64,000 nt of DNA from Eremomyces bilateralis CBS 781.70 (lineage: Eukaryota), in NCBI GenBank assembly GCA_010015585.1, contig ML975169.1. One strand, given 5' to 3'. Positions within the stretch are counted from its first letter, which is position 1, and each line of letters starts with the position of its first letter. Below the pieces are notes generated by a model. That model was given only the letters and a program-made list of their open reading frames with translations, had not been told where the DNA came from and ran no database searches. Below, piece by piece: positions 1-64,000 of the stretch. A program made the position numbers and the translations under genes.

Positions 1-784
1 GTCCCTCAGCCGAGACTTTGGCTGGACTTCCCGCCGGCTTGATGCTTGTCGTCGTTTCTGACGAGGCGTGGTTCTGTGTAAGAGGGCGAATCGGGGCGAT
101 TGATGCTTCCCCAGGGAGCTTTATCGCAGTTCCCCGAGCCCCATCGTTGTCATGGCCACCGCGCAATGACCCAGCGTTCTTCTTCAACCGACCTTCATCC
201 GTCACCGATATACTCGGAAACAACCCCGCGTCCGGCGGTGGCTGATACAGTCCCGGCAAGATCGGAGCCAGTCGCTGCCGCCGAACACTTTTCTTCGGCT
301 GCGGGGGTTTGGGGAGTTCGAGCACTGCGGGATGCTGAGCATTTGACGGGTGGGCCTCGTTGGATACGGAGATCTTCCGTCGTTTCCTCGGGGCGTGCAC
401 CGAGGCATCTTCCGCGTTCAGAACGGAGTCCAGGGGTAGAGATGCTTTGGAGGATGTCGGCTTGGTTTGGTGTGAGAGGTGGGCAGCCTGTGCGGTGGAT
501 GGAGCGATGTCAAACGTGGGCGGTGTCTGAAAGGTTGTGTTCGAGGACGGAGGCTGCGTGATGGGTGCAAGTGGCAGGCGGGATTCATGACGAGAACCGA
601 CCCCAAAGGCGGTTTGGGCGATATTCGGGTCATGGTTGATGTGATGCGGCTGGACGGGAAGCGGGAGTGAGAGGGGATTGGCAGCGGATTGCGGGTTGAA
701 TATGGTGGATGGGAGGAGAATCTCGGCATTACCGCGCTCGATGAGCAACGGAGAGCCGACCAAGGCACTTATTCGGGGCTCCAT
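1..784 (-). CDS. 5' part of a probable Myb-like DNA-binding protein; runs off the left edge
   Basis: Hand translation from ATG 784 (MEPRISALVG...) stayed open as far as read. It includes PRKRRK (NLS-like) and LELPKPP...RLAPILPGLYQPPPDAGLFPSI, which I recall from fungal Myb-domain proteins. The Myb domain itself is not visible in the window. Confidence 0.55.
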   Translation of the reverse strand, partial: MEPRISALVGSPLLIERGNAEILLPSTIFNPQSAANPLSLPLPVQPHHINHDPNIAQTAFGVGSRHESRLPLAPITQPPSSNTTFQTPPTFDIAPSTAQAAHLSHQTKPTSSKASLPLDSVLNAEDASVHAPRKRRKISVSNEAHPSNAQHPAVLELPKPPQPKKSVRRQRLAPILPGLYQPPPDAGLFPSISVTDEGRLKKNAGSLRGGHDNDGARGTAIKLPGEASIAPIRPLTQNHASSETTTSIKPAGSPAKVSAEG

Positions 785-1327
785 GGGGACTGAGGAAGCC
801 CATGGTCGAAGAGCGCAGTGTTTTCGCGAGATGTAGAGTGTATGGAAAGTATGGTGCAGTCCAGGTTGTCGATCAGATTCAAGGCGATGGCGTCAACAGA
901 CATGAACGCGAGCTCGCGAGAGATTAGGTATGGGTGAGAGGACCAGCCTCGTTAGATGCTAAAAAGAGACAATATTATTATTCCATTGGTACAGTTTTCT
1001 ACAGACGAAGAACGAAACTAGAGAAATATTCCGACGATCGAGTCACGTGACGCCTTGACTGAAGCTTGCCCTGACAGCAGTCCTTCTTGCTCTTGAAGTC
1101 GAGGCATCCGCCTTCAGTCCCCAACGCCTGGGATATCCATATCCTGCGACATCAGGTACTGATGGTGCTCTCTGACTCCATAGGATGCAAGGACTAGCCA
1201 ACCGTAATCCTCAGACCGAGTTTCTCATGGATCATGCGATCTATTATCTACCACACCTTGCACCGAAATCTTGAGCGCGTTTTGAAGCAGTCCCCAACTT
1301 CTCCTGGAGTTGAAATTCGAGCGTGCT

Positions 1328-2166
1328 TTAAACCACCGAACTTCCATTGGCGTGGGCCGACTTGGTGGTCTTCGATGCGACACCGTTGCTCGCGCCGGTC
1401 GTCATTTGCACATCACCATACACCTTGTCCAGATAGGCCTGGTTGCCCTTGGAATCGGCCTTGATGCCCTCGGAACCCGGGTTCCAGTTTGCGGGACAGA
1501 CCTCTCCATATTTCTCGGCGAATTGGAAAGCGTCGATGAGTCGGAGGGTCTCGTCGACAGAGCGGCCAACGGGGAGATCGTTGATCGTGATCTAAAGGTT
1601 GTTAGTTAGGAATCCGGATCAAGTGGAGCCACAAGGTAAGGATGATTTGTTGTCCTGGGATATAACCCACCTGTCGAATGACTCCATTGGGGTCGATGAG
1701 GAAGAGGCCTCGCAGCGCAATGCCCTCCTCTTCGAGGAGCACACCGTAGTCCCTTGACAGCTTGTGGTTCTTGTCACTCAGCAACGGAAGGTTGACGTTT
1801 CCAAGACCACCGTCCTTTTTGGTGGCGTTGTTCCAGGCCAGGAGACTATATTCGCTATCGGTGCTAGCGAAGACCACGGATGTGTTTCGGGCTTGGAATT
1901 GGGGCATGTTGTCGCTGTATGCGATGATCTCGGTCGGGCAAACAAAAGTCCAGGCCATCGGGACAAACGCCAGGACGAGCCATTGCTTCGTGGACGTGTA
2001 GGTGGTCAGGCTGATCTCTGTATCAGGGCGGATGAGATTAGCTGGGTCATCGGAGGCGAGGACCGAAGTATGATCATGACCCACCTTCAAAAGTTCCGTC
2101 CACCACGGCGGTGCCCGCGAAGTGAGGGGCGGGCTTCTGGACGAAGGCTTTTCCGGAGGATGCCAT
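1328..2166 (-). CDS. TSA1: Typical 2-Cys peroxiredoxin (Tsa1/AhpC type), 3 exons: 2166-2085, 2017-1671, 1591-1328
   Basis: Peroxidatic [29 protein letters not shown] and resolving GEVCPANW motifs; GT-AG introns join the exons in frame. Confidence 0.93.
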
Positions 2167-2938
2167 GGCGAAAAGCGTAGTTGGAGAAGGATTAGGTGTT
2201 GAAGGGATTCCTAGGGGTTGGATAGAGGATTGATTCCACAATGGATGGAAATGGGAGAATCAGGGGAGTAGGACGGCAATTGAGTGCTCTAACAGATGGT
2301 GAAAGGGGTAATTAAGAGGAGAGAGAGTTTGCACGGAAGTAGATGTTGTAGGTACTTGTGGATGGAAGAGGCAACTTAAATGAGAGGTGAAGAAACAGCA
2401 GAAGATTATCAGATGGATCTGATCACTCAGCAATGTTCAATAAGCCTCATCTGGACCAGCCAGTATGATGAATCGAATATGGATACCTCCAACGAATCCG
2501 AAGCTAACTAATTCAGCTAAACCATTCAGCTAACTGATTCGGCCCCATCTGAATTGCAACATCTACCGTGATATTTCACCGTTTGGCCCAAGTCACACCA
2601 TCCCGAACGCCGCGTCTCCGTCTTCCGGCTTTCGGCCCTCGTCCCGATCAGCCACGTCATTCCGCCATTGGTGCGTTTCTAGGATATTTTCTATCACAGA
2701 TCACCATCTAGGAACGCTGCAGCTGAACCCTGGGTTTAATTTTTGCATGTGCTCGAATATCCTCGAAATATCGGAAATAATCGAATACCCCGGCAGCTCA
2801 GACCTGTCTTGCCATTATTGGTGGTTGTGTCGGAAGGTTCCGTTGGTAGCGGTTAGGAAGAGTTAAGAGCCTGGCAATCAACGACCCAAGTTACACCAAT
2901 CCGCAAGTTTTATATACGGATTACCAGTTGGACGAAAT

Positions 2939-3952
2939 ATGCAGTCATCGCGTATCCCACCCCTGCTCGATAGGGTATTGAGCATCCCGCATCAGGACTC
3001 TTTGATCCTCCTGACTTCGGTGCTGGGGGCGACGACAAATTGGCTCATCGTGCGATATCTCTACTCCTGTCTCGCCAGCCATCAGCCGTCTTTGTCCCGA
3101 CACAATCCAGGCGATGATCATCCGCCGTTGAAGGTGGTCCTGGTCACTTGGCTTCGGGATGCGGAATTCTGGAAGACGGAAGTCAAAAGAGCGGTTGTAA
3201 GTCTGTCATCCCCTGTGTTGGACGACATTGTAGTAACAAGCTTGCAGGGAATTGATCTTGCGAGGCTGGCCGTTCAGGGACGATTCGCGTTTATTGATGC
3301 GATAACAGCGGTTGCGTACCAGCCACGCCCTTTGGGAACGTCACTGGTAGCATCATCTAAAGGAAAATCCCATTTTCTATCTTCACCGGATCCCAATCAC
3401 CTTGAAGAAGTCGTCCTGGCGGCACTAGGCCCGGAGAAGCCCTCCAAGGATGACAACCAAGGCGGCAACGTCGTCCTGATCCTGGATGCCCCCGACTTTC
3501 TCCTCGCGGCATCAGATCCGGGGGCGGACGGTCGGATGGACCTTAAGCTCCTCCAGGCCATCCATCGCATTCGACAGCATCCCTCCATCCGCTCCACGAT
3601 CGTGGCAGCCCAGACCGACTCGCCTTTGATGGTTGCGCCCAACCATACCACCCACACTCTCACCAACCTTGCAGGCCAGAACGCATCGCCATTGGAGATC
3701 GCTCACACCTCGTTCCTTACCCAGCTCGCGCAGCTCGCGTCGATTCGAATCAGTCTTCGGATGCTCGATACTGGCGCGGCGGGGGACGTGAGTGGTGTGG
3801 GTCGCGTCACTTACGGCAAGCCATTCACTGCAGACACCGCAGGGCAGGAAGATGGTGTTGCGCATCCGGAAGCGTCTGAGTGGCTGTACTTCGTTGCGGT
3901 GGACGGTTCTGCAAAGGCCTGGGAAAGGGGATCTGGAACCTCAGTCGGGTAA
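2939..3952 (+). CDS. ELP6: Elongator complex subunit 6-like protein; probable 51-nt intron 3197-3247
   Basis: LILLTSVLGATTNWLIVRYL, VVLVTWLRDAEFWK, LILDAPDFLLAA, LRMLDTGAAGDVSG and EWLYFVAVDGSAKAWERG match fungal Elp6. The intron reads GTAAGT...GTAAC...TTGCAG. Confidence 0.85.
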   Translation: MQSSRIPPLLDRVLSIPHQDSLILLTSVLGATTNWLIVRYLYSCLASHQPSLSRHNPGDDHPPLKVVLVTWLRDAEFWKTEVKRAVVSLSSPVLDDIVVTSLQGIDLARLAVQGRFAFIDAITAVAYQPRPLGTSLVASSKGKSHFLSSPDPNHLEEVVLAALGPEKPSKDDNQGGNVVLILDAPDFLLAASDPGADGRMDLKLLQAIHRIRQHPSIRSTIVAAQTDSPLMVAPNHTTHTLTNLAGQNASPLEIAHTSFLTQLAQLASIRISLRMLDTGAAGDVSGVGRVTYGKPFTADTAGQEDGVAHPEASEWLYFVAVDGSAKAWERGSGTSVG

Positions 3953-4135
3953 TACTGCAGCAGACTCCGAAGGGTGTGGCACGTGGTATTACCATTCCCG
4001 TTGGGAAGCGTCTTGAATTGAACGACTGCGCATTCATCGTGCCGACAAGTGAGTCGCCCCTTCTACTTCAAAGACTAGAGCTATCGAGACTGACACCGTA
4101 GCGGGCAACAGTATCTCCAAGCTTGAAGAAGTCCA

Positions 4136-5107
4136 TTAAGCCCATCCTATCCTGAGTAATCGCTCGATCATCTTGTCAGCCGTTGCCGACCTGAGATCAC
4201 ACCTGACCGCTCTACCGACGTTGTATCGTACGGGAGCCGGGATATCGCTCGCCATTCTAGGTTCATGAACAATAGCATCCTGGACCAAACCGTCATCCGT
4301 GATGTCAGCCGTCCCCGTGGATCCATCTTCCCATTCGATATCGATTGTGTGGCCCCGGTTTCCACTCGAGACGTTGGTGATGCGGACTCGTCGCTCCTCA
4401 TCCTCGGTTTCGACCGCGTGGGCTTCCTCGGCGTCTCGAGCGAGCTTCTTCACGAGATTGAGTTTGTTTTGGCGGACTATCAGCGCGGCTCGAATGTCAT
4501 CGCCCAGCTTCTTGATGCCATGATTGGGGACGTGCATCGTCTCGAGCCACTGGAATTCGATATCCTGGACCCCGATGCTCTCGGGTAGTGTGTGTTTATG
4601 GATACGGTAGTAATTTGGGTGCCCTCTCGGGTCGGGTCGGTGGAGGAAGACGTAGTATGGGTCGGGAAACCGGGCTTCCTCTGTATATTGTCAGCACATA
4701 GGGCCGGCAAATGGGACGATAAGAAGTACCATTATCGAATATATCGATCCGCAACCCGAGAACAACACCATCGTCCACCGCGTTGGGATCGGGATCGTGG
4801 ACATTGAAGGGCGTAACTCCGACACCGGCGTAATAGACGTTCTCCGTATTGATTCGTTGCTGCTTATCGGCCTGCTCCAACGCCTTGCTTACACGGGCTT
4901 TGGATTTCGCATTCCGAAGAGTAGATGTGGCCCGAGTCAGTCTCGGGACGGTACTGTTGTCGGATAGGATGACGGTTCGGAGTAACGAGCGGCGCTTCCT
5001 CAGGCGTTCAACTGGAGGCATATGTGAGCGACATTCGTGAATAGAGAAACCAATGACATACTTTCGGCCCGAAGGTTTCGAATATCGGATTCGGCGGTGG
5101 TTGCCAT
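4136..5107 (-). CDS. CENP-O/Mcm21-family kinetochore protein, 3 exons: 5107-5062, 5011-4730, 4680-4136
   Basis: FNVHDPDPNAVDDGVVLGLRIDI and PYYVFLHRP...YRIHKHTLP match fungal Cenp-O proteins; the two introns splice in frame. Confidence 0.8.
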
Positions 5108-5667
5108 GATTGTCGATGTTCTAGTACGATATGACGTGGGATTGATACGAGATGGAAAACGCTCCCTCTGCCTGTTTAGTGTTTACACAATTCCTAAATC
5201 GGCTTCCACGCGTTGTGTCGCGTTGAGGGGAAAGAGGCGCCTAATCACGTGCCGACAATCCTAGTAAGGACTAAGGAACCAAGGAAAGTGCATTAGCGAG
5301 CTAACGTTCATGCCTGAAACTGAGACTTGGCGCCTTGTTGCCTTTTATGCAACAAGGAAGCCATTCCTGGCATCGATGGAGAAAGGAAATCCAATTCAAT
5401 TCATCTGTAATACGGATTATCTCCTGATATATACATTCCCAGCCGATCTAACGGGCAATTATTATGCAAGATGATGGCAATTCCATCCAATGTGGGATAT
5501 AATTCCGATATTTGATACCTAACCATCCATAAGGCGTCGAGACGCTAGTCGTAGCTTCAAGCTATAGCAATTAATCGCCTCAACCTCCAAAAGGACAGCT
5601 CATCGACAAATATATCACAATCGGTTTTATCCCTCCGATACCTTGATCACCATCACTTGCCACATGG

Positions 5668-7835
5668 ATGCCTGCCCCGCTCGGCGATACTATCCCTCTA
5701 TCTTCCAACCCCTTGGTTTCATCCCCCGATCCCTTCGAACTTCCTCTCTATCGCCCGCGGAGCCTTAGTCGACCACATCGCCCTCCCGATCTCCAGCTAT
5801 CGCGTCTTGATACTCCGGAGACAAGGCGCTCCCAACCCAAAGCCAAAAACTCCCACCCCCCTCCAAACGCCTCGAACTCCTCTATCGGGCTTCTCGACCC
5901 CACTGCATTCTCTCCCTCGTCTCCCTCTTCCCCCGCCGCCTCCCCGCCAATGCCCCCCAAACGCCGTCCCCGGAATCAGAACGGCTCCGTATTCACTGAC
6001 CCGACCGATCTGCCGACCGACGGCGGCCCCAAAGGCCACGCGACGGGCGCCATGGCATCCTCTCTGCGCGAACAGCGTCGCAAACACGTCGTCCTCGATT
6101 CCCCCACCTCGTCGTCGCAGGCCACCCATCTGATGAGCCAGTCAAGTTTCAGCCTGGATCATGGGGTACCTGAATTTGGCCATCGGCGGTCGTTTAGCGC
6201 TGCCAGTGTGGGTTTTCATATGGATGATGGAGACGGCAGCGGCTCGAAGGGCTTTTCGGAGCTGCCCCGCAAGGACAAGCGGAATTTCCTCTTATTAGTC
6301 CTCCTATATTTCCTCCAGGGCGTACCCATGGGATTAGCGAGCGGAAGCGTGCCATTTCTATTGAAGTCGCACGTGGGATACTCGGAGATGGGCGTGTTCT
6401 CCTTGGCGAGCTACCCATACTCCTTGAAGCTGTTATGGAGCCCAATTGTAGATGCGATTTGGAGTAGGAAGTTAGGAAGACGGAAGAGCTGGATCTTGCC
6501 GATACAGACGATCAGCGGGCTGGGGATGCTCTGGCTCGGGGCAAGAGCAGAGGCGATGATGGACGCGGCCGGAATGGATGGCGGAGCGGGGATCTGGGGC
6601 TTTACTTCGTGGTGGTTCATGCTGGTCTTCATGTGTGCCACGCAAGACATTGCTGTCGACGGTAGGTTGAGTGCCATTGAAAACAAGACCGTTACTGACC
6701 GGTGCAGGTTGGGCCCTGACGTTGCTATCAACGGAGAACCTGTCGTATGCCTCCACAGCCCAAACGGTCGGCCTTACAGCAGGCTCGTTCCTGTCGTCCA
6801 CCGTGTTCCTCGCGTTCAGTTCCAAGGACTTTGCGAACAAATGGTTCCGCACCATCCCTGGAGATACAGGTCTCATTACTCTCGGAGGCGCACTCACCGT
6901 GTCCGGCTGGCTCTACCTTCTCGTGACCGTCGGCCTGGCTGCCATGAAGCGCGAAGAGTACACCAAGAACTCGGACGGGGTCTGGGACGTGTACAAAATC
7001 ATGGGCGGGATCTTGAAGCTCAAGAACATCCAGACCCTCCTCATCGTGCACCTGATCGCGAAGATCGGCTTCCAAGCCAACGACGCGGTCACCAGCCTGA
7101 AGCTGCTCGACAAGGGGCTGAAGCAGGAAGAATTGGCCTTGACCGTGTTGATCGACTTCCCCTTCGAAATCTTCCTCGGGTACTACGTCGGGAAATGGTC
7201 GCAAACAATCCCGCCCATGAAACTCTGGTGCTGGGGTTTCGTGGGCCGGCTCATCGCCGCCGGCATCGCGCAGACCGTCGTCATGTTCTTCCCCAGCGCT
7301 GGCGTCAACACCCCATACTTCCTCGGCGTGATCTTCCAACATGTCCTCTCCACCTTCATGAACACGGTCATGTTCGTCGCCGTCTCCGCATTCCACGCCC
7401 GGATCGCGGACCCCGTCATCGGCGGCACCTACATGACCCTTCTCGCCACGTAAGTCCACTGACATCCCATATAACGACAATCACTAACCCTTCGCCAGCG
7501 TCACCAACCTCGGCGGCACCTTCCCCCGCTTCTTCATCCTCAAATTCGTCGACATGTTCACCGTCGCGTCCTGCATCCCGCCCACCACCCCGCTCCCTCC
7601 CGACGCTCTCAAAGGGGACCCCATCACCGCCGCGTTTTCCTGCGTCGCCGAGCCGGAGAAGCAGCGGTGCGCGGCCGGCGGTGGCACCTGTAACATCAGC
7701 ACGGACGGATACTATATCGTGAATGTTTTGTGTATCATCATCGGCGTCGTGACTTTTTGGGGGTTTATCAAGCCAGCCGTGCTGAAGCTGCAGGCCTTGC
7801 CGATGAAGGCGTGGAGATTGAGCGATGGGAGCTAG
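5668..7835 (+). CDS. Acetyl-CoA transporter (Acatn/SLC33A1-like MFS), exons 5668-6661, 6709-7449, 7499-7835
   Basis: LLYFLQGVPMGL, YPYSLKLLWSPIVD, GRRKSW, ATQDIAVDGW, IADPVIGGTYMTLL and DGYY motifs; many hydrophobic segments; canonical introns. Confidence 0.93.
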
Positions 7836-8187
7836 GACAACATTTTAAGAGATCTCTAAATATAGAAAGGCATTTTAATATTGTGGGACGGTGCGCCGAT
7901 GTATCGCTGTCTGTGTTCCTCCGATCCTCTGATTGTGCTCCATGCTCCACGTAACCTTCTCCGTACCCTTTGGGTCGTCATTCTCTCTGTCGTCTGCCAT
8001 GAATGGCCGAGATAGCAACCGCTACTCGCCATGATTGCCCTTCTCTCTGTCATCTACCATGAATGGTCGAGTCAGCAATTGCTGTTGTTCATGGTTGTCT
8101 TTCTCAATCCTCCACCGTCGACCTCACTGAGGTTTGGCTGTTTTTCGGGTGTTTTTTTTCTTCTGTGAACCTCTACCTTGCTCATAT

Positions 8188-8813
8188 CTATTCCTTGCCA
8201 AGCTGTCGAAGGATTTTTGTGACGGACTGGCACTCACGGTCGACTCTGAATGGACCACCGTCGGCAAGGGGGTCAAGCGTCCAGGACTCCCGATTCCACT
8301 CGTAGAATCGAACCTCTCTCCCACAGCATGCCATTGCGAATTTAACAGATGCAAGATAGTCGTCCTCGGCCTTCGATGAAATAATCGTGCGGAGCAATTC
8401 CTCCTTCTCTTCCCAGTGTACTGCCTGAACCGGACTTTTTATGTATTCGTAATCGAAAACAAGCCAGTGCGTCACTCCCGTCTCCTTGCGATACATATAC
8501 CACCAAGTAACTGGCATATATAGCCCTGGGTTTCCTGGCCAGCGGCACAGTGGAGGTATCAGGTGGCAGTCCATCGCCACAAGGTAGCGGGCTACGATCG
8601 AACTCCATACTTCGTTGCCATGAATAGAGGCAAATGGCTCGTACTCGTGCTCGTCATCCAGTTGGGAAATCTTGGCTCTAATGTGCGGTATCGCCATATA
8701 CTTGATAGGTGAGCTGAGGAAACTGTGGTTAGGTGCATGATACTTACAGTGCCTTCGATAGGTTCCTGTTCTAGGCGTTGGAGGATCGACTCATTGGCTG
8801 TTTGTGGTGTCAT
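8188..8813 (-). CDS. Hypothetical protein, exons 8813-8748 and 8700-8188
   Basis: A 22-codon exon splices in frame (GTAAGT...CTCAC...CAAG) to the 169-aa ORF. The C-terminal FAMACCGREVRFYEW resembles a family of small fungal proteins with a possible restriction-endonuclease-like fold. Confidence 0.55.
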
Positions 8814-11625
8814 TGCTGATATCCACTGAATGCTCTTGGGATGGCCGCCTGGTTCTGAAGCTGTGGAATTGCAGGGCTAGGATATGTGTGCGGCGAGGAT
8901 ATGTGTGTGGCGTGGAGAAGTGAACAGCACCAAATTCGTACTTAAGCCTCTCTGCTGTTGCGGATCGGTTTCCTTCTTCCTTAACTCAAGTAGCTGCTCT
9001 ACCTGCTCAACTGGTGTTGTGTGTGAGGAAAATTGTAGTGATACGTTGGGGAGAGAAGTTACTTGTGTTGCAACCTGGAGGCCTCTGTGTAGGATGTGAA
9101 GAAATTTTGACACATGTCAACTTGCCCGGAATCACGCGACTTTGTTTTATATCTTGGAGTTTGAAGACTGGGTATTCCTTAGTTTCTAAAATCAAGATAC
9201 TGAAATGGATTGCTTTTCGGGTTTCTTGCTAGACTCTAATATCCCAGCCCTATCAAAATGCACTGAATTGACTGAAATAGGTCGTGGCCCATTGAAGCCT
9301 TTGCTGGGCAATCAAGAGCCTTCTATATAACCATAATTGATATTGCTCCTGATATAATCCCAGGATTTTGAATTGGTATAGGCTGAGCTATAGGTTATCT
9401 AAACTGAGAATCTGCGTTCATTTTCAATCATTTGCCCCTTCACCTGGCGAAACGTCCACGCAAGCAAGTCCTTCCACTCTCCAATATCACTAAGTACTGT
9501 AATCGTAGGCATATAAGAAAGTCTGCCATGGTAATTGCTCTAACAAAAAGCAAATTTAATTATCACCAACAATCCACTGCCGGATCCGGACAGCGTCCTT
9601 CACTTCAGTGCTCAGGCCCGTTCTCTTAAACCTGCCTAGATGTTTCTTTCCACACATTGACAACTCCCGCCGTAAAATTCCGGCCCGTTGAAAATATTCT
9701 CTTCGATCTATAAAATTCTGACTCGATGAATTGAAAATATTCTCCAATCCCAAACCCTAAAGCTTTCATTCACAATGCCAAATTAAGCACGCTGCGGGAC
9801 GGGCCGTGCGATGGGAGAAAGAGTGTCGCATTCATAAGCCTCCCGTTCTCTTTTCCGTTACCGTCCACACATTGTTACAATTCTGACCTTGCTAGTGTTC
9901 CACAAATCCTATTATTGTAGCACCATCGGACTCTCTGGGATCGGGGCTCACGATATTGGCCATTATTATCGTATCTCAGTCGATCCAACAGCGCACTGTG
10001 AAGACGAACACCTATCGGAGGATTGCTTCGAAGATTCCGTGCCATTCGAAGCCAATGACCGCATTATCAACGACACAAGATCTGTTCAAGGGTTTTCCTA
10101 CTAGATCCCCTTCCACGCTTCATGTTAGACGCTCCTTGTGGAGGTGCAGGGTTCGAAGACGCTAGATCTCCGTCAGATATATCTGACCTATTCCCGATAT
10201 CGTTTGCCACCACATGCAACCATCGTGGCCCTGAATTGGGTCTCTGGCTGAGCGATCCTTACCATATGGGGCGTGTCCTCAGTGGAAGGGTGACGAATTC
10301 GGATGCGGTAATTTTAACTTTGGGTCCATCGAGTCCATCGGACAGGATCAATCAAAGTGTACAGGGGTTGAAATATTCCGTAATGGTCGATTGGATCATC
10401 CAGGCGAAGAGATCGAAAGTCACGTTATTACTTCTCCTTGATCGGATGCAAAGGTTCCACTGAGGCGGTTCCCTCCCGAGATCATGCGAATGATCGTGGA
10501 ATCGATGCCTTCCTTGGACGTGGTGAGTCTCAAAGGAGCATGAAAATATGTTGCGGCCCTCCCACTAGACTATTCGTTCTGGGCTTCCCGCTTTTCCACC
10601 GAGTTGGAATACGACTGCATCTTCAAAGTCCGGAACGTCAGGCCAGACACGCTCAACTGGAAAGCGCTAATTATACCACAGCTTGAAAGATGCACCCGGA
10701 TCCCTTCCCATTCGGAACCCGAAGCGTGTCTGGCACAATTATCTGCAAGAATTTGTGCATGCTTGTGGACAATGCTGCTTTGAAGTGCCATGGAGAACAG
10801 CTAATTAGAAACCTCGAACGAACCGCTTTTGAAGATCTATCAGAGTGGACCACAGGTGTTCGATTCCAGCGCCGTTGTGATCGTAGTTCCATGAGGCCCG
10901 GGGTTCTTAGGCGCTGATCTGTGTTTCTCGAGGGCCATAATGATAGAGAACAAAACTTGGGAGGAAAGGGACACGTCGAGCCGCTGGACTATTAGAGCGA
11001 TTATGTTTGGTGTGCAATTGTCTTTGTGCAGAAGATCTCTCTGGTGTGGAAAAGAATGATGGTCGTTCATATTTGACATGTTCCTGAGTTCCTCCATCTA
11101 GCCTGCCTCCAGAGGTAAGTGATGGACGATGAAAGGAAAGAAAGTTTGAGAGGTCTTGACGCCCTGGAGCTTTGGGGCCATACATTGCTTTCCCCCTACA
11201 TGGGCTAGGGCAAAAGTTTATATCAGCGTCATCTGTTTCCGAGTAGCACGAGTTTTCTGTAAGAGAAATAAAGTTAGAGTAGTTCTGTACAATCCACGAA
11301 AACTGCTGTGCATGTGGGTATCGTAGTCGCCATTTGCTACAGGATCTTATCTGAGAACAAAGATCATGCTTCTAAAATACCATCGGTAGTAATAATGAAT
11401 ACTACAGGCAGTAGTGGTGTTGATCCCGAGATTGGAGGTGTTAGTATCACTGAGATCTACGCCGTAGAATCCATCACCTGTATCAACCGAGGACAAGGCC
11501 AACAAGGTGAACAGTCCTCACTCACTCCATTCATAAAGAAAGGAATTGTTAAACCGAATTACCGATATTTGATCTTTTCATCAACCTCGACATTCTAACC
11601 ATCATAATCCATCGAAATTGGCAAC

Positions 11626-12744
11626 ATGACTGGCGGAAATCTTGCGAGTATTCAAGTGGCGGAACAGGACTACTTCGCCATCAATCCTGCCCCAACGTCA
11701 CTTCAATCCCATCTCACCATAGCCCGGGAGTTCATCACCCGACATGCAGAAGGGGGCCGTAATGTGGTGTTAGTTACCTCCGGTGGTACAACGGTTCCCT
11801 TAGAAAATCAAACTGTTCGCTACATCGACAATTTCTCGGCGGGAACCCGAGGCGCTTGCAGCGCGGAATATTTCCTCGAGGCAGGATATGCCGTCATATT
11901 CTTGCACCGGCAGTTCTCGCTTCTACCATATTCGCGACACTACTCGCATAATACCCGGTCTTTCCTTGACTATATGGGAGAAGAAGATGGAAAAGTGGTC
12001 GTCGAGGACGAGCACCAAGAGGATATGCTGCGGGTGCTCCGGAGTTACACCGCGGCGAAAAAAAAGAACCAACTTCTCATCCTTTCCTTCGTCACGATCA
12101 CGGAGTATCTATGGGAGCTACGAGAGGTCGCAAAATTGATGCGACCGCTTGGTCCTCGAGCGATTTTCTACCTTGCCGCTGCGGTTTCCGACTTCTTCGT
12201 GCCGAAAGATCAGATGGTTGAGCACAAGATCCAGTCCTCAGAAGCATTCAGCAAAAGACTCGACGATCCGAACGCGAAGGCTCCTGCAGCACGGACAGAC
12301 GGGAGTAAACTCGTCATCGACCTGGAACCGGTGCCGAAGTTTTTGAAACAGCTTGTGGATGGCTGGGCACCGGATGCCATGATCGTGAGCTTCAAACTGG
12401 AGACAGACCCAAAGATTCTCATCAACAAGGCGAGATACTCTTTAGAGAAGTATCAGCACCACCTCGTCATCGGCAACCTTCTCACCACCCGAAAATGGGA
12501 GGTGGTCTTCGTTACCGCCGGCGGGGAGCGGTGGGTTAGAGTCCCGCCTCGTCGCCGAACGAAGAGCGTTTCAGGCGTCGCAAGTTTAATCGGCAAGTCC
12601 GAGGAAAAGGATGGGGATTCCAGCACAGATGACGATCAAGCGGTGGAGGAAGTCATGGAAGGGGAACCACCGGTTGAAATCGAAAGCTTGATTATCCCAG
12701 CCGTCGCGGAGATACATAAGGGACTGCTTGCCAATGGAAAATAA
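11626..12744 (+). CDS. CAB2: Phosphopantothenate--cysteine ligase (CoA biosynthesis)
   Basis: VLVTSGGTTVPLE, VRYIDNFSAGTRGA, YLAAAVSDF, VSFKLETD and VIGNLLTTRK motifs in a 372-aa intronless ORF. Confidence 0.95.
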   Translation: MTGGNLASIQVAEQDYFAINPAPTSLQSHLTIAREFITRHAEGGRNVVLVTSGGTTVPLENQTVRYIDNFSAGTRGACSAEYFLEAGYAVIFLHRQFSLLPYSRHYSHNTRSFLDYMGEEDGKVVVEDEHQEDMLRVLRSYTAAKKKNQLLILSFVTITEYLWELREVAKLMRPLGPRAIFYLAAAVSDFFVPKDQMVEHKIQSSEAFSKRLDDPNAKAPAARTDGSKLVIDLEPVPKFLKQLVDGWAPDAMIVSFKLETDPKILINKARYSLEKYQHHLVIGNLLTTRKWEVVFVTAGGERWVRVPPRRRTKSVSGVASLIGKSEEKDGDSSTDDDQAVEEVMEGEPPVEIESLIIPAVAEIHKGLLANGK

Positions 12745-13073
12745 GCGACACCTGGGAGCACTTAAAAAGCTCTTTACTCGTTCCACGCCTCATTAGAACA
12801 ATGGCATTCACGATGGTATCCCTAATTTCCCCAGAAATGCTCGTGTTGGAACCGTTTTCTCCCTTGTGCTATGCACCGTATCAAGGGATTGCTGCAGAAT
12901 CCGCCACCATGACGAGCATCCATTCCTTGCACGACCAATGGCAAACAAACACTGCAGGCATTGTATTTATGCCCTCACTGCTCCTATATTCTAATTGACT
13001 CTGTCTAGATTAATATTTAGCTGCAAAAACGCATGAAGCGTGGCTTTCGTTGGTAGACCTCTGCTAGACGATA

Positions 13074-14306
13074 ATGGTGCACATCTGGGATATTAAAGCG
13101 AATGGTGCGACTGTTATACACCAAGGGGGGAACAGTGGTGACCAAATGTCGAATACCGATTATATTTCAATTAGCCCGTCAACAGAAGAAGAGGAGGAAA
13201 ATTGGCCCCTGACCCTCGAGTCGGAAGTGTTCGGCATGGCACCTAGTCAGATCCAAGAGGGGCCGGTTACGAGGGAAATCCGACGACACAAGAGCAGCAA
13301 TCGGATTCATGCCCCTGATGCGACGGTGCTAGAAGTCATGTCCAGATATGACCGAACGGCGAAAGCACTTGGTGCGCAACTGAGCGGCAGATCTGGCACG
13401 GATCAGTCGAGTCGGGGAATCCCGAGCACCAACTCCAATCTAAGCGTCCGATCTGAGACACCAAGCCTGACGTACGATGACATTCCAATTCCTATGAATG
13501 TCCACCTGCAGCGGCGAGGCGAGTGTGTTCGGGAGGCGCGCATGGTTCCTAGACGCGGTCAGCTGCTTCAGTTGCGAGCCTATCCTCGTCGACAGTCAGT
13601 CCCGGCCACGCCTGTGCATTCTAAACACAGAGATTGCACGAGGTCCCCCGATGATCAGACGGAAGCACCACCTACAATGTATTCATGCAGGGCCGCGTCT
13701 GATCCGTCTTCATCTCCCCAGCTCCACATAGAGTACGGTACACCAAGCCCTACCTGGCGGTACTACGAGTGGTGGCATCGCAACCCGGCGTCGAGCCAAT
13801 TGAACGCCATGGCTGGCACACCCACTTACATGATGTCCACTCCAATGGAGTTCCACGGCAGTCCTATGAGTCCTATGGAGCAGGACCATTTCCTTGGCCG
13901 GGGGCGCACGCGATGGACCGGGTCCATGGACGGCCTGCCTCAAGCACAAGCTGGAGTCATGTGGACTCCTGTCACCCCGAGCCCTACCTGGGGCTTCTCA
14001 CGAGAACGGTCTATATCAACCTGTACCGAGGACACTGGCATCTTCAACAGCACCCGGACGGCGCAGTCAAGTACTCCGACTCGGTCAAGTGCTGCCGGAA
14101 GAGACTTGGACTGCCTCGCGACGGGAGGTATGGTCAGTGTTTTTGAGGACGATGATGACGATGAAGAGGCGGGCCTGATTGGCTATCTTAGTGGTAGGAT
14201 GCGGAGTGGAGCGACACTACAGAGAAGGATTCGTGAATTTTTATTCAGCTGGTTATGGGATTGTTGGCCGTGCAGAAGTCGTTTGGGTGAGTGGGACCGT
14301 TGGTAG
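13074..14306 (+). CDS. Hypothetical low-complexity Ser/Pro/Thr-rich protein
   Basis: 410-aa ATG-initiated ORF; no recognised domain; true start uncertain. Confidence 0.5.
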   Translation: MVHIWDIKANGATVIHQGGNSGDQMSNTDYISISPSTEEEEENWPLTLESEVFGMAPSQIQEGPVTREIRRHKSSNRIHAPDATVLEVMSRYDRTAKALGAQLSGRSGTDQSSRGIPSTNSNLSVRSETPSLTYDDIPIPMNVHLQRRGECVREARMVPRRGQLLQLRAYPRRQSVPATPVHSKHRDCTRSPDDQTEAPPTMYSCRAASDPSSSPQLHIEYGTPSPTWRYYEWWHRNPASSQLNAMAGTPTYMMSTPMEFHGSPMSPMEQDHFLGRGRTRWTGSMDGLPQAQAGVMWTPVTPSPTWGFSRERSISTCTEDTGIFNSTRTAQSSTPTRSSAAGRDLDCLATGGMVSVFEDDDDDEEAGLIGYLSGRMRSGATLQRRIREFLFSWLWDCWPCRSRLGEWDRW

Positions 14307-14449
14307 TTAATGAGCCGATGAGGAAATGAATTATGAAACAAATGAGTACTTCTATGTGACGATGATGGAAGAGAAAGCTGTGGCATCCACATCCAATCCA
14401 ACCGTCCATCTGATATGCTACAATTTGGAGATCTCACCTACACATTGAC

Positions 14450-15500
14450 TTAGGGCATGAGAAATGGTCTCACCCAACATGACGTCCCGTTTGGACAAAT
14501 CCCTCTCCGATTCAACCCTTTATCTCTCGGCCCAGTGGGCCCATCACTGAACTTTCGGATTCCCAGCCGCAGGAAATTCCTTTGCCTGGGGTCCGAGTCC
14601 GGGTAGGTCTTGTCGCCCCATCGACCGGTAAAATAAAGCCAGTCCGTCGGCGTCGCACCGTCATAGGAGGCAAAACTCGGCACCTCCCCGTCGAACGTGA
14701 CCGAGTAGCAATACGCTGAGCGCAACGGATCGTACCGCACGCCTTTCTCGGTTTGATCCATGAGAAATCCAAAAGGGAGGTTGACGTGAGGGATAGTGTG
14801 ATCATGGTTGCCTTTCGTGGCATAATTGGCATGCGAGCCGTTGGACGAATAAACAACAGGCTGCCGATAATTGAGACCCTCATCAGCGATGCTTTTAGAA
14901 GAGGGTGCTCACCCTGAAGCCTTCTTTTTCCAAACAGTCGTAGGTAAACGCTTGTCCCATGGCATGTTGGCTGAACCAGACCGCAGTCGGTTTGCCATTT
15001 TTAAAGCGGATCATGCTGTGCTCCCAGTCTCCCACATGAGATCCGAAACTCTGGCCGAATACCATACTTCCTAGGTTGTAGGAGTAGAAGTACATGTAAA
15101 AGGCATCGACTTCATCGTTGCCGCGATCATGGACAATAATTGCTGCTGTTTTCGCATCCAGGGAGCCGCCGTTGGCGTCCAGCTGCGCTCCCTTTAGCCA
15201 CGGCGGGTCCGTTGTGACGTCGTCATTAGACGCCAGGTAGATACTCGATCCCATGCCGTTGAGTCTGCTTAGGGTCTCCAGGTTGGGGGAGAATGCTATG
15301 GGTTCGTAGTTGTGTTTGGGAGAGGTGTTTGCGAGGTGGGCCGCTATGTCGGAAGGCCTGTACGGATCTTTCGAATGGAGATAAACGATCGGTGCTACGA
15401 TCCATTCAGCATACAGCAGCCCGACTAGAAGAGTTATGCACATACCGTAATCCTTGACATATTTTGGCAGCCCTTCAGGCAGGTCATCGATGCTGGCCAT
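14450..15500 (-). CDS. Vps62-related protein, exons 15500-15446, 15394-14913, 14860-14450
   Basis: APIVYLHSKDPYRPSDI, DAFYMYFYSYNLG, HVGDWEHSMIRF, PVVYSSNGSHANYA, WLYFTGRWGD and GPTGP motifs; introns splice in frame. Confidence 0.88.
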
Positions 15501-17125
15501 GGTGAGTAGGAATTCTGGGTCGCTTGAAATCGATAGGATAAATGGATATGACGGGTATAGAATTAATATCAGAAACCCTTGGCTATTTCTAAATTGTTCA
15601 TCCCATGACATTCGCCCCTGCTGGGTTGCTGGACTGCGGTGTGACTGAGTCTTAGTCTCAGTACTATATTGTTAAGTGCAACCGGTTACCATCGGCCATA
15701 TACAGACATCTGGCCATAAATCACATGGATAAGCTGAGGTAAACGCCTCTCTCATGTAGGAATAGAGCAAAGATGGAACAGGCAAGAAAGGGAAGAAATT
15801 TGGGAAGAAGATAATAGGGACATGCTGAACGTGGAATCATGAACCTTTGGGACGCTTGCGACAGCCAGCCGATCTCCTTGCGACGTATAGGTACGTATTG
15901 TTGGTCACGCCAAAGTGAGCATATCGCGATCGAATTGCGAGAATGGCACGAGACTGAAAGGGTATGTGATGATGAGCCCATACATAGCATGACACAATGC
16001 ATAAGGAGACCAACGACTTGGGGGAAACCCTTCAACAATGTCCATTTGAAGGGATCTCCAATTGTTGTATTTCGGAGTGGCGAGATTGCTTTCCATGAGA
16101 ACAGTACCGGTAGCCATGCCTAATTTCTCACAATCGCCTCAACATCGAAAAGGGGCCAATTTGGATGGATGAGACCAGCACGTGTGTGTATGCACAACCC
16201 TCAGCGTGCTCCCACCACATCCAACACCCACCAACGGCCGTACAAGCCGTTTGAGAGCCCACTCCATTCCAACCCCTAGAAAAGCGCTTCAAAATGCCGG
16301 GGACACATTATCTCCAGTATATATCCGATTCCTTACAACACCTAGGCTAGCCACCTTCACTAGCGACTTGTTTTTTACCGTGATCGGAAGGACTGGTCGA
16401 TGAGAGGGGCGTAGCGAGAATGCCGTGAAAGGATGATCGGGTTCTGGTGTGCTCTCGCAAATGCTGCGGCCGCGATAGGGCTACCGTCTGTGCGAATGGT
16501 TGTACCGATGCCCATGAAGAATCTAAACGGGCAGCTCAGTCATGGGTTGATGGAGTAGTGGGAGCGATGGAACATACCCAAACGTGGCGGATGAACCGAC
16601 CATATATTGGCCCAACGTTCTCATCATCCCATTGGGTCCTGGGCCATAGCGGACGATGTTCGTTGCGCCTAATAGACGTCAGGTTATAATCCACCGTCAG
16701 GGTGTTGTGGAGCATGGACGAACCGAAGATGAATCCTATGATGAGACCAACCGCTGGATATCAAGGTCAGAAATTGTGCGAATCATAGAGATGAGCTAGT
16801 CTCACTTCCACCCATCATAGCACCCATCTTGACTGTAGATTTGGATTAGCATGCGGCATGGAACTGGGAACGGAATTGCATACATTTGTCGAACGTCGAC
16901 GGAGCTCCTCCATGCCCGGCTGGAACGCCGGCACCAACTGGCACAGGCATTCTATTCTGGTGGATGAAGGAGAGGTTTGATATAAGGAAGGAATTGAATA
17001 GGAACACGGTAGGTTAGGTATATATGAGAGACTCATCCATTTCATTGAACAATCTCGCCCCTGTCACCTATTCTAGCGACTGCAATCGATGCCGTCGCGA
17101 CCAAAGTTGAGGGACTCTCGCGACC

Positions 17126-17374
17126 CACGTGATAGAATTTTACCGAATATTTGCCAGAGAACTGTCACGTGGCATATGGGACCAATATCACGTGGTGCTT
17201 GTCACGTGGGAAGGGCTTGGCTGTTGAGAGTGAGTTCCTTCATCCTTGACTGTTGAGATTTGAGACTTCAGAGTTCAGGGTCCAGACTTCACGCCTTCAC
17301 GGTCTTCACCTTAGATGAGTCAGCAGTTGAAGTCAGCGAGCTGCGAGTCAGACAATGGGAAGCCATGTCACGTG
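17126..17374. promoter_or_regulatory. Cluster of five RTCACGTG E-boxes plus one TGAGTCA site
   Basis: CACGTG at 17126, 17166, 17189, 17203 and 17369, each in RTCACGTG context on one strand; TGAGTCA at 17316-17322. Lies in the divergent VPS62-like/FHA intergenic region. Confidence 0.55.
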
Positions 17375-18179
17375 CGGAGACGTTAGACCAGTTGTCACTT
17401 TCCTTCGCTTCTCGTGCTGGTGAAGCGGGTGAATAAGAGTCTCTTAAGTGGTGAAATTGTCTGATCTATTCTAACCATGATGATACCCTTTTTGACAGTT
17501 CAATCAAGAAGACTGGTGTAACCGATGTCTGTAATAGTAATACTGTTCGCAGTGTGAACGAGTTGTTCAGATCCTGGAGTGTGACGGGCCAAGCCCTCTG
17601 CCGCTCGCTCACTCTCACAGTCCTCACTCCTCACAGTCTCCCGCTCAGAATCTCCTCCTAATCCATCCCATTCATTCCTTTCTCCTCTCCAGGAAACAAT
17701 CCCTCATCATCCCATCCCTCTGCACCTCCCTACACGACCACCACCCGCCCTGCAATTACCTTAATCCACCCTCATACCATCTATCCTGCTCCTGGGTCCT
17801 TCTGGACATTGGTTTCTGGCCCATTTGCGCCCTTGCAGCCGCTGCAGTGTCCCATCTTGTCCAACACTTCTGTTGAGCAGTCAGCACCTTTGCACACGGA
17901 CCAACTCACACGACCCAGTGGCCGCCCCCCGGTATCATCCCAAGTCTTGTCAACGGCGACGGATTTCTTATGGTGCTGCGATCGAGCAATCCGCTTGCGT
18001 TGTTTATTCGGTTTCGCAAACTGCGCGTCTGGCGCTCCTTGTCGTCCATCTGTGGTTAGGTGGAGAATCGTCAACCACCCAGGACACCCAGGACACCCAG
18101 GACGAGCATCAAGCAGCCATAACCGCCGCAATCCGCATCACTTGGGCTCCGACCCTTCTTTCTCCGCCGTTCTTTGCCC

Positions 18180-20611
18180 ATGACTGCTGTCGCTCCCCCT
18201 CCGAACTTCCAACCGATTCCTCGCGCAGGATGGTCGAGTGCTAATGGTGGTTCCAACGGCCTGAATGCCATGAGCGCCGACGAAGTTTCGCGCATGCTCA
18301 TGCCCCGAAAAAGTGCCCAACGATCCAACTCGACATCGTCCATCACTTCCTCCGCCTCTTCGTCCTCAACTGTCTCCGCTACTGCCGTTCAACCCAACGG
18401 AGTGCTGCCAAATGGCGATTGGAGCGTGCGAAGAAAACCGGGGAAGGGGCTATGGGCTCCTTCCAAAGCCGAGCCTGTATCGGAATTGTCGAATCCGAGA
18501 ATGCAACCCGTAGCATCAACCGCCGGCCCATCTGCTACGTCGAGCATATCGGCTCTACAGCCGCCTTCTATGGTTCCCTCATCGCTTCCACCTTCTCCCC
18601 TCCTCCAACCACATACCGCGACAGGAAAACCGCGGGTCCCAGAACGCGCCGAACACACTCCTATACTCTACCTGACTCCGATGAACGGGACCTTTGAACG
18701 GAAGACCATCACCCTCCCATTCTTTCCGGACGTGGTTCGCATTGGACGGCAAACAAACCAGAAGACTATACCAACCGCGACCAATGGCTACTTCGATTCG
18801 AAAGTGCTGTCGAGGTCACATGCCGAGATCTGGGCGGATCGAAATGGCAAGGTTTTTATTCGCGATATCAAATCGTCCAATGGAACCTTTGTGAACGGTT
18901 CGCGGCTTTCTCCAGAGAATAAAGAATCCGATCCTCACGAGTTGAGGGAGCAAGATGTGCTGGAACTGGGTATCGACATTGTTAGCGATGACCAGAAAAC
19001 CGTCGTCCACCACAAGGTTGCCGCTCGAGTGGAGCATGCAGGTTTCTACAGCACCGCGAACAGCGTGTTAGACCTCAATTTCGGGGACCTCGATCCAAGC
19101 ACGTCGGGCTCTTTGATCAGCCCGTCGCTGGGTCAAACGATTGGGCAGATGCGCGGTCGCTCTGGAAGTCAAGGTTCAATTGGAAATCGCCCAGGCTCGG
19201 CGGCAAGCATGGCGGGGAGTAACATGTCGTATGGCCAACAACGACAACACTTCTGGCTTGCACCCATCACAATGGATCAAATAGTCAAGAAAATCAACGT
19301 GAGTAAATGTGAACTCTCTCAGAAAAACCCTAAACTCATTCGTTTTCACCACAGGCCGAGTTCAAACAAGCCAAACAGCAGTCCACCGATCTGCAAAGAA
19401 CCGGCCAGTATCTCGAGAGTGTTCTTGTTGAACCAAAGAAGGAAGGAAACCGAAGCTCACCGACTGGTCAAAACAAATACATCTCTGTCAAGGGTGATAT
19501 CAAAACTCGATTTTCCGATCCGCCTGCTCCTCCGCCACAACAACCCTTACCCGAGAAACCAGACGTTGCTCGTTCCAGCGCCGACTCCCTACCTCCACCT
19601 CCCCTGCGCCGAACTGACACCGAAAAATCACCACCGAAATCGCCACCGAAGCCACATATGAACGGAGGGCCCTTGCGAGCAGACATGTCCGATAAAGGCG
19701 AGGTTTCCAAACTAGTCGAAGCACTCAATACCGCCAAACGGGAACTGGATAATCAAAACATTCGACTGAAAGACCTTGAAGAGCTTCTCGCGCACGAGCG
19801 GCAGGCGAGGGAGAGTGCCGAAGAACGTGCGCAGAGGCTAGAAATCGAGAAGACTACACACGTGCCATCACCCTCAGCTGAGCCGGACATCGCGACACCG
19901 GAGGTCGATGGAGATATCGATGCTACATCGAAAGAGCAAACGTTGACCGAATCGACCACGAGCGCGGCTCAGGAACCAGACAGCTCCTTGCATTCTCGCC
20001 TTCAACAACGCCTGGAAGCGATGATGTCCGAATTGACTGAAACGAAGAATCAAGCCGAATTGTTCCGCAAGCGTGCCGAAACTGCTGAGAAAGAAAGTGC
20101 CAATGACCGCCAGTCCTTGCAAGAGATGGTCGAAAGGATTCGACGAGAGGACGCCGAGCGAGAGGCCAGAAAAAACGACCCCAAGGACGAGCAACGAAAA
20201 CCGAAGCTCGTCAAACGTCTTAGTGGTGGATCAGGTTGGCTGAAGAGTCCCCTTGAACTCGAAGGAGCCCAGCACGAAGGCAACACCGCGGAGACAGCAA
20301 ACGGAACGCTCATCCACTCACGACCATCATCGTCCAGCTCATCCAAGTCCCTCGAAATTGAAGCCGCCGAAGTTGCTGCCGAAGTGGTGAAGAAAATCGG
20401 GCTTCAGAACGGCTCTGCGCTGACGGCGGGGCACGTCGAGCAGCAGCTGGAGCAGGCGGTGGGCCAGGTGCTGGGGGGCCGGCCCTGGTTGATGAAGGGC
20501 TCCAATTGGGACAATGCCGAAAGCGCTACGCCATACGCGAGCATGCTCGGGGTGGTTCTGATCGGGGTGGGACTGATGGCGTGGATGAACAACTGGCAGA
20601 AAGACCGCTGA
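18180..20611 (+). CDS. VPS64: FHA-domain, coiled-coil, tail-anchored protein (Vps64/Far9, SLMAP, HAM-4/PRO45 type; STRIPAK), intron 19299-19354
   Basis: FHA motifs RIGRQ, NGYFDSKVLSRSHA and DIKSSNGTFVNG; heptad-rich middle region; C-terminal TM segment ASMLGVVLIGVGLMAWMN. Confidence 0.9.
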
Positions 20612-21707
20612 AAGTCATGTGACAGACTTGATGAAATCCAGAAGACCATGGCTGTGCTCTGCGTTGGATACACGATGTTCCCCGCCCGTCCGATGACAGG
20701 TGGATAGGGAGCTACGTGGAAGGGAGGGAGCTTAGTCCTCTTACAGCTCTGAGGAACCTTCGACTCCAACCCGCCGATGAACCAGCGTCGTGGCGTGGCA
20801 AGGCAAACCGAAGATGCTAGCCGACATCGCCGACGTCTACACTAGCCCTAGCCATGCTCGCATGGCTAGATCGGGGCATTAAAAGCTCCATCACTCACTC
20901 CTTTCCCTTTCTTTTCTCATTCTTCTCATTCTTAAGCGGTCCTGCTACTAAATTCGGGCGTCTGCTAGGCATTCTTGGCGTCACGGGGCATACACGAAAC
21001 ACGGCTTTCACGGGAACGTTACTGGGTATTGTTTTCTCACGGGGTGAATTGTCCGATGACTACTTTCATGTACATTGTTGTATGTGCAGATGGACGCTCG
21101 TTGCCACCAACTTTCTTGAATGCGTCCTGGGATGACCTGTCACTTCTTATACCACATCCGAGCTGCAGCGGGCGAGCGTATGAGTACGGTACTTCTAGAA
21201 CTTAAATCATATTATGATATGGATTCATCTCGTGATGTTTCGAGTATCGACCTTATGCTAGGTTGGAGACGTGCCAGTGCCCTTGGATAGTTCTGTTAAC
21301 CTTTGATGTATTCCTACACGCCCCTTATCTACACATATGTACCCACTGGATACGCATACACGGAACTAGAATGCCCTCCTCTATCGTCTTCCCCTTTCTC
21401 TTCTTCTTTTCTTCAGCTTAGCCTTAACCAATCAAGGTATCGATCTGATCTCATTATGCCCTAACGTGGTTCGCTAGCCGTAGAATACGTAGCACTCGTC
21501 GTACTGTCAATGATGAAACTTGACTACATCACCATCCCACACAGAACACCGCTGTTGTTCTTCTCTTTCGGACGTTGCGCAGCCACACCTAGAAGACACC
21601 GTAAACATTTCAACAAGAATCGTCCAGGGAAGAAATTTCACTCATGTAGCAAGATATCACCCACCTTCTCAATCCAAATGAGATGCTTACACACCATGCA
21701 GCGGACA

Positions 21708-22586
21708 TCAGCTCCGACCATGACCATCCAACTCAACGCGGTCGGCTGCATTTATGTCCGAAACCGTGTTCGGACGCTGTACGTAAGTTTCGGGCAACTC
21801 CTTTGCTTGTAGGTTGACTGGAAGCGTGGTGGGGATTTGCTGCCGTCTTTTACTACGCTTCCTCCAGAAATACCATGCGATGAAGAGCACTAGCATTCCA
21901 ATAATGGTAGCAAGGACAGCAATGGCGATGATGGCACCCTGGGGCAAGCCTTGATGTGAAGAACTGCTGCTCGTACCTTCAGACTCGGGTGGTCCCGATC
22001 CCGATGTTGTTGGGATTCCTGGCACTGAAGTGACTGACCCTATTGTTGAAGCGGTCGCCCCGCTGCTAGTGATAGATGTAGCTACCCACTAACGCTCCCA
22101 GTTCCAGTTCCAGTTGCTTGGCTGAGCTGTTCTCCGATTAGTACGTTCACCGTACTGGGAAAGAAGTCCCTACCAAGGTCGATGACATGCTAGACGGTAT
22201 TGGCAGGTTTGGATCCATACAAAGATGACCAACACTGGTCGACCAGGTTCCAATCGTGTCGGCTGGACAACAGAAGTAGTCAGCGAACCTCCACAGCCCC
22301 CAGGAATTGTCGGCGCACGCAGATAGCGCCTGAACGGTGGGTTGGTAGTCCCCAGTCTATGTCTGCTTGGAGGTTCAGTTAGTCCCGAAGCTCGAAAGGC
22401 GCCGAAGCGCGAGATCGATAAAACCTGTCACCTACCACTTGGACACCATACCACTGGAGTATAATGGAAATCTGGGTTAATACAAGTCCATCCAGGAGGG
22501 CAGCAGCTTGCGGACCCGCGTTTGTCGGTCCCTGATGGACAGGGGTTCACCATAAGTCCGAAGCCGCCAAAGGAAGAGTATCCCAT
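21708..22586 (-). pseudogene. Probable pseudogene of a single-pass membrane protein (Cys-rich ectodomain, Ser/Thr stalk, TM)
   Basis: Pieces MGYSSFGG...SCCPPGWTC, LSACADNSWGLWRFADYFCCP, a Ser/Thr-rich stalk and GAIIAIAVLATIIGMLVLFIAWYFWRKR. With the best-looking splice sites there are frame breaks near 22350 and 22085. Confidence 0.55.
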
Positions 22587-22631
22587 CTTTAAACTTGAAA
22601 TCCAATCTGCAGAACAGCAAACAGGTTTAAT

Positions 22632-22658
22632 TTTTCAAGATTTTCAAGATTTTCAAGA
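22632..22658. repeat. Tandem repeat (TTTTCAAGA)x3
   Basis: Three consecutive 9-nt units read directly, in a divergent intergenic region. Confidence 0.85.
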
Positions 22659-22913
22659 AGCAGAACTGGCAGAAGGGTAACCCAGCCCTCAGGTATGAGA
22701 CGAGATCGCAATAATGCAGCCGCCAGCCATAATACTTAAGTTGTTGGTTCTCGGAGACCAAGAGCGCCACAACCTGCACACGGCTACTATATCCTGCATG
22801 CACACTGCCACCACCATGTAGTTACGCAGAACTCACTCCACTCAGCGTGAACAACTTCTCGGCTGATTTTTCTGGCTTTAGAGTTTCGATAGCCACCGCT
22901 TGGATCAATCAAC

Positions 22914-23954
22914 ATGGATTCCAACGACATCGCAGAACCGGGGAAAATGAGGCTGCCGCCAGAGATCCTGATGCAAATCATCGAATCCATTGCGCCGTCC
23001 TCTCACTCTGTCATCCTGCCTGCTACCCATCCGACAACAAAGGCATGGCTGGCATGGTCACTCGTCTGTCATGCGACAAGCTCTGTTGCGGTGAATCTCT
23101 TAAGGAAGCATTGCGTTTACCTCGATTCTCAAAAACGGCTAGGTGACTTTGTGAAGGCCATCTTGCCTGGGTCTCATTTACCGTCCGTACCAGCCCCGGC
23201 GCATTGGCCTCTTCACCCATTCTTGCCACTCCCGGGGCACTGGAATGTCACCGCCATATATCTCGCCCCGGAAGGGACATCGATGAGCGCAATAATTGGA
23301 CGATGGATACGGTATCTATGCTATTCGGTCTACGGCACCCTTCGCAGACTCGTCGTTAATCTACCCTCCCCTATAGCCTTCCCGCTGGAGAACTCCATAG
23401 GCCACCATCCGGTCATTTGGGAGGGGTTCGACCAACTAAGCCAGTTGGAAGAATTCGTGAGCCTTCGCGACGATCTCTACTTCCCGGACCGGAACTGGTC
23501 GCGCTGGTTGCGCTATCCAACATGGACGTATTGGCCGAAGTTAAAGCGTCTCGCGCTTTACAACCTCGACGCGAACTTCAAGTTCTGGCAGGAGATGGCA
23601 GGGTTGGAGATGTTGGAGCAACTGGTCCTCGCTCGTACAAGCAGCATGGTACAAAGAATCTCGTTTACGTCATATACTGGCCTCACTACCAGACCGCTCA
23701 AAGTCGTACTGGCCAATGTGGAATCGGAGCAGCCTCAAGGGCTTCTGGAAGCTCTGGAGCCTCCTTGGGTTGAGCAAGCGACGCCTTTGGATGTCATGGT
23801 ATACGACATTCCTACCTCGTTCTATGGGGATGAAGAGCCGGGCGAGCTGTGCCAGAGCTGGGCTACTTCGCACGCGGTTCAAGGTACGATTTGGGATTGG
23901 CAAGGCGAACATGTCGCTGTCGAATGGAAGGAACAACAAAATACACAGGAGTGA
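22914..23954 (+). CDS. Hypothetical protein with F-box-like N-terminus
   Basis: 346-aa ORF beginning RLPPEILMQIIE, followed by leucine-rich segments (WPKLKRLALYN). Confidence 0.7.
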   Translation: MDSNDIAEPGKMRLPPEILMQIIESIAPSSHSVILPATHPTTKAWLAWSLVCHATSSVAVNLLRKHCVYLDSQKRLGDFVKAILPGSHLPSVPAPAHWPLHPFLPLPGHWNVTAIYLAPEGTSMSAIIGRWIRYLCYSVYGTLRRLVVNLPSPIAFPLENSIGHHPVIWEGFDQLSQLEEFVSLRDDLYFPDRNWSRWLRYPTWTYWPKLKRLALYNLDANFKFWQEMAGLEMLEQLVLARTSSMVQRISFTSYTGLTTRPLKVVLANVESEQPQGLLEALEPPWVEQATPLDVMVYDIPTSFYGDEEPGELCQSWATSHAVQGTIWDWQGEHVAVEWKEQQNTQE

Positions 23955-23969
23955 GATATCCAGTCGACC

Positions 23970-25310
23970 TCAGGGCGCTCTCCCTGCCTGTATCCAAGCT
24001 CCAAATCCAGCGAGCATTCCCACTGATTGCCATTTCCTGCAAAATTTCTCGAGCGCAATATCTCTGCTTCTTGCATATTCGGCTCTCTGGCTACTGTTGA
24101 GCTGTTGACCTTCCACAACGACAGCATGTGAGAGTTTGGCCAGACATATCGGGCACAGATATGGTGGCTGCCGACCGTCTTCCGCCATCCCAGCCGTTCC
24201 CTGCATCGCACATGCGTAGTAAACGCAGTGGTCGAGGCCTAAACAGTGCCCGAGTTCGTGGGATGTCGTACGGACGAGTCGAGTGAGCCAGAGTCCGTGG
24301 AAGTCTTCTTCATTTCGAGGCTGCTTCAAGGTGCTGGCTGCTTCAACTGCTGCCTGAAGCCGCCCCTTTCCACCACTCGTAGCTCTAAGCTCTCCAGGCG
24401 GTGGCAGTGGCAGAATGTCGGATGACTCGCAGCAACTGTCGACATACGCCTTACAGTGCGAAGCCGGCCACATATGAGCGTGGTCAATGCCTTCCATGAG
24501 GTCTAGCGCTGGATGGTATCGCGCAGAGGAGACCACAGCCACACGGCTACCGCCATACGCTCGTCCACAGCAAAAGTCGTCATCTTCATCCTCGTACATA
24601 TCGTGTTCTACAAGGAGGATGATCGCGTACGCATCGCTCGGCAGCATTTCTATCGCTGCGTCTAGGATATCGTTTAAATTCAATTGTCGTTGGAAGACGC
24701 CATCCCGAGAGGGTCTTATTCGGATCTGCACAGCCGAGTCCCCTGTCTGGAGGCCGATTGATCGAGTCGACCCCTTTTCCCATTCCGTGAACTTAAGAGA
24801 CTCCGGAAACTCCTTGACCTGCATCCCATGATAGAAAGCACTAAGATATTCGACCACGTCTTTGAACTCCGGTTGCTTGACCGGCATTGTATTCTTGCCC
24901 TTCCGAGACGCCTGAGGCGGTTTAGCCTTCGCCCACCTTTCCATTTCTGCTGTGAGCTCCGGCGACACCGCTGGCGCCGCGGCGACATACAACGTCTTCT
25001 GATCCTGTGTCACCTTGTTCCGCTCCTTCTCCATGATCCATGAGCGGAAACTTTGCGGCGGGTACCTGGGATCCAAGGCGAGATCGTCGTCTGGTAGCAC
25101 GAGGGGGGCCGGATATGCCGTGGAATCTGCTATTGTATGACATTCCGAGTCCGATTTCGACCCATGCTTTTTCTTTGCACCTGGGACACGTCCAGATGCG
25201 GTTTCTGCAGCGGCACGGCGGTTGGCATCGGCGCGGATGTAACTCGCTTCCTTTGCATGCTCAGATGGTTCCAGTTGAAGATGGGGATGGGTACAGAGTG
25301 GACCGATCAT
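23970..25310 (-). CDS. Archaemetzincin-like zinc metalloprotease (peptidase M54)
   Basis: HELGHCLGLDHC zinc motif followed by CAM (Met-turn) and LCPIC. Confidence 0.88.
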   Translation of the reverse strand: MIGPLCTHPHLQLEPSEHAKEASYIRADANRRAAAETASGRVPGAKKKHGSKSDSECHTIADSTAYPAPLVLPDDDLALDPRYPPQSFRSWIMEKERNKVTQDQKTLYVAAAPAVSPELTAEMERWAKAKPPQASRKGKNTMPVKQPEFKDVVEYLSAFYHGMQVKEFPESLKFTEWEKGSTRSIGLQTGDSAVQIRIRPSRDGVFQRQLNLNDILDAAIEMLPSDAYAIILLVEHDMYEDEDDDFCCGRAYGGSRVAVVSSARYHPALDLMEGIDHAHMWPASHCKAYVDSCCESSDILPLPPPGELRATSGGKGRLQAAVEAASTLKQPRNEEDFHGLWLTRLVRTTSHELGHCLGLDHCVYYACAMQGTAGMAEDGRQPPYLCPICLAKLSHAVVVEGQQLNSSQRAEYARSRDIALEKFCRKWQSVGMLAGFGAWIQAGRAP

Positions 25311-26315
25311 TTTCGAAAATGCCGTTCAGCGACGTTCGAGGTCACGTCTTACTCAAATAAATAAGCAGGAAAATTGCCCCGTTTGCTTTGACACAAGATT
25401 GGGATGGCTTTACCGCATTCTTGGGGACTGGGATCTAAACATCAGGCACGGACTTCGATCATGACTCAGGCCTGTTTGAATACAGGTAAACGATGCCCAT
25501 TCTCGCCTGCTGCCTAGCCAATATTAAATGATTCACTTTCAGCGTCAATGTTGGATCTGAGGGGGTACCTTGACGGCCTGCCTGTCCACCAGATTCGCAC
25601 CATTTCACAGCTTTTATATCGCAGCTTCTACTCGGTACACTTTCTTGCATTCACCCACTTAAGATAGCAATATCAGACATAACTGTTTCAACAGGTTGCG
25701 TACCTTTACATAGAATAACTCTGACGAGGTAAGTAGCAGCGAGAAAATCATTTTAACCCGTGAATATTCCAAAAAATCCCTATTTACAGACCAAGGTTAT
25801 TGGCGATTCGAAGTTCGAATAGGAAAAGCCTTCTCCTCTCGACACAGGTTGGCTCTGTTGCAGAGTTCCCGAATGGCGAGGAGAAACCGAAGTCACAACT
25901 GCGCCAATTCTTTCTGACAGTTCAGACAAGGCATCTAGAGAGCAACTGAGGGGAGGGATGCGCAAGATGCGACAACCTTTGGTATATCCATCGTCTAACA
26001 CGTTGAGCGTGGACCGTGGCCCCCAGATGTATGGATAGAGTATTCGATAGCTGTCGCAAGATGCCCCTGTTGGTTTCTACTGCCACCTAACATTCCTTTC
26101 ATTGCCCCCTACCCCTGGGCTAGGCCTAATCAGGACTCTTCAGTCTTCTCCTAACTATGTATTTAAGTTAACTATCTTCATCTGGCTACTAGCTAGATCT
26201 CCTTTCCTAGACAATGGGAGTCGTTAATACCAATTTGCGTTAACTATGACTCTACAGTAACTGAGCTTAAGCAGCGAACGTGCTTAATCATCACCCCGGC
26301 GAAATGCGACAATAG

Positions 26316-28480
26316 CAGTGTGGCTAACGAATACGAATAAATACGATGTTCGAATAAAGACTTGGCACTGTAGAATATTTCCTCATCTTCTTTAGAGAAC
26401 CTACTTTCTAACTATTGATTATTCGTACCATCATGACTTCAGAAACCGATTTCAATTCTTCTTTACTTGAAGCTACGTCCGAGAGCGCTTCTTTAAATAG
26501 CGCTTCTCGAAAAAATCGATCGAATATTCATAACTACTGTTGTACGGTGTCAAAAGAGAGTCATACGACAGGTACAGCAGAAGCATACAAGGCTCTCCAC
26601 GACACAATCCGAAGCCAGCATTCAGAGCTCAATGACGAAATTCTGAAGGGCGCTGTTGATGCACAGGCCATCAGGAAGGCCTTTATCGAGTTGGTTCTCG
26701 TACGAAACCTTTCCTTTCGACTTGTTGAAAATGAGGAATTTCGGGCCTTCTGTTATTCTCTTAATCCCCAGGCGCTTCAAATGCTTCCATCCTGTCATCA
26801 GACTATCGCAAATCAGGCTCGGGAAACATTTTCAGAGGAGAAAGACATCGTACGAAAGGCTCTTCAATCTGCAATCACGCAGATTCATCTCTCTGTGGAT
26901 ATTTGGACGTCTCCAGGCAATCACCTAGTCCTTGGTATTTGTGCTCATTTCGTTGATATACGAGAGCGACGTTTCAACATTCTTCTTGCACTTCCAACGG
27001 TAGCAGGCCACAGCGGATCTCATCGGTGGACTATACTGCTTCCCGTGCTTCAGGACTATGGTATCGTACGAAAGATCGGAGCTATTATTGGCGACAATGC
27101 TGGCACAAATGATGTTCTCTGTCGTACAATCAGTCAATATCTCTCTGAAGAAGAGAGAATCTCCTGGAGCGCTACTCAGCAACATATCCGCTGCCAGGGC
27201 CATGTCATCAATCTAGTTGTTGAAGCGTTTCTTTTTGAAGAGAAGTCACAAATAGATCGAATTGCTTCGTACGAAGAAGCAGAAAGAGTAGAGCTTGAAG
27301 TAGAGGATGAGGATACTAAGACTCAAGAGCTCCCTGAAAAGGATAGGAAAGAAAAGGAGTCTGACATTCGAGTCATCGCTGGTGTTCTTGGAAAGCTTCA
27401 CAACGTCGTTGTTCATATTCGAGCTAGTCCTGGTCGTACGAAGCATTTTGAGGATCGAGCTGGAAGAAGAATTCCTCTTGATAATCGTACGAGATGGAAC
27501 AGCTGGTGGAGCATGCTGGATGTAGCGGTCCAGTTACATGAGACTGTGAGCTGGTATATCACTGAGAATCTAGATTCTATTGATAAGGCGGATGTCCTAT
27601 CACCGCAAGACTGGTCTCAGCTTCGGATGATACATAGTTTCCTTGGAGCTTTTAAATCTGCAACTCTTAAGTTCCAGGGAGGCAATGCAACGCTTGACAA
27701 AGTACTTAATGTACTTGACATCCTTAACCTCCATGTGAAAAGGACCTTGGTATGTCGTACGGGATCTCTGTTTCATTTCTTACTTACATTTTTCACAGGA
27801 CACGCTTCAGAGTAGTCGATCAGCCGCTTCATACAGCTTCAATACCCGAGTCATGCGATGTAAGGCAAAGCTTAATAACTATTACCAGAAGCTCCTCACT
27901 ACTCCACTTTACGCTGCCGCTCTGATTCTTAATCCAAATCGTCGTACTGCATATATCAACTCAGCATGGCCAGATGATGTTGCCTCACAAGCAATCTGGC
28001 AAGCCAAGCAGCTCTGGGAGAGGTACCGACGCGAACAACCATCAGTCTCAGCTTCGTACGAACCCTTCCAAGCTGGTCATCTGAAAGAGCCGCTTGATGA
28101 GTTTGATCGTCTTGCTTCTGAACTTGAAGGAAATTACAACCGACTGAAGAGCCAGGATGAGTTTGAAAGTTATAACTCAGAGCTATTGTACGATCATGTT
28201 GAAGATCCAATCAAGTGGTGGCTAAATCAGACTCGTTATCCACAGCTCGCTGTCTTTGCAGTAAACATCCTCTCAATTCCTGCAATGAGCGATAAAGTAG
28301 AAGCTACTTTTTCTGGAGGACATCGTACGATAGGTTGGGAGCAAGTTCTGCTTGGAGCAGATATGCTTGAGATTGCAGAATGTACTGAGGACTGGAGGAG
28401 AAGTGGGATCACGGTTGACACTCTGTAGTATTTTCATCTCCTTAATCAATTTCAATTGGGTGCCTGTACGAACAAGCTGA
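26316..28480 (+). mobile_element. hAT-superfamily DNA transposon, probably defective; left end visible, right TIR not found
   Basis: Starts CAGTGTGGCTAACG (CAG-type terminus) followed by TACGA/CGAATA subterminal repeats, and contains a hAT transposase. The right boundary is approximate. Confidence 0.75.
26433..28428 (+). CDS. hAT transposase, exons 26433-27749 and 27799-28428; BED zinc finger apparently deleted
   Basis: LSVDIWTS (D1), GDNAGTND (D2), IRCQGHVINL (CxxH), TRWNSW, PIKWW...RYPQL...LSIPAMSDKVEATFS (dimerisation region with catalytic E). The intron GTATGT...TTTCACAG joins the two ORFs in frame. Confidence 0.88.
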
Positions 28481-28627
28481 TTGTTTGACATCTTGTTGAT
28501 AATGGTAGTGATAAGGTAGAGGTAGAAAAGGAAATCATAATAGGTAATTAGCAGGAAATGGTAACTATAAAGATAACATGAAACTTAAAATATATCCACG
28601 CCAGTAAGAATACCATATGGCTAGCGT

Positions 28628-28683
28628 TGTAGACAAATCTCAAATGGTGGACGAATCTCAAAAACTGGTGGACAAATCTCACC
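28628..28683. repeat. Three copies of a ~15-nt TGGTGGACRAATCTCA-like unit, resembling DNA-transposon subterminal repeats
   Basis: tgtagacaaatctca / tggtggacgaatctca / tggtggacaaatctca read directly, preceded by an AT-rich, TpA-rich stretch. Confidence 0.7.
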
Positions 28684-28889
28684 AGCCGAGGCTAGGCACC
28701 TTCAGACACACCTGGAGCCTGAAACAATGCCCCAGGTGCGTCTTGGCAGTCAAGTATTCACTGGGATAGATATAATAGTTAGAACTACGAAACAGACTAC
28801 GAAACATTGTTACGTCCAACCCTTCTCCCATAGCTGGCGACTGAAGATCACGTCTTCTCGCCTTCCAAACCAAGTAGATCGCGCTCCAC

Positions 28890-30734
28890 CTAGTGCTCGC
28901 AGAAAGAAAAGGGCTCGTCTTCAAATGAGTCTTGTCCATGTTAGCCGGGGATATCGGCGCATCGTATAGCTCACTTACCATTGACCAACCCATTGTAACT
29001 TTTTCTCTCCTCCATTAATTCCTCCCGCAGCTCCTTAGCTTTCTCCAAACTGACCGGGAAATCGTCCACATCGTTCACGACCTGCCCGACTAGCTCGGCA
29101 GGGAGGTCTCCAATGCCTCCGTTCTTCAGTAGCTCCTCCGCCCACCAGTCCCGTTGCTGGGGAGGGACGTTGGCCGTCGAGATCACTTTGACGTACGGGT
29201 CTATGAGGAAGAGCGCCACGATCTTCCGATGGCCCGGCTTCGTCCGATCCTGGAGGCGGAATGGAGCCACCCGGTGCTGGAAGATGTTGGGGAAGGCCAG
29301 GAAACGGGACTGGCGGGCGAGGATCCGCCCAACCGGTTGGACGCTAGGGCTTTCGTTCTCGATGCCGTACACTACCTCCACGCCCTCGTTATCGTCCTGG
29401 CCGTATGACTTCCCCGACATGTCAATAGTGTCAGTGTACTGGCGGAACCCTAGGTGCGAATCTGTGATGTTCTCGCAATCGTAGTAATACAACGCGGTAG
29501 CACAAATGTGTTCGTTCACAAAACCTTCGACGTGCCACGAGCCACCCTCGTACTCTGGCTTCTCAGGAGTCAGATGAATGTTCGCAAGCTTGACGATGAC
29601 CTGGACTCCGTTCGGGATTTGCTTGCGAAGATCAACTGCAGGCGGTGGAGGATTCGCTGCGAAGTGCTTCAGATCCTCATCATACGTCTCCGGTTCGGGA
29701 TAGGCGAGAATTCGATTATTTCGCATCCATTCCTCCCGATAGTCATAGTATGCATCCCTGTCCTCCTCATCCGGTTCGTCCTCGGCCGGCTCGTGGTCGT
29801 CCCATTCTCCATTGGGCCAATCGTATTCGATATGATCGATGCGGATACGCAGCCGCTGCTGGTTGTGCGTGTGTGTCACGGAGGAGAGCGTCTCGTTCCA
29901 AAGCGGAATCGCTAGTGCAACGATCTCCTCCAAGATTGGATAGAGCGGTGCATCGTGGGTCGGATGAAGGTTGTTGACGTAGCTTTCAAACTTCACCTTC
30001 CCGCCTGCTTGGAATGACACCTCGCTCGGCAGCCATTGAAACCTCCGGGAAATGAAGCCGTTATAATCCCCGAATTGACCTTTGGGGGCCCGGATGACTT
30101 CGCCCTCTCCACATCTCTTCATGCAGTCCTGGACGCCGACCTTCTCTGCCTCCGTGGGGAACACGCGAGAGACACCGTAAATCAGAGGGAACAGCGACGG
30201 ATGCACTAAGTCCAGAACCTTCTCATCCGAGCCAGGATGCCAGTCCTTTTGTTTCTCTGGGACATTCTCCAGCAGTTTGACGGCCTCGATCAGTTTCAAT
30301 CGCAGCTCTTCCGGAACTAATTCGTCGGACTTTACCACGGAGGCGACAATGTCTAAGACTCGCACGATGCCGGTGTCCTCATGCTGCTTGGCCTTGTTCC
30401 GGAGCTCTGCGATGCAGTAATCGAACATGTCGTCCGTAAAGTTTCGCCCATCGGGGTCATTGTCCACGACCTCACTGCCCCATTTAGCGACAATGGCCTC
30501 GTCGAAGACTTTACGACGCCATTCGGGCTTGTTGGTGAGCGCCTCCATCACACCCAGCATGCTTTGCTCTCGAACGGTCACTGCCGAGGAGGAGTACTCC
30601 GAGAGCATCGCAGCAATCGGGAAGCGGGTCCGCTTTTTGAGCTTCTCCGCGCGATCCAAGGCGGTGAACTGGTCCAGCGGGATGCCGAAGCCCAGATGCT
30701 TCCCATTGTGATAGGCGCGATTTTTTGGCACCAT
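28890..30734 (-). CDS. DUF4246-family protein (putative Fe/2OG-oxygenase-like fold), intron 28978-28931
   Basis: KDWHPGS...VLDLVHPSLFPL, FQWLP, QVIVKLANIHLTPEKPEY, GSWHVEG and FPNIFQHRV motifs. The spliced last exon gives DSFEDEPFSFCEH*. Confidence 0.85.
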
Positions 30735-32295
30735 CTTGCTAACCCGTGAACGGAGACTGGATGATGAACGAGTTGGAAGAGGAGATCGGAAAAAAAGCAG
30801 CTAGCCAATTGAGTATTCGCTGAAGGGCACGCCAGAGCGAACGAAGCACGAGAGACTTGGAAAGAAGAACTGAAAATCTTCGGAAACTCAGCGAGCGAAT
30901 TGACCTACCGATGGATGCGGCACCCGTCCGGAACTATATTCCTTTATACGTGGGCCATCGTCGAAATCTCCCACCTCCAAAGTCCGTCTCGCTCCTGAAT
31001 CGACGACGGTGCTCAAAACGCTGGACGATGGTGGACGTGTTGTGCAGCTTCTGGGATTGGGCAGTGCAGGAGGCAGCAACCACTAGCGGAGTCAAACACG
31101 AGATAGCGCGGCTGTGCAGCCGATTTCCCCTGAAACCTGAAGCCTCAGCCCGGGCTCCAACTACATCGCCAAGGTTGGTGATGGGTTTTATAAAGAGATC
31201 GGTTGGTCTCAAAGATCGGATCTTGGTGGGATTTTCATCTGTGCTCCTTCTGCTGCCTTGCCAGATCACTGACCTCACCTCTTGGCTCTGCGTGTCTGAC
31301 TGTGTGGCGTCCACCCCCTCTTCTTGCGACGGATGACGTGAGAGCATACAGTCAAAAAGAAAGTCGGATCTCCCATACTACCACTCTCCGTTTAATAGTC
31401 CCGACCGACCGTCGCACCATCGATACCGTTGCCATCACCATCATGGGGAGATGGTGGTCGAAGAAAAGAAGGATTCTGGGAGTGGCCAATCCGGACCACC
31501 TTAGCTCTAAGAGTCCACGAGAGAAGAAACACGGGAAAAGGGGGTAGCACGGCTCGTTTCGAGAGCGAGGAGAGAGCGGACGACTGGATATTATCTGTTC
31601 GGTATAGAATTCGTTAAGAAACCGGACACCAGGCTAAGCGACCTCCGACACCAAACTAGCAAGTAGCGAAAGGAAGCGGAACGAAAGCACAGAGCGGTTC
31701 GGGATACGAGGAGGTTCGACGGAGCGTATATCTTTCTCTAAAGACTTGACGAACTCGACGACATAGAGGGTTTAGAGTTAAAGCAAGGCCGAGAGAAAGC
31801 TCTATTAGGTAGTAGGAGCTGGCGTGGCTGGGTAAGCCAGGGACCCCGTTTTCGTGCACCCCCTCAAAACTTCAACAACACATAATAGGACCGATTTTGC
31901 GTAGTTCAACGCCCACCATATATCTTTGTATAGCTAAATTTGGAATTCAAAAGCACCGCACGAGGTGAATCCCCTAGCTATTCTACCTCTATTCGGAGGC
32001 ATGGGAGGGGAGTTGGAAGATTCTGTTAAACAATAGCCTTATGCCACTGAAGTGTCCTGGCGTGCCGCAACAGTTCTTTCATCCATGTCATATGCACGTG
32101 ACCTCCGATTTGGTGGCAACGTCAACTGGTTCTGCCTTCGTTCGGAATCGGATCGAAATGCACCGGCACCTGCTGACATATCAGTGGCCTTGTAGCCAAC
32201 ATGATGCGCCTTCATAGATGTTTCGATTCCACTTCGTCTGGATCGGTCCTCATCCAACTTCCAAGTGATCCTGGTTGAAAGCTGGTGCGATCAGT

Positions 32296-33363
32296 ATGGA
32301 GGACATAGTACATGCACCACAAGAGGGCGACCTGGTCATTCCCGACAGCGACAATACCCTCTCAATCACCATCCACCACCATGGCAAGCCTTACGAGTTC
32401 GCATTACAGGCGTTATCGACTGTAGAAGACCTCTCATCCCATATCTCGACCACTCTCAACATCCCAACCTCCAACCAAAAGCTGTTCATCTCCCCAAAGC
32501 CTGGCATCCTCAAGCCACCCTTTCCATCCACCTCTATCTCTGCCCTCCTTTCCTCCTCCAAGCCCCCAAAGATCACCCTTCTAGCTTCTACCGCATCGGA
32601 AATCGCCGCCGCTGAAACAGCTCTTAAACCGCGCGAGCGATCTACGGCATCGAAATCCTTCCGTCCTACTAAGACCCAGGCCTCCTCACAATCGAGGGGC
32701 ATCACCGCCACCGACTCCGCAACTTACACCTTCGCCACCATCCGACCCCTTCCATATCTTCCAGAACCGCAGCATGCCGAGAAGTATCTCCGCCGTCTCG
32801 CCGACGACCCAGGCATACGGCGCGTCATGGCCAAACATAAGTTCCGCGTAGGGCTGTTGACCGAAATGGACCCGGCCGCGCATACGGATGCATCACACGA
32901 AGGGGTCAGCCGGACGTTGGGACTAAATCGGAATGGCGGCGAGGTTATTGAGCTTCGGTTACGGACAGATGCTGGAGATGGGTGGCGGCAGTACGATGCA
33001 GTCCGGAAGACGTTGTGCCATGAACTCACGCACAACGTGTGGGGACCTCATGATTCGAATTTCTGGAAATTGTGTCGAGAGCTGGAGAAGGAGGTTGCGG
33101 GTGGAGATTGGTGGAAGGGGAGGGGACAGACGGCGGGTGACGGACCTGGGTGGGTTGGGACAGATGAGGAGGAAGAACATGTGGATGGCGGCGGGTGGAC
33201 GGGTGGGAGTTATGTGCTTGGTAGAAAGGGGATGGGCGAGCAAGGGAGTGGGCTATCTAGAAGGGAAATCTTAGCGAAGGCGGCGGAGGAGAGGGCGAGG
33301 AAGGTTAGGGAGGCAGAAGGACAAGGGAAGCGAGACGGGCAGGGGAGCTCGAGTCCATCATAG
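32296..33363 (+). CDS. Ubiquitin-like + WLM-domain metalloprotease (Wss1 family)
   Basis: N-terminal UBL-like segment (LNIPTSNQKL), LGLNRNGGEVIELRLRT, and the CHELTHNVWGPHD HExxH motif. Confidence 0.88.
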   Translation: MEDIVHAPQEGDLVIPDSDNTLSITIHHHGKPYEFALQALSTVEDLSSHISTTLNIPTSNQKLFISPKPGILKPPFPSTSISALLSSSKPPKITLLASTASEIAAAETALKPRERSTASKSFRPTKTQASSQSRGITATDSATYTFATIRPLPYLPEPQHAEKYLRRLADDPGIRRVMAKHKFRVGLLTEMDPAAHTDASHEGVSRTLGLNRNGGEVIELRLRTDAGDGWRQYDAVRKTLCHELTHNVWGPHDSNFWKLCRELEKEVAGGDWWKGRGQTAGDGPGWVGTDEEEEHVDGGGWTGGSYVLGRKGMGEQGSGLSRREILAKAAEERARKVREAEGQGKRDGQGSSSPS

Positions 33364-33701
33364 GGGGTTTGTTCAACTTTGATGCGATTTATACATAGCC
33401 CATGTGTCGCTGACGGTGACATGATATGGCATTCCGTATTTGAGATACCACTGCAGCGTGGGCGTTGGGGTTCCACAAAGATTTATCATTTATGATCATT
33501 ATCATTGATCCACCGCTGCACATGGTCGAAACTGTATGCATCCTTTGATAACTATTCGGGTTCCAACCAGTCCTGAAATACAGCCGTACACCGGATTGCG
33601 GGATTGCTGCGTAGCGCCTAATAATAACACAACTTTGGATATCGTGATTTGCGGAGCGAAGCTCCTTCCCACTCTAACGTAATATGAATTGCTCAAAACC
33701 G

Positions 33702-34277
33702 TTACACCTCCTGCATACGCTGGTGCGGGCCGTTATTCGGGTCGTGGCGCGATGTACGCCAGCAATGCAGCGCGGCCATGACCGTCGTTGCAGCGAAGAG
33801 CGCCCTGTGTCTCTCATTAGCACATCACGTCTTCTACCATTCCAGCACCTCCTTACCAAGAGACGGCAGCCACACCAGTAGCCCCTTTTGCGACCGAGCA
33901 GACGTGTCCCAAGCAGACACGGTTGCCCAAGAAGACTGCCAGCGCGACGAAGCCTGCGAACCAGAATAGCATCGTGACGGACTCGACGGCAAGAATGGCG
34001 TATTTGTGGGCGGCAGCGGGGAACTTGGCAGGAGCCAGTATGAGGTAGACAAGCGCAACGTTGGACCAGATGGAACAGAAGATAAGAAAGTTGATTTGGG
34101 TGGGCGCCATGGCGTGCCAGTAGCCTAACCACCAATTGGAGACTATGAAGTGGTCAATACGGATATGATCATCGGGTAAGGATTGATCATAGACGTACCA
34201 TATCCTGTTAGACCCAAGACAACAATAGCGGTGACGGTCTGGATACCACGGAGCGGAAGGATGGGATTAATCGCCAT
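33702..34277 (-). CDS. MARVEL (membrane-associating) domain protein, 3 exons
   Basis: LRGIQTVTAIVVLGLTGY, PTQINFLIFCSIWS and LAVESVTMLFWFAGFVALA; four hydrophobic helices; canonical introns. Confidence 0.85.
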
Positions 34278-35575
34278 GGTCACTAATGACCCGAACCTCA
34301 AAGACAATAGCTCCGTAAGATGAATGAAATGATCGCAGTATGCTCTGTCTAACTCCAGAGCATGAAGAAGTAACGAATGACTTTGATAAAGCTATATCAG
34401 GGATTCGATTTCAGAACAGAAAAGAGAGAAAGAAACAAACAACTTACAAACCCGAACAGACAGATAGGAAGTGGGCAAATAACGGATGGATCGGATGAAT
34501 ATTAGAAGCCTGTCATATTTTTGTAAGAGCCAGGCATATACAAGGCGAAAAGACATCTCCCGGTCGATGTCAGTTACATGGAAATATAGTTATACGGGTC
34601 CAGTGAGACGATGGCAGCCCCATCCACGTTCCAAACTACAGGGGACAGCCTCGCAAGTACGAGATCCAATACGCGCCAGACCAAGGGAAAGCTCGTTTGA
34701 AGATTTCAAACTCAAACAGACACCCGATGGCACGGAATTTCTAGGCCCACGGATACCGGAATGGGCGGCTCTAGGGACGATTCAAGGATGGATTGAAATG
34801 AACCCTTGCTTTCGATATAACTCCCATTAAACGCCCAGTTAGTGATCAAGGAATTAAAAGAGGTCATACAGTCTACCATGTGCATAATCAACCCAAAATC
34901 AAGCTTAGCTGTGACGAAGAAGAGGGCGATTTGGTGGAGGACGTTACTATACCATATCGCGTTTCAGAAAGTTCAGGAGCCATCCCTGACGCCCCCCGGC
35001 TCGCTGTTGGTTGGTGGGCAACACGTAGATTGAATAAGGCGTAACGTCGAACTGGGGACTAATGTGGTCTACATTTAAATTATGGATGATAACAGATACG
35101 CGAGAGCCGAGATGAGGGAGTGCACGTGGGTGGGAATACAGTGGACGGTGCGCAGGGGGATGACGTTCGGACAATAAATGTTGGGAGCAGAATGAGGCGT
35201 AGGAGATAAAAATTTATCGAAGCTTAGCTTTGATTATCTTATATATATAATGCCTGACAACATAGGCATCAAATCACCTCACTGAAAAGGCAAATCTGAC
35301 CAACGCACTTGCACAGGTGTCTACATTGTCGTCTAGTCTAGTCTATTCGCGCGTGGAGACAGCTAGCTTCGTCAAAGTCAAGATATCATGTCAGATGATT
35401 CATAATACCAACACCGCTATTCCAGAACTCCCAAGTGATGCGCTGCAAGCTCTATGTGAAGAAATATGGTCTATGCCATGCCCGATGCCCAAATAATACG
35501 TCCGATGCGGGCCGCCGCACAGGATTTCTTGTTAGAAGGTCGATTCGTAAATTCATTACATCCGTTCTGTCTCCC

Positions 35576-37141
35576 TTAAGAAGCCATGAATAGTCCCGCG
35601 CCCATCGCCGCTGCTCCAGCGAGAACTTCTTTCCGCAGCGTCGGTGGCGGGGTGGCCTTTGCGGCAGAAGCTTCACTGACGTCGCTTTGGATGCTTGCCG
35701 TCCGGCCCGTACCAGGCGCCACGGCGGCGGTAGAAGGGGCGCCGTCGACGTGGACAGCATTCGGGACACCATCGGAGTCGTTCGTGATGGCTTGGATTTT
35801 CGATTCCGTGGAATTGAAATTGGTGGCGGCGATGGAGATTTCGTTATTAGTGAGATCGTAGACGACATAGGCGGAGCGAAGAAAGGTGTCGCCAAGGACG
35901 ACGGAAGATGAGCCCTCAGACGGAGCAATGCCTAAACCTGGGAGTTAGTACAATGCCCAGACTTGCCCGGAAGGACCGTGAATGGGTTACATACCGAAGA
36001 CGCAGTCATTTGATCCAGGGTCACTGCTACTAGAAAAGATAAGCTCGTTCATCGGGACGGAAATTGTGGGCTTGGTGAATGTAAAGTCGATCGTATCGTC
36101 GCTGTTCGCAAGATCGCACTCTACGAACCCATATCCTTCCTGGGTGTCGTAGGTGACACTATATCGGTCGTAAATCTCATCAACAATCTTGTTCGGCAGG
36201 TAGATCAAGCTGCTGCCCGAGTCTAGAAGAACAGGAACAACTTCATCTTTGAAAATAGTTTTTCCTCCCGATGCCATCTCCGTCAGCCCAATGGCGAACT
36301 CAACATATACACCTGATTGGGAAAGTATCGGCAGTGTATAGAGCTCGCCCTCGTATTTTTCCGTGTCGACGCCACCGAACAAGATGCTGCCGGTGTTGGC
36401 GTCCATATCGTTTAACCACAAGGAGTACGCGTTCGACTGAACAAGACCCTGTTCTTGCAATTTTTGGGGCACATTTGGGTAAGGCTTCAAGCCTGCGCGA
36501 CCAACGGCGACCTCATTGATCGGGTACCCGATGCCGAGGACGCCATTTCCGTTGCTGCTCTCATAGCCAACGCCAAACTGCTGTCCATCCAGGATCGCAC
36601 CGCCGATGTCCACATTGTCCTTCACATAGTCACCCGACGCCCCCGTACCGTCTTGGTACGAAATATCGAACTGGGAATTGACGTAGTGGTACGTTGAGGA
36701 GGCATTCGCATCATACGCGCCGGTTCGGCATCGCCCATTCGATTCACAGAACTCCGATGGTACCGCATTGACCCAAAGATCACTGCTGCCCGTGTCGATG
36801 TGTAGTTGGATTTGTTGACCCGGTGTGCCGATCGTCAAGTTCGCGAGGTATAGCGTCTCCTGGTTGTCAAGAGTGACCTGGTGCGTACCGGATTGTCGAC
36901 GCGCAAGTCGTCGGGATCGAATTTCCTGGTCGCGTTTGATGAGGGTTTTGATATCGTCATCTCGCCGCTGAATGTCGAGTTGCACAGCCGAAGTTGGAAC
37001 CTAAGGGCGAGATGGTCAGTTCCTTGCTCGGTGTGAGCGGTTTTCAACTTGACATACTTCACGTTGCAATAATGTGATCGCCTCCGTCAGCGAGGAGAAT
37101 AATAGCGACGCTGTAGTAAATAGCGTGTTGATATTCCGCAT
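35576..37141 (-). CDS. Secreted, probably GPI-anchored aspartic protease (yapsin/OpsB-like), 3 exons
   Basis: Signal peptide; catalytic IDTGSSDLW and LDSGSS; VLGDTFLRSAYVVYDL; hydrophobic C-terminal tail. Confidence 0.92.
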
Positions 37142-38467
37142 TGTAGATTACAGTTAAATGAAATTAAATGTACGAGGAAAGGAGAGGAAAGCGGAAATGT
37201 GTTCAAACGACAATGACAGCGATACCGACTTGGTCTTCAAGGACAGAGAATAGAAAAGCAGAATCGGAGAGAATATAAGTGGTTTCATGGTACGCGCAAT
37301 GCGCGTGGTTCCGTGAACCAAACTTGCTAAGTAGTTGCTACTATGTATAGCGGTATCTGAGGCATTTTGACGGATATTGATGGACACCTAGATGACGCGG
37401 CTCCAGGCGCTGATGTTGCGCAGACTGCCGTGGCGGATCCGACAGAGCCACCACGGCCAGCACTCGTTAGTCAGAACAGGACATGAAGGCGGCATCGACG
37501 AGTGGCAATAATATGTCATGCTGGTTACAGATCCGACCACCTGTCTTCGGCTCCAGATGCCAAGTTGCTGGGCTGAAATGTGTATCAGACCATGGGTTTG
37601 GATTTTGGGAACCGCATCTTATCGGGAACGTCTTTTATCGGGTGCCACAGGTGACAACCAACTCTTCGGATTGACAGCCAAATTTCATCAAATCCCATCC
37701 GCCATTGGAAGCCTTGATTTTGCCAGTCATTTCTAGAGAGAGAAGCTTCCAATGTTCACCTTTGCCCGCGTAGCGACGAACTAGTAATGCCGCCTAGAAT
37801 ACCGAATTCGGATTGAATCGACGCAGGCGGAGAAATTTGAAGGCCAGAAAGGCCATGATCCCAGAGCAGGAAGCTTGATGGTAATTCGATGACGGCCCAG
37901 AAGGAAATCAAGGGACGACTGAATGAGACAGTAGATGTGTCGTTGGCATGGTGTTGTGAAGTTCTGAAGAGCCAAGAGGACTTGGGAAATTGGAATCAAT
38001 GGAAGGAACTGTGGTCCCGTGCCCGATGTGACCTGTCACAACAGTCACGTGCATTTATGTCATCAATCATGAAATAAAATCTTGAAGTTGAACAATTCAT
38101 CACGCAACAATAATGCGTATTGATATTTGAACTAATTTACGGCATACTTAGGTTTGGTTCATAGCTAGCATCATGTCGCTGAGGTTGAGGCCTTGTCAGC
38201 ATCCTTCACGAGGACTAGCTCAGAGAATGTTGCCCAGCCATCTCAGACGAATCAAACTGACTCAGAATGAGACATCTCATGAGTGGATAGCAACAACCTC
38301 GATATAATCCGGCAGAGAGCTTTCACCAGTGCCACAGGGCAGGTTTGTATGTAACGGTTCATCTTATTTATATGTTCTCCGCGAGTCGTGCTCCCACCAA
38401 CAAAGGCCCATTGTCTGCTACGAAGGCGGAGTACAATACTTTAAGTACAGCTATTCCGTACTTAACC

Positions 38468-39856
38468 ATGAGTTCCAACGACAACGTCATCATTCCAGGA
38501 CCGTCTTTCCAAATCAATCTCCCTAGGCTCGATGCTTGCCATCCGGTCCGTTACAGCCGCCGTCTGCTTTTCTTCCGTTGCACCTCATCCGCAGAGCATG
38601 ATGCACAACTTGCCGCCTTCAAGACCGGCTTACAAAGACTGGTCTTTCGGTGTCCTATACTTGGCGGCTCAATTGGCCCGCTGCCTGCCGAGGAAGCCAG
38701 CGATGAAAACCCAGATTGGCGAACGATTGCGCCTGACCGTGGCCTCGAGTTGATTATACGAGATTTGCGAACAAAAATACCGAGTTTCGAGAAGTTTGAG
38801 GCTGCCGGATTTCCTCCTCTAGATCTTCCGTATGAGCTGCTCGCGCCTGTTCCTCAGGATATCGGTAACGTGGGACCTGCATGTAAGGTGCAGTTTAGTG
38901 CAATCGACGGTGGTACCATTGTCACATTCTCGATGTCACATTGCGTTGCCGATGGCGCAGGGGCAAATGAGCTGATGCGCATACTAAGCGAGGAGACACG
39001 ACTCGCACAAGAGCATGCAACTGCGGACGCAACGAACGAGGACCCGTCAATCCCTGTGGCTACAGGAATAGGAATAGACCGATCTGTTTTGCGCGAAATA
39101 ACCAGCGAGTTGCCGTTCGATATCCAAGACCATCCGGGATATACGTCGGGTTCCTCGGACCCGTCTTCGCCAGAGAAATCGGTGCTTGGATTCACGGCTA
39201 CAGGATCGGAAATCCCAGTGCTCCTCCACATCTCCCCATCTGCCCTGGGACGGCTCAAGGAAGAAGCACAGCTGCCAGACGCACCGTCAATCTCAACTCA
39301 CGATGCGCTGAGCGCTCTCATGTGGCGAAGTGTCCTTCTCATCCGCAGTCTCCGGTCTACCATTCCGCAGGACTTATCCTCTTTAACCGGGAGCGTTTTT
39401 ATGCCTTCGAATGCACGTCGGCACCTCGGCTTACCGCCATCATACGTCGGTAATGCCGTCTATCAGCTTGCTGCATCGCTCGATCTTGCCACCCTCTTCT
39501 CGCCTTCTGGTCTTGGCCACGCTGCAAGTGCTGTCCGCCGTGCCATAAATGCTGTGAGACCAGCTCTGGTAGCTAGTCTTATTGCTAAGTCCAAAGACAT
39601 GTGGATCGATTGGGCCTTTCCAGGCACCATGTTAACAACTGGGGTGGCTATGGGCACGGATTGGAGGAACGATGAACTGTATGGTCACGACTGGGGAACG
39701 GCGTTTGGGCCTTTGATGAGATATAGGTATCCGAATGGGGCTTTCAACTGCATCATGCCCAAATTACCGGATGGCGCAGCCGAAGTGATGGTGGGCATTC
39801 TGCCAGAGGAGGTTGAAGTGTTGAAAGGCCCTGAGTGCTTTGGGAAGTACATCTAG
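38468..39856 (+). CDS. Transferase-family acyltransferase (Tri101/BAHD-like)
   Basis: HxxxD motif SHCVADG, ISTHDALSALMW, YVGNA and a DFGWG-like DWGTAFG. Confidence 0.85.
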   Translation: MSSNDNVIIPGPSFQINLPRLDACHPVRYSRRLLFFRCTSSAEHDAQLAAFKTGLQRLVFRCPILGGSIGPLPAEEASDENPDWRTIAPDRGLELIIRDLRTKIPSFEKFEAAGFPPLDLPYELLAPVPQDIGNVGPACKVQFSAIDGGTIVTFSMSHCVADGAGANELMRILSEETRLAQEHATADATNEDPSIPVATGIGIDRSVLREITSELPFDIQDHPGYTSGSSDPSSPEKSVLGFTATGSEIPVLLHISPSALGRLKEEAQLPDAPSISTHDALSALMWRSVLLIRSLRSTIPQDLSSLTGSVFMPSNARRHLGLPPSYVGNAVYQLAASLDLATLFSPSGLGHAASAVRRAINAVRPALVASLIAKSKDMWIDWAFPGTMLTTGVAMGTDWRNDELYGHDWGTAFGPLMRYRYPNGAFNCIMPKLPDGAAEVMVGILPEEVEVLKGPECFGKYI

Positions 39857-40030
39857 AGACACAACCTTCCTAAACATGCTCATGTCAGAGCTACGAGGTG
39901 ATATTCGTGTGGTCGGATATCAGTCGATGCTTGCAACAGCTGGGTGAACGGACAATTGACCATTAGGGTTCAAGTCGGGCTATGAACTGTGAGGATTATA
40001 GTTCCCACACATCCATACCATAGCTCATCT

Positions 40031-42664
40031 TCAAGTAATCGTAAAATCTTCCGAGGCCAGGCCGTTGTTCATTTTTTCAATGGACTCACCATGCATCAAG
40101 CCAGCAACATAAGTTTCGCCAACCAACTTCCACATGGAATCTTTCCATTGGCCTTGCCCTATTTTCCGCAACAAAAACGGCACCGTCCCACCAAACAACA
40201 CCACGACTGTATCTCCTACTGCCGAACAAGGTGGTCCAATGCCGATGTACCCTTTTTGAGTGACGAAGAACCGTCGCCCACCAACGCCATTCAACACGGC
40301 TTCCCAGCACCTGTTCGTATCACCCTGTTCGGATAGCGCGAGATACCAGGGCGGTATCGGAAGCATGAGCATGGTCCTCCAAAACGCGAAGAAGTCAGCT
40401 AGATGTTGCCTTTCCGCAGCTTCGTTTTCCGCCGCCGTGGAAACAATCTCGCCGTACCAATCTTTGCCGGCGCATAATACATTACAGAACGCTTGTTCAA
40501 GTGCGTGCCCAGAGGGATACGTTAGCAAAGGCGAGACCATGCCCTTGAATATATTGTAGAGCTCAATGATCGTTTGGAAGGTATCGGCTCGGCCAGGTAT
40601 TACCGGAGATATGGTGGATACCGTATCAATGAGGAGGCCTCGAAGGAGGAGTGGAGATGTAGGCGTTATGGGGCGGAGGATTTGTCGAGGAACATCGCCA
40701 GAGGCACAGTGCATCTTCCCACTGTGATCAGCTGGGATGAGAGTGTGGGTGAAGACACGATCCCACTGTGGAATCCACGACGGAAGTTCGGTTGCGATCT
40801 CTGGACCGTGTTGTACAGCAGATAGGAGAAACAAATTGTCGGTTCTCCGAAGGATCTTGGCAGCAACGGTGCTGTATACTTCCAGCCTTGACATTGTGTA
40901 GTCGGGTTGTACGAATATTTCCCCTTTCTCTGGATCCCCGTCAGTGCTGGGAAGACCGAGCAGGCCATAAACTCGATCCCTCTGATCCGTACACTGGAAC
41001 TGACGGGTCATGGTGAGGAGACGGAGGAAGAATACACTGGCGCTCTCTTTGTCTTGGGTGAGTCGATACATTAGGTACGCATTATAGACTCCTGGCATCG
41101 GATTCTGCTGCATGACTTGATATCCAAGGGTACGGATACAGGCAGCGACAAATCCAAGCTCTTGCCATTCTAGCTCGGAATCTCCCCAGAAGATCGTGGC
41201 TCGTCTAGCGAGGGTGATTTCTTGGACCACCCATAATCGCCCGAACCACGGCCGCGAAAAGAGTGAAGCTATACACTTCCAGTCAGGGTGCCGTGGAGAT
41301 ACCATTGACACAGCTCCTCCTTTGGTCGTTGCAATGTCAGTGGCAAGAGAGAAAGCTGAAGCTGCTTCATCATGCTTGTCTCGCCCAATCCAAATCAAAA
41401 CCTGCGATGCGTTTTTATAGATTTTCCGCATCATAGCCACCTGCCGTTGGCGCTCCAACAGGTCACGTTGATTGATGCATACGGCATCAGCCCACACATA
41501 TCGGGCCTGGGCGGGATTACGGAGCCGGTGGAGCGCATCGTCGAGGTTCCGGCTAATATCGAGAGCTTTTCCGTCACATTGCAACTGGATAATCTGTGAC
41601 GTAACCCCCCAAGCATAGGAGACTGCTTCGTACTCTTGCGACCCTTCAACTTCAACAGCCACTAAGCTGCATCGTAATCGATCGTTCGGAACCCCTGGCT
41701 CTACGCGGAGTAGGCGGATAGAGCTCTCTGAAGGTAGGGGCGAGTAAAAGTATTTGCTTAACTCCAAAGGGGTGTGGTCTTCTCGGAAAGAAAATACGCG
41801 CGTTCCGGAAACAGATTTACCGTCCGAGGTATGTCGAACTCGCCTCGGATCATGCAAGCGACAACCATCTCTTTCAATATTTAGCCGCTCTGAACCTTCA
41901 GTGGAGTAAAGCTGCGCAGGTATCGTAAGATCCCCTCGTTCCGAGAGATCCATGGCTGAAGATTGCATGGCCTGCACGGTTTGCAACTTGCGTCTCTCCA
42001 TCAGCTTCTCATGCCGTTGTTGCTGTACAGCTATAGCGTGCATCTGAGCCATGCTCTGAACCCTGTGTCTCTCTTGAGAATCTGTAGAATATTGCTGCCC
42101 AACAGGAAGGAATGGCCGTTCGACTGCCGCCTTGACGAATGTTGTTGGCGACTGATCTTCTTCCTTTGGATCTGGGAACGAAGAAGCCCCCGACTCCGCC
42201 AACAGATCAGCCCCTAGCATCTGCGATTGAGCAGACCTTTTCCTTTTCATTTGTGGTGGAGCCGTCAGTGAGAGTCCATCTAATCTGTGACGCTCAACAT
42301 CATCCCCGAGCATATTCGATGCGGTGAAGAGTGGTATTTTCCATACTGATTCCTCAAGGTCATAGCGTTCCGCATGGTTGCCAGCGATACCCTGAGGGTA
42401 ATACATGTACTGTGAAGCCAAAAGTGTTTCCCTCTTCCGAAGGGATTCCTCAAGGCCGTCCTCACACACCTGTTCTTGGCGATTCATGGCCCTCTTCCGT
42501 TGTGTTCGGCGCAGATCATCTTCTGCTATTTTCTGGAAGCGATGATGCGCTTGTATCTGGTCTGACGTGAACCCGAGGTCTGGAACCTCAGATTTTGTTG
42601 AGTGAGCTTGGTGTTGGCTATGATCGGGCTGCATCGTCAGGCTCTTGCCCCATCTGGCGTCCAT
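40031..42664 (-). CDS. HET-domain protein (HET-6-like) with long N-terminal extension
   Basis: YEAVSYAWG, VWADAVCINQ...ERQRQVAMMRKIY, RPWFGRLWVVQEI, CTDQRDRVYGLLG, GRRFFVTQKGYIGIGP and LVGETYVAGLMHGE. Confidence 0.92.
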   Translation of the reverse strand: MDARWGKSLTMQPDHSQHQAHSTKSEVPDLGFTSDQIQAHHRFQKIAEDDLRRTQRKRAMNRQEQVCEDGLEESLRKRETLLASQYMYYPQGIAGNHAERYDLEESVWKIPLFTASNMLGDDVERHRLDGLSLTAPPQMKRKRSAQSQMLGADLLAESGASSFPDPKEEDQSPTTFVKAAVERPFLPVGQQYSTDSQERHRVQSMAQMHAIAVQQQRHEKLMERRKLQTVQAMQSSAMDLSERGDLTIPAQLYSTEGSERLNIERDGCRLHDPRRVRHTSDGKSVSGTRVFSFREDHTPLELSKYFYSPLPSESSIRLLRVEPGVPNDRLRCSLVAVEVEGSQEYEAVSYAWGVTSQIIQLQCDGKALDISRNLDDALHRLRNPAQARYVWADAVCINQRDLLERQRQVAMMRKIYKNASQVLIWIGRDKHDEAASAFSLATDIATTKGGAVSMVSPRHPDWKCIASLFSRPWFGRLWVVQEITLARRATIFWGDSELEWQELGFVAACIRTLGYQVMQQNPMPGVYNAYLMYRLTQDKESASVFFLRLLTMTRQFQCTDQRDRVYGLLGLPSTDGDPEKGEIFVQPDYTMSRLEVYSTVAAKILRRTDNLFLLSAVQHGPEIATELPSWIPQWDRVFTHTLIPADHSGKMHCASGDVPRQILRPITPTSPLLLRGLLIDTVSTISPVIPGRADTFQTIIELYNIFKGMVSPLLTYPSGHALEQAFCNVLCAGKDWYGEIVSTAAENEAAERQHLADFFAFWRTMLMLPIPPWYLALSEQGDTNRCWEAVLNGVGGRRFFVTQKGYIGIGPPCSAVGDTVVVLFGGTVPFLLRKIGQGQWKDSMWKLVGETYVAGLMHGESIEKMNNGLASEDFTIT

Positions 42665-43427
42665 GATTCCCTATCTCTTCACTATTTGTTGATGGAGGCA
42701 ATCGGAGGACACTCATAAATACCTTGCACACATCGCTGTAGTTGATCAGAAATTTGGAAGTAGGCCTTGATGGATTTTCAAATTTATACGTTGATTTTCA
42801 AATGTGCGAAAGGACAGCGGACGTCATGAAATTGATCGACATGGGATGGTGTCTAAGCCACCATAGAGTACCATAGCTGACTGGACATCCTAGCTAGACC
42901 AGATCACCAGAGGGCTTGTAATAGAGATTTACTACGTAGGGACCATTTATGAGCATTCACAACGTATGATAACTTCAAAGCATTGTAAAAGTATGAATTT
43001 TGTACTTTATTGATTGTCCCTGTATAGTGGACTGAGCCCTTCAAAGATCGGGGAGCGAACCATACTAACTATTTTGCTCAAAGGCGCATCTGCCGACGCA
43101 AGCGAGTGACCCTTCCTCAACACCAAACTGTATGCTCGACTGCAAGCGAGAGTGAGAAATATACGCGCTCTGATCTGCTTGTGACCTCGGGTATCAGGTC
43201 CGACTGGGAAACGGTCGGAGAAAATCAACTGTAGGAAGACAATGGAACATAAAAAGCAACGGTAAATCGCTCACTGAACCTTCAGGTCATGTCCTTCAAT
43301 ATCCAGAAGCAAGCCTGCCGTGGGCCCAGTGTTCTGTAGAACGAGAGAGGAACGAAAAGCATGCGAAATCATAAATTGCCTCGCCACAAATCCAAACACG
43401 GTAAGATCACAGGCACTGGGAGTCAGT

Positions 43428-46311
43428 TCAGTGCTTAAATTCCGACACATAAACACCGCCTCCCATCTCTTTCTCTCTCGGTAACCTCGTCCTCTGCAGC
43501 TGGCTCACATGCACCGCCATTCTATCCTCAGTACTGCTCTGGCTCCCCCCGGAGCTCATCTGCCGGGACTGCTTCCTCGTCAAGCCCCTTTCACTGCTCA
43601 TTTCCCCATATGCGGCCCCGCGGACCCGCCCATCAGGGTACCCGGCGTCATCCATATCCGTAACTTCTCGGATTCCCTTTCCGTCGTCGTGTCCGGCTGG
43701 ATTTCGGAAATATTCATGCGGATCCTGGACGGCGCGGATGAACCACGGGCGCGTGCCGGAGGGCTTGATGGTCCAGTATTCCTGGTGGTCTTCATCAACC
43801 GGGGTGATATGACCGAAGGAGAGGAGCTTGGTGAGGAAAATGAGGCCGTTCAACGCAACATACGTTGCAAGGCCAGCGATAAGACCGTAGGCGACACTAT
43901 ATGAGAATGGCATGAAGACTAGTGTCACAAAGGCAGGGATGGCGTCACCAATATACCGCCAGTTGATCATTGTGATTTGACGGCACATCATGCAACCCAC
44001 AATGATGAGTGTGCAACCGGTTGCCCAAGGCGGGATGGATGCGAAGATGGGCGCAAAGAAGATGGAAATGAAGAAGCAGATTCCGCAGGTCATCGCGGTC
44101 AATCCGGTCTTGCCCCCTTCGGCGATCCCCGCTCCGGATTCGATGAATGCGGTGACGGGACTGCATCCAAAGACCGCGCCGATGGATATGCTGATTGCAT
44201 CCGTGCAATACGCGATGGTGGAACGAGGAAAGTCGCCCGAGGTTTGGTCCACTACCCCAGAGAAGCGGGCCATGGAGTACAGTGTTGCCGTGCAATCGAT
44301 GATGTCAACATAGAGGAATGTGAAGAGTGCAAGGACAAACTGCGACCCCGCCCTACCAATGTTCCAGTCGATGGCATTGAGGGTATGCTGCATGGGTCGG
44401 AAGGTTACGACTTGTTTGAAGAAATCGAATTTGGAGTCGCCTAGATCTGTGTGGGGGAAGAATGTCATGGGAGTACTCCGACTGAAGCAGCGTTAGTCCT
44501 GAGCTATATCGATCTTGTAGTTGAGCACTTACGGCCAGGAAATGATCGAGACGACCAGGATACCGATAATTATGGCGCTCTTGAACTTGTAGCTCATGAG
44601 ATACGTGGTCAAAATGCCTCCACAAAAGATGCCGATCCACATCTGCAAGCATGGTCAATAAAACGATTACCCCAGGTCATCAAGAACGATCCTGCTAGCA
44701 CAAAATCCAAACAGTACCCCACCTCCTTCCCCTATACCACCAATTACAAGCGCGAGGTTTGTAGCGCATATGCTGCCTCTGGGATGAAAGATCTGTCCGT
44801 ACGTACCGTCGGGTTCTGCATCTTGTGCGACACGCATTCTCCCGTGGCATCATCGCGATATTGCGGCTGGCACCCTGCCAGATCGAGAGGCGTGACCGCT
44901 GATCCAGTTATGGCACCGATTCCGGCGGAGTAGCTCAGTCCGATCAGTGAAAGAAACAAACCGATACCACAGCCACTAGCCACCTTGATGGATGTCGGCA
45001 GGAGGCGCACTAGCCACTGGCGCATTCCAATTAGGGATAGGAAGACGAAGATGAACCCCTCAATGAAGACCGCAGCAAGGGCGAGGCGGTATGGAACAGG
45101 GCCGGTGCCATGGAAGCCGACGACTTGGTAGGCAAAGTAGGCATTCATACCCATGCCAGGTCTGAAAAAGAAGGTTAGCAAAGCCCATAATATATGCCGA
45201 TCCTAAGCGCCTGGAAGGTTTTGTAATGACTAGGGAACCCTAGCCAACAATAAAGTAACATAGCCTTGCAGTTAATATGGATCATCGGCAACAGCTGTAA
45301 CCCATAGGTCTGGTCATGTGCCGAGAGCCAAGCCCAAGTGACATCTTTCATGTAGAAATGGAAACCGACAGCCGGGAAAGGATATGAAAAGGACGAAGAG
45401 CAGATTTACCCCAATGACACGGGCAGATTCGTCATGAGCCCGAAGAGGAAGGATGAGATGCAGGTTATGACTGCGGTGGCAGTGATGAAATCTCTGTGGA
45501 CATCTTTTCACGCAGAAAAGAATCGGACACTGGTCAGTATTTCGGTTCTCTTCGGAACGCAAGTGGGAAGGAATAAGATTCAAAGCCGGGAAATATATTG
45601 ATGTTTAGATTAAAACACCAAAAACAGCTCGATGAGGGAACTTCAGGCGGGTGGCAGGGTATGGAAAACTCACCTATTAGACATTGCTGGTATGGTTCGT
45701 TGTTGCTGCAGGTAAGGTCCAGGGGATCGGTGCAGACGCACGTCCCACCGCTGTCTGCCAGAATCGAGGCCTGTTATGTTTCAAGGTTCCCAGTCAGTCA
45801 AATCAAGGTTCGAGACTTGTTCTTTTCTGGTCATATGCTCAATACTCTTTCGATTCGCCAACAAGCAAAGCAATAGGACAAGACAGACACCAGGACCACT
45901 GAAGGGTGAAGGGTGTACAGATGCCGATCTGCGGATGCGGTTGCTGCAGTGCAATAGTGACACACTTACGTTGACAGCAATAATGTACGACATTGTGAAG
46001 AATGTCGTGACACCGGCCCGGATTTCCGTCAGGAACCGTGCTCCGCGAAGCTCTTTCTCCTAGAGAATCGAGTGTCAGCATCTAGGAACTTTGCATCATG
46101 TGGTAATAATCAATTGCGCGGGAAAGAATTGCGTGGATGAGATTTTGGCACCGGAGAAGCCAGGAAAGACGTCCATGACTGATCGTCTCGGATGCGAAGT
46201 CTCGAAATGGAGACTTACATGGCCGGATCCTTCCAAGCGGAATACACGTCCAAACGTTGAGCGACCAACGACACCGTTGAACGACTCGATTCCTCGCCGT
46301 ATAGAGTCCAT
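43428..46311 (-). CDS. AzgA-like purine permease, 7 exons: 46311-46219, 46059-45970, 45770-45674, 45503-45410, 45161-44807, 44642-44533, 44481-43428
   Basis: TEIRAGVTTFFTMSYIIAVN, PGMGMNAYFAY, GIGLFL and SPVTAFIESGAGIAEGGKTGLT motifs; all six introns are GT-AG and keep frame. Confidence 0.9.
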
Positions 46312-49300
46312 GATGTGGAACGCTGGGGTATTCGGGCAGGTACCTCCGACTCTTATGTGGACCGGCGAGAGGATGGAGGTGGATGAGCAAGTAAAGCTGG
46401 AGCTAGTTGGAGAGCCCAGAAGGAAAGGCAAGAATAAGGAAGGCGACAACGAAGGAAAGGAAATTAGCAGAGGGGGGATGCCAATTCGAGAGAAATGAGG
46501 TTAATTGACGTTTGATATGAAGTCGTTGCTCATGCCGTCCTGCGGGAGTTTATAAGGTCTCAAGCACTCTTGAAGCATTCCACCGTCCCAAGGGAGTCCC
46601 AAGTGTTTCGCCAAGCCGGGAAGGAGGGGCACATGGACTGGACAATAAAGCGAACGCTTGTGAGAATGAGCGAAGTTAGATAGATATGTTACTGAAAAGA
46701 CAGACTCGGGAAGTGGAGCGCCGGGCCGTTTGGTGGTGATGGTGCAGGACAGGACGGTGACTGATGCGGGAAGACAATTGGTGATTTGTTGTCACCCGGT
46801 ACATTCAGGTAGCCAGCCATGCCTGTAAGCAACCTTATAAAACTTGCAATCGAGTCATCTACGGACACCGGGAGTGGTAGGCGGTAGCAACTAGCAAGTG
46901 GCCATTATTGCCGACCTGCAGAAATCCATCTCCCAGCGGAAGTAGCGGGGATGGATGCATCCACGTATGGGATGTGATACTTTGCCAGGGGTTCTGCGAT
47001 GGGCAGGAGTGCATTGGTCGACATTCGAGCTTCTGTGCGACCGGGTTGCTCAATCAGTTCCCGTGTAAATTGGAACGCGACAAAGATCGCTCGACAGATA
47101 CGTCGTTTGGCAGCCAATTTTCGCAGTTTGATCCAGGGAGAAACAAGGTTAATTGCAAGACCAGAGATGCCATGGTGTTGGATCCAAAAGTGGGTATACA
47201 CATCCGCTAGAGCTTTGACAGTAATGTCCCAGTGATTAAGACGAAAGGCTAATTACTATAGGCGCACTCCAGATTCTGTAAGTACTTAGATGTATAGGTA
47301 CAATACAAGGGAATCGATTATCGACGAGGTTGAAGGGGAGAAGTGAGGAGGGAGGGCCGCGAGGGGCATAGAAAGCAGTAGATGGCATTGGATTTGATAG
47401 AGCCTGATGCTCTGTTCCCTGTATGGTATTAGAACCCGCATGACGGTAAGGACGGGAAACGGCCCTGGCTTCCTTCCCTCCTTGTTCCTCATCCGATTTT
47501 CCACCATCGGCATCCTCATCACCTCGTCTCCATCCAATACGCCATATTAGGGCATTCCCTATTACCGTCTTGCATACGCCAATATTACCGTCATCGCTTC
47601 CGGTGAGCCGCCTACTATGGTATGGAGTATGAATGAATATGGGCAAAGAACTCGGTTTCTTAGATAGGCACTTGAGCCTTCAGTCGGTTTGCAGATCCCT
47701 TCATGAATCATGCCAAATCCGTCCATGCTTCATCCAGGTATCCCGTATTCCGTACTCCGGCTGTCTCGTCGATTACGACCCGATATCCCCCTGTCCTCCA
47801 TATATGCAGGAATATGCAGCCAGGGACAGAAACACCGTGAGTATCCAATAACGACAGACGATCTTGCAGAGACACCGGGTCTGCTGTTCCTCTACTGACA
47901 GCGTCCGTTTACATCCGGATTTTCCATGTCCAACTCTGGTATCTGTACTCTCGAATTCGCCTAAAATTCTCCAGAGGCGATCGTCCCAGCATGGCGTTCG
48001 TCCCAGGAGCGAAGGCGTATGCATCCCGATTCAAACTGTGTCCAATTGCGTCTCCCAAATCCCAACCTCTATTGATTCTTATTTCCTCTCGTCTACCTCA
48101 GCAAAAAAGTTACTTTCTGATAAACATTAACCCATGCAGCTGTCATGCTGCATGTGACATTTCGACAGCCTTCATTCGACGTCCGACTCACCACCCTCCT
48201 TGATACTCCGCACCATTTCCTCTAGTCCTCTAGCTAGTAGCTACCGTTTGTGAGGGGCATATCGGTGCCCACCTGCATTAGTCGGAACGCTAGAACCTCT
48301 CGAACCCCGAGTCGCTCGTTAGAGCACGTTTCGAAAGTCCCATCTCGCGCCTACCTCGCGTGGCTTCCCGCCTCAGGGCAAGCGGGCACAGTCTGGTGGA
48401 GGCGTTGTACAGATTCGGCTGAGTGAGACCTTAACGAGCTCCAAGAACGGTGACGCCATCCGTTTGTGATATCCAGCCACCAATATCTCCTAGCAACTTC
48501 GAGTGCATAAATCGTTGAATCCTACGGTGTTCGGGAAGTCAACCCAATCTGATTGACAACGCGGTTGCCGGCGTATCACAGGGTCCACTCGGCCAGAAAG
48601 AGTTTTACACCAACTGCTTCCGGGTTGCGTTTGAAAAGGCTTACGAGCTTGGTGCGAAGTCAATTTGGAAATCACAATATCGATTCCGAAGCTTGTCAAG
48701 GGCGTCTTATTGTCGACGTCAATTCTGCACCGTTGGCCTGTTGGACGCAGATCAGAAACGCAGCTGACCACAATCCCTACTGAACTTCGCTGTGGGACAT
48801 ACAGCCCTGGTCCTTGGATCTGCACGGCGACCTCACTTCAAACCATCCTGACGCCTCTCTGGCGGACACTATCCCGACACCATTGGTTCAATTCGCGATT
48901 TGTTCCCGCATACTAGGAACAACCGTACAGCAACCGAAAATTTCAGATAGAAGACTGCTTATCGACCACGTAGAGCCTCGGTGTCCGTTCGATGCGGAAA
49001 GAGTTCGGATGGTTTGATACGCCTTACAAACGGGTTCCCGCCAGAGTTGATACGCCAGGGACTTCCCGGGGTTGAGGTCGCTGCGTCTGCGTCTGCCCAC
49101 TTCAAACCCCTTGCGTCGGGGATGAGTAGATGCTGAGAGTTTTGTTTTCTACAGCGCAATTTGATATCTGGGCATCCGGGGGATTGGATACGGCTTGACG
49201 CAGACCAATTTCCTTTCACTCTTATTCTCATCGGTTTCCAGGGTGGCCGTCGTTGGTATTGCTGAAGCACTTGTGCTGTTTGTTGGCTCTCTTCACACAA

Positions 49301-49472
49301 GCGAATTAACCTACTCATAATGGCAGGGTTTCCTGTAAGGGATTGGCTTGCTGTTCAATAGCTGTTCGCTTCTTTTGTTATTTTGCATTCACTTCACGTA
49401 TATTTTGGAACATTCGCTGCCTTGTTCTCTCCCAAGAAAGCATTGGAAAAGTCGCTTTCTCAATACCTCAGC

Positions 49473-52400
49473 ATGTTTGCTGCAGACCTCTCCTGGACCG
49501 ACCCCAGCCATGAAAAAGTTGGTGAGCGTCGGGAGCGAAAGCAGCGAAAACGGGAGGGGAGCATCAGTGATTCGCAGTCTTCAGGAGATGTTTCTCGCTC
49601 CCAGAGCCGAAGTCATGGTCGAAGGCCCAGCCTCCGAGACGCCTGGGGTTTCTCAAGTTCAAGATCAGGGCGGTCGTCAGACAAGTCCTCGGTCAAGGGC
49701 AGCGGCGATGATCAACTTCGAAGATACCCTTCGGTGTCAACAACACCGACCCTTGCCACAGAGGTTCCAAGGTCGATCTTCAACAAACCCTTTATAGATC
49801 TGAAAGACCCGGCCCTGCATCCTAATACGACGTACGGCGCGAAGCTATTGCCGACGCTACCCTCCGGGGGCACAATCGATCCTCCTAGGTATGATACGAT
49901 TGGATTCGGTCGTCCCATACACTCTCGGCAGAACAGCAACAGTACGTCCAAGGCAGATATCGTGTCAACTGTAGAAACTAAGATACAACCCCTCAAAGCT
50001 ACCAACCCGGACTATCATCTCATTGCTCCTTGGGGTTTTCAGAGCAATTCAGAGCCGGAAGCCCTTTGCGACTCTTACGATCGTGTCAAAGACGCGGTAT
50101 ACGCATTGCAGGCCCGCAAGACAGAGTCGTTCGCGCATGGTTATATCACCAAGCAAACCACCGTTTCTATCCTGGAGGAAGAAGAGGGGGAGGACGGAGC
50201 ATCGGAAATCCTCAACCTTGCTGGGGAAACATCCCGACTTGCAATTCAACCTCAAATTCACAAGCCGCTTCCGCTTCGTCCTGAAAGATTGAGGGCGCGA
50301 AAAATGGGGACTTATCACGCCGAAATACATGCTACGAATCCGCTGCCAGTGGACGACGAGGATGGGCGGACTTACCTTGATGATGACAGCCATCGTACGT
50401 CGACCACTTCATCTCGCCCAGAATTCAGCATCGGAAGCAACCCGGATGCAGAGCAATGGCCCGAAGTTCATCCCTGGACAACGGAAGATACTCTCCATGG
50501 GACAAGCGAGAGCAGTGTTGAATCGTGCGCGTCTCCGAATCCTCACGAGACTCTACCCTCCGCTACTGAGTTGGAGGATGAAGATACAACCCCGAATAAC
50601 CACTCGACTAGCGACCTGTTCGATCCGGCTTCCAAGCGAAACTCCATGATCCCCATGTCACCGACCGCATTCCAGCGCTTCGTGCAGAAAATCGAGTCTG
50701 CAGGTGCGGCCATGATCCTCGAGCGACTGAGGGAGGAGGGGCTTGACCCCGCCGATCAGCTAGAGAAGCATCTCTGGGCCCTGACGGCGCTACAACTGAG
50801 GAGCATCGGGCGGTTCGAACACCTCCACAAGGCGAAAGGACAGGGCCATTCCATGGCGGCGATGCCGCGCATCTCACGCCGGAGGGCGACGATTCTAGAA
50901 ATCGATGGAAATCTCGGTAAGTCGGTTCCTGGATATCTCGTTGGTGCAAAATCATTCATCTTTCCCCGCAATTTTGCTCTTGCGTCTGCCTCTGCATATC
51001 GTCCAAGGTTTCCAGTTTGCATGCGTCGCTGGTGCTGTCATTGCATTTCTTGCGTTTCGTTGGACGGCATATTTTTGGGGCACCTGACAGGCGGCCTGCC
51101 ATTCTGCCAAGGCTGCCCTGAACTTGGGCCTCCCTGTCATCTGCCTGTTGAATCGCCTGTCTGTGTCATTTATGCACCTGCTGCCAGGATCTTGGGGCGT
51201 CTCCCGCAAAGCCGATCAGGCACACCTTCTTTTCCGCATATTAGCCAGCCGGGTGAAGGCGGTCGCGTGAACGATTAAAACCTTATATCGACCGGGCGTT
51301 GAAACAACCAGCGTTCAGCGGATACCTTCCGAGGGTTTGCCCTGTACACAGACGGCAGGGAGGGCTGCCGCACCCCGCCCCCGCCCCCCACACCCCGCGC
51401 CCCGGCGACACTGGGGACCCACGCAAGGTCGATACAGCCTAGAAAGCGAATGCGCAACACATCGGAGCCGAGTTCTGAATTTTGCCTCGATTTATCCCGG
51501 GTCTTTCAAGATCGGCTTTAATCGCTCGCTACAGACTTCGATATTCTCAGCCCCGCTTCTAGAATATGCTTGGACTCTACAGGCTCACCGCCTGGACCCC
51601 TGTTCCTGACGCCATTTCGATGCCATTCCTGATTCCATGGAGGATGTGACTAACGATTCAATCCATGAACGAATCATGCACACTACTGTCAAACTTTCCA
51701 TCTTCTTCTAGGATATTGATTTTGAGTTTTGTCTTGCAGTTTTCTGCTCTACATTCCCTTGCGCTTCATTTATGTCAGGCAACTACTCCTGTATTTGTCA
51801 TCTAGTACTGCTGCCTATGCATCACTGGAGCACATACTGACTTTCAGGTTGCAGCCGAAACCTACCAACTCTCCGCCATCCATCCTCTGTCCACTATCCA
51901 TCATCTGCACCTTACCACTTCCCCACTTCACCGATATACACTCTCCACCGGATCGCCTTCTCGCCTCTCGTCGGCATCGATTTCTCCTCCGCTCATCTCT
52001 CCACTTCCGCTCCCTCCCCAGGTCACCCCGCTCACCACCTCCACCCTCCTCCCGCTGCCCTTTCCGCCAAGCACTATCCACCACATCCGCTCCTCCGCCC
52101 TTCCTGCTCTCCTCCCATCTTCCCAACTCCCCTCCCTTCTCGCTGATATCCACCGCGTCCTCCTCCCCAATGGCTCCCTCGAACTCCGCATCGTTGATCC
52201 GATGCCCGTCCGCGGGACCGCCGGACCCAAACTCCGCTCCTGGCTGGAAGAGCGCCTTGCCATGGGTCTCGAGAGCAACTTCCGCTGCCAACGGCCCGCG
52301 CAGTTAGTTCCCGGATGGGTAACGCAGGCAGGTCTCCGCCTCATCACCGCGCGTGACCTCGAAAAGGAATCAGACCAGGACAGTTTCTATTTTGAGGGCT

Positions 52401-53059
52401 CATCCCCCGAAGCAAGCCTCAACAACTTCCCTTCAGCCGTCCTTGGAATGGTCCCCAGTGGCCGGTCAACACGACGCGGGAAACGCGAGCGAGACGAAAC
52501 CATCGAGCGGGAAACCGGGATGATCTGCCTCCTTCGCATCCCCGCCGTCGTTGGCCCGAATCTCAGCGCGCAGATGTCGATGGGGCTCTCCATTGGCGCC
52601 GAAACCGGCTTTGGGAAACGCGATTCATGGAGGTTCTCGTCAAATGTGGCTAGTGGTGGACATCCAGGAGCGCGGACTGAGTTGGAGGATGTGCGAGAAG
52701 AACCACTCCCGGAAGATGCTGAGCTTACAGATAGAGAGGACGCGTCACCGCCTCTGGTGCCTCGGACGGATGCGAAGCGGGATGAACGTCAGCTGCGGGA
52801 GGAGATCGAGGTCGTCGAGACGGAGGTGGCGGTCCTTGTGCTCCGGGAGTTGTGGCGGAATTCCTGGGGCGGCTTTGTCGAGGCGCCGTCGGAGCTACGG
52901 CTAATGCGGGCTAGGAGTGGTGGCCTCGGTGGCGAGGAAAGCAGTAGTGAGGATGGGATGGATATGCAATGGTGGTGGGAGGATGAAGACATTGTGGTGG
53001 AGTGTAGGGATTGGGAGACGGTGTGGGAGGTCGGGACGGTGTGGGCGGTGAAAGACTAG
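49473..53059 (+). CDS. Conserved fungal protein with C-terminal SAM-methyltransferase-like region; exons 49473-50916 and 51855-53059
   Basis: N-terminus MFAADLSWTDP...EKVGERRERK. A GTAAGT...CTGAC...TTGCAG intron joins in frame to LPFPPSTIHHIRS...DIHRVLLPNGSLELRIVDP and GPKLRSWLEERL. Confidence 0.7.
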
Positions 53060-53847
53060 ATGGGTTTAGGATCCATAAGCGAAGTTGACCTTTGCGGCCA
53101 TTCGATTTCAGGACTATTTTGGCACATGTCACGGCGATTTGGAGGCTTTCAACTAGCGGATATACCATATTGGACTTTGTATACTATTATCTTATTTTCC
53201 CGAATTTCTCAAATATCTACCAATTTTGATTTCTCTGGTCAAACTTCAACCGGTGTCTGCACTGCCAACAAAATATTTGGACTATAATCAACTCAGTAAA
53301 TTGACTGCGGAACGGCGATGCTGTCACCGAATCGTCGGGCTAAACCCGCCCCAAAACCTACGAATTCCCTGTCGGGCCATCCACAGATATCATGTAGTAC
53401 TAATATTCAGAACCATAGTCATTGAAACTGCCTATAGGATCATTCAATTCACTGAGTCGTAGCTTTCAATGATAGGGGTTTCAAAATCCGTGAACGACTC
53501 GGTAATTTACATGGTCTATGACTGTACGTGACATTCTAACCTCGACGGGACCTCCAATAGTTGACAATGTTAGCGAAAATGGGCTGTGGCATATGACCGG
53601 GCGATGAGAGACAGGAAGTTTCGATTGGGCTATTATTAGTTGTACTTTCACGCGTTTGCAATACATGATGACTGATTTGACTGACATTCGTAACTTCGGC
53701 TTAGGTTCTACGACGCACCCAACCCTCACAATTACTAGTTATCATTAGACAAAGGTAACCAAACAACTTTTGCCTCGAATGACTACAGCCACTAGCGAAA
53801 TTGGCACCCTCCCTTGGCGACTCTAAAAGTTCTCAGTGCAAACACAT

Positions 53848-56400
53848 TCATGCGCCATAATGGACAAACTGTGCCCATATCAACGGCTGGTTCCTGTAGG
53901 CCACCCGGACTGCCGGTACGCTCTCATGAAATGCCATAGCAACATCTATATCTTCTACCTTTGTATCTTCACCTCGAAAGAGTGATTCGTAAAATCTTTT
54001 GGCCACCTTTACACATACTCTATCGACCGAATGCCATAGAAAACCAATGACATGTGCGAATCCAGCTACCTGAAAACCGCTCATAATATGAATGGCCTCA
54101 TCACGTAGCTTCACTGTTGTGTCCGTAGGTATCGAACAGGCCGAGATATATGCAATCCTTGAGCGCTCCAATTTTAGTCCAGAAACCGCTTGCACTGTCA
54201 TTAATCCTGAAATATAATCGGAATCGTCCTTATGGAAAACCAGCCCACTCTTAGATGGGTCAACTAGTCATTATATCCGTAACAAGGAAAATGAGCAATG
54301 TTGCAGTCCCTCAAGCTGTTCAGGACGGTATCGGCATTTGGGTGATCAAGCAGCTGTGTTTTCAGGTATGTGTGAATCGACTTCAAGATTGCTTTCTTCT
54401 CATGTTCAACTCCATCAAGGCTAGGAAGGTCCGGCGGCGTCTTTCTCATCGTGACTAGTAATAGACTCTCTATGATGACATCTCGCTTTAGTGAACGCTC
54501 CCGGGCGTATACGAGCGCTTTGATTGACGGTGCGTAAGAAGAAATAGCTCTGTTGAAAACGTTCTCCTCCGATTGCGGTGAGTGATGTCCTGCGGCATGG
54601 AATGGCATCGAACTGGCCAGTCCAGTTCCGATCCACCAAACACTCGGAAGGTCTTGCTTTGATTGCTGTACTCCGAAGTTGCCTTCAACGAGTATCGGCC
54701 TCACACAGACTTTCCAAAGCCAACTCAGGTATTCCCGAAACACTTTATTGTCAGGTTTAAAACGTTTTGAATACTGCATCCAAGTGCCAGCCTCAGAAGC
54801 AGACATATAAGATAGGTCCAAGCATTTGATTTATATTGGCGAGACGATGATCGCATGGCTGCCCAAATCCGTGATGTTGATAAATACAGTCATGCCTCTG
54901 GATGCGCATGCTTTCATTTCCCCGGGTGTTGACTCGAGGAGAAACCGTTCGTAACCGGGGATATCGATATCGCGAATCTTTTGAATGCATCGCTCGAGTT
55001 CCTTCACATTGGTTCGACGCTGTTCCTGAACGATCCTCATTGGCGAGATATCAACTTGACCACGAAGGGGAGCGATAATTTCATCACGAAGCCCTTCAAA
55101 CCGACGAGCTATCTCGGGATACGCTTCTCTGAGTGCCGAAATGTCGCTCCGGTCTCCGATAAGTTGACCAAAGATGACAGTTCGCCCTTTCTCCAGTAAC
55201 TCAAGTGCCTTTTCCGGCTGACCAAATTGAAGGTGAATTGAGCAGGCAGAGGCGGCAAGTCCAGCAAAGAGTGCTACTGCATACTGCATTACTGCTGGTT
55301 GCCATGTTCAAGGGTTCGATTATTGACTATCGGCAGCAGGTTGATAGCGTCCCATAAGAGTTTGGCCGCCGATTCATAGTCTCTCAGCTGCCCAAGTGCC
55401 CTGATGCCAGAAGAAGCAGCGCTTATCCGATGGAAAGGTACCCCATTCTCGCATTTCCAGGCTTGAAAAAATGAATATGCAGACTCGTTCAGATCGGCAC
55501 TCTCTCCCGTTCGCTCATGCCGCCGAACAAGCTTGTTTCCAAGGCTGTTCAACCGGCTAGCTCGATCTGGGAGATCTTCTAGAGTTGAATCAACGGCATG
55601 CTGTGCCACTTGGATTGCTACCTCGAGATCTCCCATCTCACAGGTTCGCTCATACCGCCAACTAAGTATGTTTCCGAGGTTGTCCAAATATCCGGCTCGA
55701 TCCGGGTGGTCATACGGTGTTGAGTCAATGGCAAGCTGTGCCAGTTGGATTGCGTTCTCAAGATCGCCCATCCAGCCGGTTCGCTCATACCGCCGACCAA
55801 GCTTGTTTCCTAGGCTATTCAAATAGCTTGACCGAACTGGGTGGTCATCCGGAGTCGAGTCGAGGGCCTGCTGCGCTGCTCGGATCGCCTCTTCGCGGCC
55901 GGCCGTCTCGCCGGTTCGTTCATACCGGAGAGTAGGCTTAACTCCAAGGCTGTTCAAATAGCCTGGCCGGTCCGAGTGCGCTTTTGGAGTCAAATCAAGC
56001 GCCTGTTCAGCTAGTCTGATTGAATCCTCAAGATCTTTAATATCATCAGTCCGCTCAAATCGCCTTCCAAGCCATTTTCCCTAAGGAGTTTACACGGCTA
56101 GCTCGCTCAGAATGACCAAGCGGAGTAGTGGATACAGCGTTCTGGGCAAGGAAAATAGTTTTGTTAAGGTTTTTCACCTGTCCCCTTCGTTCGTATCGTC
56201 TGCCGGACTGGATTCCAAGGGTTATCTGATGCTTCGCAATGTCTGAATGATTTTCAGGCGTGATGGAGATCGCTAGCTCCCCAATGCCGATTGCAATCCA
56301 TAGGGCATCGAGAATGCCTATCTGCTCATAGCTGTAGCCCAGGATTGCGCTCAGCATGTTTGACATTTCAGCCAAGTTTTGATGATCTCTGCTTGCAAGT
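53848..56400 (-). pseudogene. TPR-CHAT (caspase HetF-associated) protease pseudogene
   Basis: 45-aa TPR-like repeats, then CHAT motifs WLWKVCVRP, VWWIGTG...MPFHAAG, ISSYAPS, IAHFPCYG, YISACS, FQVAGFAHVIGFLW and WAQFVHYGA. Frameshifts near 56078, 55289 and 54264; in-frame TAA at 54831-54833. Confidence 0.9.
55500..56280 (-). repeat. Coding tandem repeats with 135-bp (45-aa) period
   Basis: Unit TPxDHPxRxxYLNSLGxxLxxRYERTGxxxDLExAI. The DNA strings gcttgtttccaaggctgttcaa (55531) and gcttgtttcctaggctattcaa (55801) are 270 bp apart. Confidence 0.85.
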
Positions 56401-56890
56401 TGGTTCAAATAACTCCATTTGAGCGCCAAGCCGGCCAAATAGCTCAGACTCCATTCTCGACGCTGCCCTTGGACCGTGGAGTATATCACCAACAATATCA
56501 GAACCAGGCGGGAAGTCATGCTCAAAGATCGGCTCTCCAGCATCCCTCATATTGGCTAAAACTGCCTGCCTAAAGTGCCAGCGTAGAAGCGAATCAAGAG
56601 GTGCATCAGGACGAGCAAAATACCCTCGATCAAGGTGATGGCTACCAATGCCTCGCACGTTAGGCCTGAAGGCCATGACCTTATAATTATCCTGCGATAA
56701 CACTTTAGCCACAATTTCCATAAATAGGTATAAACGTACGTCCGGGTTGATTGAAATGAAGTAGTTGTCAAAAAGCTGGTGTATGACGGAATCAAGCAAG
56801 ATTCCATTCTGAACCGAGTTGATAGTGCCTCCACGAGGCGGCTCAATCGAAACCCATCGACCGTAATTATTGTTAATCCAATGATACGTT
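56368..56890 (-). pseudogene. 5'-truncated fungal HNH endonuclease gene remnant
   Basis: HWINNNYGRWVSI...GGTINSVQNGILLDSVIHQLFD...SINPD[intron]DNYK...LLRWHFRQAVLANMRDAGEPIFEHDFPPGSD. The first His region and the start codon are missing. Confidence 0.8.
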
Positions 56891-57049
56891 CGTCTATTCA
56901 GGTATTGACCACTAAATTATCAAATGTTTTGGGTACTCAGTTTTCTACTCTGAACAGAGTATTACTTTTAACCATAATTTCCAGGGGAACAGGCCACGGG
57001 CCTGGAACCATAAGAAATGCCAGTGCTTTTAGTCAAACCGCACTCTGCG

Positions 57050-58111
57050 TCAAAGAGTGATGCTCTGGTTGCCATAGACAGTTTTCGTCCCTACTTGCTC
57101 TGCGATCTTGCTGTCCTGGTTGTTCCATGTGTTGGATACACCACTTGCTGCCTTAATCGTGTCGTCCACCGTGCCTGTCTTCGCTACATCAGCCGGCACT
57201 AACACTGACAGTAGCTCCTTCGCACACGCTGCTGCCGCTCCCGCCGCGTATGGCTGCCACTTCTTGTTCTTATGCGAATCGGCGTAGTCACAGATACCTC
57301 GGATGACAAGACATGGAAAGCTGTTCATCAGGCCTGCCGCCTCCATCTCAAAGCAGAGCACTCCGCCAAATTCCTTACTCACAGTATCCCTCTCCGCAGC
57401 ATTCTTAATGACCTGATTGCCAGATGCAATTTTACCGTAGTAAATCACAAGCTCCTCGTTCGATCGTGGCTGTCGATCCACCTTCTTGTCTTGGCTGCAT
57501 GACTTACATGTCGGCCCTTCCTCGTGGTTGTACGCCGCTTCGAATAGGACGTCCTGTCCGGCGGCCTCGCGTGTGAACTCTGTAAGCCGGCGAAACTTGG
57601 AGACGTGTTCCGAGAGCTTAGTCTTCCGGCGGATTTGGTTGGCTCGCAGTCTGTTAACAGCGTCTAGTAGGAATACCGGTGGGGAATTGAGAAATCCCGT
57701 CCGTTGAAACCCGCTCGGAGTCGACTTCCCAAAGTCGTACTGTATCACTCCGCCGTAGCCTTGATGCGGCTGACTGATAACCACATCTCCCAGCCGGATG
57801 TCCGCTTCAGCACTTGGGACGCCGCCCCCGATGCCGACCATCAGGCCAAACCGTATCGACCTAAATGTTGCTCTCAACTGCGTCGCTACTGCCGCGGCGG
57901 GGTTGTTCCCTATTAGGCCTGCTGGGAGGCAGACGATAACAATATTATGTTCCCCTATGCGCCCGAGCGAGTACAGATTGTTGTCGTGCTCGTCCTGCTC
58001 AAGGTCTTCGTGCTCTTCGTCCAGCATTTCCTGTGCGGCAGCCAGTTCGACCGGCAGCGCACACACCCATCCTACAGTGTATTCCTCGCGTTGAAGACGA
58101 CGGCATGCCAT
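57050..58111 (-). CDS. Stand-alone PNP_UDP (nucleoside phosphorylase-like) NLR-type effector with C-terminal candidate amyloid motif
   Basis: Intact 353-aa ORF with YTVGWVCALPVE, GLMVGIGGG, IRLGDVV, GKIASGN, CFEMEAAG and IRGICDYADSHKNKKWQPYAA. No NACHT follows; it ends NTWNNQDSKIAEQVGTKTVYGNQSITL*. Confidence 0.93.
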   Translation of the reverse strand: MACRRLQREEYTVGWVCALPVELAAAQEMLDEEHEDLEQDEHDNNLYSLGRIGEHNIVIVCLPAGLIGNNPAAAVATQLRATFRSIRFGLMVGIGGGVPSAEADIRLGDVVISQPHQGYGGVIQYDFGKSTPSGFQRTGFLNSPPVFLLDAVNRLRANQIRRKTKLSEHVSKFRRLTEFTREAAGQDVLFEAAYNHEEGPTCKSCSQDKKVDRQPRSNEELVIYYGKIASGNQVIKNAAERDTVSKEFGGVLCFEMEAAGLMNSFPCLVIRGICDYADSHKNKKWQPYAAGAAAACAKELLSVLVPADVAKTGTVDDTIKAASGVSNTWNNQDSKIAEQVGTKTVYGNQSITL

Positions 58112-58434
58112 TCAGACGGTCGCTGCGGTGCGGTGAGATAGTTGGAAGGAGAAAGCCGCAAGGCTAGAAAGTATACAGGAGCCAGGAGAGTCGAAGAGGG
58201 TTGTGACTACAGGTTGCAACACGAGGCCAGCAGTAGCGACCAGTCATATATATATCGCCTGCATTCCACGTCGCCGACATTGTCGCCTGTCTAGCCTTCC
58301 TACTCCCTAATAGGCGCTTGCAGCTAGCAGCGGTAGGGATCGATGTTAAACTGAGAAGTGGGGGACTACCAGTCGTGCGCTGTCATTAGCTATTAATAGA
58401 GTGCACATCGTACGACCCCGGTTTACCAACTACA

Positions 58435-58640
58435 TAATACCACATCGCCGAGTCCTATTAACTACATCCTCACTTGGAACGCCTTCTCCGATGCCTACTA
58501 TCAAGCCAAACCGGATTCACGTGAATGCTGACTTCATCCGGACGGCGACTATCGCTGCTGAGCTGGTCTCAGTAAGGCCCTCAGGTAGACAGGCGATGAC
58601 GACGTTATGTTGGTTGACTTGTCCGAGCGCGTAAATATTT
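58435..58640 (-). pseudogene. Second PNP_UDP fragment (degenerate)
   Basis: NIYALGQVNQHNVVIACLP...AAIVAVRMKSAFT*IRFGLIVGIGEGVPSE, then a frameshift to IGLGDVV; stop at 58517-58519. Confidence 0.85.
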
Positions 58641-59029
58641 GGGATTGAATGGGCTGCGAGAAAGCCTGGGATATCTCGCGGCTTCCACACTTCTAAACTT
58701 AGAATAGCTGGCTTAGGGAAGCAGGAAGATCGAACTGCATGGGACCTTACAACGAATGATATGTATTGCATTACCATGCTTAAGCTGTGTATTGACTTTG
58801 CTTTTTGAATTGCTGCGTCGTTAAGAAATTCAGAATAGAGAAACACAGAATAGCTGAAGAAGGTGACGATTCATTACGTGCCATCTCCTGGTTAAGGTTG
58901 GCAGATAACCTGGCCTTGCGGACTGCATTTGGCGCCGATAATGGTCTGTCCTTAAACCTCAGTCAATCTCTTAAGACACACAGCTCGTAGCCATGATTTT
59001 GTTGTAATACGTGGCCTATCTTCCTAGCC

Positions 59030-59688
59030 ATGTACGCTTCCCCAGATCACCAGCCGGTCAGATTCACGAATGAAGGAGGAGGGGTTAGAGTCCAGGCCGG
59101 TCAGAACATCGTGTATGTGGACTTCAACGTGCAGTAAGTTCGGTCTATTATCTCTCTTTAAGCTTACTAACACGGCGTGATTGTCTATAGCAGGACTACA
59201 CACGATCACAATCCGTTAAACTCCCTCCCTTACGCGCCCAACGCTGCTTTTAACGCATTAGAGAAAGGAGACGACCCTCTCTGCATCCCTGGCACTCGAG
59301 TCGACGTCCTGAACGATATCAGGAAATGGGTCGATGGAGAAGACAAGCGGCATATCTTCTGGCTAAGTGGCTGGGCAGACACCGGAAAGTCCACAATAGC
59401 ACGGACGGTTGCGCGGGAATACTATGGCGGAAGTAGACTAGTCGCAAGCTATTTCTTCTCAAAAGGTGGCGGCGACACTGGCAATGCGACAAAGTTCGTT
59501 GGTACAATCGCGAGGCAACTGGCGGGCAGTTTCCCAAGTTCAAGAGACTGCTCCAGAAAGCCCTACGGTATTGGAGGACGAAGGCATTGTCCATCGCGTC
59601 CTAAAGGATCAATGACAGGAACTCATCACTACACCGCTAGCGCAACTTGCGATCGACTTCGTCACTAATTATAGTGGTTGATGCGCTA
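59030..59688 (+). pseudogene. Truncated NACHT NLR with an N-terminal candidate amyloid-motif exon (59030-59133; intron 59134-59190)
   Basis: Exon 1 MYASPDHQPVRFTNEGGGVRVQAGQNIVYVDFNV splices in frame (GTAAGT...ACTAAC...CTATAG) to LPYAPNAAFN...CIPGTRVDVL...IFWLSGWADTGKSTIARTVA. Later there are frameshifts and a TGA at 59613; similarity ends at the Walker B sequence IVVDAL. Confidence 0.85.
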
Positions 59689-59956
59689 ACTAGAAGAAGG
59701 AAGTTAGAAAAATGGGGCACAAGGCCACAAGGCACTAACGCATGTAATTACATGTAGTCAGCCTAGGTAGTTCCCCACATGGGCCTCGCAGAGAGGCCTG
59801 ACGGGCGTATGAATCTCTCTCTCTCTCGCTGACTCACTGTGACTGTCAACATCACACACTACCATGCTGAAAAGGATATAATGCTATGGGATGCGAAATA
59901 CTCGTCCATATGATTTAATCTAATCTTTTCGTTAACAAATCGACCAGAAACGCAGA

Positions 59957-62077
59957 ATGCTCTGTCAAAATTGCGAGATATCAATCACAGCCGCTTCTGA
60001 ACGGCTGAAACCTGCTGTTTCGGCGGAAAGAGTTCATCAGAAAGCAAACCCACTCCAATATTCACCTTCTACTACATGTAGTTTCTCCCGGTCAGCAAAA
60101 GAAGGGTGCTACATCTGTAAGCAGATCTGGAACTCACTACTGGATGGTAAAGATGATTTCTCCGATGACCTTGATGACTCGGAATTCTACTCTGGCTTTC
60201 CGGCGGAATGGAAGACTTTCGGGGAATGGTGGACTGGTGGAAACTCGACAATCTACTTCGAAATGCGCAGTTTAGAAGGCTATGTTGACCTGTCATTGAC
60301 AGCGAGGAGTCCAGCCCGGAGTATCAATTTTGTTCTTGCACCAATACCGACAAACGGAATACACACGGCCTCGTCTATAGAGCCGCCCGTCCGCGGGGCG
60401 ACCATTTCAGCACCGGGAACACTCGATTTGTGCATTCACTGGTTTCGAACCTGCTCAGCGTCCCATACCAAGTGCCGTAAACTAGAACTCGAATTACAAT
60501 CCTTTACGCCCAAAAGATTGGTTGAAATAGCTACTGAGGATGATGGACATTCTTTCAGGTGGAGGATCGTTTGTCCCGCCGATATTGGAAATATCCCTTA
60601 CTTCACACTGAGCCATTGCTGGGGCACGTCTCAGCGCACATGCCTAATGAGCAATGCCTTCCGCGCGTTTGCAGACTTTACTTCGTTTTCTGGCCTACCG
60701 AAAACCTATCAGCATGCCTTTCTTGTCACTTTTTCGCTAGGATACCGGTTCATTTGGATCGACTCGCTCTGTATCGTCCAAGACGATGAGGAAGACTGGA
60801 AGGCTCAAGCTTCGATGATGAGCTCGGTCTATAAAGGTGCCTGCTGTAATATCGCTGCGACATGGGCTCCAAACGGAGATTGGGGCTGTTTTATTCCGAC
60901 AAGAGCATCACCTTTGATTACATTGGATCTCGGGCTTGGCCAGGCTATAGCATATAAGGTTTCACTGGCAGCATCCAACCAGTATTACGACGATCTAGTA
61001 GAGGCCCCGCTTAACCAACGCGCCTGGGTTGTTCAAGAGCGATACCTAGCAAGGAAGCAGTTAAGCTTTACCAGGAGTGGAGCATATTGGGAATGCCACG
61101 AGCTAGTCGCCTCGGAACAATTTCCCACCGGTGTCCCTAAGGAATCGCGCGACTTTCGTCCTTATAGCCACGCCGGGCCACCCACCGGCAAACCCACCGT
61201 GAATCTCGACGACCCCATCACTCTTCAAGCTGCCTGGGTAGCGCTGGTGGACTTCTACTCGGGTTGTCAGCTGACTAAGCTCTCTGATAAGACGGTGGCA
61301 CTCGCGGGCCTGGCAGAGGAGGTAAGGAGAGCTATGGAAGATGAGTACCTTGCGGGACTTTGGAAGAAAGACCTCGTAAAACAATTATGCTGGGCGACGG
61401 ATTTTGATGTTCGAAGAAGAGCTAAGCGACTCCGGATACCAACTTTCGTAGCACCCACCTGGTCTTGGATGAGTGTGGACGGACCAGTTATGACTGACTT
61501 ACGGTACCGCTTCCAAGAGGAAGATGTGTCCTGCACAGAGGTCCTCGACGTCTCGATTCAGCCGAACCACGGGCTACACAGCTTTACATCATCCAAGTTA
61601 GTCCTGCGAGGAATAGCGCTGTTCGCTCAAGCTGTGCCGCCCGGCAGTTCAGTCCACCAAGAGGACGATGATGACTGGGAATTTCGATTTACCGATCTCC
61701 CTGAGGTCGGTCAACCCTGTATGGATAAAGCGGCAAGCACCAAGGTAAGCATTATGTGGGACGAGAACTTGCCCTGCCCCGAGTCAGGACCTGAAAGACG
61801 GGCAAGTTTCCTTCAAGAGCGCCAGTCCAAGCTTCTATGCATGTTGGTCTCTATTAACGAGGGTATACCTGGCGGCTTGATTCTTAGAAGACTGTCCGAT
61901 GCAACAGATGGGGTCAAGTATGTTAGAATGGGCATATTTAGCGAATGTCGCGGCTTCCTCGACTTTTTGTGCGCAAGGCTCAATCTTCCGCCTGGGGAAA
62001 CCAAGGACAAGGACATACATGTAGATTTTGTTGACAATAGGTTGGCGGATGTTGTCCATACTGTGACTGTTGTTTAG
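59957..62077 (+). CDS. HET-domain heterokaryon incompatibility protein
   Basis: Intact 706-aa ORF with PKRLV, YFTLSHCWG, IWIDSLCIVQDDEEDW, PLNQRAWVVQERYLA, YLAGLW and APTWSW motifs. Confidence 0.93.
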   Translation: MLCQNCEISITAASERLKPAVSAERVHQKANPLQYSPSTTCSFSRSAKEGCYICKQIWNSLLDGKDDFSDDLDDSEFYSGFPAEWKTFGEWWTGGNSTIYFEMRSLEGYVDLSLTARSPARSINFVLAPIPTNGIHTASSIEPPVRGATISAPGTLDLCIHWFRTCSASHTKCRKLELELQSFTPKRLVEIATEDDGHSFRWRIVCPADIGNIPYFTLSHCWGTSQRTCLMSNAFRAFADFTSFSGLPKTYQHAFLVTFSLGYRFIWIDSLCIVQDDEEDWKAQASMMSSVYKGACCNIAATWAPNGDWGCFIPTRASPLITLDLGLGQAIAYKVSLAASNQYYDDLVEAPLNQRAWVVQERYLARKQLSFTRSGAYWECHELVASEQFPTGVPKESRDFRPYSHAGPPTGKPTVNLDDPITLQAAWVALVDFYSGCQLTKLSDKTVALAGLAEEVRRAMEDEYLAGLWKKDLVKQLCWATDFDVRRRAKRLRIPTFVAPTWSWMSVDGPVMTDLRYRFQEEDVSCTEVLDVSIQPNHGLHSFTSSKLVLRGIALFAQAVPPGSSVHQEDDDDWEFRFTDLPEVGQPCMDKAASTKVSIMWDENLPCPESGPERRASFLQERQSKLLCMLVSINEGIPGGLILRRLSDATDGVKYVRMGIFSECRGFLDFLCARLNLPPGETKDKDIHVDFVDNRLADVVHTVTVV

Positions 62078-62469
62078 CACAGGGAATATGTAACAGGGCT
62101 ACCGGAAAGGTAGAAGGAAAAGATAATCACGAAGAGGACAAACATTCTGTTCTCAAGTGGACCGATCCCTGTCCCGTCAAGCCACGCTCGAGTCGAAACG
62201 TTTTTATAGCGGCATTTCCCATCTTACTCTCTGGTTTGGAATATTGTATTGGCCTTGATTTTCAGCCAACAATCAGTCTCAATTTCATGGATTTGTTCTT
62301 ACTTCAAGACGGGTATATATATGGAGAGGTGTTGAGGGGTTCAGATAATGCGATCCGGCCAATTCATGATGTGTACCGGAATGCCTCTCTTTCCATACTC
62401 AAGAGATGCTAGTCTAACTAACTTTTCGAATCTCTTATCTGGCTGTTGGTCGTCTGATCTTCCGGTCTT

Positions 62470-62620
62470 CTACCAACAAAAAACTCTTCGCTCGGATTGA
62501 GCTCTGGTGAAGAGATGGGAAGGTAACTAAGCTTGAGTCCTGATTCGAAGCACGTCACCGTAACAAGTGAGGCTAAAGGAAGGTTGTCCATGATAAAGAA
62601 CTGGCTTCGGAGTTGCACTG
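62470..62620 (-). mobile_element. Tc1/IS630-type DDE transposase remnant
   Basis: IMDN...GLKLSYLPISSPELNPSEEFF resembles the Tc1-like IMDNASFH...LPPYSPDLNPIE motif; degenerate. Confidence 0.7.
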
Positions 62621-62911
62621 TCGAAGGTTCAGAACCACGCTACAATCGAAGAGTTCGTTAGTCGCTTCGGGGAGGCACGCATGTAGTACGCGTACGTAGA
62701 GAAGGAGTCGTTTATATAGCACGATGTTAGAGCTGAGCTCTTTTAGAAATGGTTCTACCACTAATTGAATCGACCAGGCTATCCCGTAAGTAGCGTCGGA
62801 TGTTTCCTGGTCTCGAATGCGTCTATCTATACCAGTAAACGGAGCTGGTAGTTATTTGTAATCGTGCTATAAGGCGCTAATCTAAAACAGTAAGCCTCTT
62901 TCCCTTTCAAG

Positions 62912-64000
62912 GTCAAGAAGCCGATAAAGCTGAAAGGCTCCAAAAGGAAATGAACGGTTAGTGTCAGCCTCTATTCAGATGTCCATCCGAACTTTGATTG
63001 TTAACGCGCCACAGCCTGTCTCGGCTCCCTGTGCTTTGGCGACATCCACGCTCGGCGGCAAGACATAGCCGCCGCCCATCCAAATACATGTGACTGGCTT
63101 TTTACTACGACTGAATACAAGAAATGGTGGGACCGTACCGACCTACAAAGTCATAACGGAGTTCTTTGGATCAAGGGCAAGCCGGGAGCGGGAAAGTCGA
63201 CGTTGATGAAGCACACTTTAGGCCATCTCGAAAAGACTTCCGTCAACAACTTGGTCATAGCGTATTTCTTCAACGCTCGAGGCGGTATTTTCGAGAAGAC
63301 TCCTCTCGGCATGCTTCGATCGATTGTCCACCAGCTCGTTGATAAAGAAGCTATGCTATACGAGAATTTCGCCTCTATCTTTCGCGAGAGGCAGAGAATA
63401 CACACAGGAGATTGGGAGTGGCGACAGTCAGAACTGAAGGAGTTTATACTCTCAGAAATCAGGCAGTGGAAGTCGAAGCCACTCGTGCTTCTCGTTGACG
63501 CGCTAGACGAGTGCAACGAGGTAGATGTGTGGGACGTAGTTGGTTTTCTGGAGTTGCTAAGCATCTATGCCGTTAGATTTGGTGCTCCTCTAAGGATTTG
63601 TCTCTCGAGTCGTCACTATCCTAGTGTTAGAGTGAAGAGGAGTCTTGAGTTGACGGTGGAGAAGAGTGAAAATCACCAAGAAGATATAGCGAGATATATC
63701 AAGGAAAGACTGACGAAAGAGGACGACGACGATATAGAGGATTTGGAAGATATCGAGGATGAGATCGGGAGAAGAGCAAACGGGATTTTCATGTGGGTTG
63801 CCATTGTAGTCTCTCTACTTAACAAGGCCTACTATGAGGGCCGCATGGAAGTCATGCGCAAGACATTAGAGGAAGTACCGAACGATCTCGAGGAGGTGTT
63901 CGACAACCTCTTGAGAAAAGATGGTGGAAACAAGGCCGAGACAATACTCATGCTTCAATGGGTGCTGCTCTGTCAGCGGCTGCTGAAGCCTGAAGAGCTC
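62912..64000 (+). CDS. NACHT-domain NLR, 5' part (intron 62957-63014); runs off the right edge; first exon uncertain (possibly 62749-62785)
   Basis: Open from 63015 to the window end: CLGSLCF...RRQDIAAAHPNTCDWL, Walker A VLWIKGKPGAGKSTLMK, Walker B LLVDALDEC, ICLSSRHY and ANGIFMWV. Confidence 0.9.

What the first reader, a model, noticed from the sequence alone, without database searches (positions are those of the whole stretch)
57050..59688. Divergent PNP_UDP effector / NLR gene pair sharing a candidate amyloid signalling motif
Seen: the stand-alone PNP_UDP protein ends WNNQDSKIAEQVGTKTVYGNQSI-TL* (57127-57053). The head-to-head NACHT gene, 918 bp away start to start, opens with a small exon missed by the ORF track, encoding FTNEGGGVRVQAGQNIVYVDFNV (59063-59131). 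The two align without gaps over 23 residues, with 5 identities (N, Q, G, V, Y) and conservative pairs W/F, Q/E, I/V, V/A, N/D, I/V. Pattern: [FW]xNxxxx[IV]xxQxGxxxVYx[ND]xx[IV]. Established: fungal NLRs such as NWD2/HET-S and PNT1/HELLP activate an adjacently encoded effector by templating an amyloid fold from an N-terminal motif onto the effector's C-terminal motif; HRAM, PP, sigma and a PNP_UDP-associated motif (PUASM) are described. Inference: this is such a system with a nucleoside/nucleotide-degrading effector. From memory the motif, with its RHIM-like VQAG/EQVG core, does not match the HRAM, PP or sigma consensus and only loosely resembles PUASM, so it may be a new family or subfamily.
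Basis: partly seen in the sequence, partly recalled or inferred. Interest (0 to 1): 0.92.

Follow-up and report, generated by a model that had tools for sequence, protein, structure and literature searches.

The report
Known-type amyloid-signalling pair, receptor gene decayed
A fungal nucleosidase "executioner" gene and its neighbouring immune-receptor gene share a short prion-like signalling tag of an already catalogued type, but in this copy the receptor gene is a broken stump, so the locus is a modest addition to a known system rather than a new one.

Summary
The 353-aa PNP_UDP ORF (58111-57053, minus) ends in the stated tail. A small exon (59030-59133) encodes the stated peptide ahead of a NACHT exon.

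The tail is conserved in 9 of the 120 best PNP homologs. It also sits on HeLo effectors. In 3 of 3 DNA loci with enough flank, a divergent NACHT gene starts with a small exon carrying the receptor-side peptide.

The motif is not a new family on the receptor side. Two NLRs with the same N-terminal motif are listed as class NLR39 (annotated PP-like) in Wojciechowski et al. 2022. That paper's single NLR39 effector hit, a HeLo protein of Paraphaeosphaeria sporulosa, carries this same tail. What I did not find in print is PNP_UDP as an effector for this class.

The NACHT gene in the window is a pseudogene. It has a P-loop G-to-D change, three frameshifts and an in-frame stop. Homology ends at 59688. 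A 95-98% identical second copy keeps the receptor, and its RNA-like contigs show the splice and an unspliced tail.

Verdict: new member of a known kind, moderate interest.

The parts
57053..58111 (-). PNP_UDP effector CDS, 353 aa, intact single ORF; stop codon at 57050-57052. The public gene model starts at an internal Met (325 aa).
   Evidence: PF01048, E 4.2e-11; a 325-aa model matches 100% over 58027-57053. The N-terminus MACRRLQREEYTVGW... matches homolog starts (P0064). PADLOC CBASS effector, PN-superfamily, E 1.3e-17.
57059..57127 (-). Effector-side signalling motif WNNQDSKIAEQVGTKTVYGNQSI (residues 329-351), followed by TL*.
   Evidence: Conserved in 9 of the 120 best PNP homologs and on HeLo effectors (L003, L004, P0254). 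The window has Ala where most relatives have the first Gly of GxQxG.
58472..58639 (-). Relic of a second PNP_UDP domain (about 56 codons) in the intergenic region.
   Evidence: tblastn of P0002/P0243 residues 17-72: 55% identity, E 5e-16. No Pfam hit for the ORF fragment.
59030..59133 (+). NLR exon 1 (34 codons plus 2 nt). The receptor-side motif FTNEGGGVRVQAGQNIVYVDFNV is at 59063-59131.
   Evidence: It aligns with NLR39-class N-termini. The same small exon plus GTAAG donor is present in L001 and L003. The window has Val30 (59117-59119, GTG) where the second copy has Gly (59118 T>G).
59134..59193 (+). Intron: GT..AG, 60 nt, with a TACTAAC branch site.
   Evidence: The joint 59133->59194 is seen only in contigs of the RNA-like run X3, not in DNA runs X1/X2 (table 5). 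Those contigs belong to the 95-98% identical second copy.
59194..59688 (+). Decayed remnant of the NACHT exon. Lesions: P-loop GWADTGKS (GAC at 59378-59380, against GWAGTGKS in the closest relatives); frameshifts at 59528-59529, 59566-59585 and 59649-59664; in-frame TGA at 59613-59615 (Trp in relatives). Homology ends after ...VVDAL (59688).
   Evidence: (P0121 matches only residues 1-146 of 556). Pfam NPHP3_N covers only profile positions 11-88 of 164. A DNA contig with 0 differences spans 59482-59734 (record 8).

Best explanation
The locus is a member of the fungal NLR/effector amyloid-signalling gene clusters. The effector is a stand-alone PNP_UDP enzyme, most likely an ATP/dATP nucleosidase of the immune, Cap17-like kind. 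It carries one C-terminal copy of a roughly 24-residue motif with a G-x-Q-x-G-type core. The divergently transcribed NACHT(-WD40) receptor starts with a small exon that encodes the receptor-side version of this motif, which is the published class NLR39 (PP/RHIM-like).

The inferred mechanism is as follows. Ligand-driven oligomerisation of the receptor brings the N-terminal motifs together into a cross-beta nucleus. That nucleus templates the effector tail, and the clustered nucleosidase then depletes ATP and stops or kills the cell.

In this window the receptor copy is a pseudogene stump. The intact effector is therefore either orphaned or controlled in trans by the receptor of a 95-98% identical second locus.

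Shown here: the gene structures, motif conservation, recurrent adjacency, class assignment, and the decay of the receptor. Inferred: amyloid formation, templating, enzyme substrate, and trans control.
For: Effector:
- PF01048.
- PADLOC CBASS effector, PN-superfamily, E 1.3e-17.
- A PNP domain from a fungal NLR was shown to be an ATP nucleosidase in vitro (Rousset et al. preprint, passages).

Tail family:
- 9 of the 120 best PNP homologs carry it with 18 invariant columns.
- A tail-profile search among longer proteins found 18 proteins at E<=1. Eleven carry a PF01048 annotation, one (P0254) is a HeLo protein, and six are short or unannotated, most of them PNP C-terminal pieces.

Receptor side:
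- The same motif sits at the N-terminus of P0189, P0220, P0235 and P0162, and in the exon 1 of L001 and L003.

Adjacency:
- The window, L001 (PNP + NACHT + WD40) and L003 (HeLo + NLR) make 3 of 3 DNA loci with upstream flank.
- In Eremomyces bilateralis the PNP and NLR have consecutive accessions, KAF1811528/9.
- Three further PNP/NLR pairs share a contig length.

Relatedness of the two sides:
- hhalign P 1.7e-4, ungapped.
- The receptor-side HMM hits 8 of the 9 tails in one register and none of the other 110 tails in that register.

Class:
- NLR39 in published Table S2, and the co-occurrence table.

RNA-like contigs of the second copy:
- The splice 59133/59194 is present.
- One contig covers 56975-58183 with no joint, so the tail is not spliced out.

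Pseudogene.
Against: - No experiment shows that NLR39-class peptides form amyloid or prions. The source paper validated only PUASM.
- Neither peptide hits a Pfam amyloid-motif model (HET-s PF11558, PP/Ses_B PF17046, NACHT_sigma PF17106, RHIM), even at E<=10 (HMMER filters may drop weak hits).
- The window pair alone is only weakly similar (p about 0.03).
- Both window copies deviate at otherwise conserved glycines: Ala in the tail, and Arg and Val in exon 1.
- All RNA-like contigs laid are 90-99% alike, none 99% or more, so they belong to the second copy. Expression of the window copy is not shown.
- The kind of run X3 is a guess by the tool. The DNA-absent GT..AG joint is what suggests it is RNA.
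- The NLR of L003 also has two stops where relatives have Trp.
Confidence: 0.75

Rival explanations
1. A truly new amyloid-signalling family or subfamily, distinct from every published class.
For: - The effector-side tail (TWNNxxSKIGEQVGTKTVxGNQSITL) is far from the receptor-side consensus. The receptor HMM scores the tails at only 2.9-10.6 bits.
- There is no Pfam amyloid-motif hit.
- The strict PP pattern NxGxQxGxN and the PUASM pattern are absent.
- In the passages and tables I could search, the source paper lists PNP_UDP only with NLR12, NLR32 and PF01048_015.
Against: - The receptor side equals the published NLR39 class by direct table look-up.
- The published NLR39 effector hit XP_018036994.1 (residues 236-257) is this very tail.
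- I could not see the PF01048_015 (PUASM2) sequences. Four of its six listed NLRs are in Table S2, where they are NB-ARC proteins (two of them also annotated TPR, one with no NOD annotation of its own) and are scored 'noasm'; the other two were not found there. This makes identity unlikely but does not exclude it.
Confidence: 0.1
2. The shared peptide is a conserved docking or regulatory tag that does not work through an amyloid fold (for example a short linear interaction motif).
For: - There are no fibril or prion data for this class.
- The effector-side motif is rich in charged and polar residues (D, K, E, K) at positions that are hydrophobic in HRAM.
Against: - Position (the extreme C-terminus of effectors, the extreme N-terminus of NLRs), length of about 24 residues, Gly/Asn/Gln-rich composition, a GxQxG core, and sharing between PNP_UDP and pore-forming HeLo effectors all match the established amyloid-signalling architecture.
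- The source paper reports that 80% of NLR39 instances pass ArchCandy (Table 1).
Confidence: 0.12
3. Chance resemblance between two unrelated low-complexity ends.
For: The window pair alone has 5 identities in 23 residues, with a shuffle p of about 0.03.
Against: - Strong conservation on each side.
- The same register at profile level, P 1.7e-4.
- Recurrence of the pairing at 3 of 3 DNA loci, plus the consecutive accession pairs.
Confidence: 0.03

Closest known systems
NLR39 motif class (annotated PP) of Wojciechowski et al. 2022, including the pair XP_018036993.1 / XP_018036994.1 of Paraphaeosphaeria sporulosa
   Same: The receptor-side motif sits at residues about 9-35 of NACHT-WD NLRs and aligns with listed members. 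The effector tail of the published HeLo partner is the same tail family (E 9e-10).
   Different: The effector here is PNP_UDP rather than HeLo. Table 1 of the paper gives NLR39 0 neighbouring effectors and 2 effector hits. Here the pairing is seen repeatedly next door. In this window the receptor is a pseudogene.
PNT1 / HELLP / SBP PP-motif system (Podospora, Chaetomium)
   Same: An NLR N-terminal motif and an effector C-terminal motif of about 20 residues with a GxQxG segment. One receptor class serves effectors of different kinds (review passages).
   Different: The strict pseudo-palindrome NxGxQxGxN is absent. Lys (or Arg/Lys on the receptor side) sits at -4 and +4 of the central Gln instead. 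There is no hit to Pfam PF17046, which Pysz et al. 2025 name as the PP profile.
PUASM (NLR32) PNP_UDP/NLR pairs, e.g. Colletotrichum EQB50682.1 / EQB50683.1
   Same: A stand-alone PNP_UDP effector with one C-terminal motif, next to a NACHT(-WD40) NLR that carries the motif at its N-terminus. This class has been validated by FTIR, AFM, ThT and Podospora foci.
   Different: The PUASM signature FxGxGxQxxGxGxF is absent from both window peptides, from all 120 PNP tails and from all 120 NLR N-termini examined.
HRAM family (HET-S/NWD2), including the PNP_UDP-associated HRAM3-like NLR12
   Same: The same signalling logic. NLR12 also occurs as a single copy on PNP_UDP tails. An HRAM3-like class (H at position 3, K15, G19) is present among this PNP's homologs (P0021) and this NLR's homologs (P0164, P0172, P0185, P0223).
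   Different: The window tail has polar residues at HRAM core positions 5, 10 and 16. It is not doubled. There is no PF11558 hit.
Cap17 / DtcC immune ATP nucleosidases (CBASS, Detocs) and fungal NLR-fused PNP domains
   Same: PF01048 domain, and a match to the PADLOC CBASS PN-superfamily effector model. A fungal NLR PNP domain cleaves ATP in vitro.
   Different: Here the domain is a separate protein that would be recruited through a terminal motif. It is not fused to the sensor or gated by a nucleotide signal. Its activity is untested.

Membership tests
Fungal NLR/effector amyloid-signalling gene pair (HET-S/NWD2 type) | The effector has a short motif at its extreme C-terminus, beyond the globular domain | tested here: met
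   PF01048 ends at residue 300 of 353. The motif is at 329-351.
Fungal NLR/effector amyloid-signalling gene pair (HET-S/NWD2 type) | The NLR N-terminus carries a homologous motif | tested here: met
   Exon 1 peptide; hhalign P 1.7e-4, ungapped; the same register in 8 of 9 tails.
Fungal NLR/effector amyloid-signalling gene pair (HET-S/NWD2 type) | The genes are adjacent, and the pairing recurs in other genomes | tested here: met
   The window, L001 and L003 (3 of 3 loci with flank); KAF1811528/9; XP_018036993/4.
Fungal NLR/effector amyloid-signalling gene pair (HET-S/NWD2 type) | An intact NLR (NOD plus repeats) able to sense and oligomerise | tested here: not met
   P-loop G to D, 3 frameshifts, 1 stop, truncation at 59688. 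Only residues 1-146 of the 556-aa relative are matched. This feature is met in L001 and probably in the second copy (P0121).
Fungal NLR/effector amyloid-signalling gene pair (HET-S/NWD2 type) | The motifs form amyloid and the receptor side templates the effector side | not testable with these tools
   Needs ThT/EM, Podospora foci and cross-seeding.
NLR39 motif class (Wojciechowski et al. 2022) | A 24-residue motif near NLR residues 8-35, aligned to listed members | tested here: met
   PSN61266.1 (12-35) and OAK94516.1 (9-32) are P0189 and P0235. Both align column for column with window residues 12-34.
NLR39 motif class (Wojciechowski et al. 2022) | G-hydrophobic-Q-hydrophobic-G core | tested here: inconclusive
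   GxQxG is present in 8 of the 120 PNP tails and 2 of the 120 NLR N-termini examined. The window copies read RVQAG and AEQVG instead.
NLR39 motif class (Wojciechowski et al. 2022) | A score above threshold with the authors' HMM | not testable with these tools
   The HMM supplements (s008, s014, s015, s020) cannot be read here.
PP motif (Pfam PF17046; NxGxQxGxN) | A match to the Pfam profile | tested here: not met
   No family at E<=10 for either peptide. The filters may drop weak hits.
PP motif (Pfam PF17046; NxGxQxGxN) | A pseudo-palindrome with Asn at -4 and +4 of the central Gln | tested here: not met
   Regex N.G.Q.G.N: 0 of 120 tails, 0 of 120 N-termini, and absent from both window peptides.
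PUASM | FxGxGxQxxGxGxF | tested here: not met
   Regex absent everywhere examined. The pattern is taken from the paper.
PUASM2 / PF01048_015 | Sequence likeness to the listed pairs (e.g. EGY20718.1 / EGY20717.1) | not testable with these tools
   The sequences cannot be fetched. Of its six listed NLRs, the four found in Table S2 are NB-ARC proteins scored 'noasm'.
HRAM | Hydrophobic residues at 5, 8, 10, 16, 18; G19; two repeats on the effector; PF11558 | tested here: not met
   The tail has D5, E10 and T16, and is a single copy. No PF11558 hit.
RHIM | Pfam RHIM profile; [IV]Q[IV]G core (the core is recalled, not from a call) | tested here: not met
   No Pfam hit at E<=10. The cores here are VQAG and EQVG.
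PNP_UDP_1 / immune ATP nucleosidase clade | PF01048 domain, and likeness to defence-system PNP effectors | tested here: met
   PF01048 at 43.1 bits against a cut-off of 25.1. PADLOC PDLC00759, E 1.3e-17. The best PDB match is MTA/SAH nucleosidase, 6e-6.
PNP_UDP_1 / immune ATP nucleosidase clade | ATP/dATP N-glycosidase activity | not testable with these tools
   Needs an enzyme assay. The only precedent is the passage on a Hyaloscypha NLR PNP domain.

The most novel reading that the evidence does not exclude
The tail TWNNxxSKIGEQVGTKTVxGNQSITL is the long-missing effector-side partner of the NLR39 receptors. It is a portable module: it is encoded on its own exon in the HeLo genes and is almost unchanged between PNP_UDP and HeLo effectors. 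Its K-x-G-x-Q-x-G-x-K signature bridges PP and RHIM. It would couple one receptor class both to membrane attack and to ATP depletion. After loss of the cis receptor, the intact effector in this window would be fired in trans by the receptor of the duplicated locus.
Probability: 0.35. Interest if true: 0.5.

Novelty: new member of a known kind. Interest (0 to 1): 0.35.

Why it matters
It links a catalogued but effector-less receptor motif class (NLR39: 0 neighbouring effectors in the published survey) to concrete effector partners encoded next door. One of these is a PNP_UDP nucleosidase.

This gives a testable pair for asking whether prion-like templating can switch on a metabolic (ATP-depleting) executioner as well as a pore former.

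It also shows birth-and-death turnover at such loci: a duplicated pair in which one receptor copy has decayed while its effector stays intact.

It does not open a new category of system.

Tried and rejected
- Supplement archives 9 and 10 of PMC9815663 could not be unpacked. The HMM and FASTA supplements cannot be read. So I could not score the peptides with the published HRAM, PP, sigma or PUASM profiles, or see the PF01048_015 (PUASM2) sequences.
- Word searches of the readable supplements for tail or N-terminal words found none.
- Pfam at E<=10 gave no amyloid-motif family for the tails or for exon 1.
- The profile search of the tail against 1.84 billion cluster representatives returned only 3 short fragments. 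Representatives at 50% identity are mostly tail-less PNPs, so this says little about family size.
- The metagenome scan gave only 4 loci.
- Sequencing runs: no holder is on record as RNA. X3 and X4 are guessed to be RNA.
- Nothing laid from X3 is 99% or more alike, so there is no statement on expression of the window copy.
- A RIP-like origin of the differences between the two copies is inconclusive. Window A against G in the other copy is preceded by T at 7 of 10 listed sites. Window T against C is followed by A at only 2 of 13.
- There are no other copies of either motif in the window and no internal DNA repeats of the locus.
- A first version of the shuffle script timed out and was rerun.
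- I did not fold or dock the peptides, because structure predictors are not informative for cross-beta heteromers.
Full report
**What is in the sequence**

On the minus strand a single ORF runs from 58111 to 57053 (353 aa). Pfam places PNP_UDP_1 on residues 13-300 (E 4.2e-11). That leaves about 50 residues of tail, ending ...SNTWNNQDSKIAEQVGTKTVYGNQSITL*.

The start at 58111 is supported by homologs that begin the same way (P0064). The public 325-aa model (P0243) starts at an internal Met and matches 58027-57053 at 100%.

On the plus strand, 918 bp away, an ATG at 59030 opens a 104-nt exon encoding MYASPDHQPVRFTNEGGGVRVQAGQNIVYVDFNV. It is followed by GTAAGT, a TACTAAC branch site and two in-frame AG acceptors (59190 and 59193). 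The NACHT reading frame follows.

**Is it more than chance?**

- For the window pair alone the support is weak. The best ungapped BLOSUM62 segment scores 26. Shuffled tails reach that score in 68 of 2000 trials and shuffled N-termini in 51 of 2000.
- The tail is a conserved family. Among the 120 best PNP homologs, 9 carry it, with 18 invariant columns. A tenth, P0064, carries a tail of the receptor type.
- A profile of the tails, searched among longer proteins, found 18 proteins at E<=1. Eleven carry a PF01048 annotation and one is a HeLo protein, P0254 (E 9e-10). Six are short or unannotated, and most of these read as PNP C-terminal pieces.
- On the receptor side, the same N-terminal peptide is present in P0189, P0220, P0235 and P0162 among the 120 best relatives of the NACHT exon. 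Many other gene models start inside the intron and miss the small exon.
- Profile-profile comparison of 7 receptor-side peptides with 10 tails gives P 1.7e-4.
- A plain HMM of the receptor side hits 8 of the 9 tails in that one register at 2.9-10.6 bits. It hits none of the other 110 tails in that register.

**Adjacency elsewhere**

A metagenome scan with the tail alignment returned four loci. Two have upstream flank.

- L001 has a 353-aa PNP with the tail and a divergent NACHT-WD40 gene. The first small exon of that gene reads MNLSQGSPQVSFTNEGGRTGVQASHYEVHGNNII, followed by a GTAAGC donor.
- L003 has a HeLo (PF14479) effector whose tail...STWNNYNSKIGEQVETKNVYGNQNTTF*, lies on its own exon. 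It also has a divergent NLR with exon 1 MATPADSKVGITNAGGKVGIQAVNYIAHGTTVVK plus GTAAGC.

With the window, that is 3 of 3 DNA loci in which the neighbourhood can be read.

At the protein level:
- The closest named relatives, Eremomyces bilateralis KAF1811528.1 (PNP, 97.5% identity) and KAF1811529.1 (NLR), have consecutive accessions on one contig.
- Three more PNP/NLR pairs share a contig length: P0083/P0126, P0032/P0127 and P0251/P0128. For those three, adjacency itself is not shown.

**What the motif is in published terms**

Papers and how much of each I read:
- Wojciechowski et al. 2022 (PMC9815663): passages of the main text and searches of supplement files 1-8 and 11.
- Daskalov et al. 2015 (PMC4518210): parts 1-2 of 5.
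- Passages only: PMC5485727, PMC12261475, PMC8086366, PMC4986451.

Comparison with each published class:
- PUASM is defined by FxGxGxQxxGxGxF. That pattern is absent from both peptides and from all 240 termini examined.
- HRAM needs hydrophobic residues at positions 5, 8, 10, 16 and 18, and G19. The tail has D5, E10 and T16 and is not doubled. A separate HRAM3-like class (H3, K15, G19) does exist among the relatives: the P0021 tail and the N-termini of P0164, P0172, P0185 and P0223.
- Receptor side: the decisive result is a table look-up. P0189 is PSN61266.1 and P0235 is OAK94516.1. Table S2 of the 2022 paper lists both as asm_id NLR39, at residues 12-35 and 9-32. These are the columns that align with window residues 12-34.
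- What the paper says about NLR39: Table 1 annotates it as PP, with 20 NLRs, 0 neighbouring effector hits, 2 effector hits and one genome co-occurrence. The text says its G-hydrophobic-Q-hydrophobic-G pattern resembles PP.
- Effector side: the single co-occurrence is XP_018036993.1 with XP_018036994.1 (residues 236-257) of Paraphaeosphaeria sporulosa, a HeLo-like protein. XP_018036994.1 is P0254, whose tail NTWNNRNSKIGEQVGTKNVYGNQNITV belongs to the tail family found here.

So both sides of the window's pair belong to a catalogued, PP/RHIM-like class.

**What I did not find in print**

I did not find PNP_UDP reported as an effector for this class.
- The paper's passage on effector association names PNP_UDP only with NLR12, NLR32 and PF01048_015.
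- 'NLR39' occurs only in files 2 and 7 of the readable supplements.
- A library search for NLR39, 'PP motif' and PNP_UDP found 5 papers holding two or more of the terms. Three were listed, and only this paper holds 'NLR39'.

Caveats on that claim:
- File 2 is cut, so only 12 of the 20 NLR39 rows are visible.
- Archives 9 and 10 and the HMM/FASTA files could not be read.
- PF01048_015 is called PUASM2 by Pysz et al. 2025. I could not compare its sequences. Of its six listed NLRs, four are in Table S2, where they are NB-ARC proteins scored 'noasm'. Two (EGY20718.1 and CCT68202.1) were not found there. It is probably a different class.

**Fine structure of the motif**

Effector tails read K-I-G-E-Q-V-G-T-K, a pseudo-palindrome around Gln with Lys at -4 and +4, where the PP definition has Asn. 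A V-x-G-N-Q-S-I stretch follows.

Receptor peptides read [RK]-x-[GA]-[VI]-Q-A-[GS] ... x-G-[NDT].

As described for HRAM r0 motifs, the receptor side is poorer in charged residues than the effector side.

Neither Pfam PF17046 (the PP profile) nor PF11558, PF17106 or the RHIM model hits either peptide at E<=10.

**The receptor gene in this window is dead**

Against P0121 (556 aa), only residues 1-146 find a match, and the match is spread over two frames. Reading the three frames shows the following:
- P-loop: GWADTGKS (GAC at 59378-59380), where the closest relatives have GWAGTGKS.
- Frameshifts: at 59528-59529, 59566-59585 and 59649-59664.
- In-frame stop: TGA at 59613-59615, where relatives have Trp.
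- Truncation: loss of all likeness after ...VVDAL at 59688.

Pfam sees only positions 11-88 of 164 of NPHP3_N.

A DNA-run contig with no differences spans 59482-59734, so the lesions are present in the reads.

The motif exon has also drifted. Val30 (GTG) replaces a Gly that is kept in the second copy (59118 T>G) and in most relatives.

**A second copy, and RNA**

Two DNA runs of one organism hold both the window sequence and a 90-99% alike variant, at similar depth.

All nine records of run X3 that were laid belong to the variant; none is 99% or more alike. X3 is guessed by the tool to be RNA. What they show:
- One 2760-nt contig covers 56975-58183 with no joint, so the PNP message includes the tail.
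- Two contigs join 59133 to 59194, skipping 60 nt with GT..AG ends. This joint is absent from both DNA runs, which is what marks X3 as RNA and confirms that the motif exon is spliced to the NACHT exon.

The variant's changes in the tail match P0002 of E. bilateralis. The variant is therefore probably that PNP/NLR locus, which keeps a long NACHT open reading frame (P0121).

Expression of the window copy itself is not shown.

**How it most likely works**

Shown:
- An intact PNP_UDP effector with a conserved terminal motif.
- A receptor-side motif on a small first exon.
- Recurrent divergent pairing.
- The same tail on pore-forming HeLo effectors.

From established knowledge of HET-S/NWD2, PNT1/HELLP and PUASM: activated NLRs oligomerise, their N-terminal motifs nucleate a cross-beta fold, and this fold templates the effector's motif.

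For the enzyme:
- The domain matches the PADLOC model of CBASS PN-superfamily effectors (E 1.3e-17).
- Its nearest solved relatives are MTA/SAH nucleosidases (6e-6).
- A PNP domain from a fungal NLR cleaves ATP in vitro (preprint passages).

I therefore infer an ATP/dATP nucleosidase that is switched on by motif-driven clustering.

In this window the cis receptor cannot do that. The effector is either orphaned or fired in trans by the second copy's receptor, whose partner tail differs from this one at two positions. Both options are inference.

**Verdict**

The claim of a possible new family is not supported. This is a new member of a known kind: an NLR39/PP-like motif with a PNP_UDP effector, in a decaying duplicate locus.

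Its modest value lies in giving NLR39 receptors concrete neighbouring effectors and a consensus effector-side signature to test.

Noticed in passing
window 58472-58639 (-): A relic of a second PNP_UDP domain (55% identical to residues 17-72 of the effector) lies in the intergenic region between the two genes. The second genomic copy has a 58-bp deletion here (58626-58683), seen in both DNA runs.
   Followed up: partly
window 55289-56546 (-) and 56368-56916 (-): Directly downstream of the PNP gene lie TPR_10/TPR_12-like repeats in broken ORFs and an HNH_2 endonuclease fragment (E 1.8e-8). They look like debris of another NLR and of a mobile or HNH gene. Likeness to the second copy stops at 56975.
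   Followed up: partly
window 59676-59750: Summed contig depth in DNA run X1 jumps to about 20,600, against about 300-1,900 in the neighbouring bins. Several contigs begin at 59691-59714. This suggests that a high-copy repeat starts where the NACHT homology ends, so the truncation may be an insertion or recombination break.
   Followed up: no
window 59957-62077 (+) and 63005-64000 (+): A 706-aa HET-domain ORF (E 1e-27) lies here, with a second, unrelated NACHT gene about 900 bp further on (NPHP3_N E 2.6e-33; only 26% identical to the decayed one) that runs off the window. The region is a cluster of incompatibility/NLR-type genes.
   Followed up: no
L003 about 4365-4367 and about 4650 (-): The NLR beside the HeLo effector in metagenome locus L003 has two in-frame stops where relatives have Trp (...YN*AKEQ, ...DDQ*RQL). 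This is the same kind of lesion as the window's DQ*QEL. Receptor decay next to an intact effector may be common.
   Followed up: partly
homologs P0004, P0006, P0008, P0010, P0014, P0017, P0019, P0031, P0035, P0041, P0043: Eleven of the 120 PNP homologs carry a different conserved tail (...FQNYGxVxGKNVLQGQTxxGDSNTLNFS). I could not assign it to a published class. Periconia PVI01693.1 is absent from the 2022 supplement tables that could be searched.
   Followed up: no
NLR homologs P0136, P0140, P0142, P0145, P0146, P0151, P0152 and P0188, P0190, P0193, P0214, P0217, P0222: Close relatives of this NACHT carry two other N-terminal motif types, of the forms F[DN]Nxxx[VI]xNQAGxD[IV]xI and FGNxxxx[VI]QAxxINGSVxI. 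Both have a Q-A core. This suggests a graded superfamily around NLR39.
   Followed up: no
window 56950-59750 against the second copy: Differences between the two copies are mostly transitions. In X1, the window has A or T where the other copy has G or C at 40 sites, against 20 sites the other way round. Among the listed sites, TpA context holds for 7 of 10 A/G sites but only 2 of 13 T/C sites, so a RIP origin is unclear.
   Followed up: partly
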